From the IMG/VR virus record IMGVR_UViG_3300027985_001318, positions 62,001-126,000 of that record: a stretch of 64,000 nucleotides of DNA. The stretch is one strand, 5' to 3'. Within the stretch, counting starts at the first letter, position 1; every line of letters starts with the position of its first letter. The notes beneath the pieces are model-generated. The model had not been told where the DNA came from. It ran no database searches and saw only the letters and a list, made by a program, of their open reading frames with translations. The position numbers and the translations under genes were made by a program. Positions 1 through 64,000 of this stretch are shown here, piece by piece.

Positions 1-747
1 CGTTTCCGGTATAACAAAAATGACTGGGAAACTGAGACTAGTAAATTTGCCGATGGTCTCTGGGAGTGGTTTTCTGAGAAAGGGTGTTTCATAGAGGAGA
101 TCTCTTTGACGTTAGAGCACAAAGTGCTCGACCAACATGAGATCATGAATTCAACCATCGATTCTCTAACAAGAGATCAGCCGCTGCGCTGGGACGATTA
201 TCGATTAAACGTTTATTTCATCACCGGGTACGGAAAAGGGATTAAGAATTTCCGGTTTCAGCATTACGAACCTAAGAACTACTGGGAGTTAGACGAGTAC
301 TACAGTGAAATGTCCGCTACTGGACTTTACAATGGCATTTATGTTTCCATGAAGCAACCCGATGGGTTTTGGAAACACTATGTCTATGAATTTAACTGGC
401 TACTTACTTTCACGATCAGTAGCTTCAATAGAACCCAGGGGATTAATGGGGGAGTTACAGCTGACGGTAAAATGGTGAGAATGATTACCAAGAAAGGATC
501 TAACTGGACCCTTGATCTTTTTGGTAATTCGCCAAAGAAAGAAATAATCGGTAAAGAAATAACAATAGTTTATCAATCATCATCCGAACACCCGTTCTTT
601 AGTAACGGCGATGAATATACAATTTTGGTTTTATTGAACACAAGACAGGCTACTGAAGAAGAGATTGAACATACCCGCTTAAAACGCGCTATGAAGAATT
701 TCGACACAGAGCTTAGGAAAGGTCTTCTTATCTATCAAGGAAACTGA
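1..747 (+). CDS. hypothetical protein, 5'-truncated
   Basis: Frame of ORF 106..747 is open from base 1 (RFRYNKNDWE...); no recognisable motif. Confidence 0.6.
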   Translation, partial: RFRYNKNDWETETSKFADGLWEWFSEKGCFIEEISLTLEHKVLDQHEIMNSTIDSLTRDQPLRWDDYRLNVYFITGYGKGIKNFRFQHYEPKNYWELDEYYSEMSATGLYNGIYVSMKQPDGFWKHYVYEFNWLLTFTISSFNRTQGINGGVTADGKMVRMITKKGSNWTLDLFGNSPKKEIIGKEITIVYQSSSEHPFFSNGDEYTILVLLNTRQATEEEIEHTRLKRAMKNFDTELRKGLLIYQGN

Positions 748-748
748 T

Positions 749-1180
749 ATGCAAGCTTCTATGGACTTTAAAGAACGTACTGGCAATTACCGACCTGGCT
801 TCGGCGACGCCAAAATGGATGACTGGGATCGTCAGGATTCTCCAGTGATGATTTCAACCTCACGTGAAATGGATCGCGTCATCCAAAACAACGGCTTGGA
901 ACTTCCTGATCAATTACTAGTAGTGCGAGCTTTGGCTATGATCGAGGAAGATCCTTTGTTAGTCGCCCAGGACTTTTTCTTGCTGGCTAAGATCCACCAT
1001 TTGCCGATGCTGGAACGGATTGGTCGACATTTGCTACCCAATGGCGGCCGCTGCCTCAAACCGCGCTTCGATATCTTTGAACGCAACGGCTATATGGTTT
1101 TCAAGAACACAGTTACTGGAAACTGGCACATCCGAACCAAGAAAGGTGATCTGATCTTTTTCCCCTATTACGGAGAATAG
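749..1180 (+). CDS. hypothetical protein
   Basis: 143 aa, AAGGA RBS, tightly packed with neighbours. Confidence 0.7.
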   Translation: MQASMDFKERTGNYRPGFGDAKMDDWDRQDSPVMISTSREMDRVIQNNGLELPDQLLVVRALAMIEEDPLLVAQDFFLLAKIHHLPMLERIGRHLLPNGGRCLKPRFDIFERNGYMVFKNTVTGNWHIRTKKGDLIFFPYYGE

Positions 1181-1182
1181 TG

Positions 1183-1683
1183 ATGAGCAATGTACTTGAA
1201 CAAATTAAATTGATCGGGCTGCGCGATAAACTCTTTACCGGCAAGATATCTCTAGAAGAATTCATGGCCAGCGATCTCCGTATGGTCGAACTCGAAATCG
1301 ACAATAAGTTTTGGATGGAAGTCTGTATGATAAATACCTCTGGTTTTCACGCACTGGTTACTTGCTGGCGTGGTTGGTTAGGCCGTAAATTGCGTGAAAA
1401 GGTTTTGGGTAAATCTTTATCCATTAGCTGGGATATGAAATACCATATCTCCACCGATGAATTCCTGATCATTTTCCTGGTCTCTGGTTTGGATGGTCAT
1501 TACGACCACCAGCTTGAGTTTTTACTGGATGGTACTCCGGTCACCAATGAAGCTTTTGTAATAGACGCCAAAGAACGCGAGATCCTCATTCGTGAGCTCG
1601 CTGATTACAACGCTCTGCACAGATTATGCAGAGCTAATTTTACCTGGCCAGAGCCAACTGTGAAATTAACCGACTTTTCATAA
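1183..1683 (+). CDS. hypothetical protein
   Basis: GGAG RBS, coupled to upstream stop. Confidence 0.65.
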   Translation: MSNVLEQIKLIGLRDKLFTGKISLEEFMASDLRMVELEIDNKFWMEVCMINTSGFHALVTCWRGWLGRKLREKVLGKSLSISWDMKYHISTDEFLIIFLVSGLDGHYDHQLEFLLDGTPVTNEAFVIDAKEREILIRELADYNALHRLCRANFTWPEPTVKLTDFS

Positions 1684-1694
1684 TCGAGCCTATC

Positions 1695-2102
1695 ATGAAC
1701 GACATCAACGTAATGCCGCTTTTGCAATGCTTACATTTAGGTACTCCGGTATTTGCTGCTCACGATATTTCTGAGCGGCACCTCGGACTAAATCGGTTTG
1801 AACCGCCAATGACGGCTTTGGTAACTGACACCTTTCTGTTCACGCAAGTTCTTCCGCAGGATCTTTTCAACGAAATGATCCATTACGGTTTCTACCTGAT
1901 TAACCGCTTAGATATCCCAGGAGAAGGTCAGGTAATTACCGCATGTAGTCTGTTGAACAACACTCTGCATTTTTTGATAGAGCTTCCTAAGGGAACTCCT
2001 GAGCTTTATGCTGGTAGTTATTTTGTGGTCAACCCTAGGACTTGGGAGATCCAGGTTTATCAAAGTATGCGAAGCTTTTGCCGTAGCTGGATCGCGCAAT
2101 AA
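1695..2102 (+). CDS. hypothetical protein
   Basis: 135 aa ORF in the same operon. Confidence 0.6.
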   Translation: MNDINVMPLLQCLHLGTPVFAAHDISERHLGLNRFEPPMTALVTDTFLFTQVLPQDLFNEMIHYGFYLINRLDIPGEGQVITACSLLNNTLHFLIELPKGTPELYAGSYFVVNPRTWEIQVYQSMRSFCRSWIAQ

Positions 2103-2219
2103 TTCTCGGTTAGATTTTTATTAATATAGTCTATGGTATTCCGTAGGCTTTCTTAGGTAAGCTATAACGGAGATCCGATCGATGGCAGCCTTACCATTCA
2201 ACCATTTGGAGTATTTATC

Positions 2220-2570
2220 ATGCAACGTCTACAATCCGCGTTTGCAGCATGCTGCAACGATCCGACCGTCCGGGTAGTACTGGATGTTAACCCCAACTGC
2301 TGGGAGAACTTGGCTTTTGTCAACGAAGTTCTTCCTGGTGTAGGTAGTTATCATGATCGGATCAAAGAACTGTTTCGTCAACGTAACATTCGTTACTTCT
2401 CTGTTGATGGTGTCAATGAGCCCAGTGAACTGTCTGCTGCGGTGGAAGACTACGTAGCTAACAACACCTCGCTCAACGACCGCTTCATTCTGATGCTCGA
2501 CCGGACCCCGACCAACCTGGTCGAGATCCTCGGCCGCGCCGCTCCTGCGTTGGCTGGCTGTTACGTTTAG
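2220..2570 (+). CDS. hypothetical protein
   Basis: GGAG RBS, followed by terminator hairpin. Confidence 0.75.
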   Translation: MQRLQSAFAACCNDPTVRVVLDVNPNCWENLAFVNEVLPGVGSYHDRIKELFRQRNIRYFSVDGVNEPSELSAAVEDYVANNTSLNDRFILMLDRTPTNLVEILGRAAPALAGCYV

Positions 2571-2574
2571 CGAC

Positions 2575-2599
2575 AGGGGAGGGGCAACCCTCCCCTTTT
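2575..2599 (+). terminator. intrinsic terminator
   Basis: AGGGGAGGG-GCAA-CCCTCCCCT followed by TTT. Confidence 0.7.
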
Positions 2600-2639
2600 G
2601 CCGCGCCGTCCCGGCGACCCGTAAAACGGTGGGAAACAA

Positions 2640-3000
2640 ATTTCTTTTTTATTTTTTGATTTTATCCTTTCTTCGAAAAGTACGTAGTAAACTTACTCTA
2701 AGTTTTGATTAAAAATAGCTAGTTTTCTTCTTGAAAAACTAGCTTACGTAAAAAAATACGTAGGGGTTAATAATATGCACTATAAAAGCGGAACGAGCGA
2801 AGCGAGAGACATCTAAACCGAAGCTGAGGTGGAGGAGGATGGTCGTTGCGGAGCACGACCAGACGGGGGAAAACGAAGTAAATAGATGGGGGAAAGGGGG
2901 CAGGAGAGGATTAGATAGAATAGATTAGGAGAGGGGGTACGGGGGAGAACCTAAAGAAAAGAAAGAAAAGGAGAGGATGGGGGAAAACCCCTTTTTTTTA
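2640..3000. other. non-coding AT-rich/palindromic then purine- and G-tract-rich region (origin-like?)
   Basis: IR AGCTAGTTTT/AAAACTAGCT, 3x TACGTA, GCGAAGC at 2797, six G5 tracts 2865-2983. Confidence 0.45.
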
Positions 3001-3033
3001 TTTTTGCCTTCAGCAAAAAAAGGAAAATATCCA

Positions 3034-3519
3034 ATGGAACCGAACATCGATGGATTGGGCGAGTTCGTCCAACCTGAACAATACGATTTTAAAGATCTGT
3101 GGGATTTCAGTAATTACGACGGTCATTCCGGAATGGTGTTGGGTTCCGACGGATATTGTCTTTACTTGCTCGATTGTAACGAGCAAGATGGCTCTATCCC
3201 TAAAGAGATTTACAAACAGTTGGTGGGAAGGACTGTGGAGGGTTCTCTGCAAGTCAGACGCTACCATGAGGTAGAGATATTCGAGTTAGTAGGGAAAAGC
3301 TCTGGTAAAGCGTATCCTTTGCTAGAGATCTGGTATGTCCCCACACCCGGTACCCTGGGAGTAGAGTATCCTGGAAAGGGTAAGTACTGGATCGGAACCG
3401 AAGGCGTCAATACGCTGATCCTTACTTGTATCGGCGGATCCAATATCGGCGTTGATGTAGTCCTTTCCCAGCTGATTGGCTGGATAGAATCCATGGACTC
3501 AGAAAAAACTTTGGGTTGA
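3034..3519 (+). CDS. hypothetical protein
   Basis: ATG 3034 after AAGGA RBS (track start 2977 lies in a terminator-like hairpin). Confidence 0.65.
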   Translation: MEPNIDGLGEFVQPEQYDFKDLWDFSNYDGHSGMVLGSDGYCLYLLDCNEQDGSIPKEIYKQLVGRTVEGSLQVRRYHEVEIFELVGKSSGKAYPLLEIWYVPTPGTLGVEYPGKGKYWIGTEGVNTLILTCIGGSNIGVDVVLSQLIGWIESMDSEKTLG

Positions 3520-3608
3520 GTTGTAGATATTATGTAAAAGTTGGTTTTGTTTGGTCGTTTCCGTTGTCACACTGTCTAGCTGTTCTTACTTCTGCCATTT
3601 CCATTTTA

Positions 3609-3636
3609 GAGGAGGGCTTTCGCCCTCCTCATTTTT
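3609..3636. terminator. terminator between convergent genes
   Basis: GAGGAGGGC-TTTC-GCCCTCCTC with T tract. Confidence 0.7.
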
Positions 3637-3734
3637 GCCTCGAGCCGGTTATCGTAAAGAGAGCCGATAGAAAAGACCTTCTCGTGCTGGGTATAGCAAT
3701 TGTTTAATGAACACGGCAAGAAGTTTCTTTTTCA

Positions 3735-4565
3735 TTAGTTGCAACCACCCACCATATACTGAGTATTGCGCTTCATGCGCTCAGGATCGTTCAGGAACAG
3801 CATCTTACCCATCTTCTCATTACGGAAGTCCTTATAGGACTGCTCTGCGTCAGAATAAGAATCAACCACTTCACGAATCCGGCCCAAAGCTTGACCGCCG
3901 ATCAACTGGCCCATGTCGAGAGAGATGTTCAGTTTACGATAGATATAAGCTTTAGTAGCCAGTACTACGAATTCAGCAAACATATCGTAGTAGGGTGGCG
4001 TAATAAAACTGAGTTCATTATCTCCGGAGAGCATGCAGCGTAGGAACAGGTCGCCGGACATCGGGATAATATCCGAGATCAGTATCGTATTGGTAGCTAT
4101 CAGCCTCACGTTAGAAGTAGAAACCTTCGGGATGGGACTAAAAGCTGACTGCATGTTAGAGATCGCGTCAGTTACGACAGAACGCCCTACGTCACCGTTC
4201 TGTAAAAAGTTCATGGTAGAGTTACCATAACCACCTCCCCAGTTACCGAGACGTCCATAGGAGACGTACATGCAGCTAGAGATTTCCCGCCCTTGAGTAA
4301 GCGCTAGTGGAATTCGGTAGATATGGCTAAACTGATCGGTAAACTCTGGAACAATACCAACCAGCGGTACAGTGAATTCACCAGCGCCACGGTTATTGAT
4401 ATCTTGCCGAACACGTTTATCGATTACCATTTCTCTGATCATGGCTGGGATATTAACTTGACCGTGCCAGGCGAAATCGTATTTGGGCTTAAAAGCTAAT
4501 TCGAGGATCTCCTCGGGAATTTCCTGGAATACTTCATCCAGAGCTTTTTCTATAGGGCCGTACAT
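3735..4565 (-). CDS. conserved virion-associated protein (phiKZ gp32-like)
   Basis: AGGAGG RBS; recalled N-terminal pattern PIxKALDEV..EIPxEIL; position upstream of phuZ. Confidence 0.6.
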   Translation of the reverse strand: MYGPIEKALDEVFQEIPEEILELAFKPKYDFAWHGQVNIPAMIREMVIDKRVRQDINNRGAGEFTVPLVGIVPEFTDQFSHIYRIPLALTQGREISSCMYVSYGRLGNWGGGYGNSTMNFLQNGDVGRSVVTDAISNMQSAFSPIPKVSTSNVRLIATNTILISDIIPMSGDLFLRCMLSGDNELSFITPPYYDMFAEFVVLATKAYIYRKLNISLDMGQLIGGQALGRIREVVDSYSDAEQSYKDFRNEKMGKMLFLNDPERMKRNTQYMVGGCN

Positions 4566-4654
4566 AACTGCCTCCTAGGTAAAAAAATACTTTGCTTACT
4601 AACATGTGAGCGTCATAGCATTTCTCTTCTAAAAACCAAAAAAAGGAAAGTACC

Positions 4655-4942
4655 ATGGAAAAAACCAAGGTGCTGATGTCCAGAGACAATCCTGAAGGTT
4701 ATAAACTCGAGGAGCTGCTGCAGTACATAGCGGCCGATATCGAGATCAAATCCAAGGATCTCTCCGACAAAATCGCCACAGCAGATCAGACCAGTGCACA
4801 GACCAAGGTAATGTCCAAGGTACTGGAGAACAACAATGCGATCGTAATGTTGCTCCAGAGCGCACTGAAAGCTCAAAACGATTCGTTGCGTGCCCTGGAT
4901 ACTTTGGGTCCTAACAAAGGCCCTGCTGCTCCCAGAGTCTAA
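4655..4942 (+). CDS. small helical/coiled-coil hypothetical protein
   Basis: AAGGA RBS, first gene of phuZ operon. Confidence 0.7.
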   Translation: MEKTKVLMSRDNPEGYKLEELLQYIAADIEIKSKDLSDKIATADQTSAQTKVMSKVLENNNAIVMLLQSALKAQNDSLRALDTLGPNKGPAAPRV

Positions 4943-4951
4943 GGAACCAAA

Positions 4952-6001
4952 ATGACTGCAAAGAAACCAACTATCGGCGCCGCTGGCGAGCTGCAACCGC
5001 CGACCGGCGATAACGCCGAAAAGAAAGTTCGGATTTATGCTTGTGGTGGCTGTGGTATTAATATAGCCAATAAGCTGGAATTCGAAACCGAACAATTCTC
5101 CGGTCGTGGTTTGCCGGATATCGTTCGGCTGGATACCAGCCGCAGTAATCTGCGCACTGGCGTTGAATACAAAAACCTTTTCCTGATCGATGGTAAGGAC
5201 GGTGCCGGGAAGATTCGTCGTGAAAACTACCCGGAAATCGCCGCAGCCATGGGTCAGATCGTCTTGGAACACGGGCCTCTTGATCTGAGCATCGTACTCT
5301 TCTCCGCCTCTGGTGGTACCGGGTCCGTGTTTGGACCGCTGCTCATAGGTGAGCTGCTCAAGAAGTCCGCAAGTGTGGTTGGCGTGATGATCGGTAGTAC
5401 CGAGTCTGCCATTACGGCCGAGAACACTCTCAACACCTTCAAATCGCTGGACGGGATCGTAAAGACCAGTCAATGCGGCGCCGCGTTGTTCTACGAGGAG
5501 AATCCTCGTGACAGCGGCCGTGGAAGCGTGGATGCGACTGTTCTATCGGTACTCAACGCCCTACTGGTAATGGGCTCCGGCAACCACTTTGGCCTGGACA
5601 CCAAAGATGTGGGGAATTTCCTCCGCTTTGATCTCGGGGCCCGTGTTCCACCCCAACTTGCGCTGCTGGATATTATCTCCTCGGAAGAGCAGATTGCCGG
5701 CCTGCGTGAGCGGAAGCTCGATCGCCCTCTGTCGGTATTGAGCATCCATGCGTCTGATGACTTCGTTCCGCTGCCGGTATCTTATTCTTACCTGGCCGAG
5801 GGCTGTTTCCTTGATGGTAAACAGAACAACGCAGCTTCAGTGCATTTCCTGATCGACAATGCCGAACTTCCGGCATTGGTTAAACGTCTGGATGGTATCG
5901 TTGGCGAGTATGCTGCCGTTGCTAATTCCAGGCAACAGCCCACCGCGCTTTTCGGTAGCGGTGGCGCAAGTAAGGCCGATGACCTAGGGATGGTGTTGTG
6001 A
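4952..6001 (+). CDS. phuZ: phage tubulin PhuZ (spindle)
   Basis: ACGGCGINI, DTSRSN, DGAGK, SASGGTGS tubulin/FtsZ motifs; acidic C-tail DDLGMVL. Confidence 0.95.
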   Translation: MTAKKPTIGAAGELQPPTGDNAEKKVRIYACGGCGINIANKLEFETEQFSGRGLPDIVRLDTSRSNLRTGVEYKNLFLIDGKDGAGKIRRENYPEIAAAMGQIVLEHGPLDLSIVLFSASGGTGSVFGPLLIGELLKKSASVVGVMIGSTESAITAENTLNTFKSLDGIVKTSQCGAALFYEENPRDSGRGSVDATVLSVLNALLVMGSGNHFGLDTKDVGNFLRFDLGARVPPQLALLDIISSEEQIAGLRERKLDRPLSVLSIHASDDFVPLPVSYSYLAEGCFLDGKQNNAASVHFLIDNAELPALVKRLDGIVGEYAAVANSRQQPTALFGSGGASKADDLGMVL

Positions 6002-6189
6002 TGGGTGGGGAATTCGTGTGCGATAAATGCGGGTGCGTGGATCTGGTCGGGTTAATGACGAACCCATCGGTCTTCCAATGCAGTGAATGCAGTACCGGCA
6101 AATGGCATGGTCAGTTCCCCAAACGTCAGTACAATCCTGAAGTCGACATTGTCGTGAACCGCCCTAATGGGCTAGGAATGGAGGGTTGA
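6001..6189 (+). CDS. small Zn-ribbon protein
   Basis: CDKC...CSEC pairs; TGATG overlap with phuZ stop. Confidence 0.7.
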   Translation: MGGEFVCDKCGCVDLVGLMTNPSVFQCSECSTGKWHGQFPKRQYNPEVDIVVNRPNGLGMEG

Positions 6190-6191
6190 TC

Positions 6192-6702
6192 TGAGCACTA
6201 GCTCTGCGTCAAAGAGCCAGTTCTACGGATTCCTCACAGTAAGCGCTTTGTTGTTGGCATGGCACCTGTTGACACACTCGGCTACATCCGAGTTCCTTCA
6301 GCTGCCCCTCGCGTATGGTGTACTGATCAGCACCAGCCAGGACTATCTGTCAATAACTAAGTCTAGGACCCTCATTGAGTACCAACACCCAACAGGTATC
6401 TTTGAGGGAAGTCGCGCCGCACTATCACCTGGCCACACCGCCGGACGTCGCGTCTGCCTTAGCGTAGGGTTCTGGATCCTAAGAGCTAAGTCCTAGATAT
6501 TGAATAAAGTCGGCGCTTATTGTATGGGTTCTAGGACCGCTCTAAAAACAATCTGGGCTTAGTTAATCGCAAGGTTAATGAAAGCAAAAAAATCAGTCGC
6601 TTAATTGCGACCTAAAGGAATAGCGATCAAAAGTTTAGTACACCGAGCACCTCACTGAGCGTGACGCTGAGACTTTTCACCGATCGAGTAAATGAGCAAC
6701 CC
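6192..6702 (+). ncRNA. candidate large structured non-coding RNA
   Basis: No credible ORF; more than 10 helices including long-range and crossing ones; G-U pairs fix the + strand; ends at a strong terminator. Confidence 0.55.
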
Positions 6703-6734
6703 AAAAAGTCCAGGGCAGTGCCCTGGACTTTTTT
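6703..6734 (+). terminator. intrinsic terminator
   Basis: AAAAAGTCCAGGGC-AGT-GCCCTGGACTTTTTT. Confidence 0.85.
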
Positions 6735-6795
6735 CAGCTTATTCTTTTAATGAGCTTCCTGAGTCTCTCAAACGCTCTCTATTAAAATGAAATAG

Positions 6796-6822
6796 AAAGG
6801 TAGGGGTTACCCCTACCTTTTT
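6796..6822 (+). terminator. intrinsic terminator
   Basis: AAAGGTAGGGG-TTA-CCCCTACCTTTTT. Confidence 0.7.
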
Positions 6823-6888
6823 AACGCAATGGCTTAGAAACGTTTTTAAGTACGCATTTAACCAATGTATGGAAGCAAGCACGTTTTG

Positions 6889-6908
6889 GACCTATATTAC
6901 CTTAATGA
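6889..6908 (+). promoter_or_regulatory. early (virion RNAP) promoter
   Basis: gaccTATATTACcttaatga; exact phiKZ early motif TATATTAC. Confidence 0.75.
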
Positions 6909-6930
6909 TAGGTAACGATAGGATATCTTC

Positions 6931-7275
6931 ATGAATCAATTCATAGTGGTTATAACTCTAGCCGAAGAGTTGGCTGAAATAATCGAACAGTTACCGTTCC
7001 AAATTAACGGGATTGAAAGCAGAAAGCTTAAAAGATTACTGGAGGATGTAATAGTAGGTTCGTTGAGGGTTCGTGGATTGCTTGAGGCAAGCCCAACGGA
7101 AACGGACTGTTTCAATACACCAGATTATTACCTTCTAGTAAACGCTTTGTCTCTTAATGAAAGACTAGGTAGATCGCTGTATCGACAAACTGCCCAGATT
7201 GCAACCAGATTTGGTTACGATGGCTGGAAAGTAAGACTGGAATTTTTCGATAAACTTTACATCCAGAAGGAATAA
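6931..7275 (+). CDS. small protein, array member 1
   Basis: AGGA RBS; N-terminal strand, helices, C-terminal beta hairpin. Confidence 0.75.
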   Translation: MNQFIVVITLAEELAEIIEQLPFQINGIESRKLKRLLEDVIVGSLRVRGLLEASPTETDCFNTPDYYLLVNALSLNERLGRSLYRQTAQIATRFGYDGWKVRLEFFDKLYIQKE

Positions 7276-7280
7276 GGATA

Positions 7281-7799
7281 ATGATTAACTTTGGCTATCT
7301 ACCTAATGCCCAATGTTTTGCTCTTAATCGCCTAATCTCCGAAACCACAGCCGGTCTTATTAACATGGCTACAGCTCTGGAGTTCAATCCTGGGCAACCT
7401 CTGGCTATTTGGTTTAATCGTCAGATCGTAACCGAAGTACTCAAGTCGCTAGCCGACGACTACGTCGATAACTTCAGCGTTTACGCTGCTGATTATTTCC
7501 AAGGTAAAGAAAAAGTCATTTCGGCACATCAGAAGCTAGATGAAAAGATTAGCGTGTTGTTTCCTGAAACAGCCCTTGTTTCCGAAACACAGAAAAATCT
7601 GATACGAGATCAACTTAGCTACGTTTTATCTGACGCCATCGATCAGATTTATGGTTTCGTATTATCTACTCTACTGGTACCTACTTGGCATGTCTGGGAA
7701 GTGCGTTTGATTGGCACTACGTTGATCCTGTCTTGCGGCATGGATTATCGGGTTTTGGAATATTATCGACTAACTGGACAGCCTGTGCCGCTCGAATAG
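7281..7799 (+). CDS. small protein, array member 2 (phiKZ gp42-like)
   Basis: TAAGGA RBS; recalled C-terminal motif W.VW.V..IG..LIL..G.DYR..EY. Confidence 0.7.
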   Translation: MINFGYLPNAQCFALNRLISETTAGLINMATALEFNPGQPLAIWFNRQIVTEVLKSLADDYVDNFSVYAADYFQGKEKVISAHQKLDEKISVLFPETALVSETQKNLIRDQLSYVLSDAIDQIYGFVLSTLLVPTWHVWEVRLIGTTLILSCGMDYRVLEYYRLTGQPVPLE

Positions 7800-7807
7800 A
7801 GGCAGCC

Positions 7808-8173
7808 ATGACCTATTTTGTTAGAAGCATTTTTGATCAAGAAATAGACGACATCAGATATTTCTTGGTAAAGAAAAACAACCAAAGCTTCGAGTTAGAA
7901 AACACCAACTTATTTGCTGGTTCTTTGATTGAATACAGACTAGAGATCCGAATCAATGGCTCTTCGATAAGAGACTATTGGGAATCGGAGACACCACAAG
8001 AGTCTCTAGAAAGATTTGGTTTCTCTAGTTTGGAGATCGAAGAAATCTTCTCTTTTATTGACAGTCGGCTCGACCTGTTCTTTAAACGGATAGGACTAGA
8101 TCCAAAGAGAATGGAGATCGTCAATTTCAAAACAGAAGCCGGTAAGTTCTCAGTTATGTTTAAATCCCAATAA
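7808..8173 (+). CDS. small protein, array member 3
   Basis: ATG 7808 after GAGG RBS (track start 7685 overlaps the previous gene). Confidence 0.7.
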   Translation: MTYFVRSIFDQEIDDIRYFLVKKNNQSFELENTNLFAGSLIEYRLEIRINGSSIRDYWESETPQESLERFGFSSLEIEEIFSFIDSRLDLFFKRIGLDPKRMEIVNFKTEAGKFSVMFKSQ

Positions 8174-8188
8174 GCCGGGAGGTGAGCT

Positions 8189-8674
8189 ATGAATAAAACA
8201 AATGGTCAGCTCACTATCCTTCGATATAACTTGGAAGAAGAATACCGGGCAGTCGAAGACATTATACGGAAAAACGGCTTCGATGGGATTTATCCGCCAG
8301 GATTCCTATTGGAGCTAGTTGTTTCCTGTTACGGTGGTGAGCAAGTACCGTTCTTTAAGGAATTCGAGGAAATCTTCGGTGAGAAATTTATCTCGGTGGT
8401 CGATAGCTTTAAAGTCGAACTTGGACCAAGTATTTGGGAGACGGCCGATCTACCTGGGCTTTATCAAGACCTAGTGATGGACCTATATCCAAGAATTGTC
8501 GAAAAATTGAGACCTTTTTCAAATGGCTTTTATGACGATCAACATGTTGAGGTCGATTCTTCAACACCACGGTATACACTGATCTACTTGGAGTTGAAAG
8601 ATGAAGAAATCAAACTCGATCATAGTAGCCTTGAAGCTATCTGGAGTAGTGAGAGATATCAATCTTCAATATAG
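8189..8674 (+). CDS. small acidic protein, array member 4
   Basis: GGAGGT RBS. Confidence 0.75.
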   Translation: MNKTNGQLTILRYNLEEEYRAVEDIIRKNGFDGIYPPGFLLELVVSCYGGEQVPFFKEFEEIFGEKFISVVDSFKVELGPSIWETADLPGLYQDLVMDLYPRIVEKLRPFSNGFYDDQHVEVDSSTPRYTLIYLELKDEEIKLDHSSLEAIWSSERYQSSI

Positions 8675-9020
8675 GGAATCTAGTTTTATAGGTCTGAATA
8701 TAAACAAACTGATCGAAACTTTTTTAAGCGGAGTAGAGTTCCTAGAGAGACGAAACGGAACGATCATTAGTTGTCGAAACAGAAACGAGCTAGAAAACCT
8801 AATCGAATATCATTTTGGCAAAATAGACCTACAGAATATCATTGAGGATATAGTCAATTATTTATCTGAAGATATCTACGACTACCTGAATAGATTCTTG
8901 GGTGAAAACTTCCATACGCGTTACGATATCTCAGCAATACGGTATTCGACAGACGGAGAAATCCTTTTTCTAATGGTTACCATCAAACCCTTAAAGTTTA
9001 CGTTAGGAACGATAATGTAA
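8601..9020 (+). CDS. small protein, array member 5
   Basis: GGAG RBS inside the previous gene; 74-nt overlap. Confidence 0.7.
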   Translation: MKKSNSIIVALKLSGVVRDINLQYRESSFIGLNINKLIETFLSGVEFLERRNGTIISCRNRNELENLIEYHFGKIDLQNIIEDIVNYLSEDIYDYLNRFLGENFHTRYDISAIRYSTDGEILFLMVTIKPLKFTLGTIM

Positions 9021-9047
9021 ACAGAGAACAGATCCCAGGAGCTCAGA

Positions 9048-9434
9048 ATGAAACAACAAAACTTTGGAATTGATCTTACCGATTGGATCAACAGCGTCAA
9101 TACGATGCTGATCAATGATCAGCAGCTCGCCAAAAAGATTATTGAAATAATCCCCATGGCGGTTATTGACGGGCTGTTCAACGTACCGGAGGAAACAGTG
9201 CTTCAATTTATCGCTATGCGATTCCCTGAAGCGATGCCGGATAGTTATCAGTCCGTTGCAATTATTGCACTAAAGGCACTGTTGAACAACAAACTCTACA
9301 TCGAGTTTTCCACTATCGACAAAATGGAAAACGCTCTGCATCCGATCGGTTATAAAGGCAATGTTTTGATGTTTATTTGCCAACCGGCCTCCTGGGCTTT
9401 CATTCGACCCGCCGAGCTCAAACAACTCGGCTAA
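9048..9434 (+). CDS. small protein, array member 6
   Basis: AGGAG RBS. Confidence 0.75.
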   Translation: MKQQNFGIDLTDWINSVNTMLINDQQLAKKIIEIIPMAVIDGLFNVPEETVLQFIAMRFPEAMPDSYQSVAIIALKALLNNKLYIEFSTIDKMENALHPIGYKGNVLMFICQPASWAFIRPAELKQLG

Positions 9435-9442
9435 GGAAAATT

Positions 9443-10006
9443 ATGCTGGCTGTAGCCATTAGGCCTAATTCTCTATCGGTCATTTATCGCATTTTCAAAA
9501 GCCTGATCTCCCCAGACTCTCCCGTAGTTCAACAGGAGGTTCTGGGGGTTTTTAATGACCATATTCGGCTTTTCATGGATCCGGATTTCTTAACCGGCGA
9601 AGAATGCTATGAGTCTAGCGATACTTCATTTCTAAACGAAACTTTCGTTGAAGAGATGTTAGTAGAGCTATTCGACGAAATAGTTAACCAGTTGGCTAAG
9701 ATCGATTTGATTGCAGTTGGTCGTGAGTTAATCGTCTCGAAGATAACCGTAATCAACGATACCACAGCTTTGGTCGAATATTATTTTAAGGAGATCAGCA
9801 ATGACCGCAATACTGTCGCAAGTACCAATCGGCTCGACAGTTTCCTTCGAAACGTACGCCCCTCAGATCATCGGAGCCGTAATATCGGACGCCGTGGTGT
9901 TGTCACATTTGGACGCAGAAAGCGTAAGAATGCTCGGTGGGGATCCGTACAGCAAACACGCCCAGATTTATCCGCTACTCCCGAGTGGTACGGTAGACGA
10001 CGCTGA
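9443..10006 (+). CDS. small protein, array member 7
   Basis: TAAGGA RBS, ATG 9443; C-terminus overlaps the next gene by 206 nt. Confidence 0.65.
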   Translation: MLAVAIRPNSLSVIYRIFKSLISPDSPVVQQEVLGVFNDHIRLFMDPDFLTGEECYESSDTSFLNETFVEEMLVELFDEIVNQLAKIDLIAVGRELIVSKITVINDTTALVEYYFKEISNDRNTVASTNRLDSFLRNVRPSDHRSRNIGRRGVVTFGRRKRKNARWGSVQQTRPDLSATPEWYGRRR

Positions 10007-10211
10007 GGCATATACCTACCTCAAACTCCGTTTGGTATCTAACCAAACGGTTTTCATTGGGTTGAACTGGATCCGTGAAGATACCATAGAGGCTACTCAA
10101 CGACATCGTGCTGAGGTGGTGGTTGAGGACGTTGGGCCGAGCGATGTTGAAAACATCCGCTTGGCTTTGGTTAGCAACGGGTTTACTAAACTCAGTATCA
10201 AACTGTCTTAA
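9801..10211 (+). CDS. conserved protein (phiKZ gp49-like, SH3-like)
   Basis: TAAGGAG RBS; recalled motifs HAQIYPLLP..T.DD, IGLNWI; directly upstream of DNA polymerase. Confidence 0.75.
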   Translation: MTAILSQVPIGSTVSFETYAPQIIGAVISDAVVLSHLDAESVRMLGGDPYSKHAQIYPLLPSGTVDDAEAYTYLKLRLVSNQTVFIGLNWIREDTIEATQRHRAEVVVEDVGPSDVENIRLALVSNGFTKLSIKLS

Positions 10212-10243
10212 AAAAAGTAGGGGGGTTGCCCCTACTTTTTTTT
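10210..10243 (+). terminator. intrinsic terminator
   Basis: GTAGGGG..CCCCTAC followed by T8. Confidence 0.75.
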
Positions 10244-10305
10244 CAGTTTATTTGAACCAGCTGTACCGTTTTATAGAAGCTAGGTATTTTTTAGGGTTGA
10301 CTAAG

Positions 10306-12483
10306 ATGAAATATCAGATAACTACCAGCAAACGCGGTATAGAAGTAATCAATCCATTTGTGCTAAACAAAGAACATTATAAACGCAGTATCGATATGTT
10401 CAGCTATGCCGAACAACAATACGCTCTGTATTTGCGAATCATGACAGGTGACGATTATGAGAAATGTCTAGACTTCGTGAAACGAGCTTTTGGGAAAGAC
10501 GGTCGATTCAAGAAACAAAGCCCTCAAGTACTAGTGCTGTCAAGACATACCGAGGCTAATCGCGAAAAAGAAACCATCGATTTCGATGACTTGTTACGTG
10601 ATGTGGTGGCGAAAGACCGTATCATGTCGCCAAGTATGGCGGTATACCACTCACCAAAAGTCAAAGAATCCATCGTAGCCAAGTTCATTGGTGAAAACGT
10701 AGGTTTGCGCGGTAAAGCAAAAAAAGAAATGTTCGCAGCAGATCGTGCCGGTAACAAGATACTCGAGGCAATCAAAGACGGAGAACAAGGTTCTTACAAA
10801 ACCTCTAATAACTCACTATCTGGTGCACAGCTTTCCAAATACTCTCCGTTGTGGTTACCGTCGGCACATTCATCGCTAACCAGTACTTGCCGCACAGCAG
10901 CTGCATACGCCAATGCTAACAACGAAAAACTTCTACACGGTAACCGCCATTATTACAACCCAGAGGTTGTTACAGAGAACATTGTAGCCATCATTTACCA
11001 GACGGACATGACGGCTTTTGAACAAATAGTTAATCGTTATAGTCTCTATATCCCGACAGCAGATGATTGCTGGAATGAGATTGTTCGCAGTGCAAAGTTT
11101 TATAACTGGGTGAATGAAATCACTAAGGCCCCTATTTTCTCCCTCCTAGAACGTTGTAGTGGGTTGGAGAGAGCTGCTTTCCTTTATACCGGAGATCTGT
11201 ACCAGGTAGCTAAGTACAATGACGCTATGATGCGCGAGTTTATTGGGAAGTGGATCACTATCCCAGAAGTTGGTTTGGTAGATAATCCAGAGGACTATTT
11301 CGAAACCCTTAACTCAGATTCTACAGCTTACATCTGTAGTCTTTGTGCGCATTTGACAGAGAACCGGGATTTCAAAACTCTTAAAGAAGTCGACCCGAAA
11401 GCTTATCAAATAGTCGGCACGCGAATAAAACAGACCTATGACGTGATGAAGGAGTATTCAGACTTCATTTACACAATTATGACTACTTCTGTAGTTCCTC
11501 ACAGTGTAGCTATGTTTACCGAAGCTACAAGACGAGCCGGTGTGGTGTCAGATACCGACTCAACTATCTTTACGGTGCAGAACTGGGTTGAGTGGTATAC
11601 TGGGGAGATCTCCATTAACCGCACAGCCAACGCTATCCGCAACGTAACTATCTACTTTGCATCACAGTCCATCATTCACGTTTTAGCTATGATGTCCGCC
11701 AATATGGGCGTTATTCGCGAACTAATACATCAGTTGGCGATGAAGAACGAGTTTGCATTCCCAGTATTTGGGTTGACCTCAATGGCCAAGCATTACTACG
11801 CACTTCAAGCTGAGCGTGAAGGTTTGGTTTATGATGTGCCTAAGATGGAAATAAAAGGCGTTGGGATGAAGAATTCCAAAGCCCCGCCTAAGGTAACCAA
11901 GGCCGCCAAGGACTTCGTGAAACGCGCAATGAACCAAATACTCCATGGCGGTAAAGTAGAGATAATCCCAGAGCTGAGAAAAATAGGTGATCTTGAAAGA
12001 GAAATCTTTCAAGCCCTTCGTGACGGTAAGTCAGATCTTCTTAGCCGAATGGAAGTAAAGCCGGCAGATAGTTACCCGAACCCGAACAAGTTATCTACTC
12101 CTTACGGATATCACATGTTCTGGGAAAAGGTATTTGCTCCTAAGTACGGTAGTGCTCCAGAACCCACCTATCGTGGGATCAAAGTATCCCTAGATGCAGG
12201 TAAGGCAACCAGTTATCGTGAATGGCAAGACTCCATAGCGGATGAGGGCATACGGCAACGGCTGAAAGAATGGGTAATGGAACATCGCAAAACTGGCATC
12301 ACCACAATGGTTGTTCCGGAAACCATCGCTGACCGCATAGGTATTCCGGAAGAGCTAGTGTTAGGTATGAACCTTCGAAAGCTGGTTTATACCACGATGT
12401 CAACTTTCTACCTGGAACTGGAACCTTTCGGCTTCTATTTCAACAACCCCAACATAACCAGGCTAGTTTCCGACCATTACTAG
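10306..12483 (+). CDS. family B DNA polymerase, palm subunit (phiKZ gp50-like)
   Basis: Motif B KTSNNSLSG, motif C VSDTDS, K.YYA, EIKGV; likely start ATG 10306. Confidence 0.88.
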   Translation: MKYQITTSKRGIEVINPFVLNKEHYKRSIDMFSYAEQQYALYLRIMTGDDYEKCLDFVKRAFGKDGRFKKQSPQVLVLSRHTEANREKETIDFDDLLRDVVAKDRIMSPSMAVYHSPKVKESIVAKFIGENVGLRGKAKKEMFAADRAGNKILEAIKDGEQGSYKTSNNSLSGAQLSKYSPLWLPSAHSSLTSTCRTAAAYANANNEKLLHGNRHYYNPEVVTENIVAIIYQTDMTAFEQIVNRYSLYIPTADDCWNEIVRSAKFYNWVNEITKAPIFSLLERCSGLERAAFLYTGDLYQVAKYNDAMMREFIGKWITIPEVGLVDNPEDYFETLNSDSTAYICSLCAHLTENRDFKTLKEVDPKAYQIVGTRIKQTYDVMKEYSDFIYTIMTTSVVPHSVAMFTEATRRAGVVSDTDSTIFTVQNWVEWYTGEISINRTANAIRNVTIYFASQSIIHVLAMMSANMGVIRELIHQLAMKNEFAFPVFGLTSMAKHYYALQAEREGLVYDVPKMEIKGVGMKNSKAPPKVTKAAKDFVKRAMNQILHGGKVEIIPELRKIGDLEREIFQALRDGKSDLLSRMEVKPADSYPNPNKLSTPYGYHMFWEKVFAPKYGSAPEPTYRGIKVSLDAGKATSYREWQDSIADEGIRQRLKEWVMEHRKTGITTMVVPETIADRIGIPEELVLGMNLRKLVYTTMSTFYLELEPFGFYFNNPNITRLVSDHY

Positions 12484-12496
12484 CTAAGGAGTTAAT

Positions 12497-12607
12497 ATGG
12501 CTAAGAAGAAAAGCCGTAGTAACGAAACCAATAAGTCTTTTGATAAGATGCTGAAGGGTTTCGTGGACGCCAGGCTTTATCCAATCAAGCTGAAAAAAGC
12601 TGCGTAA
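12497..12607 (+). CDS. 36-aa basic peptide not in the ORF track
   Basis: TAAGGAG RBS; MAKKKSRSNETNKSFDKMLKGFVDARLYPIKLKKAA; lies between the polymerase stop and a terminator. Confidence 0.6.
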   Translation: MAKKKSRSNETNKSFDKMLKGFVDARLYPIKLKKAA

Positions 12608-12638
12608 AAAAAAAGGAGGGCGAAAGCCCTCCTTTTTT
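12606..12638. terminator. bidirectional terminator
   Basis: A9-GGAGGGC-GAAA-GCCCTCC-T6 between convergent genes. Confidence 0.85.
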
Positions 12639-13737
12639 ATTGCGATAGCAAAATCTTCATGGTTGTTTCGATCTCTTCGACCAAACCAAAAGGTAGGCGT
12701 TGCTTGAAAGTACCATCACGTAAAGCGATAGATAGCTCACGTTTCAGTTGTGCCTTATAGGTCTGATTCCCGCCACCTTCATTTGTTTCATCGAGAGTGA
12801 AAAGGAAATCCACATAGTTCAACTGAGCTATGAACAAAGCCCAACTGATCTGTTTGGTTACCAGAACATTCGGTAGACGAACCAGATCGATAAGATCAAC
12901 GTTGTTCTCTGCCAACGGCACCGTATGTAAGATTTCCCCAAAACTAGCTTTATAACCTACAATACGGTCCAGTACGACGTTAACCAGCTCACGCAGCTTA
13001 GCATTATAGTTAGGTAAGCCAATCGGCAGACGTCTAACCAGGTCACTTACTGGACGCTGCTGGAGCGATGCGTTGAGTCGGTTAAAGAGAGCAATATTAA
13101 GATGGTCTTCGATCAAAGCAGATAGCACAAAGCGATGAACAAAGTGCGTTATTCCTTCCGGCGCATCTGAATTGATTTCTAATTGATGTAAGCGAAATGC
13201 TCGATACTGAGTACAGAGAAGAGGGATATCGATCGAATAGACAACTAGACCAGTTTCGGCACCAAGTGATCGACCATCAGGTACAGTCAAACCAACACTA
13301 GTCACCGGATGAGTCAGTAGTCTAACTGGATTACTGATGTCTAAGCCGAAGTTATTGTCAGGACCGAAGTTCAGGTTCTCATCGTTGTAGTTATTAATAG
13401 CTACCGGGATTTCCGTATTACCTTTACCATATAGCCAAGGTACTTCAGATACCGTACCGCGATAAGAAGGAGATGAGATCTTTAGAGCGCTAGCTATCTC
13501 GTAAGAGACGTCAGTGACGTTATCAAAGTATTTTCTTACGTCATTGCCATGTTCTATAGGAGTCGATTCAATCAGCTTTACTAACAGATGTTCACTCCGT
13601 ACAGCAAAGTGAGAATCACGAAAAAAATCCCTGTAACGTTCGATGTTAGAACGCGTACCGGACCGAGCTACTTCAAATCCAGGGTAACTATAACCACCCC
13701 TTGTTGCAGTGCTGAGTTTCTGTAGTGTCGTGAACAT
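12637..13737 (-). CDS. conserved virion protein (phiKZ gp52-like)
   Basis: Synteny (divergent from chmA); likely start ATG 13737. Confidence 0.6.
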   Translation of the reverse strand: MFTTLQKLSTATRGGYSYPGFEVARSGTRSNIERYRDFFRDSHFAVRSEHLLVKLIESTPIEHGNDVRKYFDNVTDVSYEIASALKISSPSYRGTVSEVPWLYGKGNTEIPVAINNYNDENLNFGPDNNFGLDISNPVRLLTHPVTSVGLTVPDGRSLGAETGLVVYSIDIPLLCTQYRAFRLHQLEINSDAPEGITHFVHRFVLSALIEDHLNIALFNRLNASLQQRPVSDLVRRLPIGLPNYNAKLRELVNVVLDRIVGYKASFGEILHTVPLAENNVDLIDLVRLPNVLVTKQISWALFIAQLNYVDFLFTLDETNEGGGNQTYKAQLKRELSIALRDGTFKQRLPFGLVEEIETTMKILLSQ

Positions 13738-13899
13738 AGTGGTGTGTTCCGAAAAAATGATGTTGATGTCATACGATGAGCCCACGTTAAAAAATACATG
13801 GATTGTAGTATGATATAGGAGATTACTCCTTTCTAGTCCTTCGGGGCTGGGTCATTTGGGTTATGATTGATTTGTTTATCAGAATCCCAAAAAATCTCA

Positions 13900-13919
13900 C
13901 ACAGATATTACTTTAGTGA
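13900..13919 (+). promoter_or_regulatory. early promoter of chmA
   Basis: cacaGATATTACtttagtga, variant of the motif at 6889. Confidence 0.65.
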
Positions 13920-13993
13920 TGCGCAAGGAAACAGCATCGTCTTTAGCTAAAGACTTCTTTTAATGTAAGAAAAAATGTTCTAAGGAGAACAAC

Positions 13994-15967
13994 ATGGCAG
14001 TACATGACAACGGCCAAAGCAACCAAGGCCAGCCCCAGCAACCGACTGGCGGTCAGCCGCAACAGCAACAACAGACCCAACAACAAGGACCGGCTCAAAT
14101 GTCCCAACAGACTACCAACTTCAACTTCAATCCCGCGGCCGGTGCCGGCGACTTCAACCTGGACGACCTCATCGGTTCCGGTATCAGTCCCCTGGCCCCC
14201 ATCGCCGACAGCGCCAAGCTGACCGAACTGCAACAAGCCCTCCGTGAAGTGCTGTCCAAGGACGGCGGTAAGACTCTCCTGCCCGGTTTCGCTATCGACA
14301 TCGTCGATGCTGCCACTGCTCGCACCAAGGGTTCTGCGGTCCTGGTTTCTCACGCCACTCAAGTGGCCGGTGTTACCAACATCGCCGTGATGACCTGTAT
14401 CCTGGAAGCCTCTGTTGCCAACCAGTCCAAGGTGCAGTACGTTTTCAACCAACGTACCTATGAACTGGAGCCGACCGCCGGCACCAGCTGGACTTCCGCG
14501 TTCTGGAACCGTGTCGAGAACCGCATCCGCGATCAGTACGGCCGTGGCGATAACGTCAAGGTGTTCGACGTAGGTGTTATCTCTGTTCCGTTCGACTTCG
14601 ACGTCGAAGACAAGCAACATGTCCACAACCTGGCCCGGATCACTTCCAGCGCCTGCGCCATGTGCTCCGCTTCCCTGACCGGCCGTAGCGTTCGCCCCAT
14701 GAACCTGAGCGCCCAGATGCTGAAGCACAACCTCCAGCTGCAAAGCCGGGTTGACTTCACTACCAAGGATGCCAAGGATGCCGTAGGCCGTCCCGTTCGT
14801 GCCGATGTGGTTATCTCCACCTTCCTGGGCAACCAGCAACAGCAACAAGTGTACCAAGGTTACGTCGATCAAGGCCAGGACTCCGTTCCGCTGGTCAATC
14901 TGTCCGGTTATGTTGATGTCAACTACGTTGGGCCGACCCAGACCACCAACGGTGTGCAGACCCTGAACAGCACTCAGCACTACATGGCCGAGTTCGTCAT
15001 GACCGGTTTCGAAACCCGTCTGTACGACATGACCATGGAACGCCTGATGTTCATCACTGCTACCGCCTCCATGATGGATCGCGAGTTCACCTGGGCCCAC
15101 GCCATGCTGCCGAAGCCGCGGCCGGCTGATGCCAAGGGTAAGGATATCCGTGACATCGGTATCCTGGGTATCGAACAGGACTTCTTCGGCACCGGCGCCC
15201 CCAAGCGCATCGAATTCGGTGTCAACAAGGATAGCAACCAGAAGGTGGTGGAAATCTCCAACTTCCTGGCGACCCTGTTCTACAAGGAGCTGATCATCAG
15301 TATCGACTGCGATACCGTTGGCCCCAACTCCTACCTGACCAACGATCTGCTGCTGGCCGCCGGCAAGGGTGAGGCTTCCGTAGCCGCTCAATCCCGGATC
15401 CTGAACGCCTGTAACCAGCTCACCAACGGCGCTTTCGCTCCGCTGTGGGCACAGTCTGGTCTGCGTCCCGATCAGATCATCTACAACCGTAACCTGACCC
15501 TGCCGCGTAGCCAGTACGTCGACAACTCCGGTACCCTGCGTTCCGGCGCCGACCTGGACTACATCGCTCGACTGAACCTGCTGGAAAAGGATCTGCAATC
15601 CTACAACGAGTTCACTCGTACCATGGAAGATCCCAACCTGCCGAGCGAAGTCAAGCTGGCTACCCAAGAAGCTATGCTGAAGATGCTGTGGCCGACCGCC
15701 GTCGTCACTGGCGAACTGCATCGCCTGACCTGGGAACCCAAGATGTTGCAAGTCCTGGTCAAGGCCATGGAAAACGCCGGTGTGGCAATCCGTCCGGAAG
15801 GTCAACGCATCTCCGCGTGGGGCAATACCGCCATCCGTAGCAACCAAGCCCTGATGTCCTACGGTAACTTCGGGCTGTCCGCTGGCCTGTTCAACTACGG
15901 CAACAACGTAGGTGCCATGGCCGGTCCCGGTGGCTTCGGTGGTCGTATCTCCAGCTTCGGGATGTAA
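13994..15967 (+). CDS. chmA: chimallin, major phage nuclear shell protein
   Basis: 657 aa; immediately upstream of nvRNAP beta'N; motifs D.VGRPVRAD, LSGYVD, RDIG.L, D.DY; strong codon bias; Q-rich N- and G/F-rich C-terminus. Confidence 0.88.
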   Translation: MAVHDNGQSNQGQPQQPTGGQPQQQQQTQQQGPAQMSQQTTNFNFNPAAGAGDFNLDDLIGSGISPLAPIADSAKLTELQQALREVLSKDGGKTLLPGFAIDIVDAATARTKGSAVLVSHATQVAGVTNIAVMTCILEASVANQSKVQYVFNQRTYELEPTAGTSWTSAFWNRVENRIRDQYGRGDNVKVFDVGVISVPFDFDVEDKQHVHNLARITSSACAMCSASLTGRSVRPMNLSAQMLKHNLQLQSRVDFTTKDAKDAVGRPVRADVVISTFLGNQQQQQVYQGYVDQGQDSVPLVNLSGYVDVNYVGPTQTTNGVQTLNSTQHYMAEFVMTGFETRLYDMTMERLMFITATASMMDREFTWAHAMLPKPRPADAKGKDIRDIGILGIEQDFFGTGAPKRIEFGVNKDSNQKVVEISNFLATLFYKELIISIDCDTVGPNSYLTNDLLLAAGKGEASVAAQSRILNACNQLTNGAFAPLWAQSGLRPDQIIYNRNLTLPRSQYVDNSGTLRSGADLDYIARLNLLEKDLQSYNEFTRTMEDPNLPSEVKLATQEAMLKMLWPTAVVTGELHRLTWEPKMLQVLVKAMENAGVAIRPEGQRISAWGNTAIRSNQALMSYGNFGLSAGLFNYGNNVGAMAGPGGFGGRISSFGM

Positions 15968-15992
15968 GAGTCTCCGGTAACGGAAAAGACGG

Positions 15993-16024
15993 AAAGAGGG
16001 AGGCATTAGCCTCCCTCTTTTTTT
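15993..16024 (+). terminator. intrinsic terminator
   Basis: GAGGGAGGC-ATTA-GCCTCCCTC followed by T7. Confidence 0.85.
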
Positions 16025-16050
16025 ATCAATGAATCCGGAGTACTTGGCAG

Positions 16051-17358
16051 ATGAGCGCATACGTTCCTTATATCTCCAAACACGATCAATTAGAGGAGGA
16101 ATATGTCAGCGGTTTACATCTTGATATCGTTGATTTCGATTTGATGGCTGCGATTAGTTCGCGCCCTCCAGTCTACGCCAACGATCTTGATGTTAACGAA
16201 ATCGAGTCAAGACGCAAACTTCAGGATGAGCTCTACACCCACTACGAGTCGGACACCATAGACAACATCCCCGTTTGTAGCTGCCAGAAATACAAAGGCG
16301 CTCGCTATTACGGGATAGTCTGTGATCGTTGCGGTTCAGAGGTAATGATTCCCTCGGAACGGCCAATAGAATCCGCTCTTTGGATCCGCGCCCCAGAAGG
16401 CGTTCCTGGTCTGATAAACCCATTAGTTTACAGTAACTTGGTAGCGACCTTCAAGAAAAACGGCGTAAGTATCATTGAGTGGTTGATCGACCCGTATTAC
16501 AAGCCCCCGAAAAATAACAGCGGCCAAGTAATTGCTCGACTGGAAGCTTTAGGGGTGCAGCGTGGCTTGAAGAACTTCATCTTCAACTTCGACCAAATCA
16601 TCACCATCCTCACAGCTAATACGTTGTTCAGCAACAAAAAGAAAGCGCCTCTGCAACGTTTCAAGGAATGGATCGACCGTAACAGAGATCGTCTGTTCCC
16701 CCAAGCTTTGCCGATACCATCCAAGCTTTCCTTCATTCTGGAAGACTTGGCGGTTGGTCGCTTCGCTGACCACAACATGGCTGATGCTCTGGATGCGGTA
16801 AGTACCATAGCGTCACTGAACTCTGGCATAACGGCACCTTCACAGCAACAACGTGAAAGTCGTGCAGTGAAAGCCTGTGCTCAACTGGCCTCTTTCTACG
16901 AAGGTCAATGTCGTAGTAGCCTTGGTGATAAACCTGGGCTGTTTAGACGCCACGTTTTTGGTACAAGACCAGCAATGAGTTTCCGGGCAGTAATCACCTC
17001 GCTGTCGGCTAACCACCGATATGATGAGATGCACTTGCCTTGGTCGCTCTCTGTGTCACTCTTCAGGGTCCATATCTACAACTACTTGTTGAAGATGGGA
17101 CTTTCTCCACTGGAATGTCGTAAACAAATCGCTGAAGCGATCATCAAATTTGATCCGGTAATTTACGATATCCTGAACAACCTTATTTCCACCCACAGCT
17201 CCGGTAAAGGTTGGCCTTCGTTCTTGCAACGAAACCCTTCACTGAAGCGTTTGTCTGCTCAACGTCTCTTCATTACCAAAATCAAAACAGATGTCGAAGA
17301 TTACACGATTTCGTTCTCTGTTCTTGTACTTAAGGGAATGAACGCTGACTTTGACGGT
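16051..17358 (+). CDS. non-virion RNAP beta'-N subunit (gp55-like), exon 1
   Basis: Zn ribbon CSC...CDRC, KPGLFRRHVFG.R, RAVI, RNPSL, ends NADFDG. Confidence 0.9.
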
Positions 17359-18725
17359 AGAGCATTGCCGTCAATAGTTTCTTGGTTTCTGTGGCTAAGA
17401 AACTTACTAAACTCATCTAACTGCTGGAAGTACGTAATATAGTAGCAACCAAAGCGGAACTGGAAACGGTAGACGTCATGGTATGAAAATGGTTACTATT
17501 AGCTCGTCGTGAGACGTCAAAATCGTTAATCAGCAACGAAGCACCTTAAACTACGAAAGTAATCCTACTCCTAGGAGTGTGTGTGTTCAGAGACTATCGA
17601 AACCACATCGATGCAATGTCGATGGAAGGGAGTAGAGTAGGGGAAACCCGAAACGGTGAGTATTGGCCACATTTGAGCCAGTAAAGATATAGCCCACAAT
17701 GTTCTGTTTCCTAGTTTCATCTTCCAGGAGGTGAAATGAAGAAAGAAATCCCAGGAACTGTAAATTATAGCGCTGATGACCGTGGAATTATTTACGGCCC
17801 AGATGGTAATGTGAGAAACACCTATCGGAATGGCGATGGTTATATCACTACACTAATCAAGACCGACAATGGTATTTTCCGAACTGTTGGTGTTCATCGA
17901 TTAGTGGCGCTAGCTTTTAAGGCCGAGGAACGTTCGCCAGAGAAATTCCAAATCAATCATCTTGATGGAAACATTGAAAACAATGTCCCAGACAACCTCG
18001 ATTGGGAAACTCCAGCAAACAATAACCTACACGCATCCTTAGTTTCAGAAGGGTACGAACGAAAGATCGTTACTGTAAATCAAAAAGGTTCAGTTAACTA
18101 CTTCAAGAATCTTCGCGAAGTGGCTGTTTTTGCCAATTCAAAAATAGGCGATGTCTGGAAAGCTTTCAGAGACAAAGAACAGATAGCTGGACTAAGTATT
18201 TACATTAATCTAAACCTCGGGCCAGAATTTCATCTAACCAAGATCAAAAACAGAGACCATTTAGGTAGACAGATAAAACGAAATCTTAAGATGCAAAACC
18301 TAGAAACAGGAGAAATTAAACTAGGCCATGCTTCTGAATTAGCTAGATTTTTCGGAGTCTCTACAGCGCACATTACTACCTCAGTAACAGAAGAAATTCT
18401 GCATTTATTCAACGAAAAATGGATAATTGTAGATGAATGCTCGGAGTTTCCAGAAATAGATAACGAAACCTGGCTATATCTGAAAGAACGTGGAAAATCA
18501 AAACCTGTCTTTGCAATCGATCCAAGCAATCGACAAGTTATTTTACGTTTTAAAAGTGCAGCCGAGTTCGTTAGAAATTCTGGTCTGAGTAAGAAAGCTG
18601 TTACTGTTAGGTTGAAAGCGAGTAAGTGCGGTAAACTAGATGGTTGGGCGTTTGGTTACCAAGATTGTTTAGATGAACAATCGTTAAAAGAAATGTAAAG
18701 AACTGGGAAACAGAACGGTTTTACG
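17359..18725 (+). mobile_element. group I intron in nvRNAP beta'
   Basis: P1 TTGACGGT/GCCGTCAA with U-G at the splice site; P AACTGCTGGAA, Q AATCAGCA, R GTTCAGAGACTA, S AAGATATAGCCC; terminal G18725; splicing restores NADFDGD. Confidence 0.9.
17736..18698 (+). CDS. intron-encoded HNH homing endonuclease
   Basis: VHRLVALAF...INHLDGNIENN..DNLDW; NUMOD1-like C-terminal repeats; AT-rich. Confidence 0.9.
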   Translation: MKKEIPGTVNYSADDRGIIYGPDGNVRNTYRNGDGYITTLIKTDNGIFRTVGVHRLVALAFKAEERSPEKFQINHLDGNIENNVPDNLDWETPANNNLHASLVSEGYERKIVTVNQKGSVNYFKNLREVAVFANSKIGDVWKAFRDKEQIAGLSIYINLNLGPEFHLTKIKNRDHLGRQIKRNLKMQNLETGEIKLGHASELARFFGVSTAHITTSVTEEILHLFNEKWIIVDECSEFPEIDNETWLYLKERGKSKPVFAIDPSNRQVILRFKSAAEFVRNSGLSKKAVTVRLKASKCGKLDGWAFGYQDCLDEQSLKEM

Positions 18726-18893
18726 GACGCTCTCAACGGTCTCATTATTCTTGACGACCGGATGGGTAAAGCAGCAGAACGGCTGGCTACATACCACGGT
18801 ATGTTGGATTTGCAAAAGCCGTACAGGATTTCTGACGACATGGCTCTTCAAGGTCCTGTGATCAGTACGATCGATGAATGGCTACGTTCTTAG
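18726..18893 (+). CDS. nvRNAP beta'-N exon 2 (gp56.1-like), 55 aa
   Basis: DALNGLIILDDRMGKAAERLATYHGMLDLQKPYRISDDMALQGPVISTIDEWLRS; spliced product 491 aa. Confidence 0.85.
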   Translation, partial: DALNGLIILDDRMGKAAERLATYHGMLDLQKPYRISDDMALQGPVISTIDEWLRS

Positions 18894-18937
18894 TAACGTA
18901 ACCAGGCTATTTATGGCAGAAAGCAAAAGAGGTAACT

Positions 18938-19564
18938 ATGGCACAAGTAATCGAAGCTCATCCAGAAGCGTTTAATGCGATGGTCTTCGGGACGACATTG
19001 CATCCAGCTTCACTACAATTCCTACAACAAGCACCGCAGATACAAACTGCGCAGTTAACGGCAATGGGTCAGCAATTCATGACATTTGCCGAAAACATCG
19101 TGAATACCGTGCTGGACTCCAACGTTGCACGTACGGCTATGGCGGTATTGAGAACCGTCGACAATAGCTGGCGTGATGATGTAATTCGTGAACTACGAGA
19201 CATCGGACAATTCCAACACGCACCTGGTGCAATGTTGCGATGGATTATGTCCAACGAAATGGTTCAAGGCATGTGTGGTCGCCAAGAAATCGATGGGTAC
19301 TCTGGACGTTGGGTTGATCCTACCCCAGAAGAGTACGGTCGTGAGCGTTTCGAGTGGCGTTGTGTGAACAACGGCGTCATCGAGGAACGTATCGTGGATG
19401 GTGAGGAAACCTTTGGCTATACTCACTATCTAGATGACCGCGAGGCCTGCGATGAACTCAGCTTACCTGAAAAGGATGTGGTTACACAGAGCTGGGAAAA
19501 CATCGAACATTTCTTGCGCTATGGAAATACGGATCCCACATCGAAGTGGAATTCTTCCATGTAA
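18938..19564 (+). CDS. conserved protein (phiKZ gp59/Imp3-like position)
   Basis: GAGGT RBS; recalled motifs QxAP..M.RWIM, IDGYS, DPTS..N; synteny. Confidence 0.6.
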   Translation: MAQVIEAHPEAFNAMVFGTTLHPASLQFLQQAPQIQTAQLTAMGQQFMTFAENIVNTVLDSNVARTAMAVLRTVDNSWRDDVIRELRDIGQFQHAPGAMLRWIMSNEMVQGMCGRQEIDGYSGRWVDPTPEEYGRERFEWRCVNNGVIEERIVDGEETFGYTHYLDDREACDELSLPEKDVVTQSWENIEHFLRYGNTDPTSKWNSSM

Positions 19565-19568
19565 GAAC

Positions 19569-19594
19569 GGAGGCTTCGGCCTCCTTCTTTTTTT
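19569..19594 (+). terminator. intrinsic terminator
   Basis: GGAGGC-TTCG-GCCTCC plus T tract. Confidence 0.8.
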
Positions 19595-19640
19595 ATTGAT
19601 ACCGTATACTGTATGACTTTAACTTAGTAGGAGCCAGACC

Positions 19641-20036
19641 ATGACCGTTCCAGTTACTCCAGCGCTTTCTGCTCTGGGATGGGCAACTACGGTATCGGAC
19701 CGTTTAGATATCGAGTTTGCAAATTTCATTGCCTCAGATATCGCACAGTCTATACTGTTCCCGATAGCATCGCTGCCCTATTTGATCAAAAAGTACCAGA
19801 GCGATTTCCAAGGGCTCTGTAACGAAGCAACTACGGTGCTTCGAGAACATCTCAGCGGCTTGTTTGATCAAGTGGAACTATCGGTAACTTATGTTGTTGA
19901 TAGTGACGATGAAGCAAAGATTCAGTTGATTTTTGCTATCACCGTAATCGAGAACGGCGATGTTTTCAATATTCGTCAGGCGGTTGAGAACATCAATAGC
20001 AAGGTATTGAAACTGATGGAGATTAACAATGGCTGA
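19641..20036 (+). CDS. conserved small protein (possibly gp25-like baseplate protein)
   Basis: AGGAG RBS, upstream TATG; P.LS..GW...FIASD.AQS pattern; function inferred. Confidence 0.55.
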   Translation: MTVPVTPALSALGWATTVSDRLDIEFANFIASDIAQSILFPIASLPYLIKKYQSDFQGLCNEATTVLREHLSGLFDQVELSVTYVVDSDDEAKIQLIFAITVIENGDVFNIRQAVENINSKVLKLMEINNG

Positions 20037-20589
20037 TTCACGACTCCAGAATTCCAAGCAGGAACTAGCCGCTTTGCATGCGCTGATTGAAGACCCTGCC
20101 GTTCGTATCGAACTCAGCGTATTCCGAGCCAGATATTGGCAACTTATCAAGAATCTTCATAGTGCGCCCGAAGGTTTACTGATCTGGCGTGCTGAAGTCG
20201 ACCATAGTCTGTTACGATACGTAGATATCGTAGATGGCGGCAAAGTAGTGGCTCGAGTACCACCTATTCTGGCCGAATATCCTAGCGAAACCAAATACCA
20301 TAACAGCAGAGCTATGTCGAAGATTTCCAGCGACATAGAACACTGCATGGACATCAGTCCAATCGCTGCCGAGAAACTTATTGATAGCGTTTTACCGGCG
20401 CATTTTTCCTCGATCGACAAGTCAGATAAAATGAACATCACTAAGCAGACCATTCGTGATGCTTGGGATAGCCTTTACCTATTTTTCAACGAATCCCCGC
20501 CTTTCTCTAAAAACAACGAAAAACAGCCAGGCAAACAATCGAAACCGATAGCCAATCAACTGGAAGTTGAAGGATATGACGACTGGTAA
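20029..20589 (+). CDS. conserved hypothetical protein
   Basis: GGAG RBS; VDIVD.G..V..VPP pattern; synteny. Confidence 0.7.
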   Translation: MADSRLQNSKQELAALHALIEDPAVRIELSVFRARYWQLIKNLHSAPEGLLIWRAEVDHSLLRYVDIVDGGKVVARVPPILAEYPSETKYHNSRAMSKISSDIEHCMDISPIAAEKLIDSVLPAHFSSIDKSDKMNITKQTIRDAWDSLYLFFNESPPFSKNNEKQPGKQSKPIANQLEVEGYDDW

Positions 20590-21721
20590 AAGATCTGAGT
20601 TTACTTTCAAAAATACCAAAACAGCTAAAGTTCTTAAGATCCTGGAAATGGCCGATATTCATCTCGGCCATCAAAGAACCCCAACTAGCAGCACCTTAGA
20701 AGCTTTAGAGAAAGTAATCAATAACAAGTCTCTTAGAGAACTGGATATCCTGTTAATAGCCGGTGATTTTTTCGACCATCTCCTGCAATTACCAGAAGAT
20801 CGCGTCTTGCAAATACAGGCTTGGATTTCCAGAACTCTGGTACTTTGTAAAAAACATGACGTGGTCGTTAGAGTTCTGGAAGGTACTGGTAGTCATGACT
20901 GCAAGCAATCAAAAAGCTTCACCAACATCAACGAGAACGCCGGTATTTTCGCCGATGTTAAGTACGTAGATAAGATTTCAATAGAGCTGATCGAAAGATT
21001 TGGAATCTCTATACTCTACGTGCCGGACGACCAAGGTCATAATGACAACGTCTGGAAAACAGTACAAAAAACCTTGCTCGAAGCAGGCTTAGAAAGCGTC
21101 GACATGGCTGTGATGCATGGGTTCTTTGAGTTTCAGGTACCTTTCGGTGCCCAGGATAGTAACGCACATATTCGTGCTCGCTACGAGTCCATAGTTGAAC
21201 AAACCATCTTTATAGGGCATCATCACACTCATCGATTAGTCGGTAAAGTAGCTGTATCTGGAAGCCTTAACCGGCACACTCACGGCGAGGAGGAAGACAA
21301 GGGCTGTTTACTGGCCACGTATACCGAGGCCGGTCTAAAAACAATGGAGTTCTTAGTCAACCATAATGCCAAAGTTTACAAAACACTTGAAGTGCGTGGT
21401 AAGACAGTAGAAGAAACAATGAAGGCTTTGGATCTGCTCGGATTACCCTACGATAGTGCAGTGCGCTTACAGGTAAACGGACAAGACCCGATCTGTTCGG
21501 TGTTTCGCGATGTAAGTATGCGCTACCCGCAGTATGAGATGACGCTAGACAAAGAAAAATCGAAAGCGCTAGACGAGCGAATCGAAAGTATCAAATTCAG
21601 TTACGAACCAATAACCATAACCAAGGATAATATTCGACAACTCTTAACTGAAAGGTTGGTCGGAGCCATAGACCAAAAAGATCTTCCTGCATGTATGGAG
21701 TTGTTAGAAGAAGTCCTCTAA
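20576..21721 (+). CDS. sbcD: Mre11/SbcD-like metallophosphoesterase nuclease
   Basis: DIHLG, GDFFD, GT.SHD, MHG, IGHHH motifs; start probably ATG 20576 (track 20567). Confidence 0.85.
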   Translation: MTTGKRSEFTFKNTKTAKVLKILEMADIHLGHQRTPTSSTLEALEKVINNKSLRELDILLIAGDFFDHLLQLPEDRVLQIQAWISRTLVLCKKHDVVVRVLEGTGSHDCKQSKSFTNINENAGIFADVKYVDKISIELIERFGISILYVPDDQGHNDNVWKTVQKTLLEAGLESVDMAVMHGFFEFQVPFGAQDSNAHIRARYESIVEQTIFIGHHHTHRLVGKVAVSGSLNRHTHGEEEDKGCLLATYTEAGLKTMEFLVNHNAKVYKTLEVRGKTVEETMKALDLLGLPYDSAVRLQVNGQDPICSVFRDVSMRYPQYEMTLDKEKSKALDERIESIKFSYEPITITKDNIRQLLTERLVGAIDQKDLPACMELLEEVL

Positions 21722-21730
21722 GGAGCGACC

Positions 21731-22576
21731 ATGGGCGTTAGCTCTTTCTATAACCGCGAGATGGGTGAAAAACTCCCCATCTCAATAGGTACGGCTCTGG
21801 CGCTAGAGACCTTGTTAGATCCATCGCTTACCACAGCCTGGACTAACGCAAAAGTACCTTATCTTTACCTGAACCTCCACACTCTGTTCAGAAACCTCTA
21901 TGGGTCTATGACGGTGTTGGATAAGGTGGGTGTGAGCGACGTTGACTTCGCTCAGGTTCTGGCAAAAGAAATCGTATACATCAGAGACTTTCTCGAGAAG
22001 GACGGCCGTGGGACTAAGTTAGTGGCTTATTGTCCAACTTACGAAGGACTGATGCAGCGTTTCAAATACGCCAACGTCAAAACCATCAATACCCCCAAGC
22101 AGAAAGAATATGTGTTGTTAAACACCACAACACTCAAGGTCCTGATCAAAGAACCTGAGAAATTCAAACAACAACTCGGGGTAGAGTTGGAGGTTACCGA
22201 TTACAAACCACCTAAACACATGGAAAGAAACTGCGTGATAATGACACATCACCCAGTGGAGCTTCTATTCTCTCCGGTTTCAACTACCTTACTAGAATCC
22301 CATACAGGGAAGTATAAAAAGTTTCCTGAATGGAATACTAAGTTAGGTAGTAGTTCAGACACCAGCCACATGCCTTTCAATGCCCTGACATTACAAGTGT
22401 TTGGCGATGGTGTTGATTTTGGTCCAATGGACCGGAACGTAAGAGCAGTTCTAATGGCTTTGGCTCAGGAAAGAAAATGGACTGCCGTTACAACAAAGGA
22501 CCGGATTCTAGTCTCGCTAGACTTGATGAAGGATAGGTTGTCAGCTGAGCGACTGAAGTTGCTACTGCTGTCTTAA
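21731..22576 (+). CDS. conserved protein (gp66-like)
   Basis: TAAGGAG RBS; SIGT.LALE, TLFRN, LLESHTG, QVFGD motifs. Confidence 0.7.
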   Translation: MGVSSFYNREMGEKLPISIGTALALETLLDPSLTTAWTNAKVPYLYLNLHTLFRNLYGSMTVLDKVGVSDVDFAQVLAKEIVYIRDFLEKDGRGTKLVAYCPTYEGLMQRFKYANVKTINTPKQKEYVLLNTTTLKVLIKEPEKFKQQLGVELEVTDYKPPKHMERNCVIMTHHPVELLFSPVSTTLLESHTGKYKKFPEWNTKLGSSSDTSHMPFNALTLQVFGDGVDFGPMDRNVRAVLMALAQERKWTAVTTKDRILVSLDLMKDRLSAERLKLLLLS

Positions 22577-22628
22577 TTTACGTATTGCACAGATATGTGA
22601 GACATAACAGGATCCCTAGGAGTCGACA

Positions 22629-23546
22629 ATGGGTGAAAATGAAAATATGGCCCAAGCGCCAAGCCAGGACGCTGGCAAACGCCCTTGGAATGCTTTGGAC
22701 GAATGGAAACTGCGTCTGATTGGACGTGTTCTCGATGGAGCCAAAAAGAACTCTACACTGAAGCTGGCTATGATAGCCAACCAGCTTCGGTTCCAGGCGT
22801 TCACCAATATCGAGAACGACCCCACCGGTGGTAAGGTGGAAGCTAAGCTCGGTGCTTACGACATGTACGCTGTGTTTAAAGTCATCGAAAACGCAGCAGC
22901 TAACCGCGATTTCAAGGCCCTGAGCATTCCCTGTAAAACCGGACCGGAAAGCGAACAGGTATTGGAATCGACCATTATCATCGGCCGAGATTCTGAGCAA
23001 TGCATTTTTATTGCTCTGAAACCCGGCCCTGGTTCGCAATGTCAAACCAACATGAGCTTCCAGTTCTACCCAAGCTCTTACCATAGCCTTCAGCGTGCTG
23101 ATGGTCAGGAAACCTCCAAGGCTGAGATTTCAGAGTACTGGACCTTTGCCTGGCTGGAACTTATGCGTAATCTTTGCGGTTCCGTACTGGCTTTCTCTGG
23201 CAAAGATCGTTCCGGGCAGGAAAATGTCAACGGCGAAGCGCTGGCTGAACGTCCCAAGCAACAATGGCAGGGCGGTGGTCAGAAGAAACCTTGGCAGGGT
23301 AATGGTGGCGGCGGTGGTGGTTACCAGAAGAAGCCCTGGCAAGGAAACAATGGTGGCGGTGGTTACCAGAAGAAACCTTGGCAGGGTAATGGTGGCGGTG
23401 GCGGTGGTTACCAGAAGAAGCCCTGGCAAGGAAACAATGGTGGCGGTGGTAATAACAACTACCAACAAAAGTCATCCAACGGCTACAGTGGCGACATCAG
23501 CGTTAACGAAGGCAGTGAAGGCTTCGAGGACGGTATCCCGTTCTAA
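22629..23546 (+). CDS. gp67/Imp6-position protein with G/Q-rich linker and SSB-like tail
   Basis: Synteny; KKPWQG repeats; ends GFEDGIPF. Confidence 0.7.
   Translation: MGENENMAQAPSQDAGKRPWNALDEWKLRLIGRVLDGAKKNSTLKLAMIANQLRFQAFTNIENDPTGGKVEAKLGAYDMYAVFKVIENAAANRDFKALSIPCKTGPESEQVLESTIIIGRDSEQCIFIALKPGPGSQCQTNMSFQFYPSSYHSLQRADGQETSKAEISEYWTFAWLELMRNLCGSVLAFSGKDRSGQENVNGEALAERPKQQWQGGGQKKPWQGNGGGGGGYQKKPWQGNNGGGGYQKKPWQGNGGGGGGYQKKPWQGNNGGGGNNNYQQKSSNGYSGDISVNEGSEGFEDGIPF
23280..23453 (+). repeat. coding tandem repeat, (45+42 nt) x2
   Basis: Four QKKPWQGN(G/N)GGGG(GG)Y units arranged A-B-A-B at DNA level. Confidence 0.9.
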
Positions 23547-23548
23547 CC

Positions 23549-23580
23549 AAAAAAGGGAAGGGGATTCCCCTTCCCTTTGT
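23549..23580 (+). terminator. intrinsic terminator
   Basis: AAAGGGAAGGGG-ATT-CCCCTTCCCTTT. Confidence 0.75.
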
Positions 23581-23610
23581 TCTGTAACGACACGATCCAA
23601 TAAAAACAAA

Positions 23611-23630
23611 GACCTATATCACTATTGTGG
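23611..23630 (+). promoter_or_regulatory. early promoter
   Basis: gaccTATATCACtattgtgg. Confidence 0.65.
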
Positions 23631-23649
23631 CAACTAGTGAGGAAAGACC

Positions 23650-25191
23650 ATGCGTATTTACATAAAGGATCTCAAAGGGAACTCGATAACCGAAAGGCTT
23701 CGTGAGGTTGTCACTGAACATAACGGAGAGGAGATAGTCTGGAACGTTAATAACTACTCACAACAGACTATTTCTGAACTACCAAACCTTTTTACCTGCA
23801 TCAATGAGTATTGGGGTAAGATGCAGGGCCAGCGGCAAACTAGAATCTTTCAGCTCTACAAAGACGCTCACGATATTTTGTATTCGGTATCTGACATGCG
23901 TCGGCTTTTGGAGCGGTTACGTCCAGTGGTTTGTGAGTTGCTCCACGAGCATCATCCGGATGAGATTTATTGGTACCTGAAAACCCCAGGCAATATGGTC
24001 ATGCCAGCTACTCTGCGTGACACGCTGGCAGAGAACCATAAGCCAGAGCGAACCTATCTGCGCGAAGACTATTGTGGTCTCGCAATGGTAGCTATGCTAT
24101 TGCGTGTAATGGTTCCAATTTGGGGCGAGTTCTGTAACCAGCAAAGTGGTGCTGGCGATAGACGAGAAGTCCAAGCAGTCAAGTTACTTGACGGCTCCGG
24201 TCTGTTAGAACGACCAGAAATTGCCAAGCTTCAAACCCTTGTGGATGTACTGGTTAAGGAAGAAGCCGTGCCGTTGGCGGCATTGTTGGCTTTGAACGGT
24301 TCTGAAGACATGGGCGGTTGGTTGTTTGCTCAGACTCTACTGCGCCGGGTAGCCATCGGAGAGATTTCTCGGATGGATCAGACTATCAACATTGTCAGTA
24401 ACGTACACAAACACGTTACGAGCAGTATGGCTCAGCTGGAAAGACGCTACGGTGGGCGAGTATCCCACAAGTACGGTAACGTGGACAATGGGGAACGGGA
24501 AGACAACTCTTCCAACCTAGAAGCCCACAAAGAAATTTCTGTAGTGGCGGCTGGCGAACTCGAACTCGACGCGGTGTTTATGCGTAATATACAGAACGTA
24601 GCGCTCAAGATCGATCCAACGATTGATCTCGATAAGTTACGAATCTGTACCGAGGCTGTTGAGAAAGCTCGTTATAGTGCTCAGTTAGCTTTGGAGCAAC
24701 ACCAGGACCTGTTAGCGCAATGGTGTATGGCTGACGTTCTCTCTGTCGAAAGTATCTCTTACCTTCGCGAGAACCATTACAAAACTCTTTGCATTACGCA
24801 AGCACTTCTTTGGCATTGGGGTTTTCCCAATCTGGCGATGCTAGTTTGCGTTGGTGGTAGAGAGCGTGGTGAGAACGACATGATCATTACCGAACAGCGA
24901 AGTCGCATACCGAAAGATATCGCGGCAAAGCTGCAGAAAATGTTCACTTACTACAAAGGGGTTCCAGTACCCAATACAGTAGGTACCGAAAATAGCAAGG
25001 AAAATCCTGGACACCAGGCTATCGAAAATTTCTGCCGGTACCTGAATAATAAGATCTGGATTGATCTCAATCCGCAAGCACTACGTGAGCAAGCAAAAAT
25101 AAATACCGTGGATGGCATAATAGTTATTCATGGTTCTATTAAAGTAGAGTTGGCTCAGCTCGGTATTTTCATAGCAGAAAGACAGGAGTAG
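23650..25191 (+). CDS. nvRNAP promoter-specificity subunit (gp68-like)
   Basis: 513 aa; synteny; ERTYLREDY, M.PIWGE, QALLWHWGF patterns. Confidence 0.75.
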   Translation: MRIYIKDLKGNSITERLREVVTEHNGEEIVWNVNNYSQQTISELPNLFTCINEYWGKMQGQRQTRIFQLYKDAHDILYSVSDMRRLLERLRPVVCELLHEHHPDEIYWYLKTPGNMVMPATLRDTLAENHKPERTYLREDYCGLAMVAMLLRVMVPIWGEFCNQQSGAGDRREVQAVKLLDGSGLLERPEIAKLQTLVDVLVKEEAVPLAALLALNGSEDMGGWLFAQTLLRRVAIGEISRMDQTINIVSNVHKHVTSSMAQLERRYGGRVSHKYGNVDNGEREDNSSNLEAHKEISVVAAGELELDAVFMRNIQNVALKIDPTIDLDKLRICTEAVEKARYSAQLALEQHQDLLAQWCMADVLSVESISYLRENHYKTLCITQALLWHWGFPNLAMLVCVGGRERGENDMIITEQRSRIPKDIAAKLQKMFTYYKGVPVPNTVGTENSKENPGHQAIENFCRYLNNKIWIDLNPQALREQAKINTVDGIIVIHGSIKVELAQLGIFIAERQE

Positions 25192-25194
25192 AAA

Positions 25195-26799
25195 ATGTTT
25201 GGCAATAATGACATGTACGGTGTGACGCTGGAGATAGAAGAGTTGCTGCTCTTCCAGACCGGCACCTACAACGACCAGTATCGTCACGACTACACCGTAA
25301 ATCAACAAGGTCACGGCAATATGCTGATGGCCGCTTCCGAACAACTGAACGAAGTTACACATGAAGGTAAAAACCTTAACCCTGTCACACTGGCGCAGTT
25401 AGGTACTAACATCATTGCGCCGCGCGCTCAAGTAACCCATAACGAGTTCGTCACTATCCCGTTTGGTTGGGGACAGGAACGTTTCTTGTTCATGATGAAA
25501 GTTCGCGCCCAGCAAGCTATGTCAAACATAGTTAACTACTATTACCTCACCGGCTACACGGACAACAACGAGATCAGTTTGGTTGGAAACATTTCCCCTA
25601 ATCTGAAATTCTACATCAACAACTCCGTTCGTGTCCGCGAAGTAATAAATGCTATCAATGGAGCAAACGTATCTACGCTCCAAGGCGTGCAACTTTCCCA
25701 GGTGTTGTTAGGTACCCACAACCCAGGCGTAAGTTCCATGGGTCCGGCAGCTAACAATGAGTTCCAAATGCTGCCGAGCACAATGGCTGAAATGGCTGGT
25801 ACTTTGGCTTGTTCTCAGCAAGGTATTGCCCAGCCGACAGGTCAGTACGGTGGAATGGGTGGAGTGCCGCCACAGTACAACGGTCCGGCCATGATCGAAA
25901 CAACCCCGATGTTCCATAACGGTGCGGTACTCCAGACCCGCGATAACAACATGCCGAACCGCTGGTTGTCTCGGTTCTTGACTGGTTTTAGCGTTGGTGT
26001 TGGTGACACTTACAACGATACCACTGACAGTAACATGTTCAGTGCTATGGCTGGGGCAATGGCGGAACCTTTGTTCCAAAACGATCAAGTTCTGGCCATG
26101 TTCAAGCGTCATACATCGTTCGGTGATCCAAATTCAGGCTTCATTAGCTGGGCCGAACTCTGTAACATGAGTCCTGGTTTGGATAATCGCACCAAGGTTA
26201 ACCGGGTTAGTAACCAAGATCTTCACTACCTGCAACAAGTGAACGGTAGTGAAGCCTGGCATGCCGCGACCCGCAATGCCTGGGCTGCTTCGCTGATCTC
26301 TCAGATCTTGCCGTCTATCATGGCTCCGCTGATGTTGATGCGGGTTACTTTCACGGTAACTAACATGGTTGTTGGCGGCGGGTTGCAGTTCCAAATCCAC
26401 AGTAACACCACAGACCCTTATGTGATTACTCCGAAGTCATTCATGTCTTCGAACGTCGATATCAGCGCGTATCTTCAACAATTCCAGGCTCGAGTGCTGG
26501 CCGAACTGATGCCCTCAGTTCTCCATAGCCCAGATTGGCCGGTAAGTATCGTTGTCGATGCTCAATTGACCAGAGACATAGTGATCAATTTGTCTGTGGG
26601 CGGTGAACCAACTGAGAAGTTCGTGTTCCCGACATTTGCCGACCATCGTCTGGCTCCGGTAATGACCAACAACTACGCCAACGTACAAAACATGTCAGCT
26701 GACCTGGTAACGTTGGCGAACCAAGTAATTTCAGCCCCGTTAGGGACTTCTTCAGTGAATATGGGAGGCTATAGTGGCACAAGTTTTGGAACTGTATAA
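25195..26799 (+). CDS. picA: phage nuclear protein import factor PicA/Imp1 (gp69-like)
   Basis: Between gp68 and gp70; TGTYNDQ.R, I..GW...RF.F, GYTD, PTFAD...P patterns. Confidence 0.72.
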   Translation: MFGNNDMYGVTLEIEELLLFQTGTYNDQYRHDYTVNQQGHGNMLMAASEQLNEVTHEGKNLNPVTLAQLGTNIIAPRAQVTHNEFVTIPFGWGQERFLFMMKVRAQQAMSNIVNYYYLTGYTDNNEISLVGNISPNLKFYINNSVRVREVINAINGANVSTLQGVQLSQVLLGTHNPGVSSMGPAANNEFQMLPSTMAEMAGTLACSQQGIAQPTGQYGGMGGVPPQYNGPAMIETTPMFHNGAVLQTRDNNMPNRWLSRFLTGFSVGVGDTYNDTTDSNMFSAMAGAMAEPLFQNDQVLAMFKRHTSFGDPNSGFISWAELCNMSPGLDNRTKVNRVSNQDLHYLQQVNGSEAWHAATRNAWAASLISQILPSIMAPLMLMRVTFTVTNMVVGGGLQFQIHSNTTDPYVITPKSFMSSNVDISAYLQQFQARVLAELMPSVLHSPDWPVSIVVDAQLTRDIVINLSVGGEPTEKFVFPTFADHRLAPVMTNNYANVQNMSADLVTLANQVISAPLGTSSVNMGGYSGTSFGTV

Positions 26800-28273
26800 A
26801 GAGATCGCTGGTTTCATCGGCACCAAGTTCGATGAAAACGGCTCTTTGTCTCAATATTACGATGATGAAAAAATCGTCGTAACGGTAGGTGGGAAGGTTC
26901 TTAAACTTCCCACCAATGAGTTCCTCAAGAACCCTGACTGGGATAACAACATCGCCTTTCATCCGCTCTCCGAGCAAAGCTTCCGTGGCGAATCCGAAGT
27001 ACTCCAGCAACTGCGTAAGTTGCTGGTCTTCCGCTTCAACCACACGCTGACTCGTATGACCGAGCTACTGATCGAGCTGGCTGCCGATCCCAGTCAACAT
27101 CGTAAGTTGGGAGCTAAAGCTTCCAAGTACCTGTCTCTGGTACCCAAGGCCGACGCTAAGTCGGTCACTGACATGGGTAAAATCCTGGATAAGTTGGGAT
27201 CTAACAACCACCGCTGGCTGGTTGGGATGTATCTCAAACGTCCTGGTAAAATCGCTGATACGACGTACGGTCGAGTTGCCGTATTCCGCTATCCGATTCT
27301 GACAGACTACTCGGACTCCAAGCGGACCATCTTCGATGTACATCTGCGTGTCGACGACTACAAGGATTTCAAGAACTTCTTCAAATTCCTGCTGGGGATC
27401 CCTGAAGACGGTAACATCGAAGTCCATAACTTCGGTACCAATACCGAAACGGCCCCCTACCTCACAGCTGTATTGGGCGGTGGGCTGAAACTGGCCAAGC
27501 ACTTGAACGTACTGCTGAAACAGTTCCAGAAAGCCATTCCGGAATTCGAATCGCTGTTGTTCAATACTGACTGGGAAAACATGATCGACGAGTTCGAGCG
27601 TCTGTCAAGCGATATCATTCCTCTGGAAGGTAATCGCGGCGTTCCCAATCCTGACGCGCAGCCTGAACTGGATGAAGAACAAGTCTCCAATGAAGCTATT
27701 CCGAGCAAACGCAAAGCTGATCGCTCCCAGATGATGCGTTCCGGTCTCAGCGACAACATCCAATTGTCCCAACCACAACAACAGAGCCCAACTACGTGCT
27801 CTGTTCAACAACAAACTCAACAAGTACAACAGCCGGCCAAACAGCCCAGTTCTAGCGAAAGCATAAGCTGGGACGAGGCTATGAAGAACCGCCAACAACA
27901 GCAACAAATGGTTTACCAGCAGCCCATGATGGTCCAGCAACCTGGCATGATGATGATGCAGCAGCCGCAGCAGTTCTTTCAACAAAACCAGCCCAGCGGT
28001 TTTGCCAGACAGCAGCCGATGCAGCAGCCCATGATGATGCAGCAGCCCATGATGATGCAGCAGCCGCAGTTCTTTCAGCCTGGCATGATGATGCCGCAGC
28101 AGCAGCAGTTCTTTCAGCCTGGCATGCAACCTGGCATGATGATGCAGCAGCCGCAACAGAACCCCGTGATGTCGGCATTTGCTCAAGCTGGCGGGATGGG
28201 CCAAGCTATTCAACAACCGTTAAGTCAGTTCGGTTTCCAGATGGCTCCGACTACGTCATTTAGTGTTGTCTAA
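26774..28273 (+). CDS. chmC: ChmC-like nucleus-associated RNA-binding protein (gp70-like)
   Basis: GGAGG RBS with GTG start; LPT..L, FHPLSE...GES.V, GN.G; long Q/M/P-rich tail. Confidence 0.7.
   Translation: MAQVLELYKEIAGFIGTKFDENGSLSQYYDDEKIVVTVGGKVLKLPTNEFLKNPDWDNNIAFHPLSEQSFRGESEVLQQLRKLLVFRFNHTLTRMTELLIELAADPSQHRKLGAKASKYLSLVPKADAKSVTDMGKILDKLGSNNHRWLVGMYLKRPGKIADTTYGRVAVFRYPILTDYSDSKRTIFDVHLRVDDYKDFKNFFKFLLGIPEDGNIEVHNFGTNTETAPYLTAVLGGGLKLAKHLNVLLKQFQKAIPEFESLLFNTDWENMIDEFERLSSDIIPLEGNRGVPNPDAQPELDEEQVSNEAIPSKRKADRSQMMRSGLSDNIQLSQPQQQSPTTCSVQQQTQQVQQPAKQPSSSESISWDEAMKNRQQQQQMVYQQPMMVQQPGMMMMQQPQQFFQQNQPSGFARQQPMQQPMMMQQPMMMQQPQFFQPGMMMPQQQQFFQPGMQPGMMMQQPQQNPVMSAFAQAGGMGQAIQQPLSQFGFQMAPTTSFSVV
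27770..28230 (+). repeat. low-complexity Q/P/M coding repeats
   Basis: Repeated QQPMMMQQP / QQFFQPG units. Confidence 0.85.
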
Positions 28274-28287
28274 ATAACACGTGTTAT

Positions 28288-28317
28288 AAGGAGGGCGAAA
28301 GCCCTCCTTTATTTTTT
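28288..28317. terminator. terminator between convergent genes
   Basis: GGAGGGC-GAAA-GCCCTCC. Confidence 0.8.
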
Positions 28318-28342
28318 AATGAAATCCAAAATTACGTGACAA

Positions 28343-28681
28343 TCAGATGTTATGGTAGGTTACGTGAGTTTTACGTATTTTTTCCAAAGTTTCAATCGAT
28401 GGTATTAAGATACTCTCAATTGAGGTATCGAACTGATTTGGAGAAACCATATCGTTAAGACGCATGATTACCCAAAAATAGGCTCTATTAATACTCCCCA
28501 ACGAATACAAGTAGCGATAAAAATCGCCACCAAAACGGTAAGCATCATTAGCTGCAACGACCATGCTTCTGGTTGTTTCATGACTGCGTAACCAATTAAG
28601 GTGACTTTCTAATACAGCCCTGAAGTCCTGGTCGTAGAACAAAGAATTACTTGTGGACGGTAATTTTTCTGCAATTTTCAT
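28343..28681 (-). CDS. small LysM/T4 gp53-like baseplate protein (putative)
   Basis: YFWVIMRLNDM.SP...ILIP resembles the gp53/tail-X LysM pattern. Confidence 0.5.
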   Translation of the reverse strand: MKIAEKLPSTSNSLFYDQDFRAVLESHLNWLRSHETTRSMVVAANDAYRFGGDFYRYLYSLGSINRAYFWVIMRLNDMVSPNQFDTSIESILIPSIETLEKIRKTHVTYHNI

Positions 28682-28701
28682 AAAAATACCAAAAAGATAT
28701 G

Positions 28702-28722
28702 GAACCTATATCATCTACAAGG
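28702..28722 (+). promoter_or_regulatory. early promoter
   Basis: gaaccTATATCATctacaagg. Confidence 0.55.
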
Positions 28723-28744
28723 TAAAGGTAACGGAGAATAAGAA

Positions 28745-30883
28745 ATGGCCGAAGTAGAAATACCAACGACTGAAATTAGAGGCAATGAACTCAGTGTTAG
28801 ACGACTGGGTTGCGCGATTAACCTAAACCCGTGGGTTGGTAACGTAAGCTCTTCCCGCTTGCATATGTTTGCTGGCCATCTAGGTCAGATGTTAGTTGTT
28901 AGTAATCCCAGCAGACCGAAGAATCTGACCGGGGTCGAGCGGGAATACGGAAAATATGTCTGGAATCATCGTTGCCGGCAGGAGATCCGGGTAGTGCGGA
29001 TCATACCGCGCTATGGGCTTTCTGGTAATGACATGGATTCTATTTCCCATAGCCCGTCAAAGCTACTCATTTACGAGGTTGCACGCACCAAAGAAATCGG
29101 GTGTATGGAAATTACCGATAGTATCCAAAAGCACCAATACTTCGGTTATTTCCTCAAACCGAAGCCTATTTTAAACACCCTGAATGTTGGCGATATTATT
29201 CCCGAAGACACCATACTGGCCGAGTCACCTAACGTGACCGATAGCGGCGATTGGCGTTATGGTAAGGAAATGAAAGTGATCTTCATGTCCTTGCCACAAG
29301 TAATAGAAGACGGTTTTGTCGGTTGTCGTGAGGACATGGCTCACTTTAAACATTGGCGGTTCTTTACCGTTGTAGGTTCTGCCGACGGCCTCTGGGTTCC
29401 GCTAAACCTCTACGGAACTATCGATAACTACAAACCATCTCCAGATATCGGCGAACCAATTCGCGAAGACGGTTTGATCTTTGCTTTGCGTAAATGGGAT
29501 CCGGATATGGCGTTCGTAAAACTGACGCCGAAAGCGCTGATGAAATTCGATCATGCTTTTGACAAAGGCATCTATGGTAAACCAGGTGCTGTAGTAACCA
29601 ACATGGATATTTGGTGGGGAGGTGAGAACCGCCACTGGCAAGATCGACTGCCGGTGGGTATGGAAAAGCAGTTCATGAAATACGAGCAACGTAATCGTTG
29701 GTACGCTAAGACGATTTACGACACGTACATGGACCTTAACCGTAAAGCCGGCGGAGAACTCAATGTAACACCTGAGTTCAATCGTTTGGTTTACGAATGC
29801 GAGATGCGCCTCAAGATCAATAAGCGACGCATCAACTATACCTACAAGCGGAGTAGCGTGGCTGATTGGCGGGTAGCTATTAGTTACGCGTATCTGCGCG
29901 AACCTACCATCGGTGATAAGTTCACTGGTCCTAATGGTGATAAGGGCGTAATTGTCGATCTTTGGCCAGCAGCCGATATGCCGGTCGATACTTTCGGTCA
30001 GCGAGCTAGTTTCATTCTTGATGGTGACTCCACCATCAAGCGTATGAATCCAGCCAGACTCTATACCCAGTACGTAAACGCCAGTACTTGGCACGTACAG
30101 CGTAAAGTGATCGAATTGATGTCACAGGGCATGTCTGTCGAAGCCTGGGAATGGCTAAAGAACTACTGGGAATTGGCTTACCCGGAACATTGGGTGCTGA
30201 TACAGAGTTTCATTGCTAAGTTTCAAAACCCGCAAGATGGTATAAACGTCTGCTTACAAGCAGCTTGCGAACTCGATGAGGAAAATGGTGAGTTTCTCTC
30301 CCATTACCTACCACCGGATTCGGAAGTAATTGGAATCGAGCAGATACGCCGTATCAAAAACAGCCCTTATCGGCCACCAGCAACTCCTGTAGTTTTCCGA
30401 GGACGATCTGGATTAATGCGACGTACCAAAAATCTCTTCATTATTGGCACCATCTACATGCTATTGCTCGAGAAAGTTGCTGACGATGCCTGGTCGTCTG
30501 TGTCTTCACCAAAGACTCAACATCTAGGAATCCCGGCAAAACAATCGAGGATCGATAAGCTCGGAGATCCAGGTAATAACACCCCGGTCAGAATACTTGG
30601 CGAGGACGAAGTTCGTCTATTCACTAATACCCTGTATAGCGATGAGCAAACCGGTGGGGAGGTTATGGCTGAATTGCTAGATATCACCAACAACCCGCAG
30701 TCTCATCGTTTCGCCATGCGAAGAATCATGACCGTAGATAACCCAGCTGTTATCGAAGACAACTTGGTAGATAGAGAACAGATAGCATTGGGTGGTAATC
30801 GCCCAGTCGGCTACTCCAAACACCTAGTTGGCTGTATGGGTGCCAAATTCACTCGTCATCGTTACACCATAAAGCGGAGGTAG
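28745..30883 (+). CDS. nvRNAP beta subunit (gp71-73-like), intron-less
   Basis: SSSR..M, IEDG, GDKFTGPNGDKG, RMN..R.Y.Q, R..GE.E.R. Confidence 0.9.
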   Translation: MAEVEIPTTEIRGNELSVRRLGCAINLNPWVGNVSSSRLHMFAGHLGQMLVVSNPSRPKNLTGVEREYGKYVWNHRCRQEIRVVRIIPRYGLSGNDMDSISHSPSKLLIYEVARTKEIGCMEITDSIQKHQYFGYFLKPKPILNTLNVGDIIPEDTILAESPNVTDSGDWRYGKEMKVIFMSLPQVIEDGFVGCREDMAHFKHWRFFTVVGSADGLWVPLNLYGTIDNYKPSPDIGEPIREDGLIFALRKWDPDMAFVKLTPKALMKFDHAFDKGIYGKPGAVVTNMDIWWGGENRHWQDRLPVGMEKQFMKYEQRNRWYAKTIYDTYMDLNRKAGGELNVTPEFNRLVYECEMRLKINKRRINYTYKRSSVADWRVAISYAYLREPTIGDKFTGPNGDKGVIVDLWPAADMPVDTFGQRASFILDGDSTIKRMNPARLYTQYVNASTWHVQRKVIELMSQGMSVEAWEWLKNYWELAYPEHWVLIQSFIAKFQNPQDGINVCLQAACELDEENGEFLSHYLPPDSEVIGIEQIRRIKNSPYRPPATPVVFRGRSGLMRRTKNLFIIGTIYMLLLEKVADDAWSSVSSPKTQHLGIPAKQSRIDKLGDPGNNTPVRILGEDEVRLFTNTLYSDEQTGGEVMAELLDITNNPQSHRFAMRRIMTVDNPAVIEDNLVDREQIALGGNRPVGYSKHLVGCMGAKFTRHRYTIKRR

Positions 30884-30890
30884 TTCGTTG

Positions 30891-32870
30891 ATGTTAAGAA
30901 TAAGAGCTCGAGACATCGTGAAGATGGAAAGCGACCAAGTATGGTCGCTTCCAGACTCCGTGATTGAGGTTGAGTTTGATGACGGTGTGTTGGAAACTAC
31001 CGGTAAGGCAACTAAACTGAGTTGGTATTTCTGGCCGTTCTTTCGGTTGGATGAAGAAGTGCCGATGTGCATGCACCACCATATCGGTCGTGGGCATTTC
31101 ACCAAAGATACCCAACTTAAGTTACTGGGACGCTGCCTGTTTGACGTATATCTTCATCGGATGCGTGTACATCAAGCAGCTCCAGTAAAACACATCGAGT
31201 TCTTCACGATGATGGCGATGGAGTCAATCAATCGACTCTATAACGAACTGACTTATCGATTGGAGGAATACGTTACCGGACTGTCGGCCGAGGATTATCT
31301 GGAAGTTATCGACAACCCGCGAATCAAAGCAAACAATGCCCAGATTCGTGCTAACTACGAATCTCTCGAAGCAGCCTACAAGGCTAACGAGAAGGTTCTT
31401 CGTGATGTGACCGAGTTCCCGAATAACCGATTAGCCCTGTTCGTAAGAACAGGGATTGGTTCCGTTGGGCAGGTTAACCAGAACATCACAGCTATCGGCT
31501 ACCGTACAGCTGCCAACTCTAAGATGTTCCCTTACCCGCTACTGGAAAACTTCGGTGAAGGCGTTAACAGCGCCTATGGTCATTTGACCGAGTCCCGTTC
31601 TGCATCGAAAGCAGTGCTTTACACCCACAGCCCTTTGCAGAAAACCCAGTACTACAACCGTGAAATGCAGTTGATGGCGTGTTCGGTAACGAACCTCCAT
31701 CATTTCACGGACTGTGGGACGAAACGTACCATCGATTATCCTATTCGACATAGCAAAGATCTTGCGGTGCTGGATGGTAAATGGATGGTAAAAGACGACA
31801 GCAAGTTAGAACTGATCAGGTCTGACAGCTACCATCTCATCGGGACCACTGTTAAGTATCGCAGCGTCATCCAATGCGAACATCCTGATCCAACTGGATG
31901 CTGTTCGGTTTGTTATGGTGAGATAGCCCACTCTGTTCCAGATCACACAAACATCGGGAATATTTCAGTGGTGGAGATTTGCGAACGTATCTCGCAGATC
32001 GTACTGTCGACCAAACACCTGGACCAAAATGCCAAACTGGAAGAATTCGAGTTCCAAGGCATTGAAACCAAGTACATGACTATCCATGGCGTTGATTCAA
32101 AGATCCGGATTAAACCCTGGGTTTGCGAACACAATCCCAAGCTACGTCTGTTCGCACAGTCTCTACCGAACCTCGCATTGCTCGGGTTGATGGATGATAT
32201 CAGCACCCTCGATCCAGATAGCATTGGTGAGTTAGTATCGGTAACCATAGTGCACGACATTCGTGACGGCACGACGGCTGTTCCGATCTCGGTAAGTATG
32301 GGTTCTCGCCGAGCAGTGATGACCCACGAGCTGATGCGTTACTTGCAAGCTGTCCCAGGTAAAATGATCTCCAAGACCGAGTATGAGATAGAACTTGCCG
32401 GCTGGGATCATAGCAAACCGTTACTGCAACTGCCAAATAAACATCGCAACATGTTGGAGTACAAAAACTCAGTTGAGAACTTTATCAAAGCTCACAACGA
32501 GTTTGGTAGACGGTTGAACAAACAACTCAGTGACCAGGACATCTCCGATGTTTTGTTGGAGTTCGTTGACATAGTTGGTGCTAAACTGACCATCAACATT
32601 GTTCATTTGGAAACTGCTTTGTATGGGACCATGATTCGCTGCTCGGAAACCGAGGACTATCGGTTACCGAAACCTAATACTCCACGAGAGTTTGGTAAGT
32701 ACGCAGATATCATGGCTCGACGTAGTTTGGCTCCGGCTATGGCATACCAAGGTCATCGCCGAGTGCTTTACGATATCGAGAGTTTCATGTCTACCGAAAG
32801 ACCAGCTACACCAATGGATGAGATCATGGCGGTCGGCATTGACGACAATGCTTTCCAGTATTGGGAATAA
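30891..32870 (+). CDS. nvRNAP beta'-C subunit (gp74-like)
   Basis: ESRSASKA, DCGT, RSV..C.H....GCCSVCYG, LSTKH, RS......YQ. Confidence 0.9.
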   Translation: MLRIRARDIVKMESDQVWSLPDSVIEVEFDDGVLETTGKATKLSWYFWPFFRLDEEVPMCMHHHIGRGHFTKDTQLKLLGRCLFDVYLHRMRVHQAAPVKHIEFFTMMAMESINRLYNELTYRLEEYVTGLSAEDYLEVIDNPRIKANNAQIRANYESLEAAYKANEKVLRDVTEFPNNRLALFVRTGIGSVGQVNQNITAIGYRTAANSKMFPYPLLENFGEGVNSAYGHLTESRSASKAVLYTHSPLQKTQYYNREMQLMACSVTNLHHFTDCGTKRTIDYPIRHSKDLAVLDGKWMVKDDSKLELIRSDSYHLIGTTVKYRSVIQCEHPDPTGCCSVCYGEIAHSVPDHTNIGNISVVEICERISQIVLSTKHLDQNAKLEEFEFQGIETKYMTIHGVDSKIRIKPWVCEHNPKLRLFAQSLPNLALLGLMDDISTLDPDSIGELVSVTIVHDIRDGTTAVPISVSMGSRRAVMTHELMRYLQAVPGKMISKTEYEIELAGWDHSKPLLQLPNKHRNMLEYKNSVENFIKAHNEFGRRLNKQLSDQDISDVLLEFVDIVGAKLTINIVHLETALYGTMIRCSETEDYRLPKPNTPREFGKYADIMARRSLAPAMAYQGHRRVLYDIESFMSTERPATPMDEIMAVGIDDNAFQYWE

Positions 32871-32872
32871 GG

Positions 32873-32908
32873 AAAAGGAGGGCTTTCGCCCTCCTTTTAT
32901 TTTTATTT
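32873..32908 (+). terminator. intrinsic terminator
   Basis: GGAGGGC-TTTC-GCCCTCC plus T tract. Confidence 0.8.
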
Positions 32909-32938
32909 AGCGTGACCTTTTATGAGACGTAGCTTCAT

Positions 32939-34456
32939 TTGAGGTGTGATGTGAAAAAAGCACATATCGATATCTTCAGTCACAATTTTAGACTTTCTAA
33001 ATTTGATCGGGATTTCTATATCTTGATACTGGAGTTCTGTAGACCGTTAATGCAACTTGAAATGGGAGGTGGTGGGATCAAATGCGTTTTTGCTGCCTCT
33101 ACGGCGGCTAGAGATGAATTTCGCATCCATCGTAATCTCCTTGATAAGTTTTATAGCTTCATGGAATATCGGGGGATTAAGAAAGAACAATTTGAAATCA
33201 AAGAACACACACTACCGGAATTCATTCCGTTAGACCTGGCCATAAAGGAAGGACTTAAAGCCAGAGACTACCAAGAACCGATTATCGATTTCATTAATGA
33301 AAAAGATAAACCCATCCGAGTAATCACTATCCAAACAGGCCGTGGTAAAACTTTGATAGCGATTATGGGTATGGTTAGGTGGAATCAGCGCGTGCTAATC
33401 ACAGTGCCGGCTAAGTTTACCGATAAGTGGTATTCTGACGTAACTGACAACACGGATGCTACTGTAGAAGATATCCTTTACATTAAGAAAGCGAAGGACT
33501 TCTACGCTCTGCTCAGAAACGCTAAAGCTGGTTATGAAATCAAACAGAAAGTTATTATCATTAGCAATAGCTTGATGCAGATCTTCCTGAGCGATTTCGA
33601 AAAGAACCCATCGTTAACTATCGAGATGGCTTGCCATCCGGAAGAAATGTACGATGTATTGAAAATCGGTTATCGTATCATCGATGAAGTCCATACGCCG
33701 GCTCATTTGAACTTCAAGATAGATCTTTATACCAACCTGAGTAAGGCGGTGTACCTGACAGCCACTATGGACTCCAGGGAGCCATTCCTTACCAGAATGC
33801 GGCAGATAGCCTACCCTATTGACGATCGTTACCAGGGATTGGCTTATGACCAATACATCGAAGTACGTGCGTACGAGTATGCTCTAAGAGCTCCACGTAA
33901 GGCGAGATTCAAGAATCGCAAAGGGCATTACAATCACATCGTATACGAACAGTACCTGATGAAAAACAGGCAGATGTTGGATAGTTATCTTGCAATGATT
34001 ATCGACCTGCTAGCTGGGGAATTTTACAGCATCAGAGAAGCTGGACAGAAAGCGATAGTGTTTGCTGCGAGCGTGGAGTTCTGCGTCATTCTTAGCAATG
34101 CAATAAAAGCGAAATGGCCACATCTAGCTGTAGCTAAGTACGTCAGTGAAGACGACTACCAAGTTCTTCACAGTAACGATATCGTTGTCTCCACAGTGCT
34201 CTCAGCTGGTACTGGGGTCGATATCGAAGGTCTGACCTATAACCTAATGACTACCTCGGTGGATTCGCCACAGTCTAACGAGCAAACCATGGGTCGTTTG
34301 AGAAGACTTAAACGATGGCCTGACCATACCCCAGTTTTTGGTTACCTCTACACCGGAGACATACCAAAGCAGTTCAAGTATCACCAGAACAAGCTGGAGT
34401 TCTTTAAGGGCCGTGCAAAGCTACATCGTACAATGATGACTGGCGCAATCATCTAA
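32939..34456 (+). CDS. superfamily 2 helicase (gp75-like)
   Basis: RDYQ, QTGRGKT, DEVH, TAT, GTGVDI, QTMGRLR; exact start uncertain. Confidence 0.9.
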   Translation: MRCDVKKAHIDIFSHNFRLSKFDRDFYILILEFCRPLMQLEMGGGGIKCVFAASTAARDEFRIHRNLLDKFYSFMEYRGIKKEQFEIKEHTLPEFIPLDLAIKEGLKARDYQEPIIDFINEKDKPIRVITIQTGRGKTLIAIMGMVRWNQRVLITVPAKFTDKWYSDVTDNTDATVEDILYIKKAKDFYALLRNAKAGYEIKQKVIIISNSLMQIFLSDFEKNPSLTIEMACHPEEMYDVLKIGYRIIDEVHTPAHLNFKIDLYTNLSKAVYLTATMDSREPFLTRMRQIAYPIDDRYQGLAYDQYIEVRAYEYALRAPRKARFKNRKGHYNHIVYEQYLMKNRQMLDSYLAMIIDLLAGEFYSIREAGQKAIVFAASVEFCVILSNAIKAKWPHLAVAKYVSEDDYQVLHSNDIVVSTVLSAGTGVDIEGLTYNLMTTSVDSPQSNEQTMGRLRRLKRWPDHTPVFGYLYTGDIPKQFKYHQNKLEFFKGRAKLHRTMMTGAII

Positions 34457-34483
34457 AAAGAAAGGCTTCGGCCTTTCTTTTTT
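34455..34483 (+). terminator. intrinsic terminator
   Basis: AGAAAGGC-TTCG-GCCTTTCT plus T tract. Confidence 0.8.
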
Positions 34484-34539
34484 CAGTAAAAAACAAATAC
34501 AAAGGATTCGTTGGGAATAGATTTCTCTACAACGAATCT

Positions 34540-34562
34540 CAGACCTATATGACCTAAGTGTG
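34540..34562 (+). promoter_or_regulatory. early promoter
   Basis: cagaccTATATGACctaagtg. Confidence 0.55.
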
Positions 34563-34621
34563 TTAAGTAATTAATTTTACTTTTCTTGTCCTCTACTACA
34601 TTTTTTAATAGGAGAAAGATT

Positions 34622-35032
34622 ATGAATTGGACTGTACACGGCGTTGTTACATTAAACGAAGAACACACGTCCCTCGCCGATGAAGTGTGTGAACATCTCC
34701 GTATCGGAGACAAAGCATACTTCATCGGCGAGCAGGACTCCTTCGGTCCAGTAACGCGTTTCTACTACTGTTCGGACTGTCATCTGGCAGAGCAAGAGCG
34801 TGAAGACGCTGAGCTAGTGTATTGTAACGACTGCGGTTGTGAAAAACCGCGGTCAGACGTCCTGGCTTGGCGTTGGTACGACTTCTACGCACCGCAGGGA
34901 GATGAACCTATCATGGTTTGTTCCGAGTGCCGAAAGAAGGCCAAACATCTTAATCGGGTGGCTAAAGATAAAGCCGATCGCGATTGGGAGTTGGGACTCG
35001 ACCAACCAGAGGAGGACGATTTTTATTACTGA
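34622..35032 (+). CDS. Zn-finger hypothetical protein
   Basis: AGGAG RBS; CEH, CSDC, CNDC, CSEC. Confidence 0.75.
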   Translation: MNWTVHGVVTLNEEHTSLADEVCEHLRIGDKAYFIGEQDSFGPVTRFYYCSDCHLAEQEREDAELVYCNDCGCEKPRSDVLAWRWYDFYAPQGDEPIMVCSECRKKAKHLNRVAKDKADRDWELGLDQPEEDDFYY

Positions 35033-35060
35033 AAGAGCTTAGGCTCTTTCTTTTTTTTTT
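35031..35060 (+). terminator. intrinsic terminator
   Basis: GAAAGAGC-TTAG-GCTCTTTC followed by T10. Confidence 0.8.
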
Positions 35061-35085
35061 GTTAAAAACCAAACCAAAAGAATTT

Positions 35086-35107
35086 CAGATATATATCCTT
35101 TAGGTGA
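35086..35107 (+). promoter_or_regulatory. early promoter (variant)
   Basis: cagataTATATCCTttaggtga. Confidence 0.5.
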
Positions 35108-35166
35108 TGAAAGGGCATAATGCCCGCCTTGTGTAAACGAACTTTTTGATTTAGAAGGAACTCCGT

Positions 35167-35391
35167 ATGAGCACCGAAGAACTTTACCGCGACAAGCATC
35201 GCGTAGAAACACTGGCAGCTCGTGCGGAGCTGTTAGCTAAACTGGCCGGTACTTCAGTTAAGCTGAGAGCAGAACTCAATGAAGTCCTGGCAAAAGCTTA
35301 CTTAATGCTCGACCGTATCGAGCAGCAGGCAGCCGGATGGCTGTTTATACCGGCGCTGTTAAAACGCCTTGAAAGCATCACCTTGGCATAA
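35167..35391 (+). CDS. hypothetical helical protein
   Basis: AAGGA RBS. Confidence 0.65.
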   Translation: MSTEELYRDKHRVETLAARAELLAKLAGTSVKLRAELNEVLAKAYLMLDRIEQQAAGWLFIPALLKRLESITLA

Positions 35392-35402
35392 GGAAACAAA
35401 AA

Positions 35403-35903
35403 ATGAAAGATACCAAAGCACCCCAACGGCAACAAACCACCGCCGGCAAGCCCAGCCGTCGCAGTGGCAGATCACAACGATCTGCCACCAAGGCAGAAGT
35501 TCCGGCAATGAGCCAAGAACAAGGGAAGGTCTTGTTCGACGCCGTCGCTAACGACAACAGCAAGGCCATCACCCTCGGCACTCCGGTGGTGGTTGATGAT
35601 CCGGTTCACCAACAACCTGCTCTGACTCAGCCTCCGTTGGAGTCTGCTGAGCTGGAAGTCCAGGCAAATGCGGTGGAGGACATCGACGCGGTGGTAGACT
35701 CCTCCTTGGAAAACAACCAAAGCATGGATCGGATCATCGAACAAGCTATCGACAACATGGCCCATGCTGGCGACAACCCTGGTGCTATCTACCATAGCAC
35801 CAAGATGCTCGAGTGCGATATGCTGCTCGAGGCCATGTGCGATTATCGTATTCGTGCCGATGCGCTGCCGAAGAAAGAACCTTGCCGTATCGGCTGGTTC
35901 TAA
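35403..35903 (+). CDS. hypothetical, largely disordered protein
   Basis: TAAGGA RBS; basic N-terminus, acidic middle; biased codons. Confidence 0.7.
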   Translation: MKDTKAPQRQQTTAGKPSRRSGRSQRSATKAEVPAMSQEQGKVLFDAVANDNSKAITLGTPVVVDDPVHQQPALTQPPLESAELEVQANAVEDIDAVVDSSLENNQSMDRIIEQAIDNMAHAGDNPGAIYHSTKMLECDMLLEAMCDYRIRADALPKKEPCRIGWF

Positions 35904-35926
35904 CTAAGGCGTAAAAAAGAAAGGGT

Positions 35927-36367
35927 TTAGTCCCTTTCTTTTTTTGTTAAAAACCAAACCCAGGTCTCAAGATCATCGCCTAGGTATTTCTCTATTAACG
36001 CCTCAACTTCATTAAAAGGCAGCCCGCCTTTCCCGCAGCCAATCGCTGGGATAGCTAAGCTCTCTATTTTTTTATCACGACAGTAAGCTGCTAGTTTCTT
36101 CAAATTGTTTTCTAGATACTCTACTTTAGAGCCCAGATAGAATTCTTTTTTTGTTGGAAAACAAACCACTTCGTCACAGACCAGTATCTGATCGACAGTA
36201 AATTGTTTGGCTAAACAGAGTTTACGATAATGTTCGTAAACTTTAGGATATTTCCATTTGAAAGCTAAAGCCAGCCCATTACCCATAACTCCCAAGGTAT
36301 TCACCGGACAAACCTTTAACTCCACGTCCGTAGTAAAGATATTTCCTCCACCTTTGTATACAATCAA
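35927..36367 (-). CDS. macrodomain ADP-ribosyl hydrolase (DarG/TARG1-like)
   Basis: GNIF, PVNT.GVMG.GLA..FK..YP, FPTK, LAIPAIGCG.GGL. Confidence 0.88.
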   Translation of the reverse strand: MIVYKGGGNIFTTDVELKVCPVNTLGVMGNGLALAFKWKYPKVYEHYRKLCLAKQFTVDQILVCDEVVCFPTKKEFYLGSKVEYLENNLKKLAAYCRDKKIESLAIPAIGCGKGGLPFNEVEALIEKYLGDDLETWVWFLTKKERD

Positions 36368-36378
36368 AGCTATCTCCT

Positions 36379-36404
36379 AAAAAGAGGAGGGCTTTCGCCC
36401 TCCT
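36379..36404 (-). terminator. intrinsic terminator
   Basis: AGGAGGGC/GCCCTCCT with U tract on the minus strand. Confidence 0.7.
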
Positions 36405-36855
36405 ATGTACTTTTGCCCTCTAATCCGCGACGGATGTTATCGGCAATAGCACCTCTCTTCTCGGCAATATCCATAGCGATAATGAACCACTCATTAACAA
36501 GCCATTTAGGGTTATAGAGTAGATCATCAAAACTTATAGAAAGCTCTTTGAAGGTAGGGGCGTATTTGGCATAACGTTTCTGTAGGTTAAAGATCGGATG
36601 GTTACCCAACACCGATTCCCTTGGCTTAGCCATAATGGGAGCCAAAGGATGGTCTGAATTGATATTACCGTAAAGACCATAGGTTTCGCGATAAGCGTCA
36701 TCCAACACCTGACGCGCCGTGGTGTTGGTAAGACCACCAGGGACTTTTTCTAGCTTCTCTAGTACGTCCTTGATCTCTATCCCTCTACCAAAGGAAGACG
36801 AACTTATATGCCGGCCCCTTCCCTCATCTTCGTTAGGCGAAGAGAGGTCAGTGTA
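36403..36855 (-). CDS. tail-chaperone 'T'-like reading frame, probably reached by -1 frameshift
   Basis: Frame of track ORF 36403..36708 stays open up to the slippery site; no ATG or clear RBS at its start. Confidence 0.6.
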   Translation of the reverse strand, partial: YTDLSSPNEDEGRGRHISSSSFGRGIEIKDVLEKLEKVPGGLTNTTARQVLDDAYRETYGLYGNINSDHPLAPIMAKPRESVLGNHPIFNLQKRYAKYAPTFKELSISFDDLLYNPKWLVNEWFIIAMDIAEKRGAIADNIRRGLEGKST

Positions 36856-38399
36856 AAAAAAACTCCGGCCGGATCCAGAGCTATCAGGTGGTCAAAACGA
36901 CCGCCTATTACCGGTTGTTTACCGTCGTAACCAGCAGCTACGCAGGAAGGACAGACGAAGTTAGGTACAGCGACCACGCCAATCGTGCAGTCGGAGATAA
37001 AAGCCTCGACTTTATCGTAGAAGTCCTTGGCGATATTTTCATCGTTAGTGAAAACACCGAGCTGATTAGCCAGATCTTCCCGATCTTCGATGTAGCCATT
37101 TTCATCGCCGTTCTCGTCCAAGAAGACAATCCGCTCAATCCAGTGGGAGTACTGCCGCATTGCGGTAGCTTGTCCTTGACTGAGGATATACTCTTCCCGT
37201 TCTTCAGGAGACATTTTCTTTTGGAAAGCCATCTCGCAACGCTGACGAATTTCCTCGACCCAAGCAATCCCTTCATTTTCGTATTGGGCGAAACTGGGGA
37301 TACGGAGATCGAAACGAATGCCGTTAGAAACGAAAGAACGGTTACCTTTCAAAGCAAATGCTTCGTGATACTCCTTGTAGATCTCAGGAGTTACCGGCGT
37401 GCCGGGGCGAGAAATGATCGAACGTTGCTTGCTGGTAAGATAACTCTTATCCATCCAAAGCATTTCGTTGATGTTAACCAACCCTTCAAAGGTAGCCATA
37501 CAGTTACCCGGCCGAGACAGGCAGGGTTGAGTGTAGAGGAAACCCTTGGGGTAGATAGCGGCAGCTACTTCAGTGAGAATCAAGTTTACATCAGGTAGCT
37601 TGATGTATTCCTTCAACAAGGCCTTGTCGGTGTAGTCGGCAACCAAATTACTACCGATAACAAAGTCCAAAATGAAGTTCATCGCTGCTGATTTGATGAA
37701 AACATCGGTAGAGGAAAACACTCGACCGGCGGTAGCGCGACCCAAGACAGACTTCATCAGAGCCATTGAAGCTTCCAGATTAATCAGATCTGCATTCAAC
37801 GGCTGTTTGATAGTCAGAGAGAAACCACTATGAATACCAGTGGCAGTAACTGGGGAACCGATGCCTAGAACGGCGGATGCCTTGGCCATGGCCTTAACAC
37901 CAGTCAAAGGCATGTTACCGGAACTACCCTCGATACGAGGTCTGGTCAGACCGATGCGACGACCTTCGTCAGAGAAGTTATTAGTCCATTCGGAACCTTC
38001 TCGGTTGAAAGGAAGGTCCGCACCTTTCTGACCAAACAGATCAGCACCCATTTCCAGAATTTCCGGCCATTTAGTTTTAAGCAGCGCAGCCAGCTCTTCC
38101 TTAGAAGATTTCTCGAGGATCTCACGGAACGGACCATTGATGGTTTCTTGATTGCCGCCAGGTACGATCAAGTGCTCCGCATCGCCGATGGGTTGTTCTT
38201 TAGGGATCTTGCAGTCCTCAGCTATTTTACCAGCCGGCAAAATAGACAGAGAAAATCCAGGATCGTCTTCTTCCCCAGATTCGGCATTGCTGTCCTGGTC
38301 CGGTTGTTCTTCGGTAGCCAGCCCCTGACTATCTACCACCGGTTCTTGATGTTCGATCTCGGCACCTTCTGGTTCTTGCTTGTCGGTTTCGTTAGACAT
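36804..38399 (-). CDS. gp77-like protein, putative tail/baseplate assembly chaperone
   Basis: Acidic N-terminus; C..C-type Zn motifs (QPC...C, CPSC); near-terminal VFF; synteny. Confidence 0.65.
   Translation of the reverse strand: MSNETDKQEPEGAEIEHQEPVVDSQGLATEEQPDQDSNAESGEEDDPGFSLSILPAGKIAEDCKIPKEQPIGDAEHLIVPGGNQETINGPFREILEKSSKEELAALLKTKWPEILEMGADLFGQKGADLPFNREGSEWTNNFSDEGRRIGLTRPRIEGSSGNMPLTGVKAMAKASAVLGIGSPVTATGIHSGFSLTIKQPLNADLINLEASMALMKSVLGRATAGRVFSSTDVFIKSAAMNFILDFVIGSNLVADYTDKALLKEYIKLPDVNLILTEVAAAIYPKGFLYTQPCLSRPGNCMATFEGLVNINEMLWMDKSYLTSKQRSIISRPGTPVTPEIYKEYHEAFALKGNRSFVSNGIRFDLRIPSFAQYENEGIAWVEEIRQRCEMAFQKKMSPEEREEYILSQGQATAMRQYSHWIERIVFLDENGDENGYIEDREDLANQLGVFTNDENIAKDFYDKVEAFISDCTIGVVAVPNFVCPSCVAAGYDGKQPVIGGRFDHLIALDPAGVFFTLTSLRLTKMREGAGI
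36822..36863 (-). promoter_or_regulatory. putative -1 ribosomal frameshift signal
   Basis: GTT TTT TTT, 7-nt spacer, hairpin CCTCTCTTCG-CCTAA-CGAAGA(T)GAGG. Confidence 0.6.
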
Positions 38400-38814
38400 T
38401 TACAAATCCTTGTTGAGGTTGAGGTTGATTGATGGCAGCCTGGATAGAAGAAACGATAGGCAGCGCATGTTCGGTCCAACGAGCGATCAGTCCCTGGTAA
38501 GACATACCGAGCTCCAGGGCTTTTACAGTGCGATCAGCACCATTGATATGATCGTTCGTATCACGAACCTGTAGTTCCAAGACATCGATCTCTTTCTTGA
38601 AAGCCTGGACCTGTTCGTTCAATACACCCAGGTTATTGAGCAGAATCTGCCGATCGCACTGCCCTCCAGCACGAACGAAATCAAGAGCCAACTTAGCGAT
38701 ATGAATACCGGCATTATGAAGTTTTACGACTTCTTGATGGAAGAGAACGACTTCTTGGATCGGATCCTGACGCTGAGGTCGATAAGGGTGACGAGGTGCG
38801 CTTGAAACAGGCAT
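38392..38814 (-). CDS. hypothetical coiled-coil protein
   Basis: Coupled to the gp77-like gene. Confidence 0.7.
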   Translation of the reverse strand: MPVSSAPRHPYRPQRQDPIQEVVLFHQEVVKLHNAGIHIAKLALDFVRAGGQCDRQILLNNLGVLNEQVQAFKKEIDVLELQVRDTNDHINGADRTVKALELGMSYQGLIARWTEHALPIVSSIQAAINQPQPQQGFVNV

Positions 38815-38889
38815 GATAATTTTTCCCTATGTTAAGTAAAGGTCTCATAGATAGCCTTTACTTGATATTTTTTAACTACGGTGGATCTT

Positions 38890-39714
38890 ATGCTTAACGA
38901 GATTAATCAATATCTTGCCGACCATGTCTCTCTGGAAAGACGAGCTTTAGTGGTTGACTGTTTGCGGACTTTAGAGGCTGTGCTCGGCGCCGGTATTTAC
39001 GAACCACTCGATCCTCTCTTGACAATCGAAGAAGCTCAAGAACCAGCCAGTACTTTGGATACGATCAATGAAACAATTCTTGGTCTGTTCTATCAGGCCT
39101 ATGCGCAATTTGGGATCAGTCTAAACAAAGATCTTCTAGAAGCAGATCAATTCCAAGAACTCAGCAATGGGATCGAGGCATTACTGCAATTAGAAGTATC
39201 TGAATACGGCGAAGAGCTTTCTCTTGCACTAGAATGCTCGGACGATACTGTCGAAGCACTCCTTAACTCCATGGAGACAGTTTTGCCGGGCACTGAGCAT
39301 AAACTCTCACAGATTATCGAAAACGTATCTGTCAACCTGATACAACGTATCCGTGAAACCTTACATAGCCCGACTATCGTCACTGATTTTGACGACCAAG
39401 TAACAGCAGCGTATCTATCAAGAATCAAAACCTATAACTCTAAGTTTAGACGACCGGAGTTGGTTGAGTTCTTGCTGGACTCCGGGGCTAATCTACGCCT
39501 TAATCCAGAGCACAGCATCGGATTGGTAGCCGAGCATTTCGTCGAGTACGAAATCAGAGAAGTAGCCGAAACTATCTACGCGCTAGTGGTCTACAGTTCC
39601 GTTCCGGACGATCAGGTAGTCTCTCTAACCAAAAAGCTTTGCGAGCAAGCTTTTGCTGATGAAAACAAGATCGCTCAACTGGAGTTGGTGATCAATGAAG
39701 TTTTCAGGAGTTAA
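38890..39714 (+). CDS. conserved protein (gp79-like)
   Basis: Acidic helical ORF upstream of vRNAP subunit; synteny. Confidence 0.65.
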   Translation: MLNEINQYLADHVSLERRALVVDCLRTLEAVLGAGIYEPLDPLLTIEEAQEPASTLDTINETILGLFYQAYAQFGISLNKDLLEADQFQELSNGIEALLQLEVSEYGEELSLALECSDDTVEALLNSMETVLPGTEHKLSQIIENVSVNLIQRIRETLHSPTIVTDFDDQVTAAYLSRIKTYNSKFRRPELVEFLLDSGANLRLNPEHSIGLVAEHFVEYEIREVAETIYALVVYSSVPDDQVVSLTKKLCEQAFADENKIAQLELVINEVFRS

Positions 39715-39717
39715 GCC

Positions 39718-41025
39718 ATGGATCTTAATGAGTATTTTCTTAAAGCTCTACGTGCCAATGCTTGGCGTTGGCGAATGTGGATTTTTTCCTGCTTCACCGT
39801 TTCCAGGCTCGACGGCCTTGATTGGAAACAAGACCCTTTCCCGTATCGGCTGGTCGTCCAAGATCAGAAATACTATTTCGTCGATCCAGAAAACAACAAC
39901 GATTTGACCGAACTAGCTCCTTACAGTACCGAGCATCCGTTGTTCGGTATCGAAGAGCCAGTAGACGTACCTAGCGGCAGTCTGGCTAATATCTCCGAAG
40001 ATGTCCACACTACTTACGGTAATTTGCTTTTCAATGCAGCTGCGCTTTGTTATCCATTTGGTGCTACCGTGCCGTTTTACAACAAAGAAGGTGGACCTGA
40101 AGATATCGAAGCTCTTTATGGTTGGAGAGCCATAGAGAACCTACCGGAAGGGGAGGAGATCCCGGAAGGTAAGGTAACGCAACAGCAAATAAAAACTCAC
40201 TTGAACGTGATGTTTAACGTGATTTCTCACCTAGGACCGATCTGTGTCCAGTCGGCTTCTGAGAGAATGTTGCATGTCGATCCTAAAATCATCGAGCTAC
40301 GAGATCGTTTACTCGAGGAGAACAAAGACCGACTGAATGACATCACTGTGGTAGCAGATATCATTAAACAGTTGGTCCAGGCATTGCGAGATTCCTACAA
40401 GGATGATCCGGCTGCTGGTTTTCTGTTTAAATCAAAACACTTCGATACCATTCTGTTGCGCACCAGAGTTCTTCACGGTGTAGAGCATTCCTTTGATGGC
40501 GACGGTAGATTTGCATTGATAACCAAGTCGTTAGCTGAAGGTTGGGATTTTGACTACTTCGCCGAACTCAACAACTCTACCCGAATGGGTAGTTTTAACC
40601 GCGGTACCAACACGGCGATGGGCGGTGAAGCTGTTAAGTTCTTCTACCGTAGATTCCAGAACTCCAGATTGCATTTGAGAGACTGCGGTAGTAAGACCAC
40701 AGTACCTAGAATGATCCAGGGCAATATCAAGGATCGTTTCATTGGTAACTATTATGTGGTTGATAGTCAGCCAATCCAGATCACCAAAGATAATATCGAT
40801 GGGCTGGTTGGAAAGATCTTGCAGTTACGAGACCCTTCTGGCTGCAAAGAAGAAAACGGCGATTTCTGTATCTACTGCATGGGGGAGAATTACCGTAAGT
40901 TCCCCACAGCACTGGCCAATATCGAAGCCGTCGTCCCGTCTCAGTGGATGTATATCTACATGAAAAAGATGCACGGTGAAGCACTGAAAACCACCAAATT
41001 CACTAGTAAACTTCTTATGGACTAA
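39718..41025 (+). CDS. virion RNAP beta' fragment (gp80-like)
   Basis: TTYGN, SL.EGW, N..R.GSF.RG..TA.GG, DCGS, RDP..C....FC..C.G, MKKMH. Confidence 0.85.
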   Translation: MDLNEYFLKALRANAWRWRMWIFSCFTVSRLDGLDWKQDPFPYRLVVQDQKYYFVDPENNNDLTELAPYSTEHPLFGIEEPVDVPSGSLANISEDVHTTYGNLLFNAAALCYPFGATVPFYNKEGGPEDIEALYGWRAIENLPEGEEIPEGKVTQQQIKTHLNVMFNVISHLGPICVQSASERMLHVDPKIIELRDRLLEENKDRLNDITVVADIIKQLVQALRDSYKDDPAAGFLFKSKHFDTILLRTRVLHGVEHSFDGDGRFALITKSLAEGWDFDYFAELNNSTRMGSFNRGTNTAMGGEAVKFFYRRFQNSRLHLRDCGSKTTVPRMIQGNIKDRFIGNYYVVDSQPIQITKDNIDGLVGKILQLRDPSGCKEENGDFCIYCMGENYRKFPTALANIEAVVPSQWMYIYMKKMHGEALKTTKFTSKLLMD

Positions 41026-41046
41026 TCGTTTAGAGAGGAAAGAACA

Positions 41047-41712
41047 ATGGCTAAAGCTCCTGCAAAACAAACCGCAGTAAGACGCACAGCGAAGGAAGCA
41101 GTTCCTCAGCAGTCGGCCGCTACTGAAGAAACTGTTGTACAAGAAACACTGCCGGACACCCCGATCGGTGAAACCGAAACCATCGCCGATGCCGAAACCG
41201 TTACTCAGGTGATCGAAACCCAAGAAGCTCTGGAGCAGATCGACGGTACCGAGATCGCTCCCGAGCAGGTCACTGAAGCAATGGAAGCCACCAGCACGAT
41301 CTATAAACTGATCATGGCTGATATGGCTCACTACATTGCCTCCATGGGTCCTACCTCCCCGCAGAGCGAAGCTTCTGGCGCCTCCCATCAAGTGCTGTTG
41401 TTCCGCAACCTGCAACGCGTGTTCCGTTTGGGTGACGACGAGTTCGTTAAATGTTTGAACGAAATCCTGGCGATGTTTGGCAATGCCAACAATCTGGCAC
41501 TGCAGAAAGAACTGCCGTTCCGTTTCATCCCTAACGTGGCACTCACCAAAGACCAACGCCAGTTGTTCGTTCGTTTGCTGCAGTTACTGCAAACCGCTTC
41601 CAATCCGGTTCTGCGCAGCGCCGTAGCTGCACGCACCAACCTGGCCGAAATCTCCCGACTGATGTCTGATGAGCGTTCTAGCCAACGCCTGACTGCGTTT
41701 TTCAGCAAGTAA
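41047..41712 (+). CDS. conserved hypothetical protein
   Basis: GAGG RBS; acidic disordered N-terminus; Y...M.P pattern. Confidence 0.7.
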   Translation: MAKAPAKQTAVRRTAKEAVPQQSAATEETVVQETLPDTPIGETETIADAETVTQVIETQEALEQIDGTEIAPEQVTEAMEATSTIYKLIMADMAHYIASMGPTSPQSEASGASHQVLLFRNLQRVFRLGDDEFVKCLNEILAMFGNANNLALQKELPFRFIPNVALTKDQRQLFVRLLQLLQTASNPVLRSAVAARTNLAEISRLMSDERSSQRLTAFFSK

Positions 41713-41789
41713 GTAAACGGCAAAAACTTAGAGGAGGCAATTGCCTCCTCTAATCAGGCTATTGTGTGAAACACTATCCGGAGAGAATC

Positions 41790-43559
41790 ATGCGTAAAAA
41801 TCATCTGACATTAGCATTGGAGCAAAGCTTTGCTCCAACCGCAGAACTCACTTATAGTGAGGAAGGTTTCAAGGACCTGTTCCGTAAAATTTACGATAAA
41901 TGGAAAGAGTGGTTCCCGACCACTTACTGGACACTGGAAGGTGCCAAGAATGGTCTGATCAAAAAGACCGATCAGTTGCGAGCTTTCGGTAAAATCGGTA
42001 ACGATTACGCTGACATGATAGCTGGTGGTCTGATCGCCAACGAAGCCGCACTTAATGCGCTCTCATCGTCTTTCAAGTCCAAGCGTCCCCTGGTTTCCAC
42101 AGCCCGTTATCTTGGCGAGGTAAACCGTTTCATTGCAAAGATCAATAACCGTGGTCGGATGCAGCGCGGTCGTTTTAACCTGGAGCTGGCCGAACTGGCT
42201 ATCGAAGGACGTGATGAAAAGATCAAGGAGTTTATCGACCAGGCTACACGGTTCGGTAATCTTACTCTTTTGAGAAAGTACGAAGAAGCCGTAGAGTTGG
42301 CTCAATTAGCCATCAGACAAGGCCGTGAAGGTTTGGTGATCGCCGCCGGTCTGAACGCCAAGGCGTTTTCTGTGAGCGTCGAAAAACTCCCGTTGGAGAA
42401 TTTCGATACCGACATGTACTTGCGTACTTACAACCCCAGTAACTCCTTCCAGATCTCTTTCCAAGACCTTGAGCGCAAAGTCTTGAGCGAGTACTACACT
42501 CCTTTGTTTGAGACGTTGCGTTTCTTTGTGGATAGCCGCGCCTATAGCCGGGTGTTGGGTCTTCTGTGGGCACTCGACATGTACGACTACGAAGCAGAAG
42601 ATCACGAAGACAGAACTGACAGAGCACGTCGAGAAAATTTCCTTCGTCTAGTCCTGGAACTTTTCGGTGTCGGTTTCGAAGACGCGATCAAAGTCGTCAC
42701 CAAACAAGTCCAGAACTCCTACGTGGCGATGTTGGCGTTCCGTTGCCAATGTAGCGACTACATGACCTTACATCGACTGCTCTTGCAGGCACAAATCGCT
42801 TACGCCGAAGAAACCATTCGTCGATTGCGCGATGCCGACCCACAGACGATCAGCCAAGAGGCTTTCGATGAAAGTCTCTATCAACAGCCGCTTAGCGTCC
42901 CTGGCACTTACAGTTTCGGTAAAACCACCGTTAAGGTCGAGCCGGAGCCGAGCTCCTTCGAAGGAAACGTTCCTTCCGAAGAGAACTATCGGCCGTTGCC
43001 GAAACGCCAAAAGGGCGAACAGGTACTAGCCAATGCCTTCCAAGAACAGCTGAGGGCTTCCCTAGCTAACGCAAACAACCCTCTCTCCTTAGAGGGAGTT
43101 GAAGTTCTTGACGCAGTAGCCAAGCGGTTGTTCGCTGGGATTTTCAGCGCTGAAGCTGCCGGTGAAGCGAGTAACGATGATCCGATGGACGTGGTAGTGG
43201 AAACGGCTAGGGATGAGATCGAGTTGGTGGTCGATGAGTACGAGAAGGAACCCTGCTTCCAGCCCGTCTACAGTGCCTTCAGTGACGCGTTCACTAAGAC
43301 CCTGGACTTCACTCAGACCTATCGAGCTAACTTGGGCTTTGATACCCCAGACATGAAAATCGGTGACTGCGTTGAAGCTTTCAGTGACGGCACGGTCTAC
43401 CCGCAACGCGACTGTAAGCAAGTGGCTGAATGCCGCGTAGGGAAAGGCTGCTGGGAGTTTAAGACCCAGGAAGACGGTGAGTGGTTTACCGCTCCGGACT
43501 CCGATTACCTCGAGTCCTACCTGAACCAAGACAACACCACGGTACATCAGTATCGCTAA
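41790..43559 (+). CDS. putative internal head protein
   Basis: Several prohead-protease-type sites (ALE, SEEGF, SQEAF, SLEG). Confidence 0.55.
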   Translation: MRKNHLTLALEQSFAPTAELTYSEEGFKDLFRKIYDKWKEWFPTTYWTLEGAKNGLIKKTDQLRAFGKIGNDYADMIAGGLIANEAALNALSSSFKSKRPLVSTARYLGEVNRFIAKINNRGRMQRGRFNLELAELAIEGRDEKIKEFIDQATRFGNLTLLRKYEEAVELAQLAIRQGREGLVIAAGLNAKAFSVSVEKLPLENFDTDMYLRTYNPSNSFQISFQDLERKVLSEYYTPLFETLRFFVDSRAYSRVLGLLWALDMYDYEAEDHEDRTDRARRENFLRLVLELFGVGFEDAIKVVTKQVQNSYVAMLAFRCQCSDYMTLHRLLLQAQIAYAEETIRRLRDADPQTISQEAFDESLYQQPLSVPGTYSFGKTTVKVEPEPSSFEGNVPSEENYRPLPKRQKGEQVLANAFQEQLRASLANANNPLSLEGVEVLDAVAKRLFAGIFSAEAAGEASNDDPMDVVVETARDEIELVVDEYEKEPCFQPVYSAFSDAFTKTLDFTQTYRANLGFDTPDMKIGDCVEAFSDGTVYPQRDCKQVAECRVGKGCWEFKTQEDGEWFTAPDSDYLESYLNQDNTTVHQYR

Positions 43560-43566
43560 AGCGAAC

Positions 43567-43596
43567 AAAAGAGAGGGCTTTCGCCCTCTCTTTTTT
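43567..43596. terminator. bidirectional terminator
   Basis: GAGAGGGC-TTTC-GCCCTCTC with A and T tracts. Confidence 0.85.
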
Positions 43597-43837
43597 AGGC
43601 TGCTTGCTGAAGATTTTTCTCCTCCATGTAAGCCGCCAACATGGTTTCCAGAGTAGGAGTTTTATAAACATCCCTACAGAATTCAAGAGCGTTAGTTCTA
43701 CCACCAGTGATATTGATCCCAATCTTTCTACGCATAGCCAAGTCAAGACCTTGAATCTGTGAAACTTCTCTAAAGGTTGTTTCATGACTGATATTCAAGA
43801 GCACCTGACCGTTGGGATATGCGGCAGCTACGTCGAT
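43595..43837 (-). CDS. DNA polymerase exonuclease/motif-A subunit (gp82-like), exon 2
   Basis: IDVAAAYPNG...NISHETT..E; joins HVGD. Confidence 0.85.
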   Translation of the reverse strand: MDVAAAYPNGQVLLNISHETTFREVSQIQGLDLAMRRKIGINITGGRTNALEFCRDVYKTPTLETMLAAYMEEKNLQQAA

Positions 43838-45420
43838 CGAATTGTTCGGATGGGTCGTTAAGCCACCCCGCCTCTCGCTGTCGTCACGACAGTAAAAGAC
43901 TGCTTCAGCTGTTAGCTGAATGCCCAGACTATATCTTCTTCCGCCAGTATACAAAGCGTTTATGCATTTAACGCTCTGAGTCGTTCCTTCACGGAACACT
44001 GTGGAGATTACCATTTCGAGCCCACTTGGTGCCCTACTCCCTGGCTAAGGGATAGTCGTTGAACCTTACGCATAGCTTGTTTCACAACAATCTTTAGCGT
44101 CTTGGATGCTGATTATGGATTGCAAGTTAGCTAGTCTTTTGAACCGCTAACATCCATGTGATTCTTTCTGGCTCTCGCCCGCATTCACGCCCGAGCTTTC
44201 GCTCCACGTTGTAGCTCACACGGCTTTACCTTACTCCCAGCAGTTAAATAATGATCACTCCACCGTTACCGATAGAGCGGACAAGACGAAAAAGACTATT
44301 AACGTTTAGAGAACTTAAATTTGTACCCGTTTTTACCGAAGCCGCTATTTCGTTTACAGGCGTAGTAAATGCTCGCCGGCCTTAGACCAACGGCACTACC
44401 GGCCTCTAAAGCAGAAGCAAACTCAGTCACAACACCATCCCTATTTTCAGCAATAACTGGCTCGTTATTAATGCCGCCAGTACGGACAGGGATTAGTTTA
44501 TCTTTATCGACATCAGGCCAAGGTCTTGGATCATCGGCATACTTGAACAAACGCATATCGGCATATACGTTCAAACCAATACCGTTCTTCAATCGCTGCA
44601 TTATCAGATCACCTCTTCTCATCCCGTAATGTTTAGCTGCGGATTGAGTTGTCGGGAATCTTAATTCCTTACCAGTAAGTAATTCTTTAACAACCACTGG
44701 TCGACTACTATTCGGCCTTAAACCGAGATCGTAGGCGTGTAGGGAATTTTCGCGATAGCTGGTCCATTCCAAATTATCCAGTTCGTCAGAACCAGGTATC
44801 CCATTTAAATGGTTAATGACCATAGTTCTAACTACCTTATTTGGATGTTTAAACACTACACCCAAAGCCCTATGTCTAAAAAGAGTTTGTGATTTACCGC
44901 TGTCGTCTAATAGCCTGGTGTAGAAATAACCGCCAGTACTATTACGTTCCAAATTAGGTGGAGTAATACTCCACACTTTCTTTTTCATGGTCTCGGTATT
45001 CCAGATCTCACCGTTTCTACTTATCGCATAAACAGTAAAACCAGGTATCCTGTAAAAACCAGGCTTTTCATCCCACTCAACCAAACCTTTGAAACGGTAA
45101 CTTAGATTATCGATGTTTAGATTACCGATATCCTCATCTTCGTACAGTGGTTCGATCTCCTTCATGAAGAAATAGTCTAGCTTGAAACCATAAAACGTTA
45201 TCAACAATAGTGTGGCAATCGGGTAAAAGATCTCTCCATTCACCCACGTAAGTTTCACTGAGAAATGCCCGCCTACTAAAGACGGTGTTATTTCTCCTTC
45301 GGCATCAAAAATCTGCCCATTATCTCGTATGAGGTAACGCCTACATGAATGTGGTAAAAAACGTTCTTTCATCATTTCGTCCTACATGACAATATATCTC
45401 ATATTATCGTGCAGTTTTTT
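43838..45420 (-). mobile_element. group I intron in DNA polymerase gene
   Basis: Minus strand P AACTGCTGGGAG, Q AATCAGCA, R GGTTCAACGACTA, S AAGATATAGTCT; terminal G43838; exon 1 ends in U. Confidence 0.88.
44299..45375 (-). CDS. intron-encoded HNH homing endonuclease
   Basis: NUMOD4-like YRIPGF..YAIS..G; HRAL...F, INHLNG...D..DNLEW; degenerate HNH-like N-terminal module. Confidence 0.88.
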   Translation of the reverse strand: MMKERFLPHSCRRYLIRDNGQIFDAEGEITPSLVGGHFSVKLTWVNGEIFYPIATLLLITFYGFKLDYFFMKEIEPLYEDEDIGNLNIDNLSYRFKGLVEWDEKPGFYRIPGFTVYAISRNGEIWNTETMKKKVWSITPPNLERNSTGGYFYTRLLDDSGKSQTLFRHRALGVVFKHPNKVVRTMVINHLNGIPGSDELDNLEWTSYRENSLHAYDLGLRPNSSRPVVVKELLTGKELRFPTTQSAAKHYGMRRGDLIMQRLKNGIGLNVYADMRLFKYADDPRPWPDVDKDKLIPVRTGGINNEPVIAENRDGVVTEFASALEAGSAVGLRPASIYYACKRNSGFGKNGYKFKFSKR

Positions 45421-47136
45421 ATCGCCTACATGAAGGTACACCTGCGAAGTGAGTTCTGGGAACTCCACTAACGGATGGTATTCGCTCTCCACTATCTGGT
45501 GTGCCGGTAGAGTTACAATCCATTCCTTTGGAGTAACTACCAGCTCATCTAGTTCTGTAGCCATTTGTTTCGAAGTAGAAGCAATAACGTGCTTTTGCTG
45601 TAAACCGAAGAAATGCAATCGGTCACAGGTACGGCGCGGTTGAGAAGAGAACTTACTATAATCCGAGCTACGACATAACAGAGAAATCGTAGACCCGAGA
45701 TCCATTGTTTTCTCGTCCAACAACTCAACTCCGATACAGTCGAACAAGTTGTAGATTAAGTATTCCAGCTTGTAGTTCTTTTGCATGAATTCGTGCCATG
45801 CCAAGCGTTCTAAGCCATCGGCTTCTTTAAACTTCAACTTACGAATGCCTAAGTGACGTTCCAGAGTAGCGTCTAGAGCATAGGACATCTTACCCTTACC
45901 CAGACGAATCTTCTGGTAAACGCACATGCCATCGATCGGATAGAACGAGGCTGGACAAGTTACGACGTGCCAACGTTCGGCCGGCGATAACGGCATTGTT
46001 CTACCAGATTCCGTTACCTTTATCTTAGTTCCTTCTTGATAATTGAAATAACGGAACTCCGGAGGTACTGATGGGTCGCTGAAAACTTCGGCTGGATCAA
46101 TACCGGCGTATTTCAGGTGCTCGAGCATTTTTGGAATATCGAAATTGATGTTCCAAAACGCCAAGAAATCAGGTTTCCATTCATGAGCCTTACCAATCAA
46201 TTTAACTACCAAATCGGCAGGATTGTCAGCAAACATTATTTCCAAGTTAATGTTGCGTTTGTAAACTACATCCTTACCAATGTCTTCCAATAACTCCTCA
46301 TTACCTTCTTTGGACAGGGCTTCTACCAAGCTAACCCACTTTTCCATCTCCATCGGCTGCAATTGCTTGCTCTTAGCTGTGGCTTCGTAGGTTTTATAGA
46401 GCTTAGGTAGGCGGTCCATGAAATCGTCTTCATCGCGGACCATCTCAGCAACTAAAGACGCTTGCTGAACCTGCTCTCCTAAACCACCGCCGGAAAAGAA
46501 CCCCTGTAAGAACATCTTGGAGTTATCGTTAAGAGCTAAGTAATGATGAAACTTCTCACGTATCCGAGTAGTTACATTGGGCCCGTCGTCAACAAACGAA
46601 CGGTTAATCACCAGCAACGCTTTATCTTTGAAAGTCAAAGAACCGGAGATGATATCGCGCCCATCGGTGTAGAGAACATCGGTTTCCAAGTCACAAACCG
46701 CCACACTGTTCAGACTGACGTGGTCTGGCCAGCGATCTTTGTATTGCTGTTTGTAGATGGTAGTAGATGGCACATCGATGCCGTAGACATAGGGACTGTC
46801 GGCTAAGAGACGAAGATCACCATTCCATCTTTTACGCAACGCCCTCGCCACATTGATACCTAGGTCTCGCTGTGTAGATGACATCCGATGGACTCTGTCT
46901 ATGCTTTCGAACAGCTTCTTATCTTTGTGTTTCCTGAACCCATCTTTTGTTACCCAAAAGTCCCGTTTGAAGTTAAAAACCTTACGAGTAAAAGGAATGA
47001 CCCGACCATCGTTAAGGTGGACTGCTTCCTTAACAAACAACATATCGTCCCTGCTTTCGGGGTCTTGCGATGGCGCATAGATTACATGACGACATTCAAT
47101 ACCGACGACATCCGATTTCTTAAAAGGTAAATTCAT
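45421..47136 (-). CDS. DNA polymerase exonuclease/motif-A subunit (gp82-like), exon 1
   Basis: ExoI DLETD, ExoII WNINFD, ExoIII YNLFD; spliced product about 652 aa. Confidence 0.88.
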
Positions 47137-47231
47137 TATTCCTACTCCCTAGCCTGCTATAAGTTTAGGCCATTCCGTGATTTTTTATTGGCATCATATG
47201 AACTCCTTAACCCAGAACAAGGATCTTTCAG

Positions 47232-48515
47232 ATGAAAGACTTTATCAAGAAACAGTTAGAAATGGACATCGGTTTCGCCTTAGGTACCGAAGCCGTAGCA
47301 TTCCAGCACGACCGTGGACTCTTCCTCGATCTCGCTGCATGTTTTGAACCACTGATCCAGAAAGGACGTAGCAAAGCAGTTACTGCCAGAGACGTCCGGG
47401 AATGTGGAGTGGAGGCAGTTATCAAGAAACATACCAACCTCACCTTTAATCTTGGTGTATGGGCTGGGATGTTAAACGCCTGCGTTTATCCTCCCCAACT
47501 GGACTCCAGTCATCCGTTTTATAACGGCTGGTATCGTGGAGCTACCGAAGACATTGCCAAGTTGATCAAGAAAGCCACCGACCCCATTCGTGGGGTTATC
47601 GACCTTAAGAAGGGTTGGGTCAGCGGCGTTTATGCTGAGCTTAACATGAAAATGATGCTCGGTACCGAGCTCTTCACTTGCCAGATGAATGCCGAACATG
47701 TAGCAGCCATCTGTCTGCACGAAATCGGTCACGTGATGTCTTATCTGGAATTCCTTGGTGAGTTCGGACAATACAACCTGCTGCTGTTGGGCTTGACTAA
47801 AGCCGTTACGGGTCATGAACCGGCAGAAAAGAAAATCGAAATCATGCGTTTGATCGAGTCCCATACTGGCAATACCATCCCGAACAAGGAAGTCTTGGCC
47901 CAAAGTAGCGATCCCAAGGACTACATCAAGATCGTGGTTTCTGATCGACCTGCCGGAACCAGAACCAGCTCTGGTTCGATGATGAACGACATCAAGGCCT
48001 GGGAATTCGCTTCTGATCAGTTCGCAGTACGGATGGGTGCCGGTAAGGCATTGGCTGAGAGCATGAATATCCTGTACAAGACCTGCGGTTCGGCAGCAAC
48101 TCTCAGTACTGCTGGCTTCATCGCCACCCAAGTTTTAACTCTCATTACTTTGATCTGGACCGGTTTTCTCACTTTCGGAATTATTCCGTTGTTAATGATA
48201 GTTCTCTACTGCCCGTATTTCAGCACCTATGACAACGAAGCTTATCGCGTTACTCGTATGCGGTTGTCATTGCTGGAAGCCCTCAAGGATCGTGAACTGG
48301 ACGCTGAAACTCGCAAGCGCATTAACGAAGAAATCGAAACTATCGATAACATCCTCGTTACCCTAAAAGATCGAGAAGGTCTGCTGGATAAGATCAAGCT
48401 ACTGATTTCTCCGGCAACACGACGCGAGAAGCGCGAAATCCTCCTCCAACAACTCACTGAATCGCTCGGCAACAACGATCTGTTTCTGGCCGGTTCTCGT
48501 TTCCAATCCAGATAG
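47232..48515 (+). CDS. virion protein with zincin motif (gp84-like)
   Basis: HEIGH, EFASDQFAVRMG, hydrophobic hairpin; GTE-AV site. Confidence 0.7.
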   Translation: MKDFIKKQLEMDIGFALGTEAVAFQHDRGLFLDLAACFEPLIQKGRSKAVTARDVRECGVEAVIKKHTNLTFNLGVWAGMLNACVYPPQLDSSHPFYNGWYRGATEDIAKLIKKATDPIRGVIDLKKGWVSGVYAELNMKMMLGTELFTCQMNAEHVAAICLHEIGHVMSYLEFLGEFGQYNLLLLGLTKAVTGHEPAEKKIEIMRLIESHTGNTIPNKEVLAQSSDPKDYIKIVVSDRPAGTRTSSGSMMNDIKAWEFASDQFAVRMGAGKALAESMNILYKTCGSAATLSTAGFIATQVLTLITLIWTGFLTFGIIPLLMIVLYCPYFSTYDNEAYRVTRMRLSLLEALKDRELDAETRKRINEEIETIDNILVTLKDREGLLDKIKLLISPATRREKREILLQQLTESLGNNDLFLAGSRFQSR

Positions 48516-48530
48516 GAAGGACCAGTAAAA

Positions 48531-48989
48531 ATGGTTATGAAAATTACCAATGTTCAAAGCGTTCTGAATCAACTCCAGATCATCCACAACAACCAGCCTG
48601 AAGCCAAGTCTTCGGTACAGCAGTACGTGGTAGCCAAAGCACTGGCCTTCGATGCCATCATTCCGTCCCAGGAAGTGTCCAGCCCGCGTGCCTATTACCT
48701 GGAAAACATCGCCAGGCCGCTTGAGGCGTTGCTGTCCCAGATCAACGAAGTGGTGGTGTTGAACTTTAACACCACTACTGAAACCGCTTACCGGATCTGG
48801 CTGGCGCGTTACAATCTGGTTTACGACTGCATGGCTAGCGACGATCTGGAACTCTACAAGTGTCTGCGAGCACAGTCTGTAATGGACGCTATCGTCATCG
48901 ACGGTTTTAATCGTACCGAGAAACAAGTAGGTTTCGATATCGCTGACAGCGTACGCGAGCTGGTGCGGACTTTCCAAGAAAAGGAGTAA
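48531..48989 (+). CDS. virion protein (gp85-like)
   Basis: Synteny. Confidence 0.55.
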   Translation: MVMKITNVQSVLNQLQIIHNNQPEAKSSVQQYVVAKALAFDAIIPSQEVSSPRAYYLENIARPLEALLSQINEVVVLNFNTTTETAYRIWLARYNLVYDCMASDDLELYKCLRAQSVMDAIVIDGFNRTEKQVGFDIADSVRELVRTFQEKE

Positions 48990-48995
48990 TCTGAA

Positions 48996-50417
48996 ATGTC
49001 GCAACTAAGTCGCGAGTACCAACTTGACGGCGAGATGACTTTCGATTATAGTGCTGAATCGCTGGGACAGGAAGTCAAAGACGAAGACGCCCAGTTGCGT
49101 GAATTGGAGGCTGTAGCGGCCTCCATTCAAAATCAGCGTATTGAAATCGAAGCCCAAGGCAAGGTCTCTCGCCAGGACGCGATGGCTCTGGAATCTTTGG
49201 TTCCCAATAGCCTACCCGATCGTTATCGCCCGAATAGCTTTACGATGCAACCCACAGCAACTAACCTCAAGGTTATGTTGGAATCTAATGACCAAGCTCA
49301 GCGAGGAGTTGTTGCTCGTTTCTTCGTTACCGCCTGGTCTCTGTTGGTCAAAATCGGTAAATGGATCTTAGGGTTGTTTCGTAGTAGCAAGAATCTCGAT
49401 AATGACTCGGGTACTGCTACCGCCCAAGCACTCACGGTTTCCAAGATCGTTGCCGATCTCGGCTCCAAAAACATTCTGCTTGCCAACACCAGCGTACAAC
49501 AACTCCTGGAAGAAGCTTTCGTCGACAAGTTAGCCCCTCAACTGTCTCTGCTTAACGTTTACCTTTACGATCCTAATCGCGGTACCGAAGAGCTTACGTC
49601 TTATTGCAACTTCGTCGATGAAGTAAGCGAAGCGATCATTGGCCGGACGCTGGGTTACAAAGGCGTGTTGGATGATGCAGATAAATATCTCGACATAGTA
49701 GATACTACGTTGCGTCACAGTAGCGGAGCTGGGGTCAAAGAGCCAGCGTTGTTGTTCCGCGTAGCGGCTGCTTACAAGAACCTGATGTCTTCAGGTCATC
49801 GTCCGAGTAGTGCTCGTTTTAATGAACGCTTATCTAAAGCAGTAGCGGGTACTGTAGCCCAAGTAAATGTTCAGTCTGCTGAGTATCTGGCCGAGCGTGA
49901 CGGTGCTTATAACACCTTAGCTTATCTGGTTCGCACTGGCTACGAAGACGATCAATCAGTTCGTCCCTCAATGCTCGAGCTCCAGAACTGGCTGAACCCC
50001 GAATACGTTCTGCGACTGGAAAGTTTCTGTCGGCGAGGAATGGTTATCCTCCGCGTGGATCCCGCCTACGATAAAAAGTTAGATGGGCTGGTAAAGCGCC
50101 TGGAAGGCTTTAAGAACCAAAGCTTGAAGTCAATGGATAATCTTGACGATGAAGGTGTAGAAGCGTTCAGAAAGGCTCTCAGGGCCACTCAGAACGACTT
50201 CATGGTTCTCTCCAAGATCATTGGGCTGTTGCGTGAGCAACAAGAACGCAATATCCGACTGATGTCCACGATAGAGCGTGGGATGAACAAAGTAATCACC
50301 GATATCTACAAGCTGGTTCCTAAAGAACAAGCCTCTGAGGTAAAGGCGGTTGTGGAAGCTCATCGTAAAGCGCATGCCGATCTGGTTAAACGCATGACCG
50401 ATAAAGGCTATGTTTGA
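48996..50417 (+). CDS. internal head protein (gp86-like)
   Basis: G.VSR.D..ALE, SFT..P...N..V.LE; acidic propeptide. Confidence 0.65.
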   Translation: MSQLSREYQLDGEMTFDYSAESLGQEVKDEDAQLRELEAVAASIQNQRIEIEAQGKVSRQDAMALESLVPNSLPDRYRPNSFTMQPTATNLKVMLESNDQAQRGVVARFFVTAWSLLVKIGKWILGLFRSSKNLDNDSGTATAQALTVSKIVADLGSKNILLANTSVQQLLEEAFVDKLAPQLSLLNVYLYDPNRGTEELTSYCNFVDEVSEAIIGRTLGYKGVLDDADKYLDIVDTTLRHSSGAGVKEPALLFRVAAAYKNLMSSGHRPSSARFNERLSKAVAGTVAQVNVQSAEYLAERDGAYNTLAYLVRTGYEDDQSVRPSMLELQNWLNPEYVLRLESFCRRGMVILRVDPAYDKKLDGLVKRLEGFKNQSLKSMDNLDDEGVEAFRKALRATQNDFMVLSKIIGLLREQQERNIRLMSTIERGMNKVITDIYKLVPKEQASEVKAVVEAHRKAHADLVKRMTDKGYV

Positions 50418-50426
50418 GAAGCCAAC

Positions 50427-50457
50427 AAAAGAGAGGGCGCGAGCCCTCTCTTTTTTA
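50427..50457. terminator. bidirectional terminator
   Basis: GAGAGGGC-GCGA-GCCCTCTC. Confidence 0.8.
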
Positions 50458-50458
50458 G

Positions 50459-53359
50459 CTAACTTCCATGTTTTACAAATGTTACGTCGATGTCGTCTTC
50501 GATCTGCAAAGTACTGTTCGGGTTAACCTTAAGTACTCGCTTCACGCTACAGTAGGAACTGTCGTCGTACAAAGTGAAGTTGGTAAGAACCTCATCGTCG
50601 CCAGTCATTGTGATATCTACAGGTACGCGATCAGCACCCAAAGCATCACGAATGGTCTCGTTGATTTCTGAAACACTTACGTTCGTACCAGAAACCAAAT
50701 CGTTAATGATCCGTTTAGCAGTGGACTTAAGCGTAGACTGCACAGAGCTGTTAGCGTAACTGCTGGGCGGCAGATAAAACTTCACGGCAAAGCTGAGGTT
50801 GGCCGGAATATAAGTCTCGCTCTTATCGTCGATCAGTACTTTGGTTTGTCCCAAAGTCTTTCTCGGATAGTAGTAGAGATGAGTTTCTTCCAGCAGACTC
50901 TTCGAGATATCCGCAATATCGCCTTCCAAGTAATTGATCAACTGTCTGGCAACCGTTTTCAGATAACGAACATCTGTCGGGTGGGTGGTGAAATGGAATA
51001 CACCTTCCAGGAAGAAAATTTCCAGTTCACAGTTCAAACTACGCTCGGAGATAACAACAGGTTCCCCGTTATCGTATTTTATCTCCCCTTTCAGATGTGC
51101 GTAGACCGGATCCCCGTTAGCGTTGAGTACCGGACTATCTTTCTCGTGAAGAACAACCATCTGAGGGTTGTTCTCTTCGTCCAGTACGATTTTCGGGAAG
51201 CCCGTCACTGAGTCCAGCTCATACTCGGTTTTCGCCCAGAGCAAAGGGATGTCTTCTTCATAACGCAGATAATCCTCCTCGCCAACCAACGGACGACAGT
51301 TAGTCCAGAGATTGCTCAACGCACTACCGAACTTGATCCCGATCTCTTCCTTAACTACCGGAATAACGTCAGTAGGAAGACCCCAGTTATTGATCTCACT
51401 GTCCAAATCGGTTATGGCCAGAGTCGCCAGGCTGTAACCAGATACCAAGTGGTAAATGTTAAACTTACCATTCAACAGAGAACTGAATTCGCTGGGGTCG
51501 TTCTCGAAGATATGGAAACTAGTTAGCTCAAGGCCGTCGCTGTCCGAAACGTTGTAGTTGGTGGTGATATCAAAAGACCATACTCGTTCTTCATCGGATT
51601 TGCCATACAGTACGCCGTTCATGAACGCCGTAGTGTCCTCACCGATGGGCTGGAAAGCCAACTGACAATGTACCTGATCATCGGACAAACCCTGATAGCT
51701 AGGACCAGATTTGGTGACAATCAGTAACCGATAACCATCGTCTGTTTTCTCGATCGAATAACTATCGGTGGCGACCTCCATTTCAGCGGTATCGTTCTCG
51801 TAAACGAAATGACGAGAAACGATTTCTGGGTCGTCGAGATGGTAACCGCGCAGTTCCAAACGACTATCGCTACGATCAACTACGTAGTAGAAAGGCGTGA
51901 ACATGTACGAGTTACTATTCACTTCATTGGCTAGCTGTTCCTCAGACATTGCTCCGAGTTCAGCAAGTTCAGCCAACCCTACCAGTTCAGTAACCCCATT
52001 TTCAAATTTGAACAAGGTTTCAGGACGAATTGTCACAGAACTTACATTGTCTGCAACGGTAGGGTACTTAGCGAGCTCTTCGATACTGGTGATCAAAGAT
52101 TCAATGGTACAGTTTGCTCCAGCGTTCAGAGTCGTGCCGGTATAGTTAGGCAGACTACGAGTAGCCAGGAAAATACGACTACCTAAGTTATCCACCTGAG
52201 AAACAAAACCATAACCCATATCTTCCAAGGAAGACTCCAGACTAACTGGAGTTACTGGTAGGGAAGTTTTAGTGGCTCCGGTAATTACCCGCTTACGAAG
52301 TTGTTTGAAGGTAATAGGATCGCTACCGCCTTCGCAAGACCCGTCGGAAAAAACCAACAGATAATGCAGTTTTGACAACGGCGTAATATAGCGCATGTTA
52401 TCCGTGTTGTCATAATCTTCCCAAAACTTCTGGTAGACTTCAGGAGCGTAGTCTGACAGCATCATCGATATCTCGCCTTGCGTGGTGTAGATATCAACCC
52501 GGAGCTGGCCGGTGGCTAGGCCGTTATTGATGTAAATCTGGGGAATGGTTACCGACAACTTGTCGTCATCCAGCTCTAACGTAACGGTCAGTGTGTCTTC
52601 ATCAAAAGTCTGATCGCTGTGGGTTGTCAGACATTCGTTCCAAGTTACGCCATCGTTGGACTGATATGCTCGGCAGTACCAGAACTTGTCAGTCAAAGTG
52701 TAAGTCTTGTTAAAACCGGCCAGATTGGTGATCAAGTTAACGTCGGTAGCCAGAGCGAATTGGTTCAGGGTGAAATCGATAATAATCAGATCTTCGCCCG
52801 TGTTGCTAGAACGCTCGGTCCAAGTAACAAAGTTAGAGGTCATTTGTTGCAAAGGATGTTGAACGTCAACATCCCAAACAATCTGCAACCCGCCGTGCGT
52901 CATCACCCGAATTTCCATCGGGTACAGGAAAGAGAACGTAGTACCGGCGATTTCGATACGACTGTTTTTCGGAATGACGATTTTCTTAACCCCAGTGTCG
53001 TCCACCTGAACTGCGTTATTCTTTATCTCGTCCTTTGAGAATACCAAAGTGAAAGGAGCTACCCCGGGCGTACCGAATCTTCCCAGATAGTCAATATCGG
53101 ACATATGCCGATAAAGCTCTTTGTTGTTAGTCGCCAGCTCCGGATAGATAGAGCGCTGAATTGCTTCATGTTTGTTGATTTCCGCAACGGCCAGAATGAT
53201 GTCGCTTTCTAGCCCAGCGATGAAGGGGTTGCTAGCAGTCACTATGTCGTACTTACCGTCCAGAGCGTCATCGATAGCGTTAAGCATAACGCGCATAACG
53301 CGACTGGGGTCATTCTGAACTGCCGAGATAAGATCGGCAGTATCTTGAATTGAAGGCAT
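50459..53359 (-). CDS. baseplate wedge protein (gp87-like, T4 gp6/J-like)
   Basis: NPF...LE, LYRHMSD.DY, IPQIY, YTTQG, GG.D..TF..LR.RVI. Confidence 0.72.
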   Translation of the reverse strand: MPSIQDTADLISAVQNDPSRVMRVMLNAIDDALDGKYDIVTASNPFIAGLESDIILAVAEINKHEAIQRSIYPELATNNKELYRHMSDIDYLGRFGTPGVAPFTLVFSKDEIKNNAVQVDDTGVKKIVIPKNSRIEIAGTTFSFLYPMEIRVMTHGGLQIVWDVDVQHPLQQMTSNFVTWTERSSNTGEDLIIIDFTLNQFALATDVNLITNLAGFNKTYTLTDKFWYCRAYQSNDGVTWNECLTTHSDQTFDEDTLTVTLELDDDKLSVTIPQIYINNGLATGQLRVDIYTTQGEISMMLSDYAPEVYQKFWEDYDNTDNMRYITPLSKLHYLLVFSDGSCEGGSDPITFKQLRKRVITGATKTSLPVTPVSLESSLEDMGYGFVSQVDNLGSRIFLATRSLPNYTGTTLNAGANCTIESLITSIEELAKYPTVADNVSSVTIRPETLFKFENGVTELVGLAELAELGAMSEEQLANEVNSNSYMFTPFYYVVDRSDSRLELRGYHLDDPEIVSRHFVYENDTAEMEVATDSYSIEKTDDGYRLLIVTKSGPSYQGLSDDQVHCQLAFQPIGEDTTAFMNGVLYGKSDEERVWSFDITTNYNVSDSDGLELTSFHIFENDPSEFSSLLNGKFNIYHLVSGYSLATLAITDLDSEINNWGLPTDVIPVVKEEIGIKFGSALSNLWTNCRPLVGEEDYLRYEEDIPLLWAKTEYELDSVTGFPKIVLDEENNPQMVVLHEKDSPVLNANGDPVYAHLKGEIKYDNGEPVVISERSLNCELEIFFLEGVFHFTTHPTDVRYLKTVARQLINYLEGDIADISKSLLEETHLYYYPRKTLGQTKVLIDDKSETYIPANLSFAVKFYLPPSSYANSSVQSTLKSTAKRIINDLVSGTNVSVSEINETIRDALGADRVPVDITMTGDDEVLTNFTLYDDSSYCSVKRVLKVNPNSTLQIEDDIDVTFVKHGS

Positions 53360-53374
53360 CTCTCTTACTCCTTA

Positions 53375-54517
53375 TTACACTACGATAGTGCTGCCGTTAT
53401 AGCCGGCCATGTAATTGCTGGATAGCGTCTGACCAACAGAACCGCCGTTGCGACTATTGGTAAACTGACTATAAAGATCTTTCGGTACCCACCACTCCAG
53501 AGCATGTCCAGGCGTTTCCCCGTCGCTCGGGTTTACGTTGATCCACGGAAAAGCCAGGAAATTAAAGTACATCAGTTCATCTTTAGACAACTTAGTAAAA
53601 TAACGTTCCCGAGTGGAATCACCAAGTTCCGGGTTAAAGTACATTTCCTGACACCAGTTAAATTCATGTAGTAGTATCGGATCCATATACTCGCAGCCGT
53701 GGCAACGGAATGTTACAGTGATCTGATCGTTTTCGCTAGCACGAATGGTATTGACATCATAGTTGAACGCAGATCCGATATTTATACTGATCGGATAAGC
53801 TATGGTTCTAGCAATCTTCTGGACATGGGTCATATCCCGGTTAGTAACCAACCGATAGATAGCTGTTGCGAAATCCATCTCGTCTTCAATGATGGCATCT
53901 GGATGGGGAAAAATAGCTCCCTCGTAATTAAGCCCATAGTACTCCCGCCAAGCTAGTATCAGACCAGTAAGCGGATCACCGTCTATGTTGCGGAAGTTAC
54001 AGGTGATGTCAAAGGTATTGTAAAGCTTTACTGGACCATCCGGCAGGCTGTATTCTTCCTGATATAAACCAGGGTTAGAAGTCCAGCAAGAACTGACGAT
54101 ATCCGGGAACCCAGATACGTTGAGCAGCAAGTTGCTCAGTAGCGGCATAAAGGCCTGACGCGGGTCAATTAGAGGACAATTACGTCTTCCTGGCTTCTTT
54201 GCACTTACCGGATCAAGCAAATCTCTGATATAAGCCTGATAGCTTAACCGCTTATCGGTCATCAACGGAGTAAGTACCCGTGACGCTGCCAGGTTATCGT
54301 ATGACAAATTACATCTTGGTCTGGTGAACAAAGTTATCCCACCGTGATCATTATTGTGGGGCAACATAGTGCCGAAACCACGGGCGTTGATGCCAGCCAG
54401 GATATCTGCGTGAACACCCCTGGCGGTGCCAAGTCCTGATTCGCGAGACAGAATATCGAGCCATTTGGCTACGACAGCATCTGTGTACGAATTGGCATAA
54501 GTTACATCATTTGGCAT
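53375..54517 (-). CDS. baseplate/tube-initiator-like virion protein (gp88-like)
   Basis: FTRP.CNLSYDN, SGFPD, FRNI.GDP; synteny. Confidence 0.65.
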   Translation of the reverse strand: MPNDVTYANSYTDAVVAKWLDILSRESGLGTARGVHADILAGINARGFGTMLPHNNDHGGITLFTRPRCNLSYDNLAASRVLTPLMTDKRLSYQAYIRDLLDPVSAKKPGRRNCPLIDPRQAFMPLLSNLLLNVSGFPDIVSSCWTSNPGLYQEEYSLPDGPVKLYNTFDITCNFRNIDGDPLTGLILAWREYYGLNYEGAIFPHPDAIIEDEMDFATAIYRLVTNRDMTHVQKIARTIAYPISINIGSAFNYDVNTIRASENDQITVTFRCHGCEYMDPILLHEFNWCQEMYFNPELGDSTRERYFTKLSKDELMYFNFLAFPWINVNPSDGETPGHALEWWVPKDLYSQFTNSRNGGSVGQTLSSNYMAGYNGSTIVV

Positions 54518-54547
54518 GATATCTCTCCTAAATAAGGAAGGAAAAAG

Positions 54548-55798
54548 ATGGGCGCAATTAAAGACACCTTCGAAGTCGGAGGTACGTTGATGGAAGAGGT
54601 ATACAATCGCGGTAAAGCGGTTGCTGGACCTACTTCTCTTTCTGAATACACGCGGATGGCGCGGGTTTGTCCTCGAGTCCTGGTTGAAGACGGACTTCGC
54701 GGTTTGCCTTATATCAGCGAACTTCTACATACCAGTTGCAATATCTTTGCTGGCTATTACCTGACAGCCGTCAGTATGATGGCTGACATCAATGGCGTTA
54801 GCGTACTGGAGCGTCTGGAACGACTGAATCCGGATCGCGACCCGGTTCGTTACGTTAAAGCTAAATTTGGTAAAACCAGCTTTGGGGTAGAAGACTACGG
54901 TGACGGTTCCCTTAACCTGGAGTCATTTGCCACCGGTCTCCCGACAGCTGCCAAAATCAAACGGCAGATCAATCTCGAACCTATGACCTGGGACCCGACT
55001 CGTCAACGTTACGTTAAAGCTTCTTCCATTAATACTCTTTCTACTGAAGCTAATGACGACAAAACCGCTCAAATTGGCGGCAAGGGCGACGATAAGAAAG
55101 AAGGCCGTACTATCGAGGTCGGTAACCGCGCTCGTGACGCTATTGTTAGCGTTAGCGAAACCAACAACATGGGCGTAGGTAAAATCCTGGAAGTATCTCT
55201 CACCAATCGTGGTGAGACCATCTCCATCCCAGTAACTATCACTTTGGCGGTTAGTACCACCGACAGTGAAAGTATGTCTCATATTTTAGGCTTGTGGAAT
55301 CGCAACTATAAGCTGAAAGAGCGTTGGCATGGCATGCGCTCTGGTGAACTCAAGTTCTGGAGCGAATTCGTTTTCATGCAAGACATCATCGCTAACCAGA
55401 GACGTTCTGTCATGCGCGACAAGTCCGGCTATCTGGCTACCATGATGGCTCAGTCTACCAAGAATGCTGCCGCTGCTGCCATCTCTGGTACGGCTTCTGT
55501 TGCCACGGCCTCCAGTACGATCATGGTGTCGCAAGAAACAGCCCAGCAGATTCAACTGGCCGGTGCGTTCAGTTTCGACGATTACCGCGCTCGTCAACGA
55601 GTGTTCGAAACCACGTTCTCCATGCTCCTGTTCATCGTCGACAGCGAGTGGGAAATGGTTAAGATCTACCACCGCGGTATCGAACAACCGACCAGATTGA
55701 CCATCAAGGAACTGAAGTCCTCCAGTAAGGGCAACGGTCCGGATATCGCTGAAATCCTCAAAGCCTATCAGCTCGGTCGCGCGCCTGGCGTAGTGTAA
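54548..55798 (+). CDS. head/inner-body protein (gp89-like)
   Basis: SLSEYT..ARV.P, VGKILEV, ER.H..RSG, GPDI.EILKAY. Confidence 0.7.
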   Translation: MGAIKDTFEVGGTLMEEVYNRGKAVAGPTSLSEYTRMARVCPRVLVEDGLRGLPYISELLHTSCNIFAGYYLTAVSMMADINGVSVLERLERLNPDRDPVRYVKAKFGKTSFGVEDYGDGSLNLESFATGLPTAAKIKRQINLEPMTWDPTRQRYVKASSINTLSTEANDDKTAQIGGKGDDKKEGRTIEVGNRARDAIVSVSETNNMGVGKILEVSLTNRGETISIPVTITLAVSTTDSESMSHILGLWNRNYKLKERWHGMRSGELKFWSEFVFMQDIIANQRRSVMRDKSGYLATMMAQSTKNAAAAAISGTASVATASSTIMVSQETAQQIQLAGAFSFDDYRARQRVFETTFSMLLFIVDSEWEMVKIYHRGIEQPTRLTIKELKSSSKGNGPDIAEILKAYQLGRAPGVV

Positions 55799-55809
55799 GG
55801 GAGAGTTAA

Positions 55810-56712
55810 ATGAACATTTTTGATTTTGCGCGTTCCCTTCTGCCCAATCTGGAGCGCAACCGTGTAGCTGACGAGATCGCCACCCTGATCAAGATCGAGG
55901 AAAACTCGCTGATCGGTGCCTGGGAACTCGTCGGTAAAGAACTGAAGGGCAAGTTCCAGGCAGAAGAGATCTCCGGTATCGAGAAACTGTTGCAGGCGGC
56001 ACTTAAGGGCGTCCAGCGCGGCAGTCTCACCGAGATCCTGGAAAAGGCCAACGTCAACGCTGTTGAAGTTCTGAAGTTCCTGGAGGGTGCAGTAAATGAT
56101 TCTTTCGGTGATACTATTTCTCGTGAAGGTATCGACTACCGCAAGGCCACTGTACTGCAATATATCGAGGTAATGCGGCAGTTTATCGTTTTCCAACGCG
56201 GTTTCGTTCGTTTCGTAACCGTCTCTGAAACGAAAGCCCGTTTCCCCTCTACCGAATCCTTGGAAGAAGTCTTCTCTCCTGGCGAGTTGCGGGAAATGCG
56301 TTCCGGGGTTCAGGGTTTCATTGAACTCACAGTCCTGGCTCTCAAAAAGACCGCTGACATCGAAGCGGCTATTGCCGAGATCCCGGAAGTGGTTGTTGAC
56401 ACCAACGCTAGCGATAACCGTGCAGTGTCTCGCGTGATGGGTGCTGATCGGATCGATCCGTTCAACATGCGCGGTTTCTTCCAGAAATGGAACCCGATCT
56501 TCTGGATCCAGATGCGCTGGGCCGCACACCAAGTCGACATGTATAACGCCGCCCTGGAAGACCGCAAGGCTCTGGAGCAACGCCTGTTGAGCCTTCGGGA
56601 AATCCAGCGCAACGATCCCAATCCCCAACGCCAGAAAGTTATCGAGTATCATGAACAACGCCTGGCTCGCTTGGTAAGCAAGATCAAGGAAACGGAGCAA
56701 AAGTATGGCTAA
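55810..56712 (+). CDS. head protein (gp90-like)
   Basis: SLLP...R, DPF...F, NPIF, C-terminal coiled coil. Confidence 0.7.
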   Translation: MNIFDFARSLLPNLERNRVADEIATLIKIEENSLIGAWELVGKELKGKFQAEEISGIEKLLQAALKGVQRGSLTEILEKANVNAVEVLKFLEGAVNDSFGDTISREGIDYRKATVLQYIEVMRQFIVFQRGFVRFVTVSETKARFPSTESLEEVFSPGELREMRSGVQGFIELTVLALKKTADIEAAIAEIPEVVVDTNASDNRAVSRVMGADRIDPFNMRGFFQKWNPIFWIQMRWAAHQVDMYNAALEDRKALEQRLLSLREIQRNDPNPQRQKVIEYHEQRLARLVSKIKETEQKYG

Positions 56713-57229
56713 GTACTCGTATTACCCTAACGGGTTTCGAGCCTACGTAGCAATGTCTGCCGCTTCGCAAGTTGGGGCTGACTTACAAGTAGTCTCGCTA
56801 ATGGACCGTTTTATGAATCAACCTGCGGTTCGTAACTCCTGGTCTTTCAAGAAAGAGATCGTTGAAACGGCCATACGGTTGTTCGGTAACGATATCTGGG
56901 CTTGGTTTGAAGCTCAGCAAAACAACCCCATGCTTTGTCAAGAAAGTTACGCTTTCCTGGAAGACTGTATTGACTTCATCCAAAAGGGTAAGCGCGATTT
57001 CTCGATTTACAGCAGGACTAGCTGTTTCAGAACCGATCGCAACGTACGGCCCGGCGATTCCGACGCTGTACTAATCTCTCGTAAACGACTCAAGCCGTTG
57101 GTTAGCCAGACACTTCGTCAAGAGACACGTCCCTTGCAAGCCTGGCTACTGCCCAAAGATGGCTGGATCGATTTGCTCTGTTCCATCTACACCCTGTTCG
57201 GACCTACTGGTCCTACACCCAAACCGTAA
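56705..57229 (+). CDS. virion protein (gp91-like)
   Basis: YPNGF, FL.D...FI..GKR; synteny. Confidence 0.6.
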   Translation: MAKYSYYPNGFRAYVAMSAASQVGADLQVVSLMDRFMNQPAVRNSWSFKKEIVETAIRLFGNDIWAWFEAQQNNPMLCQESYAFLEDCIDFIQKGKRDFSIYSRTSCFRTDRNVRPGDSDAVLISRKRLKPLVSQTLRQETRPLQAWLLPKDGWIDLLCSIYTLFGPTGPTPKP

Positions 57230-57240
57230 GGAATACAAAG

Positions 57241-58428
57241 ATGAGTCTCATGCAAACCATGTTGAGCCGCGAAGGGCTCGAAGCCGATGTAGCCGCCAAT
57301 GGTACTCCCGTCGAAGTCAGCGAAGACACCTTGGCTGTAGTTGAAGCTTCCGATGCTCAAGAAGACGTCCTGGTTGAAGACATCGCAGCGGTTGACGCCG
57401 CCAACGAAGAAGCAACCGAGGTCGAAGAAGCAGTCGAGGATATCGGCGACGCCGTCGAGTCTCTCGAAGCTATCATGATCCGCATCTCTCAAGCTACCGC
57501 CGACGGCAGTAAGCTGACCCCGCGTGAACTGGGCTTTATCAGCAATGAAGCTCACGCCATTTACGCCGGTCTGAATCTGGCTCCCATTCCCGTAGTGGCT
57601 ACCGAATCTGTCGATGCCGACAACAATGCCGTATTGGCCATGGAAGGCATTGGCGATACCCTGTCCCGTCTGCTGGAAGGCTTCAAGGCTTCTCTGGGTC
57701 GTATCGGCTCCGCCATCAGTAAGTTCTGGACCAATACCTTCACCGCCTACGGTCGGATTCGCACCCGTGCCGAGAAACTGAAGGCCAAGCTCCAAGCTCT
57801 GCCCGGCGACACTGGCGGTGAAATCACTGCCAGCAAAGCCTTCGAAGGCTTTGAAAAACTCGGCGGTAAGTTCCTGAGCTCTTCCAAGACCATCGTGGTT
57901 GACTACCAAAACGCCCTGCTCGCTTACATCAAGAAAGGCTGCGAGGGCGACGCTCCTTCTCTGCAATCCGCCAAGGGCGCTCTGAAGGGTCTGCCCCATC
58001 AGCCGACCGTCGTTCGCGTCATGAACAAGTACGACCTGTTCGAGTACGACAAGGGTGCCGAAGGTAAGGGCGAGATCAAGGTTGGCGGTAAATCCGCTCT
58101 GATCAAAGCCATGGACGACGTGATCGCCCTCTGTGACCTGGTGCAACGTTCCCGCATGGGTTGGATGAAGATCACTACCACCATCAATGAACTGCTGGTC
58201 AAGTTCGTCAAGGCTACGTCGGCCTCCCACATCGGCGGTAAGAAATGGGCCATTGGCTTCAATGGCGTCGGTGAAGAAATGCAATTGACCAAGAAGATGT
58301 CCGATATTCGGATCATGCTCGGCGCTGCATTGCGCGCTCCGCGTGATTTCATCTCCTATGAACTGAGCACCGTGAACACCATGCTGGGCCTGACTGCTCG
58401 CGCAGTTAAGAGCGCTCCGGCCGCCTAA
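57241..58428 (+). CDS. internal head protein, gp93-family paralog
   Basis: Acidic propeptide; ATE and AME-G cleavage-type sites; strong codon bias. Confidence 0.72.
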   Translation: MSLMQTMLSREGLEADVAANGTPVEVSEDTLAVVEASDAQEDVLVEDIAAVDAANEEATEVEEAVEDIGDAVESLEAIMIRISQATADGSKLTPRELGFISNEAHAIYAGLNLAPIPVVATESVDADNNAVLAMEGIGDTLSRLLEGFKASLGRIGSAISKFWTNTFTAYGRIRTRAEKLKAKLQALPGDTGGEITASKAFEGFEKLGGKFLSSSKTIVVDYQNALLAYIKKGCEGDAPSLQSAKGALKGLPHQPTVVRVMNKYDLFEYDKGAEGKGEIKVGGKSALIKAMDDVIALCDLVQRSRMGWMKITTTINELLVKFVKATSASHIGGKKWAIGFNGVGEEMQLTKKMSDIRIMLGAALRAPRDFISYELSTVNTMLGLTARAVKSAPAA

Positions 58429-58551
58429 TCGAAAGCAGTTCTTGGCTAGTTATATGACGCGGTGTAGTGCCGCGTCAAATTTCTTTGCAAAGAAATTCTG
58501 TTTTTAATTATGGGACGCATTGGCGTCACTAACTCACCAAGGATTTTCATC

Positions 58552-59775
58552 ATGTCTGATTTTCTGAAAAATGCACTGCGCGGCGCTGGCCTGGCTATGG
58601 AAGACGCCGAAGTCGATACCGATGTCGAAGTACCGGTTGAAGACACCCCGATCGAAGAAGTCATCGAAGCTTCTGACGTCGAAGCCGATCCCGTTGAAGA
58701 AGGTTGCGATGAAGCCGAAGCAGCTGCTGAAGAAGCCGAAGAAGCTGCCGAAGGCATCGAAACCTCCGAAGAAGTCGTTGAAGCTCTGGAAAGCATCTAC
58801 AGCTCCATGGAAAGCGCCATGGCCGACGGCGGTCTGACCGCCCGCGAGGCCGGTTTCGCTCAAGCCGCTATTGCTGCGCAACTGAAGCGTCTGCGCGTCG
58901 CCGCTCCGGTGATCATGTCCAGCGAATCCTTCCTGTCCACCGAAGACCGTGTTGGTAATACCACCCTGGCCATGGAAGGCGTGAAGGAACTGGGCAAGAA
59001 GATCGTTGAAGCCATCCGCGCCGCACTGAAGGCTCTCCGTGATGCCGCCAAGAACTTCTGGTTGAAGATCACTGACACTGCCGGTCGTCTGGAAAAGCGT
59101 GCTACCGAAGTCGGTAACCTGCTGGCCGGTAAGGAAGGCGAAGCCGTTTACGGCGAGTTCTTCAAAGACCATCGCAACCTGACCAAGCTGGGCCAGTGGC
59201 TGTCCGGCGGCACCAAGCGCAAGGACTGGGACAAGCAAGCCATCTCCGTGGTCAAGGCTACTCACGCCGTCATGAGCTGGACCAAGACCGTACGTACCGG
59301 CCTGGAACAGATGACCGAAGGCAAGGAGTTCGTGTTCCCCGAGCTGGATACCAAGGCTTTCACTGATCTGCCCTGCGGTGCCAAGCTGGTCAAGACCGGT
59401 ACTGACAGCTTCTCCTACAAGCTGGAAGTTACCAAGACCCGCGAAGGCGCCAGCGAAACCTACGACCTGCCCCCCAAGGCTGTTCTGGTTACCCTGATGC
59501 GTCAAGTGGCCGAAGCCGCCAAGCAGCTGTCCGTTTACCGCAAGGACTGGCAGACCACCGATGCCGCCATCGAAGGCGCACTGAAGAAGCTGGAAGCCAA
59601 GGGCGACAACGCCGTTCAGAAGGAAATCCAGTCCAAGTTCACCAAGGCCGCACGCAGTGCTCTGACCCTGCCGCAGTCCTGGGGTGGCTTCGCGCTGCGT
59701 GCCCTGAGTGGCTACGTAAGCCTGGCTTCCCTGGTAGCCAAGCACTGGGATAAGCTGACCGGCGAGAAAAAGTAA
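58552..59775 (+). CDS. internal head protein, gp93-family paralog
   Basis: ATG 58552 after AAGGA; E/A-rich propeptide, GGL, SSESF, LAME-G. Confidence 0.75.
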   Translation: MSDFLKNALRGAGLAMEDAEVDTDVEVPVEDTPIEEVIEASDVEADPVEEGCDEAEAAAEEAEEAAEGIETSEEVVEALESIYSSMESAMADGGLTAREAGFAQAAIAAQLKRLRVAAPVIMSSESFLSTEDRVGNTTLAMEGVKELGKKIVEAIRAALKALRDAAKNFWLKITDTAGRLEKRATEVGNLLAGKEGEAVYGEFFKDHRNLTKLGQWLSGGTKRKDWDKQAISVVKATHAVMSWTKTVRTGLEQMTEGKEFVFPELDTKAFTDLPCGAKLVKTGTDSFSYKLEVTKTREGASETYDLPPKAVLVTLMRQVAEAAKQLSVYRKDWQTTDAAIEGALKKLEAKGDNAVQKEIQSKFTKAARSALTLPQSWGGFALRALSGYVSLASLVAKHWDKLTGEKK

Positions 59776-59789
59776 CCCGTCAAGCTCCC

Positions 59790-59823
59790 TAAAAAGAAGG
59801 AGGGGAAACCCTCCTTTCTTTTC
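59790..59823 (+). terminator. intrinsic terminator
   Basis: AGGAGGG-GAAA-CCCTCCT plus T tract. Confidence 0.8.
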
Positions 59824-59842
59824 AGCCAAACTCGGAGGACAT

Positions 59843-61105
59843 ATGTCTGATGAAAATGAGTTTTACGATCAAGCAGAGACTGATCTGGTCGATCGAGAGC
59901 TCGGGATTGTGGAAGCAATCGGCGTTCATGAAGAACTCGTAGATGCCGTTGAGTCAGGGTTGAACAAAACCTGGAGCTTCGAAACTCTGGCAATCCAAGC
60001 CGAGCTAGAAAAAGAGGAAACTATCGACCCCGAGAAACTCTGGATCGATGCTACCCTAAAAAGCTCTTTCTACGATGTAGAACAAGAACCGGAAGATATT
60101 CTCGAAGGACTTAATCTCACAGCTGAGTCTTTCAGGGAGCGCGCCAAGTCTTTGTTGACTACGGTTCTGGAATTCCTCGGCAGAATCCTTAAAAGCGCTT
60201 TGGCTATCTTGAGGCAGTGCGCTGACTTCTTCGTCGGCATTGAAGCTAAAGCCAAACGGATTCGTTATTGGGCCGAGAACAGTCGGTACAAAAAAGTCCC
60301 AGAAAAAGCAGCTATCGAGCTAGGTCGTAGCGCCAACAAGTTGTTAGTCGGTATGGTACCGGTTAAAGATGGCAGTCAATTGATCTCCGCATTGAAAGAA
60401 CACCAGTTATTTTTACAGCAGATCAAAGCCTACGTTAACCATAGTGTTCAGATCGGCGGTCGACTGACTGACGTAGTCGGTCAGTTTGATCTTAAGAACC
60501 CCGAAGCTTCCATTGAACGTATCCTCTCCGTTTATAAGGAAGTCAATCGCGGTGTTGCTGAGAAAATCTGCAGCAAGCAAATCAAAGACAATCGGTTCTT
60601 CGTTAATAAAGCCGGGATGCTTAAAACCTCAGTTCCTCTGCTAGGTGGAAAGCAATTTTATCTGGCAGTTAATAGCGGTGGAGCTAACGTATCTGAAGAG
60701 CTACGTAATGCGATTCGTACTAAGTTTATTTACCAGTTTAGTTCTAGCAACAGACCTGCGTTTACTGAAGCTGCTTTCAAACCAATGAGTGCTGAAGAAA
60801 TCATTTCGGCGATGGATTTGGTATTGGAACTCTCAGCTGCCGCTAAGAGCCTGGTTGAAGAAGACATTGAGAAAAAACTCGAGCTCATCAACAAACAGAT
60901 GACCGCCTCTAGTAAGAAGGCGCTTAGCTATTTCGATGAGCAATCTCAGCGCGAGCAGCGAGCTGTGACTGAACTGATGGTAGATACCGTAAAGGCATTC
61001 TCGATTCAGAGCTCTACTCCGATCCTCAATTACGTCTCTGCTCTCAGCTCTACGCTGAGAGCGGTTACTACGGTAGGTAAAGGGAGTCTGTCTCTCTTAC
61101 GTTAA
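59843..61105 (+). CDS. internal head protein paralog (gp94-97-like)
   Basis: Acidic N-terminus; TAE-SF site; PLLGG. Confidence 0.65.
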   Translation: MSDENEFYDQAETDLVDRELGIVEAIGVHEELVDAVESGLNKTWSFETLAIQAELEKEETIDPEKLWIDATLKSSFYDVEQEPEDILEGLNLTAESFRERAKSLLTTVLEFLGRILKSALAILRQCADFFVGIEAKAKRIRYWAENSRYKKVPEKAAIELGRSANKLLVGMVPVKDGSQLISALKEHQLFLQQIKAYVNHSVQIGGRLTDVVGQFDLKNPEASIERILSVYKEVNRGVAEKICSKQIKDNRFFVNKAGMLKTSVPLLGGKQFYLAVNSGGANVSEELRNAIRTKFIYQFSSSNRPAFTEAAFKPMSAEEIISAMDLVLELSAAAKSLVEEDIEKKLELINKQMTASSKKALSYFDEQSQREQRAVTELMVDTVKAFSIQSSTPILNYVSALSSTLRAVTTVGKGSLSLLR

Positions 61106-61177
61106 AAAAGCCATTAATTATATGGCATTTGACGAGGGCCACGTCTTCATTTGTCGTTTCCTTAGAACGTCCCTGTT

Positions 61178-61207
61178 AAGAGGAGGGCTTCGGCCCTCCT
61201 CCTTTTT
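61178..61207 (+). terminator. intrinsic terminator
   Basis: AGGAGGGC-TTCG-GCCCTCCT plus T tract. Confidence 0.8.
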
Positions 61208-61247
61208 CGCAAAATACTATAGACAGTCAGTTCTAGAGGTTATAAAC

Positions 61248-62783
61248 ATGCCTTTCACAACACTCGGATTGCAGGAAAGCTATCAGGCGATAACCCGCCC
61301 TGTAGTTAAAGAAATCATCGCACACATCCTTCAACTCACTAACTTACCGGCAGATACACCAATCTTTCACGTAGGGTCTTCAAACACAGCAGCCTTAGAA
61401 AACTCTACCATGGAAGAAAGTTTAGACCAAGTTCGGTTTTCTCAGAAGCAGAAGATTTTTATCCAGGTTTCTGAAAAAGCAAGCGAACAAACTGAACTTA
61501 CCATGCAGTCTACTAAGCCAGAAGGCCCGCCGGTATTCTTCGATCAGCCAAGAGGTGTGGTAATTCGACCGATCTACAGTCCTACCACAGTCACTATTTC
61601 AGTTAAGTTTCGCGCTAACGACCAAGTAGCTGCCGAAAGCTGGCGCAACGGTTTGCGTCGTAAGATTGCCGAAGACCTGATGGCCGTTAGTCACGAGATC
61701 CAATACCAGTACCTGATCCCTAATTGCTGCATTGGACTTTTACACGAAATATATACCCTGAAAGAAACCATCGATCCTGACAACGAAAAGCTTTCCGAAT
61801 GGTTTAAACGCTGCTGGACTAACGGAGCCACCACCGTTACCAAGATGGATACCAAACATCCGCGTATCGGCGTCAACGAACTCCAGACCGATGTGATAGG
61901 GTTCTTCGATTTCACTAGCCCGCCTGAGCACGACAAACACGAAGAAGGTTCTGCTTGGGAGATCTCGTTCGACTACGAGGTTCGTTTTGATAAGCCAACG
62001 GCACTGCAAGTAGTTTACCCAGTGATTGTCCACCAGCAGCTGCTGGATGAAAAATGGTTTCATCTGGAGACCAGTTACAAACCGTGGTTGCGGCCCGATA
62101 ATAGCTCTTTTAGTCGCAGAGCTTTTGATGGGGTAATTAACCAGACCAAACCTATCCCAGCAGAAGTTTTTGGCGGACTCCAGTACCCCAAATACGATGA
62201 CTGGTATCCGCCCATGAAACAGATGGCTACCAACACCATCCTTCGGGTTCTATGTAGCATCGCTGAAACAGATCGTACCTATATCGAGAAATTCGACGGT
62301 TTCGGTTTGTACGACATAAACCCAAGGTTTTTGGCCTTCATGCAGAAACACTATCGCTATCTGTTTAAGAAGGAAGAATCGCCATTTGTTCTTGAGCTTT
62401 GGGATGGCACGGATCGGATTGATCCATCGCAGATCGAAGTTAACGAGGAACTTGAGATCCGTACCAAATTCGAGCTCTCTCTACGGAATACTTACCACCT
62501 ACGTTTCTGTGCACTGATGGATCTTAGTTTGCTCTCAGATGCAGCTACGATGCGTTTCAGAACCGAAGGTCAGGCTTGTATTGAATTCCTGCAAGCTATT
62601 TGCCCTAACTTAGAGAACGTCGGTCTCGTACCGACTCTGACCAGCAACGGTATGGTTAGATCAGAAGAGTATTGGGCAGCTGTACGTTATATAGCGACCA
62701 CAAACCGCATGTATCGATCTAAGTACGAAGTGGTGCGTGCTAGAGCCAGTGGATTTGTCATCGAGGCCGATCAGTTGGAGTAA
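61248..62783 (+). CDS. virion structural protein (gp98-like)
   Basis: ATG 61248 after GAGGT (track start crosses a terminator); RPV, P.Y, YP..VHQQ, P.YDDW. Confidence 0.65.
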   Translation: MPFTTLGLQESYQAITRPVVKEIIAHILQLTNLPADTPIFHVGSSNTAALENSTMEESLDQVRFSQKQKIFIQVSEKASEQTELTMQSTKPEGPPVFFDQPRGVVIRPIYSPTTVTISVKFRANDQVAAESWRNGLRRKIAEDLMAVSHEIQYQYLIPNCCIGLLHEIYTLKETIDPDNEKLSEWFKRCWTNGATTVTKMDTKHPRIGVNELQTDVIGFFDFTSPPEHDKHEEGSAWEISFDYEVRFDKPTALQVVYPVIVHQQLLDEKWFHLETSYKPWLRPDNSSFSRRAFDGVINQTKPIPAEVFGGLQYPKYDDWYPPMKQMATNTILRVLCSIAETDRTYIEKFDGFGLYDINPRFLAFMQKHYRYLFKKEESPFVLELWDGTDRIDPSQIEVNEELEIRTKFELSLRNTYHLRFCALMDLSLLSDAATMRFRTEGQACIEFLQAICPNLENVGLVPTLTSNGMVRSEEYWAAVRYIATTNRMYRSKYEVVRARASGFVIEADQLE

Positions 62784-62786
62784 GCC

Positions 62787-63032
62787 ATGGACTTGGGAAT
62801 TATCAGACCGCTTGTTAGACGTGGGAAAGGTTGGGCGTTTTGTCGCAGTTTGGTAACTCCCAAGCAACGAGCTCTAGAGGAAATAAAAGGCTGGGGTAAA
62901 AACCCAGCCCCGTTCGGATGGCATTGGTATTTTCATATCAAAACAGCCACTATGTTCCTTGTTAGCTATTATGACACTAAGTTTATAATCACCGAGCAGG
63001 AGTGGCATAAAAGTCGCTCTGAGGAGTCTTAA
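62787..63032 (+). CDS. small hypothetical protein
   Basis: GGAG RBS; fills the gap between structural genes. Confidence 0.5.
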   Translation: MDLGIIRPLVRRGKGWAFCRSLVTPKQRALEEIKGWGKNPAPFGWHWYFHIKTATMFLVSYYDTKFIITEQEWHKSRSEES

Positions 63033-64000
63033 ATGCCTATCGCAAGACCCAATACCAAGCCAACTCCCCAGGCTACGCAGGAACCGTTTATTTCGGAACA
63101 GCCGTACGTACCGGTTGGAGTGGATAGCAAATTCCAATCTATGCGCGATACCCTAGTGTATCTGGAAGGCTCTACTTGGATCGTACCGCGCTATTACCAT
63201 CTGATGGTTACTAAAGACCAAGACCTTACTGCCATCCAACAAAACTTAGATCCAGTTTACCAGCAGTACCAACAAATCAATAACCTGGAGTTTAAGGTTA
63301 CTGATCCGCTTTCCGTGTCCCAAGAGACAGACACTGGCGAACATAAACTGGAAGGTTCTTCGAACATGTTCCCTGGCTTTAAGCCGCATCGTGGGGATAT
63401 GTTCATGGCGGACATTGGTGATGGTCGTAGCGCTTTCTTTGAGATCTACGAAGTCAACCAAAGCAATATCCTGATCGATAGCGCTTACAAGGTTAGTTAT
63501 CGGGTTTACGATTACGCTACCCCAGAACTTACTAAAAGTTTCCAAGACAGAGTAATCCAAGAAACCTACTTCGTTAAAGAGTTCCTCAAGAACCGCCAGA
63601 ATCCACTGATCGTCGCTGAAGATTATGTTTTACTTCAGCAATGTAAAGAGAACATCGACTATCTCCGTCAGGTCTGGTGGCGTAAGTTCTACAATTTTGA
63701 ATTTAAAACTTTCTTAGTACCTGGACAGGACCAACCTACCTTGGATGGTTTTCTGGCCAAGTATCTGGATTGGTTTTGGCCGTTGCAAAATCGGCCAGGT
63801 AACCAGAGAGTAAGTACTTATCCTTTGCAAAGCGACGAAGGCTTTTTAGTGCCGACGCTCTGGGAGTCTTTGATTAATGCAACAGATAAAGATTTCTGGA
63901 CCATCACTCAGGAACTAGATACTATTACAGTAGCAAGTCTGCCGTTTTATATCGAACAATTCGGTGAAGGTGGTTTGAAGTTCTCCGGTATTCGTCGCGT
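63033..64000 (+). CDS. virion structural protein (gp99-like), 3'-truncated
   Basis: GAGGAG RBS; MPIARP..., EGS.W, QQY..I..LE.KV, GDMF.ADIGDG; open to the window end. Confidence 0.65.
   Translation, partial: MPIARPNTKPTPQATQEPFISEQPYVPVGVDSKFQSMRDTLVYLEGSTWIVPRYYHLMVTKDQDLTAIQQNLDPVYQQYQQINNLEFKVTDPLSVSQETDTGEHKLEGSSNMFPGFKPHRGDMFMADIGDGRSAFFEIYEVNQSNILIDSAYKVSYRVYDYATPELTKSFQDRVIQETYFVKEFLKNRQNPLIVAEDYVLLQQCKENIDYLRQVWWRKFYNFEFKTFLVPGQDQPTLDGFLAKYLDWFWPLQNRPGNQRVSTYPLQSDEGFLVPTLWESLINATDKDFWTITQELDTITVASLPFYIEQFGEGGLKFSGIRR

What the first reader, a model, noticed from the sequence alone, without database searches (positions are those of the whole stretch)
6192..6734. Candidate ~540-nt pseudoknotted non-coding RNA at the end of the phuZ operon
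Seen: a long ORF-free stretch in an otherwise densely coding genome, full of helices. A long-range 12-bp stem ACAGTAAGCGCT (~6236) / GGCGCTTATTGT (~6512) closes one domain. Perfect 8-bp pairs ACCTGTTG (6264) / CAACAGGT (6390) and TCTAGGAC (6362) / GTCCTAGA (6490) cross each other, implying a pseudoknot. CCCTCA/TGAGGG encloses the 6390 strand. Other helices: ACTCGG/CCGAGT, TGGTG/CACCA, CTTAGC/GCTAAG around TAGGGT/ATCCTA, TTAATC-GCAA-GGTTAA (GNRA loop), GTCGC/GCGAC, AAAAGTTT/AGACTTTT. G-U pairs indicate the + strand, and it ends in a strong terminator. TCTAGGACC occurs twice (6362, 6530), allowing alternative folds. It lacks group I P/Q/R/S, tRNA and tmRNA ends. Inference: an unrecognised large phage RNA (ROOL/GOLLD-scale scaffold, ribozyme or protein sponge) co-expressed with the spindle tubulin and a Zn-ribbon protein.
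Basis: partly seen in the sequence, partly recalled or inferred. Interest (0 to 1): 0.8.

Follow-up and report, generated by a model that had tools for sequence, protein, structure and literature searches.

The report
New large structured phage RNA
The stretch after the tubulin (phuZ) operon of this uncultivated nucleus-forming jumbo phage encodes a roughly 550-nucleotide non-coding RNA; its elaborate fold is kept by compensatory mutations in three diverged phage lineages, it matches no known RNA family, and its function is unknown.

Summary
Window 6190-6739 (+) folds far better than shuffles on the + strand only (z -6.1 vs -2.1). Homologous elements lie at the same place (phuZ, Zn-ribbon ORF, element, terminator) in two other lineages from metagenomes. 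These share 46-55% nucleotide identity with the window (PhuZ 69-76% identical). Separate MFE folds give the same branched shape. Base pairs are kept by double substitutions well above shuffled and slid controls in every module. A 102-109-codon stop-free frame exists but evolves like non-coding DNA (dN/dS 0.6-1.0; PhuZ 0.03-0.15). No Rfam family, tRNA/tmRNA, protein family or bacterial genome matches. The RNA has two parts: a closed 5' domain (6213-6543) and a 3' domain (6544-6700) before an intrinsic terminator. The start of the 3' part (UAUG, small hairpin, CUCUUUACAAUCUGG, hairpin, A-rich run) recurs at motif level in more distant chimalliviruses. The Zn-ribbon gene goes with phuZ, not with the RNA. 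Expression could not be shown. Best reading: a new trans-acting structured RNA, possibly self-associating through an invariant palindromic loop; the mechanism is inferred.

The parts
4580..4606 (+). Probable promoter of the phuZ transcription unit: TAAAAAAATAC (4580-4590) and CATG (4603-4606). It resembles the phiKZ middle-promoter box AAanTTACc placed about 24 nt before the start.
   Evidence: Sequence. The box and the CATGTGAG..GTCATAGCATTTC stretch are conserved in L003 and L132, and partly in L127/L129/L130. The phiKZ motif comes from PMC4666361. Its function here is inferred.
4655..4942 (+). First ORF of the unit (95 aa, unknown function).
   Evidence: A 96-104-aa ORF sits at the same place in all relatives. 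Weak match to phrog_26726.
4952..6001 (+). phuZ, the phage tubulin (349 aa).
   Evidence: PF00091 and TubZ_C_2 relatives. tblastn hits to annotated 'tubulin PhuZ' genes of Serratia, Klebsiella and Erwinia jumbo phages at about 36% identity.
5998..6189 (+). Zn-ribbon ORF (63 aa, CxxC...CxxC). Its start overlaps the phuZ stop.
   Evidence: Zn_ribbon_IS1595, E 1.8e-4, below the family cut-off. Under purifying selection, dN/dS 0.14-0.3. Present after phuZ in about 32 of 66 IMG/VR chimallivirus loci.
6190..6739 (+). The structured non-coding RNA as a whole (about 550 nt).
   Evidence: z -6.1 on + only. nhmmer finds full-length homologues in L003 and the L132 family. RNAalifold gives 154 consensus pairs, 45 of them with compensatory changes; controls.
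6193..6204 (+). Small 5' hairpin directly after the stop codon (GAGC/GCUC).
   Evidence: Each lineage has a hairpin here with a different sequence (L003 GUAA/UUAC; L132 family CUGU../..ACAG).
6213..6247 (+). 5' strand of the long closing helix P0/P1: P0 6213-6217, P1a 6220-6225, P1b 6227-6233, P1c 6236-6247.
   Evidence: This strand varies (9 of 35 columns invariant) and keeps pairing mostly through G-U/A-U and C-G/U-G switches.
6512..6543 (+). 3' strand of P1/P0. It includes the nearly invariant GGCGyyUAUUGUAUGGGUyCUrGGrCC and GCUCU, and contains TATG at 6523-6526 and the self-complementary GGUUCUAGGACC at 6527-6538.
   Evidence: 23 of 34 columns are invariant, against 9 of 35 on the partner strand. 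The decamer GTATTGTATG also occurs in the distant relative L127. Palindrome found.
6250..6357 (+). Sub-domain I: P2 (6250-6259 / 6348-6357) closing the long hairpin P3 (6261-6306, tip ACUCGG/CCGAGU) and P4.
   Evidence: 93.2% of cells paired; 8 pairs with double changes vs 3.0 in shuffles, 0/500; slid controls 0-2. Example for P2: UGUUGG../..CCAACA in the L132 family against CUACCGCU/AGCGGUAG in L003.
6316..6335 (+). P4 hairpin. The stem covaries. The 8-nt loop ACUGAUCA (6322-6329) is kept in all lineages (first base U in some L132-family copies) and holds the palindrome UGAUCA (CUGAUCAG 6323-6330).
   Evidence: loop 7 of 8 columns invariant; stem UGGUGU/GCACCA against GUGCGU/GCGCAC.
6361..6498 (+). 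Sub-domain II: P5 (6361-6369 / 6490-6498) closing P6, P7 (6410-6455, variable in length) and P8 (6458-6490).
   Evidence: Model R3 was built from the L132 family only. It finds window 6360-6500 (E 2e-10) and L003 5386-5527 (E 5e-6) with exact module ends. 95.3% paired; 14 double-change pairs vs 5.0 in shuffles, 0/500; slid 1-4.
6369..6408 (+). P6 hairpin with the conserved C/A-rich loop AACACCCAACA (6384-6394).
   Evidence: Seven of its 10 stem pairs show changes on both sides (helix 2). The loop is identical in the window and the L132 family; L003 has ACAACCCAUUU.
6544..6556 (+). Conserved unpaired linker. It reads AAAAACAAUCUGG here and CUCUUUACAAUyWGG in relatives; ACAATCTGG is at 6548-6556.
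   Evidence: The same motif sits at the syntenic spot in L129, L130, L127 (ACAAACTGG) and L300 (AACAACUAGG).
6557..6585 (+). P10 hairpin (GCAA loop in the window), followed by the A-rich run 6586-6595.
   Evidence: helices 2 and 3. A hairpin of different sequence sits here in every lineage.
6596..6611 (+). P11 hairpin GUCGC/GCGAC.
   Evidence: helix 4: 100% paired, 3 of 5 pairs with double changes (L003 has GCCAC/GUGGU).
6624..6686 (+). P12 (CGAUC 6624-6628 / GAUCG 6682-6686) enclosing P13 and a triloop hairpin (6650-6660).
   Evidence: helices 5-7: GAUC/GAUC, GAGC/GCUC and GAAC/GUUC. Helix 6 has 4 of 5 pairs with double changes.
6703..6739 (+). Intrinsic terminator: a 14-bp hairpin followed by a U run.
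   Evidence: CCAGGG/CCCUGG against CCGGGG/CCCCGG in relatives. The simple scan did not list it, probably because the A/U pairs take the U run into the stem.
6796..6820 (.). Second G+C-rich hairpin with A/T runs on both sides (a two-way terminator). It is outside the RNA.
   Evidence: Conserved in the L132 family.
6891..6900 (+). CCTATATTAC box, probably the early-type promoter of the next operon (gene 6931..7275).
   Evidence: The same box precedes the next gene in L129, L130, L132 and L300. That it resembles the phiKZ early consensus rests on my own knowledge.

Best explanation
Window 6190-6739 (+) is a gene for a large structured non-coding RNA of a family not described before. It is the last element of the phuZ transcription unit: middle-type promoter near 4580-4606, a 95-aa ORF, phuZ, the Zn-ribbon ORF, the RNA, then an intrinsic terminator at 6703-6739. 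The RNA has two parts. The 5' part (6213-6543) is a closed domain. An interrupted helix of about 30 bp (P0/P1) holds two multi-helix sub-domains (P2-P4 and P5-P8). The 3' part (6544-6700) holds an invariant unpaired stretch (..ACAAUCUGG), an A-rich run and helices P10-P13. I think it works as RNA and in trans. The compact fold and the terminator hairpin would let it outlast the mRNA it is made with. Its invariant unpaired elements would be contact points for a partner; these are the P4 loop ACUGAUCA, the P6 loop AACACCCAACA, the linker and the A-rich run. The P4 loop is self-complementary (UGAUCA) in a covarying hairpin, so the most concrete guess is self-association through a symmetric kissing loop, as in the OLE, GOLLD and ROOL RNAs. 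Shown here: homology in three lineages, selection on base pairing, the strand, the non-coding nature, the terminator and the absence of any known family. Inferred: transcription as part of the operon, stability, action in trans and dimerisation.
For: Fold and strand: z -6.1 on + against -2.05 on -; 5' domain -5.2 against -1.0. Homologues: full-length nhmmer matches at the syntenic place in L003 and in the L132 family, which has 10 loci including L200 and L148 from an independent DNA-pattern scan. Nucleotide identity between lineages is 46-55%. Same architecture from separate folds: abstract shape [[][]] in L003, L133, L135 and L137, and the same minus one hairpin in the window; none of 60 shuffles gives it. 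Covariation on the whole alignment: 154 pairs, 45 with double changes, against 14-19 when partners are slid and 18 in shuffles (0/300). Covariation per module with the counting tool: 12 vs 6.6, 14 vs 5.0 and 8 vs 3.0 pairs with double changes, each 0/500 shuffles, slid controls 0-4. A model built from the L132 family alone recovers the window and L003 modules with exact ends (E 2e-10 and 5e-6). Not coding: substitutions are even over codon positions (17/22/26 and 57/59/54), dN/dS is 0.6-1.0 against 0.03-0.15 for PhuZ, there is no conserved start, and the open frame lies in frame 0, +1 or -1 relative to the upstream gene depending on lineage. No meaningful protein match. Not a known RNA. P4 loop: 7 of 8 columns invariant with a covarying stem. 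Palindromic loops make the symmetric kissing contacts of OLE and GOLLD (PMC12286853).
Against: No transcript was shown. The only RNA libraries that hold relatives (wastewater, 95-97% identical) gave short assembler contigs, may contain DNA, and have no strand information. There are only three deep lineages, so counts of compensatory changes rest on few independent events. The module alignments were fitted to the model structure. The MAFFT alignment misplaces parts of P3 and P7 for the window and L003. The P4 loop never varies, so the kissing-loop idea cannot be tested by covariation. A palindrome at a similar place in L300 lies in a stem, not a loop. Several conserved alternative pairings exist, so the single nested model is a simplification. 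No partner is identified.
Confidence: 0.55

Rival explanations
1. There are two isoforms, and a shorter RNA is the conserved functional unit. TATG at 6523-6526 would be a phiKZ-type late promoter with its G as +1. It would give an RNA of about 215 nt (6526 to the terminator) that begins with a small hairpin (GGUU-CUAG-GACC) and presents the ACAAUCUGG stretch. The 5' domain would be a clade-specific addition, present only in read-through transcripts from the phuZ promoter. Its P0/P1 helix would sequester the first 20 nt of the short RNA. This rival is compatible with the main explanation.
For: The 3' strand of P1/P0 is far more conserved than its pairing partner (23/34 against 9/35 invariant columns), which points to a second constraint on it. 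UAU..UAUG, a small hairpin, CUCUUUACAAUCUGG, a hairpin and an A-rich run recur in L127, L129, L130 and L300, where little or a different sequence lies upstream. The TATG-to-terminator distance is 210-260 nt in all of them. The hairpin right after TATG covaries between groups (GAGU/ACUC, GAGUC/GACUC, GGUC/GACC). The phiKZ nvRNAP late promoter is TATG with G as +1 (PMC4666361). Model R1 gives its best non-self hits at the syntenic spot of L130 and L129 (E 0.58 and 3.9). In two of three RNA libraries the 3' part has several-fold higher contig depth than the 5' part; this is weak.
Against: TATG is a 4-mer and is not sufficient for a promoter even in phiKZ. TATTGTATGG does not recur in the 64-kb window. 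The CM hits in distant relatives are not significant on their own, and R1 found nothing in 66 other PhuZ loci, L300 included. There is no transcription-start data.
Confidence: 0.3
2. It is a purely cis-acting 3' untranslated region. The structure would only protect the phuZ operon mRNA from 3' exonucleases, or insulate it from the next (early) operon, and the RNA would have no function of its own.
For: It follows the last stop codon directly with no obvious promoter before 6523, and it ends in a strong terminator followed by a second one. 3'UTR-derived structured fragments are common in Pseudomonas phages (PMC10914365).
Against: A terminator hairpin suffices for that job. About 500 nt with about 15 helices, invariant loops and invariant single-stranded stretches is far more than protection needs. 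Most chimalliviruses have no such element after the same genes.
Confidence: 0.12
3. It is a small protein gene or a recoded extension of the Zn-ribbon protein: the 102-109-codon stop-free + strand frame is translated.
For: A stop-free frame of this length overlaps the 5' domain in all lineages. Each reaches its length in only 2-9% of dinucleotide shuffles. In the L132 family it is in frame with the Zn-ribbon ORF right after its TAA.
Against: There is no conserved start codon. The frame relative to the upstream gene differs (0, +1, -1). Substitutions are spread evenly over codon positions and dN/dS is 0.6-1.0, while the flanking genes show 0.03-0.3. No Pfam or PHROG match. No relative among 5.8 billion proteins. 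The single hit among 1.84 billion representatives is a 58-aa tandem-repeat artefact.
Confidence: 0.03
4. It is a DNA-level element, for example an operator or centromere-like site for the tubulin system, built from the repeated and inverted TCTAGGACC / GGTCCTAGA copies.
For: Four related copies exist (6220s, 6362, 6490, 6527-6538), including a 12-bp palindrome. TubZ-type plasmid tubulins work with centromeres (my own knowledge).
Against: The signal is strand-specific: many G-U pairs (19 in the window's own fold) would be A-C mismatches on the other strand, and z is -1 to -2 on the - strand. Covariation runs through about 15 helices that have no repeat character.
Confidence: 0.04

Closest known systems
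ROOL and GOLLD RNAs (large ornate RNAs of phages and prophages; Rfam families)
   Same: Size class (500-800 nt). Phage-encoded. Many covarying helices with conserved loops. Function unknown. GOLLD also has a widely conserved 3' part and a less conserved 5' part (PMC12286853). A palindromic hairpin loop here recalls their symmetric kissing loops.
   Different: No match to either covariance model, even at E up to 10, in the window or in its homologues. Different secondary structure. The host phage is a nucleus-forming jumbo phage and not a Lactobacillales or rumen phage. There are no tRNA genes anywhere in the 64-kb window. Oligomerisation is untested.
OLE RNA symmetric kissing loop (L9.3)
   Same: A hairpin loop whose core is a palindrome containing GAUC. 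In OLE the palindrome switches between GGCC, GAUC and AGCU, and it makes a dimer contact.
   Different: Here the loop is invariant, so there is no palindrome-to-palindrome covariation. There is no homology with OLE, and no OapA/B/C-like partners are nearby.
3'UTR-derived non-coding RNAs of Pseudomonas phages (phiKZ 3'UTR_PHIKZ298; PAK_P3 ncRNA1/2)
   Same: They lie after the last ORF of an operon, include the terminator hairpin, and accumulate as stable fragments (PMC8545117, PMC10914365).
   Different: Those are 90-210 nt with two or three hairpins and show no sequence similarity. The phiKZ 'p40' candidate is not syntenic: in phiKZ, gp40 starts 54 nt after phuZ.
phi29 pRNA (packaging RNA)
   Same: A phage RNA that works as an oligomer through loop-loop pairing (my own knowledge).
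   Different: pRNA is about 170 nt, uses two different complementary loops, and belongs to a small podovirus with a protein-primed genome. Nothing links the present RNA to packaging.

Membership tests
ROOL (Rfam) | Match to the family covariance model at or above its gathering score | tested here: not met
   There is no match at gathering score in the window or in 8 homologous loci. There is none at E up to 10 on the element itself in three lineages.
ROOL / GOLLD | Location near tRNA islands of phages or prophages | tested here: not met
   ARAGORN finds no tRNA or tmRNA gene in the 64-kb window.
ROOL / GOLLD / OLE | Homo-oligomeric RNA-only assembly | not testable with these tools
   Only a lead exists: the invariant palindromic P4 loop. 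Testing needs native gels, SEC-MALS or cryo-EM.
GOLLD (Rfam) | Match to the family covariance model | tested here: not met
Group I intron | Match to the Intron_gpI model (P3-P8 core) and insertion inside a gene whose exons join into one frame | tested here: not met
   There is no Rfam match. The element starts after a complete, conserved ORF with its own stop in every lineage, and ends at a terminator.
tRNA / tmRNA | Cloverleaf or tRNA-like domain with tag frame | tested here: not met
RNase P RNA, 6S RNA, riboswitches and other Rfam classes | Match to any of 4227 covariance models | tested here: not met
   Only terminator-like chance matches appear below threshold.
Intrinsic (rho-independent) terminator | G+C-rich hairpin followed directly by a U run at the end of a transcription unit | tested here: met
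   GUCCAGGGC-AGU-GCCCUGGAC followed by UUUUUU, at 6708-6734. It is conserved, with covariation, in all lineages.
Structured non-coding RNA (general) | Base pairs kept by compensatory substitutions, above controls, on one strand | tested here: met
   strand.
Protein-coding gene | Purifying selection on codons (excess third-position change, dN/dS well below 1), a conserved start, and homologues | tested here: not met
phiKZ-type late transcription unit | TATG with transcription starting at its G | tested here: inconclusive
   The motif is present and conserved (6523-6526). It is a 4-mer, and no 5'-end data exist.

The most novel reading that the evidence does not exclude
The RNA is a self-assembling, RNA-only particle or scaffold made by a nucleus-forming phage. 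It would come in two isoforms: a late, short core RNA, and a long read-through form whose extra 5' domain masks the core's 5' end. This would be an RNA switch that times or localises the core's activity during infection. It would be the first ornate RNA tied to the chimallivirus life cycle.
Probability: 0.12. Interest if true: 0.85.

Novelty: new variant of a known kind. Interest (0 to 1): 0.62.

Why it matters
Large, ornate non-coding RNAs of phages (ROOL, GOLLD) are few, and they recently proved to be self-assembling RNA cages of unknown purpose. Nucleus-forming jumbo phages separate transcription (in the phage nucleus) from translation (in the cytoplasm), so their RNA biology is of special interest. 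Only small RNA candidates have been reported for phiKZ. A 550-nt RNA supported by covariation, with invariant loops, would be a new family in this group. It comes with a ready alignment for structure probing and cryo-EM. The possible long/short isoform arrangement gives a concrete hypothesis to test. Its narrow distribution and the lack of a cultured host limit the immediate impact.

Tried and rejected
1. Known RNA families: Rfam searches at gathering and at E up to 10 on the window and on homologous loci gave nothing. ARAGORN gave nothing.
2. Annotated phages: distant blastn of 5900-7000 gave no match.
3. phiKZ 'p40' ncRNA as a syntenic precedent: rejected. p40 is locus tag PHIKZ_p40, and in phiKZ gp40 follows phuZ after 54 nt.
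4. Coding region or read-through extension: rejected.
5. A scan of the alignment for complementary 6-mers kept in all lineages found only alternative pairings, namely the P2 5' strand with the P6 loop and the palindrome family.
6. RNase P resemblance (GGGAAGUC.. and ACAAUCUGGGCUUAG): recalled from memory. It was rejected because the candidate P4-like pairing is not kept in L003 or L135 and Rfam gives no RNase P hit.
7. Zn-ribbon protein as a dedicated partner: weakened. A homologue search for it found only itself.
8. TATTGTATGG, TTACAATCTGG and CCTATATTAC as recurrent promoter boxes in the window: the first two are not enriched, and the exact copy at 48809 is inside a gene.
9. Bacterial origin: two scans of 185,579 species genomes gave 0 hits and 5 chance hits.
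10. Pattern GNGTACTGATCAGCNC in viral contigs: too unspecific, 120 or more chance hits. Most of the 120 metagenome hits were chance as well; only L148 and L200 are real.
11. R1 search of 66 IMG/VR PhuZ loci: no hit.
12. L300 palindrome CUACGUAG as a covarying counterpart of the P4 loop: rejected, because it lies in a stem.
13. RNA-seq: only fragmentary contigs, with no strand or end information.
14. I did not pass a 600-character structure string to the count of structure pairs. The whole-alignment statistics were computed in a script instead, and the tool was used on model-derived alignments.
Full report
Source and context. The window is part of IMGVR_UViG_3300027985_001318, a 223,650-bp uncultivated viral contig. 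ORF 4952..6001 is a PhuZ tubulin (PF00091). Its best matches are annotated 'tubulin PhuZ' genes of Serratia, Klebsiella and Erwinia jumbo phages at about 36% identity. The phage is therefore a distant, new member of the nucleus-forming (phiKZ-like) group. A 63-aa Zn-ribbon ORF (5998..6189) overlaps the phuZ stop. The next gene starts at 6931. No tRNA or tmRNA gene lies in the 64 kb.

Check of the observation. The + strand of 6192-6734 folds to -189.9 kcal/mol (z = -6.1, 0 of 100 dinucleotide shuffles as good). The - strand gives z = -2.05. The 5' domain alone gives z -5.2 on + and -1.0 on -. The 3' domain gives -2.5 and -0.1. Coding controls in the same window lie between -0.5 and -3.4. The stretch is not strictly ORF-free: it contains an 82-aa TTG ORF inside a 102-codon open frame.

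Relatives. PhuZ has only three close protein clusters (69-78% identity); the next relatives are at or below 46%. Their contigs show the same gene order: DUF7484 gene on the - strand, a 96-aa ORF, phuZ, the Zn-ribbon ORF, about 550 nt without a called gene, then the homologue of the window's 114-aa gene. A DNA profile of the element finds full-length copies in L003 (with partial near-identical L004 and L005) and in the L132 family. That family comprises L132-L139 plus L200 and L148, the last two from an independent pattern scan of JGI metagenomes. The profile finds nothing else among 261 loci, and no second copy in the window. The three lineages share only 46-55% nucleotide identity over the element. 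The L132 family is 79-100% identical within itself and is mosaic.

Structure and selection. Separate MFE folds of each lineage give the same architecture. The abstract shape of the 5' domain is [[][]] in L003, L133, L135 and L137. The window has the same shape minus one hairpin, which it has lost. None of 60 shuffles gives this shape. RNAalifold on nine full-length copies predicts 154 pairs, 45 of them with changes on both sides. In a script, sliding the 3' partners by 1-3 columns leaves 14-19 such pairs and 35-41% canonical cells, against 93% observed. Column shuffles give 18 such pairs on average, and 0 of 300 reach 45. MAFFT misplaces parts of P3 and P7 in the two outlying lineages, so I also used covariance models. 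R3 was built from the L132 family only. It recovers window 6360-6500 (E 2e-10) and L003 5386-5527 (E 5e-6) with exact module ends. R2 recovers window 6247-6361 only weakly (E 0.5) and misses L003. On the model-derived alignments the counting tool gives the following. For the 3' domain: 96.7% paired and 12 pairs with double changes, against 6.6 in shuffles. For sub-domain II: 95.3% and 14 against 5.0. For sub-domain I: 93.2% and 8 against 3.0. In each case 0 of 500 shuffles reach the observed value and slid controls give 0-4. These alignments lean towards the model structure, and only three deep lineages exist, so the number of independent events is modest. The agreement of several independent lines is nonetheless convincing.

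Anatomy (window coordinates).
- A small hairpin lies at 6193-6204.
- P0 is 6213-6217 with 6539-6543. P1 is 6220-6247 with 6512-6537.
- Sub-domain I: P2 is 6250-6259 with 6348-6357. P3 is the long hairpin 6261-6306. P4 is the hairpin 6316-6335.
- Sub-domain II: P5 is 6361-6369 with 6490-6498. P6 is 6369-6408, P7 is 6410-6455 and P8 is 6458-6490.
- The unpaired linker 6544-6556 ends in ACAAUCUGG.
- P10 is 6557-6585, followed by an A-rich run. P11 is 6596-6611.
- P12 is 6624-6628 with 6682-6686 and encloses P13.
- The terminator is 6703-6739.

Elements conserved in sequence rather than in pairing are the following:
- The P4 loop ACUGAUCA, with 7 of 8 columns invariant over a covarying stem.
- The P6 loop AACACCCAACA.
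- The 3' strand of P1/P0, with 23 of 34 columns invariant against 9 of 35 on its partner strand.
- The linker and the A-rich run.

The P4 loop contains the palindrome UGAUCA. The P1 3' strand contains a 12-nt self-complementary stretch that repeats the two strands of P5.

ACCTGTTG (6264) / CAACAGGT (6390) has no counterpart in the L132 family or L003, so the pseudoknot is not supported. A scan for complementary 6-mers kept in all lineages finds that the P6 loop complements the P2 5' strand (UGUUGG/CCAACA) instead. That strand is already used in P2, so this is an alternative pairing. AAAAGTTT/AGACTTTT is broken in L133 and L135.

Not a gene for a protein. A 102-109-codon stop-free + strand frame overlaps the 5' domain in every lineage. 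Each reaches its length in only 2-9% of shuffles. This had to be taken seriously, but five findings count against coding:
- There is no conserved start codon.
- The frame is 0, +1 or -1 relative to the Zn-ribbon ORF, depending on the lineage.
- Substitutions are spread evenly over codon positions (17/22/26 within the L132 family; 57/59/54 for window against L132).
- dN/dS is 0.6-1.0, against 0.03-0.15 for PhuZ and 0.14-0.3 for the Zn-ribbon ORF in the same pairs.
- Pfam and PHROGs give nothing, and the word-indexed search of 5.8 billion proteins gives nothing. The exhaustive search of 1.84 billion representatives gives one hit, to a 58-aa tandem-repeat artefact.

Not a known RNA. Rfam 15 gives no match at gathering score in the window or in eight related loci. 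At E up to 10 on the element itself in three lineages, only terminator-like chance matches appear. Distant blastn against 50,697 phage records finds nothing. Two pattern scans of one genome per bacterial and archaeal species find nothing real. The phiKZ ncRNA candidate 'p40' is not syntenic. The 2023 catalogue of viral structured-RNA candidates holds motifs of 29-151 nt that needed three or more IMG/VR regions. This element has only one IMG/VR copy.

Transcription context. Upstream of the 95-aa ORF lie TAAAAAAATAC and, 13 nt on, CATG. Both are conserved in relatives and resemble the phiKZ middle-promoter box. After the RNA come its terminator, a second two-way hairpin (6796-6820) and a CCTATATTAC box (6891) before the next operon. 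The RNA is thus most simply the 3' end of a phuZ transcript of about 2.1 kb. That is an inference.

A wider, older core. In phages whose PhuZ is only 37-44% identical (L127, L129, L130, L300), the same operon also ends in an ORF-free stretch with a strong terminator. Each has the same order of elements: UAU..UAUG, then a small hairpin of different sequence, then CUCUUUACAAUCUGG or a close variant, then a hairpin, then AAAAAG(CG)UA. The distance from TATG to the terminator is 210-260 nt in all of them. L127 shares the decamer GTATTGTATG, which there closes a much smaller P1-like stem. Model R1 of the 3' domain gives its best non-self hits at exactly these places in L130 and L129, but the E-values are only 0.58 and 3.9. 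It finds nothing in 66 other PhuZ loci. This is motif-level evidence. It suggests that the 3' part is the ancestral unit and that the 330-nt 5' domain is an addition of the window's clade. The phiKZ late promoter is TATG with its G as +1, and the TATG-bearing strand of P1 is unusually conserved. A shorter late RNA starting at 6526 is therefore a serious possibility.

Expression. Four wastewater RNA-seq libraries hold relatives that are 95-97% identical. Their assembler contigs cover parts of phuZ, 5971-6337 and 6546-6698, and nothing at 6740-7440. The contigs have no strand information, the libraries may contain DNA, and depth is unreliable. Expression is not shown.

The Zn-ribbon protein. A profile of it finds an ORF right after phuZ in about 32 of 66 IMG/VR chimallivirus loci. 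In most of these it is followed at about 12 nt by another ORF. It is a companion of phuZ and not specifically of the RNA.

Conclusion. The finding is real. It is a new family of large structured RNA in a small clade of uncultivated nucleus-forming phages, probably with a more widespread core. What it does is unknown. I favour a trans-acting stable RNA whose invariant unpaired elements bind a partner, with self-association through the palindromic P4 loop as the most testable idea. A two-isoform arrangement ranks second and is compatible with it.

Noticed in passing
L003:5809-7698: In the L003 lineage a 629-aa methyl-accepting chemotaxis protein (Cache_3-Cache_2, sCache_3_3 and MCPsignal domains) is inserted between the RNA and the homologue of the window's 114-aa gene. 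This is an unusual cargo for a jumbo phage, and a hint that the host is a motile bacterium.
   Followed up: no
window 5998-6189; L264-L329: A short Zn-ribbon ORF (CxxC..CxxC..WHG..NRP.G) follows phuZ directly in about half of 66 IMG/VR chimallivirus loci. More distant versions carry two insertions. It looks like a conserved but unstudied companion of the phage tubulin.
   Followed up: partly
window 6188-6496 and the same place in L003 and the L132 family: A stop-free frame of 102-109 codons persists in all lineages although it evolves like non-coding sequence and sits in different frames relative to the upstream gene. Why stops are avoided is unexplained. It may be a by-product of the conserved islands and the G+C-rich helices.
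   Followed up: yes
L132, L133, L135, L200 (RNA region): The RNA of the L132 family is mosaic. L200 is identical to L132 in the 5' part and to L133/L135 in the 3' domain, so recombination occurs inside the element between co-circulating phages.
   Followed up: partly
window 2700-2976: A strongly purine-rich + strand tract (GC skew 0.48, AT skew 0.33; runs of C and U on the - strand) lies in an ORF-poor gap before ORF 2977..3519. The - strand fold has z -4.6.
   Followed up: no
L300:4760-5000: Another chimallivirus (PhuZ 37% identical) has about 240 nt of G+C-rich, highly foldable, ORF-free sequence upstream of its TATGGTATGG and core motifs. This is a differently built 5' domain at the same place.
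   Followed up: partly
L006:1431-2633: In one metagenome contig the phuZ ORF is cut to 269 aa and is followed by an HTH_Tnp_1 transposase-like ORF on the other strand. This may be an insertion sequence in a phage tubulin gene.
   Followed up: no
window 4580-4606 and 6891-6900: Boxes that resemble the phiKZ middle (AAanTTAC .. start) and early (TATATTAC) promoter motifs are kept in this very distant relative and its kin. The promoter grammar of the family therefore seems older than the sequence similarity of its genes suggests.
   Followed up: partly
window 5000-6700 in runs X1-X4: Wastewater RNA-seq libraries of 2025 contain relatives 95-97% identical to this phage, so the lineage is present in sewage and might be isolated from there.
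   Followed up: partly

What the first reader, a model, noticed from the sequence alone, without database searches (positions are those of the whole stretch)
6931..10006. Early-expressed array of seven small proteins with one apparent architecture, possibly nuclear-import adaptors
Seen: seven consecutive 114-187 aa ORFs behind one TATATTAC promoter. Most start with a hydrophobic strand (FIVVITL, YFVRSIF, LTILRYNL, IIVALKL, FGIDL, LAVAIRP), continue with acidic amphipathic helices, and end in a beta hairpin (WKVRLEFFDKLYIQ, VWEVRLIGTTLILS, MEIVNFKTEAGKFSVMF, VEVDSSTPRYTLIYL, ISAIRYSTDGEILFLMV, PIGYKGNVLMFI, VSKITVINDTTALVEY). Pairwise identity is low. Established from recall: the syntenic phiKZ block between phuZ and gp49 contains import cofactors Imp4/Imp5 (gp47/gp48) that act with Imp1/PicA. 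Inference: a diversified paralog family of cargo-specific adaptors for the phage nucleus, or host-factor binders.
Basis: inference. Interest (0 to 1): 0.7.

Follow-up and report, generated by a model that had tools for sequence, protein, structure and literature searches.

The report
Conserved small-protein operon beside phage tubulin
Seven small acidic proteins of a nucleus-forming jumbo phage are real, conserved, fast-evolving genes in one operon. The two that could be modelled share a fold found only in such phages, including two known nuclear-import factors, but what they do is untested.

Summary
The seven ORFs are real. Each has a same-order ortholog in two other uncultured lineages (26-49% identity, against 70-83% for the flanking PhuZ, SH3DP and DNA polymerase). 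All are under purifying selection.

They lie behind a conserved TATATTAC-type promoter and form one unit with an eighth gene, SH3DP (the phiKZ gp49 homolog), which is followed by a terminator. This is the conserved chimallivirus slot phuZ - small-gene array - gp49 - DNA polymerase - chmA.

Neither pairwise nor profile comparison relates the seven to each other. Only o2 has known relatives, the phiKZ gp43 family.

Only o4 and o7 could be folded. Their nearest structural matches are almost all small chimallivirus proteins, many from the same slot. 17 of the top 50 are shared. For o7 they include the 201phi2-1 homologs of phiKZ gp48 (Imp4) and gp47 (Imp2). Cellular and solved-structure libraries gave nothing comparable.

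An ancient, highly diverged fold family is therefore plausible but shown for only two of seven. An import-adaptor role is inference.

The parts
6883..6901 (+). Promoter-like element TTTTGGACC-TATATTAC-C, 31 nt before the o1 start codon
   Evidence: Motif at 6893-6900. The extended form recurs about 10 times on the + strand and once on the - strand of the genome. It is conserved in L014 and L032 as TATATCAC. The same motif class precedes the array or chmA in 13 reference chimalliviruses. Published consensus in PMC7058600.
6931..7275 (+). o1, 114 aa, acidic; no family
   Evidence: Orthologs of 114 aa in L014 (38% identity) and L032 (28%). No Pfam or PHROG match.
7281..7799 (+). o2, 172 aa; N-terminal domain of the phiKZ gp43 / 201phi2-1 gp75 family (phrog_14023)
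   Evidence: phrog_14023 at E 4.6e-6. phmmer and hmmsearch hits to phiKZ gp43, 201phi2-1 gp75, PS119XW, Xoo-sp14 and Eowyn. HHalign probability 96.9% and 81.6%. The L014 ortholog is 262 aa, with an extra C-terminus.
7808..8173 (+). o3, 121 aa, acidic; no family
   Evidence: Orthologs in L014, L032 and (partial) L035, 31-37% identity.
8189..8674 (+). o4, 161 aa, pI 4.4; predicted strand plus four-helix core; the best conserved of the array
   Evidence: Four lineages, 38-48% identity. AlphaFold2 pLDDT 67.8, pTM 0.64; residues 10-115 at 76-93. BFVD neighbours are mostly chimallivirus small proteins. Nothing comparable in AFDB clusters or PDB.
8601..9020 (+). o5, 139 aa; its first 74 nt overlap the end of o4
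   Evidence: The N-terminal stretch is conserved in four lineages while the o4 C-terminus is conserved in the other frame. No nucleotide change in the overlap among L014 variants.
9048..9434 (+). o6, 128 aa; the most variable among close variants
   Evidence: Orthologs at 35-36% identity. L030 against L014: 87.6% nucleotide identity, 20 amino-acid changes, dN/dS 0.23.
9443..10006 (+). o7, 187 aa: acidic core of about 120 aa (pI 4.2) plus an Arg-rich tail (pI 12) encoded inside the SH3DP gene in another frame
   Evidence: Orthologs at 39-49% identity over the core. The tail and the overlap are present in all three lineages. AlphaFold2 of residues 1-130: pLDDT 75.5, pTM 0.68, elements E-H-H-(short H)-H-E-E. 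BFVD neighbours include 201phi2-1 gp80 and gp79 and the last pre-SH3DP genes of Eowyn and Ea35-70.
9801..10211 (+). SH3DP gene (phiKZ gp49 homolog), eighth gene of the unit
   Evidence: PF20287 at E 2.1e-32 and phrog_3235 at 1.1e-31. 73-75% identical in the relatives.
10210..10242 (+). Intrinsic terminator-like hairpin plus T run, at the SH3DP stop codon
   Evidence: 14-pair stem followed by a T run.
6796..6820 (.). Terminator-like hairpin closing the upstream unit, just before the promoter
   Evidence: 11-pair stem, conserved in L014 and L032.

Best explanation
The window comes from an uncultured, complete 224-kb chimallivirus (a nucleus-forming jumbo phage). Positions 6883-10242 are one transcription unit. 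It consists of a promoter of the class that the injected virion RNA polymerase uses for early genes in these phages, seven small acidic proteins (o1-o7), the SH3DP (gp49-like) gene and a terminator.

The unit fills the conserved slot between phuZ and the DNA polymerase. In every chimallivirus examined this slot holds 5-11 small proteins that evolve very fast.

I take the seven to be old, heavily diverged members of a small alpha/beta protein-binding fold restricted to chimalliviruses: an N-terminal strand, three or four helices, and a C-terminal hairpin. Its only studied members are phiKZ Imp2 (gp47) and Imp4 (gp48).

By analogy, each would bind one or a few client proteins and hand them to the Imp1/PicA import machinery. 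The PicA homolog lies at 25195-26799. Likely clients are DNA replication, recombination or topology enzymes.

Shown: the genes, their conservation, the operon signals, the synteny, the o2 family membership, and the predicted fold and neighbours of o4 and o7.

Inferred: early timing, a common fold for all seven, and any role in import.
For: - Chimallivirus context: PhuZ, SH3DP and divergent DNA polymerase, chimallin, PHIKZ069 homolog, complete record with terminal repeats.
- Synteny of phuZ, array, SH3DP and polymerase in all 13 reference phages examined; chmA follows in most of them.
- 1:1 orthologs in the same order in L014 and L032, and partly in L035.
- Array proteins are 26-49% identical against 70-83% for the flanks. 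dN/dS is 0.06-0.23 for o3-o7.
- Promoter motif and terminator.
- AlphaFold2 models of o4 and o7 have the same order of elements.
- Their top 50 BFVD matches are dominated by chimallivirus proteins of 100-290 aa, and 17 are shared. Probabilities reach 1.0 and TM 0.5-0.65. Targets assigned to the same slot, by organism and length or printed gene number, include PhiPA3 gp044 and gp039, 201phi2-1 gp79 and gp80, Eowyn proteins of 147, 116 and 123 aa, Ea35-70 proteins of 127 and 100 aa, FBKp24 167 aa, PS119XW 264 aa and Goslar 325 aa.
- phiKZ orf47 (Imp2) and orf48 (Imp4) are needed for import of Nlp1 and TopA fusions and tolerate no transposon insertions.
Against: - No sequence or profile similarity among the seven, or to the Imp2 and Imp4 families: HHalign probability under 6%. 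Real against reversed targets differ only slightly (pooled p 0.01).
- Only two of seven were folded, from alignments of 4-5 sequences. Confidence is medium, and the C-terminal third of o4 has pLDDT under 50.
- Foldseek E-values are weak (0.002-1). TM to the Imp families is 0.27-0.47.
- Most BFVD targets were mapped to genes by organism and length only.
- Imp2 and Imp4 were reported as confined to Pseudomonas phages.
- No expression data exist: only DNA metagenome runs hold the sequence.
- Co-transcription with SH3DP beside the polymerase fits a replication role equally well.
Confidence: 0.35

Rival explanations
1. Host-takeover or anti-defence set. The seven are independent early proteins that each bind and inhibit or redirect a different host factor. 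Targets could be defence systems, nucleases, proteases or transcription and translation components, as in the early gene arrays of many lytic phages. They would have no link to nuclear import.
For: - Early-type promoter.
- Small acidic proteins without enzymatic domains.
- Evolution three to four times faster than the flanks.
- A local hot spot in o6.
- Content of the slot differs between phage genera.
Against: - Strict 1:1 conservation of all seven, in the same order, across lineages whose arrays are only 26-49% identical.
- Purifying selection on all of o3-o7 (dN/dS 0.23 or less). A set driven by host arms races would be expected to gain and lose genes.
- The relatives come from different sample types (wastewater-labelled records; the window's DNA runs are vent metagenomes). 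No host is known for any of them.
- The only tested members of the slot in phiKZ act on phage-internal trafficking.
Confidence: 0.27
2. Replication accessory module. o1-o7 and SH3DP are subunits or chaperones of the phage replisome. They would be made in fixed proportions from one coupled operon and would work with the adjacent divergent family B DNA polymerase, possibly as one multi-subunit complex.
For: - One unit with SH3DP, a domain named for its association with phage DNA polymerases. The unit ends 90 nt before the polymerase gene.
- Very tight gene spacing, and two conserved gene overlaps that suggest translational coupling.
- Invariant gene order in three lineages.
Against: - Replisome subunits are normally among the slowest-evolving phage proteins; these are the fastest in the region.
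- The number and families of array genes vary from 5 to 11 between chimalliviruses while SH3DP and the polymerase stay constant.
- SH3DP was reported as non-essential in PCH45.
Confidence: 0.15
3. No common ancestry. The seven are unrelated orphan proteins, and the strand-helices-hairpin likeness is a common way for a soluble protein of about 120 aa to fold. The chimallivirus-rich Foldseek lists would then reflect shared composition and size rather than homology.
For: - All pairwise and profile comparisons are at noise level.
- The N-terminal hydrophobic pattern is common in the genome's small ORFs (44%).
- Foldseek E-values are weak and TM is mostly 0.3-0.55.
- The models rest on shallow alignments.
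Against: - The same queries find nothing similar among 2.3 million cellular fold clusters. Those lists show no taxonomic or size pattern, and the best probability is 0.11 for o4.
- 17 of 50 top viral targets are shared by o4 and o7.
- Several targets are the positional equivalents of the queries in other phages.
Confidence: 0.2

Closest known systems
phiKZ gp43-gp48 block (orf47 = Imp2, orf48 = Imp4), between phuZ (gp39) and gp49
   Same: Same genomic slot and orientation, the same flanking genes and the same promoter class at its head. Proteins of the same size range (119-178 aa, plus gp43). o2 is a sequence homolog of gp43. o7 occupies the position of gp48, directly before the SH3DP gene. 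Its model matches the 201phi2-1 gp48 homolog (probability 0.91, TM 0.47) and gp47 homologs (probability about 0.6).
   Different: No detectable sequence similarity except for o2. There are seven genes rather than six, and none on the opposite strand within the block. o2 lacks the C-terminal half of gp43. The o4/o5 and o7/SH3DP overlaps and the basic tail of o7 are absent in phiKZ. The function of Imp2 and Imp4 is known only from phiKZ genetics.
Small-gene arrays after phuZ in Eowyn (gp074-084), RAY (gp211-218), Goslar (gp235-242), PCH45, FBKp24, Xoo-sp14 and others
   Same: The same slot, 5-11 tightly packed + strand genes of about 100-190 aa, all annotated as hypothetical. Several are structural neighbours of o4 or o7. 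The o2 family is present in Eowyn, FBKp24, PCH45, 2050HW and Xoo-sp14.
   Different: Gene number and sequence families differ in almost every genus: 66 of 107 proteins were singletons at E below 1e-3. None has a known function.
Early gene clusters of other lytic phages (for example the small host-takeover proteins of T4 or T7)
   Same: Short, acidic, fast-evolving proteins without enzymatic domains, behind an early promoter.
   Different: Here the set is fixed in number and order across diverged lineages. At least two members share a lineage-restricted fold. This comparison rests on general knowledge and was not tested.

Membership tests
phiKZ gp43 / 201phi2-1 gp75 family (phrog_14023), for o2 | Significant sequence or profile match to family members | tested here: met
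   phrog_14023 at E 4.6e-6. hmmsearch at 4.7e-8 to phiKZ gp43. HHalign probability 96.9%. Only profile positions 70-149 of 344 are covered; o2 is a short form.
Imp4 (phiKZ gp48) family, for o7 | Detectable sequence homology to gp48 or 201phi2-1 gp80 | tested here: not met
   The gp48/gp80 cluster is not among the top five HHalign or hmmsearch matches of the o7 profile; the best HHalign probability for any cluster is 3.9%.
Imp4 (phiKZ gp48) family, for o7 | Last gene of the array, directly upstream of the SH3DP (gp49) gene | tested here: met
   o7 at 9443-10006 and SH3DP at 9801-10211. phiKZ gp48 ends 35 nt before gp49.
Imp4 (phiKZ gp48) family, for o7 | Same fold | tested here: inconclusive
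   Foldseek against B3FK55 (201phi2-1, 128 aa, gp80 by length and accession order): E 0.07, probability 0.91, TM 0.47. Positional equivalents in Ea35-70 (probability 1.0, TM 0.50/0.62) and Eowyn (probability 0.82) also match. Both sides are predictions.
Imp4 (phiKZ gp48) family, for o7 | Required for import of a specific cargo (TopA in phiKZ) | not testable with these tools
   Uncultured phage. Genetics exist only for phiKZ.
Imp2 (phiKZ gp47) family, for any of o1-o7 | Sequence homology | tested here: not met
   The best is o2 against the gp47 cluster: HHalign probability 4.7% over 114 colinear columns. The others are lower.
Imp2 (phiKZ gp47) family, for any of o1-o7 | Same fold | tested here: inconclusive
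   o7 against 201phi2-1 gp79 (probability 0.57, TMq 0.31), a 178-aa SL2 protein (probability 0.60, TM 0.40) and a 264-aa PS119XW protein (probability 0.57). o4 against PhiPA3 gp044 (probability 0.14).
One tandem paralog family comprising o1-o7 | Sequence or profile similarity between members | tested here: not met
   blastp and phmmer at noise level. HHalign of 3-5-sequence profiles gives 1.5% or less for all 21 pairs. No further copies elsewhere in the genome.
One tandem paralog family comprising o1-o7 | Common fold | tested here: inconclusive
   Two of seven were folded. They have the same order of elements and share 17 of their top 50 BFVD neighbours. The two models could not be superposed directly.
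SH3DP (PF20287), for 9801-10211 | Pfam match above the gathering score, next to a divergent family B polymerase | tested here: met
   111.7 bits against a cut-off of 25. PF20286 polymerase at 10300-12483.
Early (virion RNA polymerase) promoter class of phiKZ-like phages | TATATTAC-type core with an upstream T-rich element, before early genes | tested here: met
   Published consensus in PMC7058600. 32 AT-rich early promoters in phiKZ according to PMC10914365.
Early (virion RNA polymerase) promoter class of phiKZ-like phages | Transcription early in infection | not testable with these tools
   Only DNA metagenome runs hold the sequence.

The most novel reading that the evidence does not exclude
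The slot between phuZ and gp49 in all chimalliviruses may encode one ancient fold superfamily, diverged beyond sequence recognition, that forms the cargo-specificity repertoire of the phage-nucleus import system. Imp2 and Imp4 would then not be peculiar to Pseudomonas phages. They would be two members of a universal adaptor family, and each phage lineage would keep its own fixed set, seven here. The conserved basic tail that o7 gains by reading into the SH3DP gene would be a functional appendage.
Probability: 0.22. Interest if true: 0.75.

Novelty: new variant of a known kind. Interest (0 to 1): 0.5.

Why it matters
How the protein shell of the phage nucleus chooses what to let in is an open question. 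Only a few specificity factors are known, all from phiKZ, and they were thought to be confined to Pseudomonas phages. If the fast-evolving small proteins next to phuZ share their fold across the whole family, they offer candidate adaptors in every chimallivirus. They would also make the evolution of import specificity directly testable. If not, this is an ordinary, though unusually well conserved, early operon of unknown function.

Tried and rejected
- Megablast of the block against 50,697 phage records: no match.
- PhuZ as a single query against IMG/VR: no close relative. Two alignments were too divergent to scan with.
- SH3DP alignment against IMG/VR and JGI metagenomes: only Xoo-sp14-like and FBKp24-like phages and near-copies of L014.
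- Word-indexed protein search with o4: only itself. The exhaustive profile search gave the two extra lineages; its three long multi-stretch hits were treated as spurious.
- ESM Atlas model of o4: too poor to use, pLDDT 0.36.
- Rfam and tRNA scans of the region: nothing.
- Sigma-70-type promoter scan: at chance level.
- Scores against real and reversed array proteins of other phages: only a slight shift.
- Test for an N-terminal hydrophobic stretch: weak.
- ESM Atlas by shape for o7: TM 0.44 or less, with trigger-factor N-domain clusters recurring at about 0.42. Not pursued.
This is evidence neither for nor against binding.
- RNA runs: none hold the sequence.
- Frameshift fusion of o7 to SH3DP: considered, but nothing requires it.
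- Sequencing error as the cause of the overlaps: excluded, because both overlaps recur in independent assemblies.
Full report
**What the window is.** The window is bases 62001-126000 of a 223,650-bp virus record with direct terminal repeats, judged complete. It encodes:
- a PhuZ tubulin at 4952-6001, about 35% identical to the PhuZ of Eowyn-like phages;
- an SH3DP protein at 9801-10211 (PF20287, E 2e-32);
- a divergent family B DNA polymerase at 10300-12483;
- chimallin at 13994-15967;
- a homolog of PHIKZ069, which is Imp1/PicA, at 25195-26799.

It is therefore a nucleus-forming jumbo phage (chimallivirus) with no close cultured relative. The only public runs that hold the sequence are DNA metagenomes labelled hydrothermal vent.

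**The observation.** Seven + strand ORFs lie at 6931-7275, 7281-7799, 7808-8173, 8189-8674, 8601-9020, 9048-9434 and 9443-10006. Gaps between them are 5-27 nt, with two exceptions. o5 starts 74 nt before the end of o4. The last 206 nt of o7 lie inside the SH3DP gene in another frame.

I found relatives by searching with SH3DP and with an o4 profile. L014 is a 14.9-kb wastewater scaffold. L032 is a 17-kb Logan contig. L035 is a 1-kb fragment. L014 and L032 carry the same seven genes, in the same order and with nearly the same lengths.
- Amino-acid identity between lineages is 26-49% for the array. It is 70-77% for PhuZ, 73-75% for SH3DP and 76-83% for the polymerase.
- Among near-identical variants of L014, dN/dS is 0.06-0.23 for o3-o7 and 0.01-0.02 for the polymerase.

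All seven are therefore real genes. They are under purifying selection but evolve three to four times faster than their neighbours. Both gene overlaps recur in every lineage, so they are not assembly errors.

**Operon signals.** TATATTAC lies at 6893-6900. The bare octamer is not enriched in the window. The extended form, a T run followed by ACC-TATAT[TC]AC, occurs about ten times on the + strand of the genome and once on the - strand, mostly in intergenic positions. The 150 nt upstream of o1 are among the few stretches of this region alignable at the DNA level between lineages, and the motif is kept as TATATCAC.

The same motif class heads the equivalent array in phiKZ, 201phi2-1, PhiPA3, PS119XW, Eowyn, PCH45, FBKp24 and 2050HW. 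It also precedes chmA in seven phages. A one-mismatch copy precedes chmA in this window. Published tables give TATATTAC as the phiKZ promoter and longer related forms for 201phi2-1 and EL. phiKZ has 32 AT-rich early promoters read by the virion polymerase.

A strong terminator-like hairpin lies at 10210-10242, at the SH3DP stop. Two further hairpins close the upstream unit. The unit is thus promoter, o1-o7, SH3DP, terminator. Early timing is an inference from the promoter class; no RNA data exist.

**Synteny.** In all 13 reference chimalliviruses that I opened, the order phuZ, an array of small + strand genes, SH3DP (gp49), DNA polymerase holds; a reverse-strand gene and then chmA follow in most of them. 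The arrays hold 5-11 genes of about 100-190 aa, almost all annotated as hypothetical. At E below 1e-3, 66 of 107 array proteins are singletons. In phiKZ the block ends with gp47 and gp48. Imp2 and Imp4 tolerate no transposon insertions in phiKZ.

**Are the seven related to each other?** By sequence, no.
- blastp and phmmer are at noise level.
- HHalign of profiles built from 3-5 lineages gives a probability of 1.5% or less for all 21 pairs.
- No further copies exist elsewhere in the genome.
- Against the arrays of other phages only o2 has relatives. These are the phiKZ gp43 / 201phi2-1 gp75 family (phrog_14023) and a shorter form in Eowyn, FBKp24, PCH45, 2050HW and Xoo-sp14.
- A pooled comparison of scores against real and reversed targets shows only a slight excess (p 0.01).

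**Structure.** Only two predictions were allowed.
- o4, from five sequences: pLDDT 67.8, pTM 0.64. Residues 10-115 are confident. The elements are strand 8-14 and helices 16-28, 37-46, 57-78, 81-85 and 88-113. The C-terminal part is low confidence, with a strand at 129-135.
- o7 core, from four sequences: pLDDT 75.5, pTM 0.68. The elements are strand 2-6, helices 11-22, 30-45 and 67-87 plus a short helix at 62-65, and a hairpin at 94-103 and 109-117.

Against BFVD, both models return lists dominated by uncharacterised chimallivirus proteins of 100-290 aa. The phages include Psa21, Phabio, Noxifer, EL, PhiPA3, 201phi2-1, PS119XW, SL2, Eowyn, FBKp24, Ea35-70, Desertfox, RisingSun, PhiEaH1, Goslar, RSL2, RSF1, RP12 and RP31. 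E-values are weak (0.002-1), but probabilities reach 1.0 and TM reaches 0.5-0.65. 17 of the top 50 targets are common to both lists.

I assigned targets to genes by the gene number printed in the entry, or by organism and length. On that basis they include:
- PhiPA3 gp044 (annotated as similar to phiKZ gp47) and gp039 (similar to gp43);
- 201phi2-1 gp79 (gp47-like) and gp80 (the gp48 family by my clustering);
- three Eowyn array members, among them the last gene before SH3DP;
- the last pre-SH3DP gene of Ea35-70;
- the FBKp24 member of the o2-like family.

**Other features.** All seven proteins are acidic, pI 4.4-5.7. o7 is an acidic core (pI 4.2) carrying a tail of 41-67 residues at pI 12. 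The tail is produced by reading into the conserved start of the SH3DP gene, and it is present in all three lineages. Whether the tail functions is open. o2 is a short form: the L014 ortholog is 262 aa and phiKZ gp43 is 357 aa.

**Interpretation.** The best-supported reading is an early operon in the conserved phuZ-gp49 slot. It encodes a fixed set of seven old, strongly diverged small proteins. At least some of them have the chimallivirus-specific fold of Imp2 and Imp4. By analogy they would act as client-specific binding modules for nuclear import.

I put this at about 0.35. The rivals are unrelated host-directed early proteins (0.27), a replication accessory module with SH3DP and the polymerase (0.15), and no common ancestry at all (0.2, a claim about origin rather than function).

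**Novelty.** The slot and two of its phiKZ members are known. In the papers I could search, I found no description of a fold-level family that spans the arrays of distant chimalliviruses. Nor did I find this seven-gene set, or its conserved overlaps.

Noticed in passing
window 6560-6735 (L014 6395-6590; L032 4480-4690): A noncoding element of about 190 nt, conserved in three lineages while the neighbouring genes are not alignable as DNA. The consensus fold has 15 of 40 pairs with compensatory changes and ends in an intrinsic terminator. There is no Rfam match. It is a candidate phage small RNA.
   Followed up: partly
L032 4722-6611; L014 about 6610-6720; window 6190-6930: L032 carries a 629-aa chemoreceptor-like gene (Cache plus MCPsignal domains) between the Zn-ribbon gene and o1. 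L014 keeps a 36-aa remnant of its C-terminus (E 5e-4). The window has only 740 nt of noncoding DNA there.
   Followed up: partly
window 9801-10006: o7 reads 206 nt into the SH3DP gene in another frame, which gives an Arg-rich tail (pI 12). The overlap (150-206 nt) and the tail recur in L014 and L032.
   Followed up: partly
window 8601-8674: o4 and o5 overlap by 74 nt (56-74 nt in the relatives). Both reading frames are conserved in four lineages, and there is no nucleotide change among L014 variants.
   Followed up: partly
window 5998-6189: A 63-aa zinc-ribbon ORF overlaps the phuZ stop codon. It is conserved in L014 and L032 at 62-64% identity.
   Followed up: partly
window 13943-16060: The chimallin gene (13994-15967) is 58% G+C against about 45% around it. 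It carries a 705-aa open frame on the opposite strand that is probably spurious.
   Followed up: no
L030 1507-1902 against L014 9253-9648: o6 is a local hot spot: 87.6% nucleotide identity and 20 amino-acid changes, where the neighbouring genes are 95-99% identical. dN/dS is 0.23. Recombination with a more distant variant is possible.
   Followed up: partly
window 7281-7799 against L014 7215-8003: o2 is 172 aa here and in L032 but 262 aa in L014, and 340-357 aa in phiKZ-like phages. The family's C-terminal part has been lost at least once.
   Followed up: partly
whole genome, for example window 23608-23615 and genome positions 128428, 137883, 155330, 168999, 176404, 187489, 212919: About ten copies of the extended promoter motif, nearly all on the + strand. 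They give a first map of probable early transcription units of this phage.
   Followed up: partly

What the first reader, a model, noticed from the sequence alone, without database searches (positions are those of the whole stretch)
22629..23546. gp67/Imp6-position protein has bacterial SSB architecture, including an EDGIPF tip
Seen: a folded ~200-aa domain, then a G/Q/N/W/Y-rich linker (four KKPWQG units), then the acidic tip GFEDGIPF. Established: bacterial SSB ends in DDDIPF after a G/Q/P-rich linker. The tip docks genome-maintenance enzymes and the linker promotes condensates. Inference: this is the phage SSB or an SSB-Ct mimic. It could recruit host SSB-interacting enzymes and carry them into the phage nucleus, linking import with DNA metabolism.
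Basis: partly seen in the sequence, partly recalled or inferred. Interest (0 to 1): 0.6.

Follow-up and report, generated by a model that had tools for sequence, protein, structure and literature searches.

The report
Phage-nucleus ChmC protein with SSB-like tail
This gene is the ChmC/Imp6 RNA-binding protein of an uncultivated nucleus-forming jumbo phage, and its tail ends in a short acidic motif, conserved across the family and nearly the same as the docking tip of bacterial SSB, which no paper I could search mentions.

Summary
Window 22629-23546 (+) encodes a 305-aa protein with three parts: a confidently folded domain (residues ~17-195), a G/Q/N/K-rich disordered linker with four KKPWQG units, and the C-terminus GFEDGIPF. 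The protein is not an SSB homologue. It is the orthologue of ChmC/Imp6 (phiKZ gp67, PhiPA3 gp61, Goslar gp176). That is a published Whirly-fold homotetramer that binds phage mRNA, binds ssDNA about 3-fold less tightly, forms condensates through its C-terminal tail, and binds the import factor Imp1/PicA. Homology, gene order and the predicted fold all agree: Whirly, not OB. What appears new is the tip. An acidic motif of the type [FW]-D-[DE]-x-[ILVMF]-P-[FWM]-COOH ends 53 of 90 family members in nearly all deep clades. Some carry E. coli SSB's exact DFDDDIPF. It is an island of conservation after a variable spacer. The papers I could search call this segment only an "electronegative cluster". 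No canonical SSB gene is detectable in this genome or in five model chimalliviruses. The architecture is therefore SSB-like by convergence. The tip's partner (own nucleic-acid-binding surface, phage enzymes or host SSB clients) is unresolved, and the one complex prediction gave no answer.

The parts
22618..22622 (+). Shine-Dalgarno-like AGGAG, 6 nt before the ATG
   Evidence: Read directly from the sequence.
22629..23546 (+). CDS of the ChmC/Imp6 orthologue (305 aa, stop included)
   Evidence: ORF and translation. phrog_3284 at E 4e-30, the same family as phiKZ gp67, PhiPA3 gp61, Goslar gp176 and 201phi2-1 gp123. hhalign of the family profile against PhiPA3 gp61 gives probability 100%, E 2e-42.
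22677..23213 (+). Whirly-like nucleic-acid-binding domain (residues ~17-195)
   Evidence: pLDDT above 90. The best structural matches are AtWHY1 Z 9.3, AtWHY2 9.1, StWhy2 8.9, PBF-2 8.7, MRP1/2 8.3 and PURA 8.1, and the next unrelated fold scores 5.5. Five of the six basic residues needed for RNA binding in PhiPA3 ChmC are basic here: K40, K45, R54, K69 and K73.
23220..23498 (+). Disordered G/Q/N/K-rich linker (residues 198-290), net charge about +7
   Evidence: pLDDT below 50; composition and charge.
23280..23450 (+). Tandem DNA repeat encoding the YQKKPWQGN(G)n units (87-bp block x 2.0, 97% identical; 42-45-bp sub-period)
   Evidence: Tandem Repeats Finder; KKPWQG at residues 219, 234, 248 and 263.
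23520..23543 (+). C-terminal acidic tip GFEDGIPF (residues 298-305), SSB-Ct-like
   Evidence: End-anchored information content is 2.4-2.9 bits at positions -6, -5, -2 and -1, against 0.8-1.2 bits at -17 to -9. The family consensus is GFDDxIPF. E. coli SSB ends DFDDDIPF.
23552..23578 (.). 12-bp G+C-rich hairpin just after the stop codon (terminator-like)
20567..21721 (+). Context: SbcD-like nuclease subunit (phiKZ gp65 position)
   Evidence: phrog_100 at E 1.5e-46.
21731..22576 (+). Context: gp66-like conserved protein of unknown function
   Evidence: phrog_3229 at E 1e-67.
23650..25191 (+). Context: gp68-like non-virion RNA polymerase component
   Evidence: phrog_3209 at E 1e-103; tblastn hits phiKZ PHIKZ068.
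25195..26799 (+). Context: gp69-like Imp1/PicA import factor, the known direct partner of ChmC/Imp6 in phiKZ
   Evidence: phrog_3141 at E 1e-79; position as phiKZ gp69; the binding was shown only for phiKZ (bioRxiv 10.1101/2024.03.27.586873).
13994..15967 (+). Context: chimallin (ChmA) nuclear-shell protein, which marks the genome as a nucleus-forming phage
   Evidence: phrog_4795 'nuclear shell protein' at E 6e-76.

Best explanation
The gene encodes the ChmC/Imp6 protein of an uncultivated chimallivirus (223,650 bp, terminal repeats). Shown here: it belongs to the same family as the characterised ChmC proteins, it sits at the conserved position, and it has the Whirly-like core with the basic nucleic-acid-binding residues. 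It also has a disordered G/Q/N-rich linker and an acidic C-terminal tip. Inferred from the PhiPA3, phiKZ and Goslar experiments: the core forms a homotetramer that binds single-stranded RNA (phage mRNAs) and, less tightly, ssDNA. The linker drives condensate formation at or in the phage nucleus. The protein binds the import factor Imp1/PicA encoded two genes downstream, and it is essential. Added here: the last 6-8 residues are a conserved short linear motif, [FW]-D-[DE]-x-[ILVMF]-P-[FWM]-COOH, and not merely a patch of negative charge. The overall design (tetrameric ss-nucleic-acid-binding core, G/Q/N linker, acidic-hydrophobic tip) therefore converges on that of bacterial SSB, T7 gp2.5 and T4 gp32. 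My inference for the tip is that it works as those tails do. (a) It folds back, in cis or between tetramers, onto the basic nucleic-acid-binding surface or the basic KK repeats of the linker, which tunes RNA or ssDNA affinity and supplies the 'sticker' for condensates. (b) When nucleic acid displaces it, it is free to dock one or more partner proteins through the terminal Pro-aromatic-carboxylate. My estimates: the tip is a selected functional motif, 0.85; it autoregulates binding or condensation, about 0.5; it docks a specific protein, about 0.55 (phage-encoded partner about 0.4, host SSB clients about 0.2; these are not exclusive).
For: Identity: phrog_3284 at E 4e-30, the family of phiKZ gp67, PhiPA3 gp61, Goslar gp176 and 201phi2-1 gp123. 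hhalign against PhiPA3 gp61 gives 100%, E 2e-42. tblastn finds phiKZ-like gp67 loci. Gene order is conserved in 16 cultured phages, with ChmA, DNA polymerase and non-virion RNA polymerase genes nearby. Fold: Whirly/PUR/MRP matches at Z 7.1-9.3 stand above 5.5 for the next fold. Five of six RNA-binding basic residues are kept. Tail: disordered, with an SSB-like composition. Tip: 48 of 81 relatives end acid-x-hydrophobic-P-[FWM]. On the tree, 53 of 90 members have x-P-[FWM], including 29 of 29 in the window's clade. This ending is present in nearly every deep clade, and 81 of 90 end acidic plus hydrophobic. The conserved island follows a variable spacer. Exact FDDDIPF or DFDDDIPF occurs in P0006, P0007, P0043 and P0053, and P0053 lies in the same gene order. 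The motif is unique in the genome. [quoted passage not shown] 10.1101/2025.11.23.690004 and PMC12571901 (essentiality). Precedents for acidic tips: SSB acidic tip and linker (PMC7145534), Hfq acidic tail autoregulation (PMC5606850), and the tails of T7 gp2.5 and T4 gp32 read.
Against: Nothing here measures binding. Tetramer formation, RNA preference, condensates and Imp1 binding are all transferred from orthologues that are only 20-25% identical in the core. The tip is not universal. Goslar (AFDGLAF), 201phi2-1 (SFDW), a 16-member clade (FDDL, DFDI, EIEF) and a few members with no acidic end (for example Vibrio phage YongXC32) lack the Pro-aromatic ending. The model phages phiKZ and PhiPA3 have P-x-F. 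A purely electrostatic 'electronegative cluster' role, as proposed in PMC11077065, would explain the acidic residues. The complex prediction gave no answer.
Confidence: 0.78

Rival explanations
1. ChmC is the missing replicative or recombination SSB of chimalliviruses. Inside the phage nucleus it coats ssDNA as well as RNA, and its tip recruits phage-encoded enzymes (DNA polymerase subunits, Rhc RNase H-clamp, helicase, SbcCD, UvsX-like recombinase), as the tails of T4 gp32 and T7 gp2.5 do.
For: No PF00436, PF08804 or PF10991 match in this complete genome. No PF00436 or PF08804 match in phiKZ, PhiPA3, 201phi2-1, Goslar or PCH45, and the T4 positive control worked. I found no paper naming a chimallivirus SSB. 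PhiPA3 ChmC binds ssDNA with Kd 184 nM (PMC11077065). Plant Whirly proteins, the best structural matches, are organelle ssDNA-binding proteins. A GFP-Rhc pull-down from Goslar infection recovers ChmC together with DNA polymerase and RNA polymerase subunits (PMC13648698). Part of the family carries gp32-like FDDL-type tips. The gene lies in a block with SbcD, DNA polymerase and a helicase.
Against: The orthologue prefers RNA, crosslinks to phage mRNAs in cells, and its knock-down phenotype was read as an mRNA export and translation defect (PMC11077065). The AlphaFold2 screen of phiKZ Rhc against all phiKZ proteins did not list gp67 (PMC13648698). A divergent OB-fold SSB could escape three Pfam models. 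Whether host SSB enters the phage nucleus is unknown.
Confidence: 0.3
2. The tip is a mimic of the host SSB C-terminus. It engages host SSB-interacting proteins, either to bring them to phage nucleic acid or through Imp1 into the nucleus, or to act as an abundant decoy that pulls them away from host SSB.
For: The last three residues are identical to E. coli SSB, as are 4 of the last 6. Some relatives carry the exact 7-8-residue SSB tip. The orthologues are among the most abundant early proteins (PMC11077065). ChmC/Imp6 binds the import factor Imp1, and a host topoisomerase is imported in phiKZ (bioRxiv 10.1101/2024.03.27.586873).
Against: Host pockets cannot co-evolve with the phage, yet tips on Pseudomonas, Klebsiella, Serratia, Xanthomonas and E. 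coli phages drift to P-S-F, P-N-F, V-P-W, I-P-W, I-P-M and L-A-F. From general knowledge, the terminal Phe and the preceding Pro are critical for SSB-Ct docking. Most host proteins are excluded from the phage nucleus. The host of this phage is unknown. The prediction with E. coli exonuclease I gave no answer, which counts neither way.
Confidence: 0.2
3. The tip has no specific partner. It is only the end of an electronegative cluster that keeps a sticky, basic RNA-binding protein soluble and suppresses non-specific binding. Its likeness to SSB-Ct is coincidental.
For: This is the reading given for the S/D/E-rich segment in PMC11077065. The linker here is net +7 and the last 25 residues net -4. 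Some lineages keep only acidic plus hydrophobic residues without Pro-Phe.
Against: Charge alone does not explain the position-specific conservation of Phe at -7, Pro at -2 (2.9 bits) and an aromatic or Met residue at -1 (2.4 bits), placed exactly at the free C-terminus across proteins whose cores are about 20-25% identical. The linker and spacer vary freely in length and sequence.
Confidence: 0.25

Closest known systems
ChmC / Imp6 of nucleus-forming jumbo phages (PhiPA3 gp61, phiKZ gp67, Goslar gp176, 201phi2-1 gp123; PHROG 3284)
   Same: Same protein family and the same gene position between gp66 and gp68/Imp1. Same Whirly-like core with the basic surface residues. Same plan of a disordered G/N-rich tail followed by an acidic end.
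   Different: Only about 20-25% identical to the studied proteins. The linker is longer and built from basic-aromatic YQKKPWQGN units rather than N/G repeats alone. The tip is the canonical I-P-F-COOH form, whereas phiKZ and PhiPA3 have P-S-F and P-N-F and Goslar has L-A-F.
Bacterial SSB (E. coli Ssb, Pfam PF00436)
   Same: Modular layout: an ss-nucleic-acid-binding core that tetramerises (inferred for ChmC), a G/Q-rich disordered linker of similar composition, and an acidic tip ending I-P-F-COOH. In both, the linker is tied to phase separation (PMC11077065; bioRxiv 10.1101/2022.01.17.476650).
   Different: The core is Whirly-like, not OB. The orthologue prefers RNA. The linker is basic (+7) rather than near neutral. 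Position -4 of the tip is Gly, not Asp. No homology can be shown: the tail-to-tail BLAST gives E 0.024 in a single comparison of low-complexity sequence.
Phage SSBs with acidic C-terminal tails: T7 gp2.5 and T4 gp32
   Same: An acidic tail ending in a hydrophobic or aromatic residue at the free C-terminus: T7 ends EDGDF and T4 ends DLDDLLNDL. One ChmC clade ends EIDLDSFDDL or DFDDLDI, which resembles gp32. From general knowledge, these tails both compete for the protein's own DNA-binding cleft and recruit polymerase, helicase and recombination proteins.
   Different: The folds are unrelated, and no PF08804 or PF10991 match exists in this genome. No G/Q/N-rich linker is visible in the last 40-50 residues of T7 gp2.5 or T4 gp32.
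Whirly / PUR / MRP superfamily (plant WHY1/2 and PBF-2, T. brucei MRP1/2, PURA)
   Same: The best structural matches, covering residues ~15-195 (Z 7.1-9.3). All are single-stranded DNA or RNA binders, and Whirly and MRP proteins form tetramers.
   Different: Sequence identity in the structural alignments is 6-12%, and there is no Pfam Whirly match. Whether those proteins have a tail of this kind was not examined. I recall a plant Whirly C-terminal acidic-aromatic autoregulatory motif from memory only and did not verify it.
Hfq acidic C-terminal tip
   Same: An RNA chaperone whose disordered acidic C-terminal tip mimics nucleic acid and autoregulates the core's RNA binding (PMC5606850). This is a precedent for the autoregulation half of the proposed mechanism.
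   Different: The Sm fold is unrelated. Whether the Hfq tail has a Pro-aromatic terminal motif or a partner-docking role was not checked here.

Membership tests
ChmC/Imp6 (PHROG 3284) | Sequence homology to experimentally characterised members | tested here: met
   phrog_3284 at E 4e-30 for the window protein. The same family matches phiKZ gp67, PhiPA3 gp61, Goslar gp176 and 201phi2-1 gp123 at E 1e-35 to 6e-81. hhalign gives 100%, E 2e-42 against PhiPA3 gp61.
ChmC/Imp6 (PHROG 3284) | Conserved position: SbcD-like, gp66-like, ChmC, gp68 (non-virion RNA polymerase component), Imp1/PicA, in a genome that encodes chimallin | tested here: met
ChmC/Imp6 (PHROG 3284) | Whirly-like fold (tandem beta-sheet plus helix repeats) | tested here: met
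   The model has strands 30-74 then helix 76-91, and strands 97-145 then helix 164-190. Whirly, MRP and PUR proteins are the top matches.
ChmC/Imp6 (PHROG 3284) | Basic residues of the RNA-binding surface (PhiPA3 K30, R35, R44, K48, K59, R63) | tested here: met
   Five of six are basic here (K40, K45, R54, K69, K73). K48 aligns with F58.
ChmC/Imp6 (PHROG 3284) | Disordered C-terminal G/N-rich region followed by an acidic segment | tested here: met
ChmC/Imp6 (PHROG 3284) | Homotetramer, ssRNA binding tighter than ssDNA, condensates with RNA, direct binding to Imp1 | not testable with these tools
   Known only for PhiPA3 and phiKZ proteins (PMC11077065; bioRxiv 10.1101/2024.03.27.586873).
Bacterial SSB (PF00436) | OB-fold ssDNA-binding core | tested here: not met
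   No Pfam match at E up to 1. The fold is Whirly-like, and no SSB or OB-fold entry appears among the listed matches.
Bacterial SSB (PF00436) | Disordered G/Q/P-rich linker | tested here: met
   G 32%, Q 14%, N 13% here against G 30%, Q 19%, P 16% in E. coli SSB. This is likeness of composition, not homology.
Bacterial SSB (PF00436) | Acidic tip D-D-D-I-P-F at the free C-terminus | tested here: inconclusive
   E-D-G-I-P-F here: the last three residues are identical and 4 of the last 6 match. The exact FDDDIPF occurs in relatives. Other orthologues deviate.
Bacterial SSB (PF00436) | Tip binds SSB-interacting proteins | tested here: inconclusive
   The complex prediction of tail 266-305 with E. 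coli exonuclease I gave no answer (ipSAE 0.01).
Whirly family (plant type) | Sequence-level membership (Pfam Whirly) | tested here: not met
   No Pfam hit. Identity in the structural alignments is 6-12%. The relationship is at fold level only.
T4 gp32 / T7 gp2.5-type phage SSB | Homologous core domain (PF08804 or PF10991) | tested here: not met
   No match anywhere in the genome. The T4 control was positive.

The most novel reading that the evidence does not exclude
ChmC is the SSB-equivalent hub of the phage nucleus. It is a Whirly-fold tetramer that coats both nascent mRNA and replication or recombination ssDNA. Its conserved SSB-Ct-type tip is a true docking motif that recruits genome-maintenance enzymes, either phage-encoded ones or host SSB clients handed to Imp1/PicA. 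Nucleic-acid coating, enzyme recruitment and traffic across the shell would then be coupled in one protein. This would also explain why chimalliviruses have no recognisable SSB gene.
Probability: 0.25. Interest if true: 0.75.

Novelty: new member of a known kind. Interest (0 to 1): 0.5.

Why it matters
ChmC/Imp6 is essential, very abundant and conserved in all nucleus-forming jumbo phages. How it connects mRNA binding, the Imp1 import factor and the replication machinery is still open. A conserved, SSB-type C-terminal docking motif gives a small and precise handle on that question. Deleting six residues or changing one phenylalanine in PhiPA3, phiKZ or Goslar ChmC is feasible, and a synthetic peptide can be used to fish for partners. 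It also raises a testable answer to an overlooked gap: no canonical SSB gene is detectable in these phages, which replicate DNA in a compartment that excludes most host proteins. If the motif proves only autoregulatory, it is still a clean case of convergence on the SSB, gp32 and gp2.5 design from a different fold.

Tried and rejected
1. Complex prediction of the tail (residues 266-305) with E. coli exonuclease I (EX1_ECOLI) returned 'no answer' (ipSAE 0.00 and 0.01, controls not run).

2. OB-fold or true SSB homology is rejected. Pfam gave no hit and the fold search returned Whirly, PUR and MRP proteins.

3. A sequence search of the PDB with the family profile found only one chance hit, at E 0.35. 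No solved structure of the family turned up.

4. Homology of the tail to the E. coli SSB tail cannot be shown. BLASTP gave E 0.024 in a single comparison, driven by the last 13 residues and low-complexity sequence. I treat the likeness as convergence.

5. I considered the tip as the Imp1-binding element and ranked it low. The phiKZ complex is about 2 gp67 to 1 Imp1, although ChmC alone is a tetramer, which points to the folded domain. Binding also survived a FLAG tag on gp67, though the text is ambiguous about which end was tagged. This was not tested here.

6. I considered the tip docking the RNase H domain of the phage Rhc, because E. coli RNase HI is an SSB client (from memory) and Goslar Rhc pulls down ChmC. 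The Rhc orthologue exists in this genome. However, the published AlphaFold2 screen of phiKZ Rhc did not list gp67 (PMC13648698), and I did not test the pair.

7. Host inference failed. The window has no tRNAs, the nearest cultured phages are only about 28% identical in gp68, and the relatives carry only SRA run accessions.

8. The overlapping ORFs on other frames and on the minus strand over 22578-23637 are by-products of the G-rich repeats and not genes.

Full report
OBSERVATION. Window 22629-23546 (+) is an open frame of 305 codons. An AGGAG lies 6 nt before the ATG, and a 12-bp G+C-rich hairpin follows the stop at 23552-23578. The AlphaFold2 model built on 67 relatives has pLDDT above 90 over residues ~17-195 and below 50 over almost all of 198-302. 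The disordered part is G 32%, Q 14%, N 13%, K 11%, with W and Y at 5% each. It contains KKPWQG at residues 219, 234, 248 and 263. These units are encoded by an 87-bp block repeated 2.0 times at 97% identity. The protein ends GFEDGIPF. E. coli SSB, read from MG1655, ends DFDDDIPF after a linker that is G 30%, Q 19%, P 16%. Among 708 ORFs of 60 aa or more in the whole 223,650-bp genome, this is the only one ending acid-x-[ILVMFT]-P-[FWM].

WHAT IT IS. Pfam finds nothing. PHROGs places the protein in phrog_3284 at E 4e-30. The flanking genes match phrog families for an SbcD-like nuclease, the gp66-like protein, the gp68-like protein and the gp69-like protein. That is exactly the order gp65-gp66-gp67-gp68-gp69 of phiKZ. 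The same order holds in PhiPA3, 201phi2-1, Goslar, LucasX, BUCT660, RSL2, FBKp24, PCH45, pVp-JHP1101, RP12, Caitlin, Yong XC32 and Xoo-sp14, and in Ea35-70 with two small extra ORFs between the ChmC-position gene and gp68. Upstream lie a DNA polymerase, the chimallin nuclear-shell protein and a non-virion RNA polymerase beta subunit. Downstream lie two further RNA polymerase subunits and a helicase. The genome is a complete virus record with terminal repeats, so this is an uncultivated nucleus-forming jumbo phage. Its gp68-like protein is only about 28% identical to any cultured phage.

phiKZ gp67, PhiPA3 gp61, Goslar gp176 and 201phi2-1 gp123 all fall in phrog_3284. The profile of the window protein's relatives aligns to PhiPA3 gp61 with probability 100% and E 2e-42 over 191 columns. 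These proteins are ChmC (Enustun et al., PMC11077065). The paper reports a predicted Whirly fold and a homotetramer in solution. It reports Kd 58 nM for ssRNA and 184 nM for ssDNA, and binding to phage mRNAs in infected cells. It also reports condensates that need the C-terminal disordered region, and a severe infection defect on knock-down. phiKZ gp67 is also Imp6, which forms a stable complex of about 2:1 with the import factor Imp1/PicA (bioRxiv 10.1101/2024.03.27.586873). It tolerates no transposon insertions (10.1101/2025.11.23.690004) and scores in an antisense screen (PMC12571901).

FOLD. Foldseek's top hits are T. brucei MRP1/2, human and fly PUR-alpha, and plant Whirly proteins. Re-alignment gives AtWHY1 Z 9.3, AtWHY2 9.1, StWhy2 8.9, PBF-2 8.7, MRP1/2 8.3 and PURA 8.1. 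All cover residues ~15-195, and the next unrelated fold scores 5.5. Five of the six basic residues whose mutation abolishes RNA and ssDNA binding in PhiPA3 ChmC align with basic residues here (K40, K45, R54, K69, K73). The sixth aligns with F58.

THE TIP. This is the part that goes beyond the literature I could search. I read the C-termini of 84 database relatives and of the ChmC-position genes of 16 cultured phages. In the database set, 48 of 81 usable sequences end acid-x-[ILVMFT]-P-[FWM], and most of the rest end acidic plus hydrophobic. The alignment consensus ends FDDxxPF. Four members carry FDDDIPF, and one of them (P0053) has the full eight residues DFDDDIPF of E. coli SSB. P0053 sits in the same gene order.

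Counted from the free end, information content is 2.46, 2.44, 2.86 and 2.37 bits at positions -6, -5, -2 and -1. It is 0.8-1.2 bits in the spacer at -17 to -9. The tip is thus an island of conservation behind a freely varying spacer, which is the signature of a short linear motif.

On a tree built from the folded domain only, the x-P-[FWM] ending occurs in 53 of 90 members and in nearly every deep clade, including all 29 members of the window's clade. The phiKZ/PhiPA3 clade has P-x-F. One clade of 16 has FDDL, DFDI or EIEF endings. Only 9 members lack an acidic-hydrophobic end, and some of those may be truncated calls. Cultured examples are:
- pEa_SNUABM_54: FDTDIPF
- PCH45: YDEDIPF
- Ea35-70: FADDLPF
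- BUCT660: FDNDIPW
- FBKp24: FDNDVPW
- LucasX: DDDIPM
- RP12: SDDIPW
- phiKZ: FDEDMPSF
- PhiPA3: FDDEIPNF
- RSL2: FDDISF
- Goslar: AFDGLAF
- 201phi2-1: ASFDW

The ChmC paper shows these tails and calls the last ~15 residues an S/D/E-rich 'electronegative cluster'. It never mentions SSB. Searches combining ChmC or jumbo phage with SSB or SSB-Ct returned nothing, and the 2026 jumbo-phage review (PMC13282480), searched for SSB terms, does not mention it either.

IS IT THE PHAGE SSB? It is not a member of the SSB family. The functional question stays open, and the gap is real. No PF00436, PF08804 or PF10991 match exists in this complete genome. No PF00436 or PF08804 match exists in phiKZ, PhiPA3, 201phi2-1, Goslar or PCH45, and the method finds gp32 in T4. 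I found no paper naming a chimallivirus SSB. ChmC binds ssDNA only about 3-fold less tightly than RNA. Its structural relatives in plant organelles are ssDNA-binding proteins. A pull-down of the polymerase subunit Rhc from Goslar infection recovers ChmC (PMC13648698). Against this, the published in-cell data are about mRNA.

HOW IT MOST LIKELY WORKS. Shown here are family membership, fold, basic surface, disordered linker and the conserved tip. Inferred from orthologues are the tetramer, RNA and ssDNA binding, linker-dependent condensates, Imp1 binding and essentiality.

My inference for the tip rests on three points: position-specific conservation of Phe at -7, Asp-Asp at -6 and -5, Pro at -2 and an aromatic or Met residue at the free carboxylate. 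Together these make a docking motif more likely than charge alone. The same design is used by bacterial SSB (acidic tip plus linker, with at least 17 client proteins, PMC7145534). T7 gp2.5 (ends EDGDF) and T4 gp32 (ends DLDDLLNDL) have comparable tails. From general knowledge, all three tails both occupy the protein's own nucleic-acid-binding site and recruit partners once nucleic acid displaces them. Hfq offers the RNA-chaperone precedent for autoregulation by an acidic tip (PMC5606850).

Here the linker is net +7 and the last 25 residues net -4. A fold-back or inter-tetramer contact is therefore plausible, and it could also be the 'sticker' behind condensates.

Which protein the tip docks is unresolved. 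Strict mimicry of host SSB is weakened by the W, M, P-x-F and FDDL-type variants in phages whose hosts have DDDIPF-type SSB. A co-evolving phage partner would fit that drift better. The Imp1 complex probably uses the folded domain, given the 2:1 stoichiometry from a tetrameric protein. The only complex prediction allowed, tail with E. coli exonuclease I, gave no answer and is not evidence either way.

COMPARISON AND NOVELTY. The gene is a new, divergent member of a known family (ChmC/Imp6). Its particular features are the basic-aromatic YQKKPWQGN repeats and a canonical I-P-F end. The SSB-like architecture is convergent, with a different core fold and no demonstrable tail homology. The family-wide SSB-Ct-like motif appears to be unreported in the library I could search, and it is directly testable in the model phages.

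LIMITS. All functional statements are transferred from orthologues about 20-25% identical in the core. The host is unknown. No binding was measured or confidently predicted. The literature search covers only the held library; for example, the journal version of the Imp1/Imp6 study was not held.

Noticed in passing
window 23280-23450: The linker repeats include an 87-bp block duplicated at 97% identity. This points to a recent expansion. Linker length and repeat number vary widely among relatives (238 to 348 aa proteins with similar cores).
   Followed up: partly
L001:4947-6359 (Erwinia phage pEa_SNUABM_54); also P0049 (481 aa): The ChmC orthologue of this Erwinia phage carries two tandem Whirly-like domains (internal BLASTP E 5e-8) followed by one linker and one FDTDIPF tip. 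It is a natural 'linked dimer' variant of the family.
   Followed up: partly
whole genome G000, plus phiKZ, PhiPA3, 201phi2-1, Goslar and PCH45 records: No match to the SSB (PF00436) or gp32 (PF08804) models in any of these phages, and none to PF10991 in the window's genome. These phages have no recognisable SSB gene.
   Followed up: partly
window 23552-23578: A perfect 12-bp G+C-rich hairpin lies 5 nt after the chmC stop codon, flanked by A and T runs on both strands (terminator-like in both directions). It may delimit or stabilise a highly expressed transcript.
   Followed up: no
window 17736-18698: An HNH endonuclease ORF (phrog_59 at E 1e-22) sits just after the non-virion RNA polymerase beta-subunit gene (16051-17442). 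It is possibly a homing endonuclease like those that interrupt RNA polymerase genes in related phages.
   Followed up: no
window 20029-20589 and 34586-35032: Two other small ORFs end in acidic-aromatic tails. The gp64-position ORF ends EGYDDW, and a 148-aa ORF after the helicase gene ends EEDDFYY. They may be further tail motifs of the same general type.
   Followed up: no
G000:C1:12876-14396 (L019:1255-2775), outside the window: A 506-aa orthologue of Rhc, with an N-terminal RNase H domain (PF00075 at E 3e-25). Rhc is the polymerase-associated protein that co-purifies with ChmC in Goslar.
   Followed up: partly
window 22578-23637, other frames and minus strand: Several ORFs of 50-180 aa overlap chmC. 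They run through the G-rich repeats and are most likely artefacts of composition.
   Followed up: no
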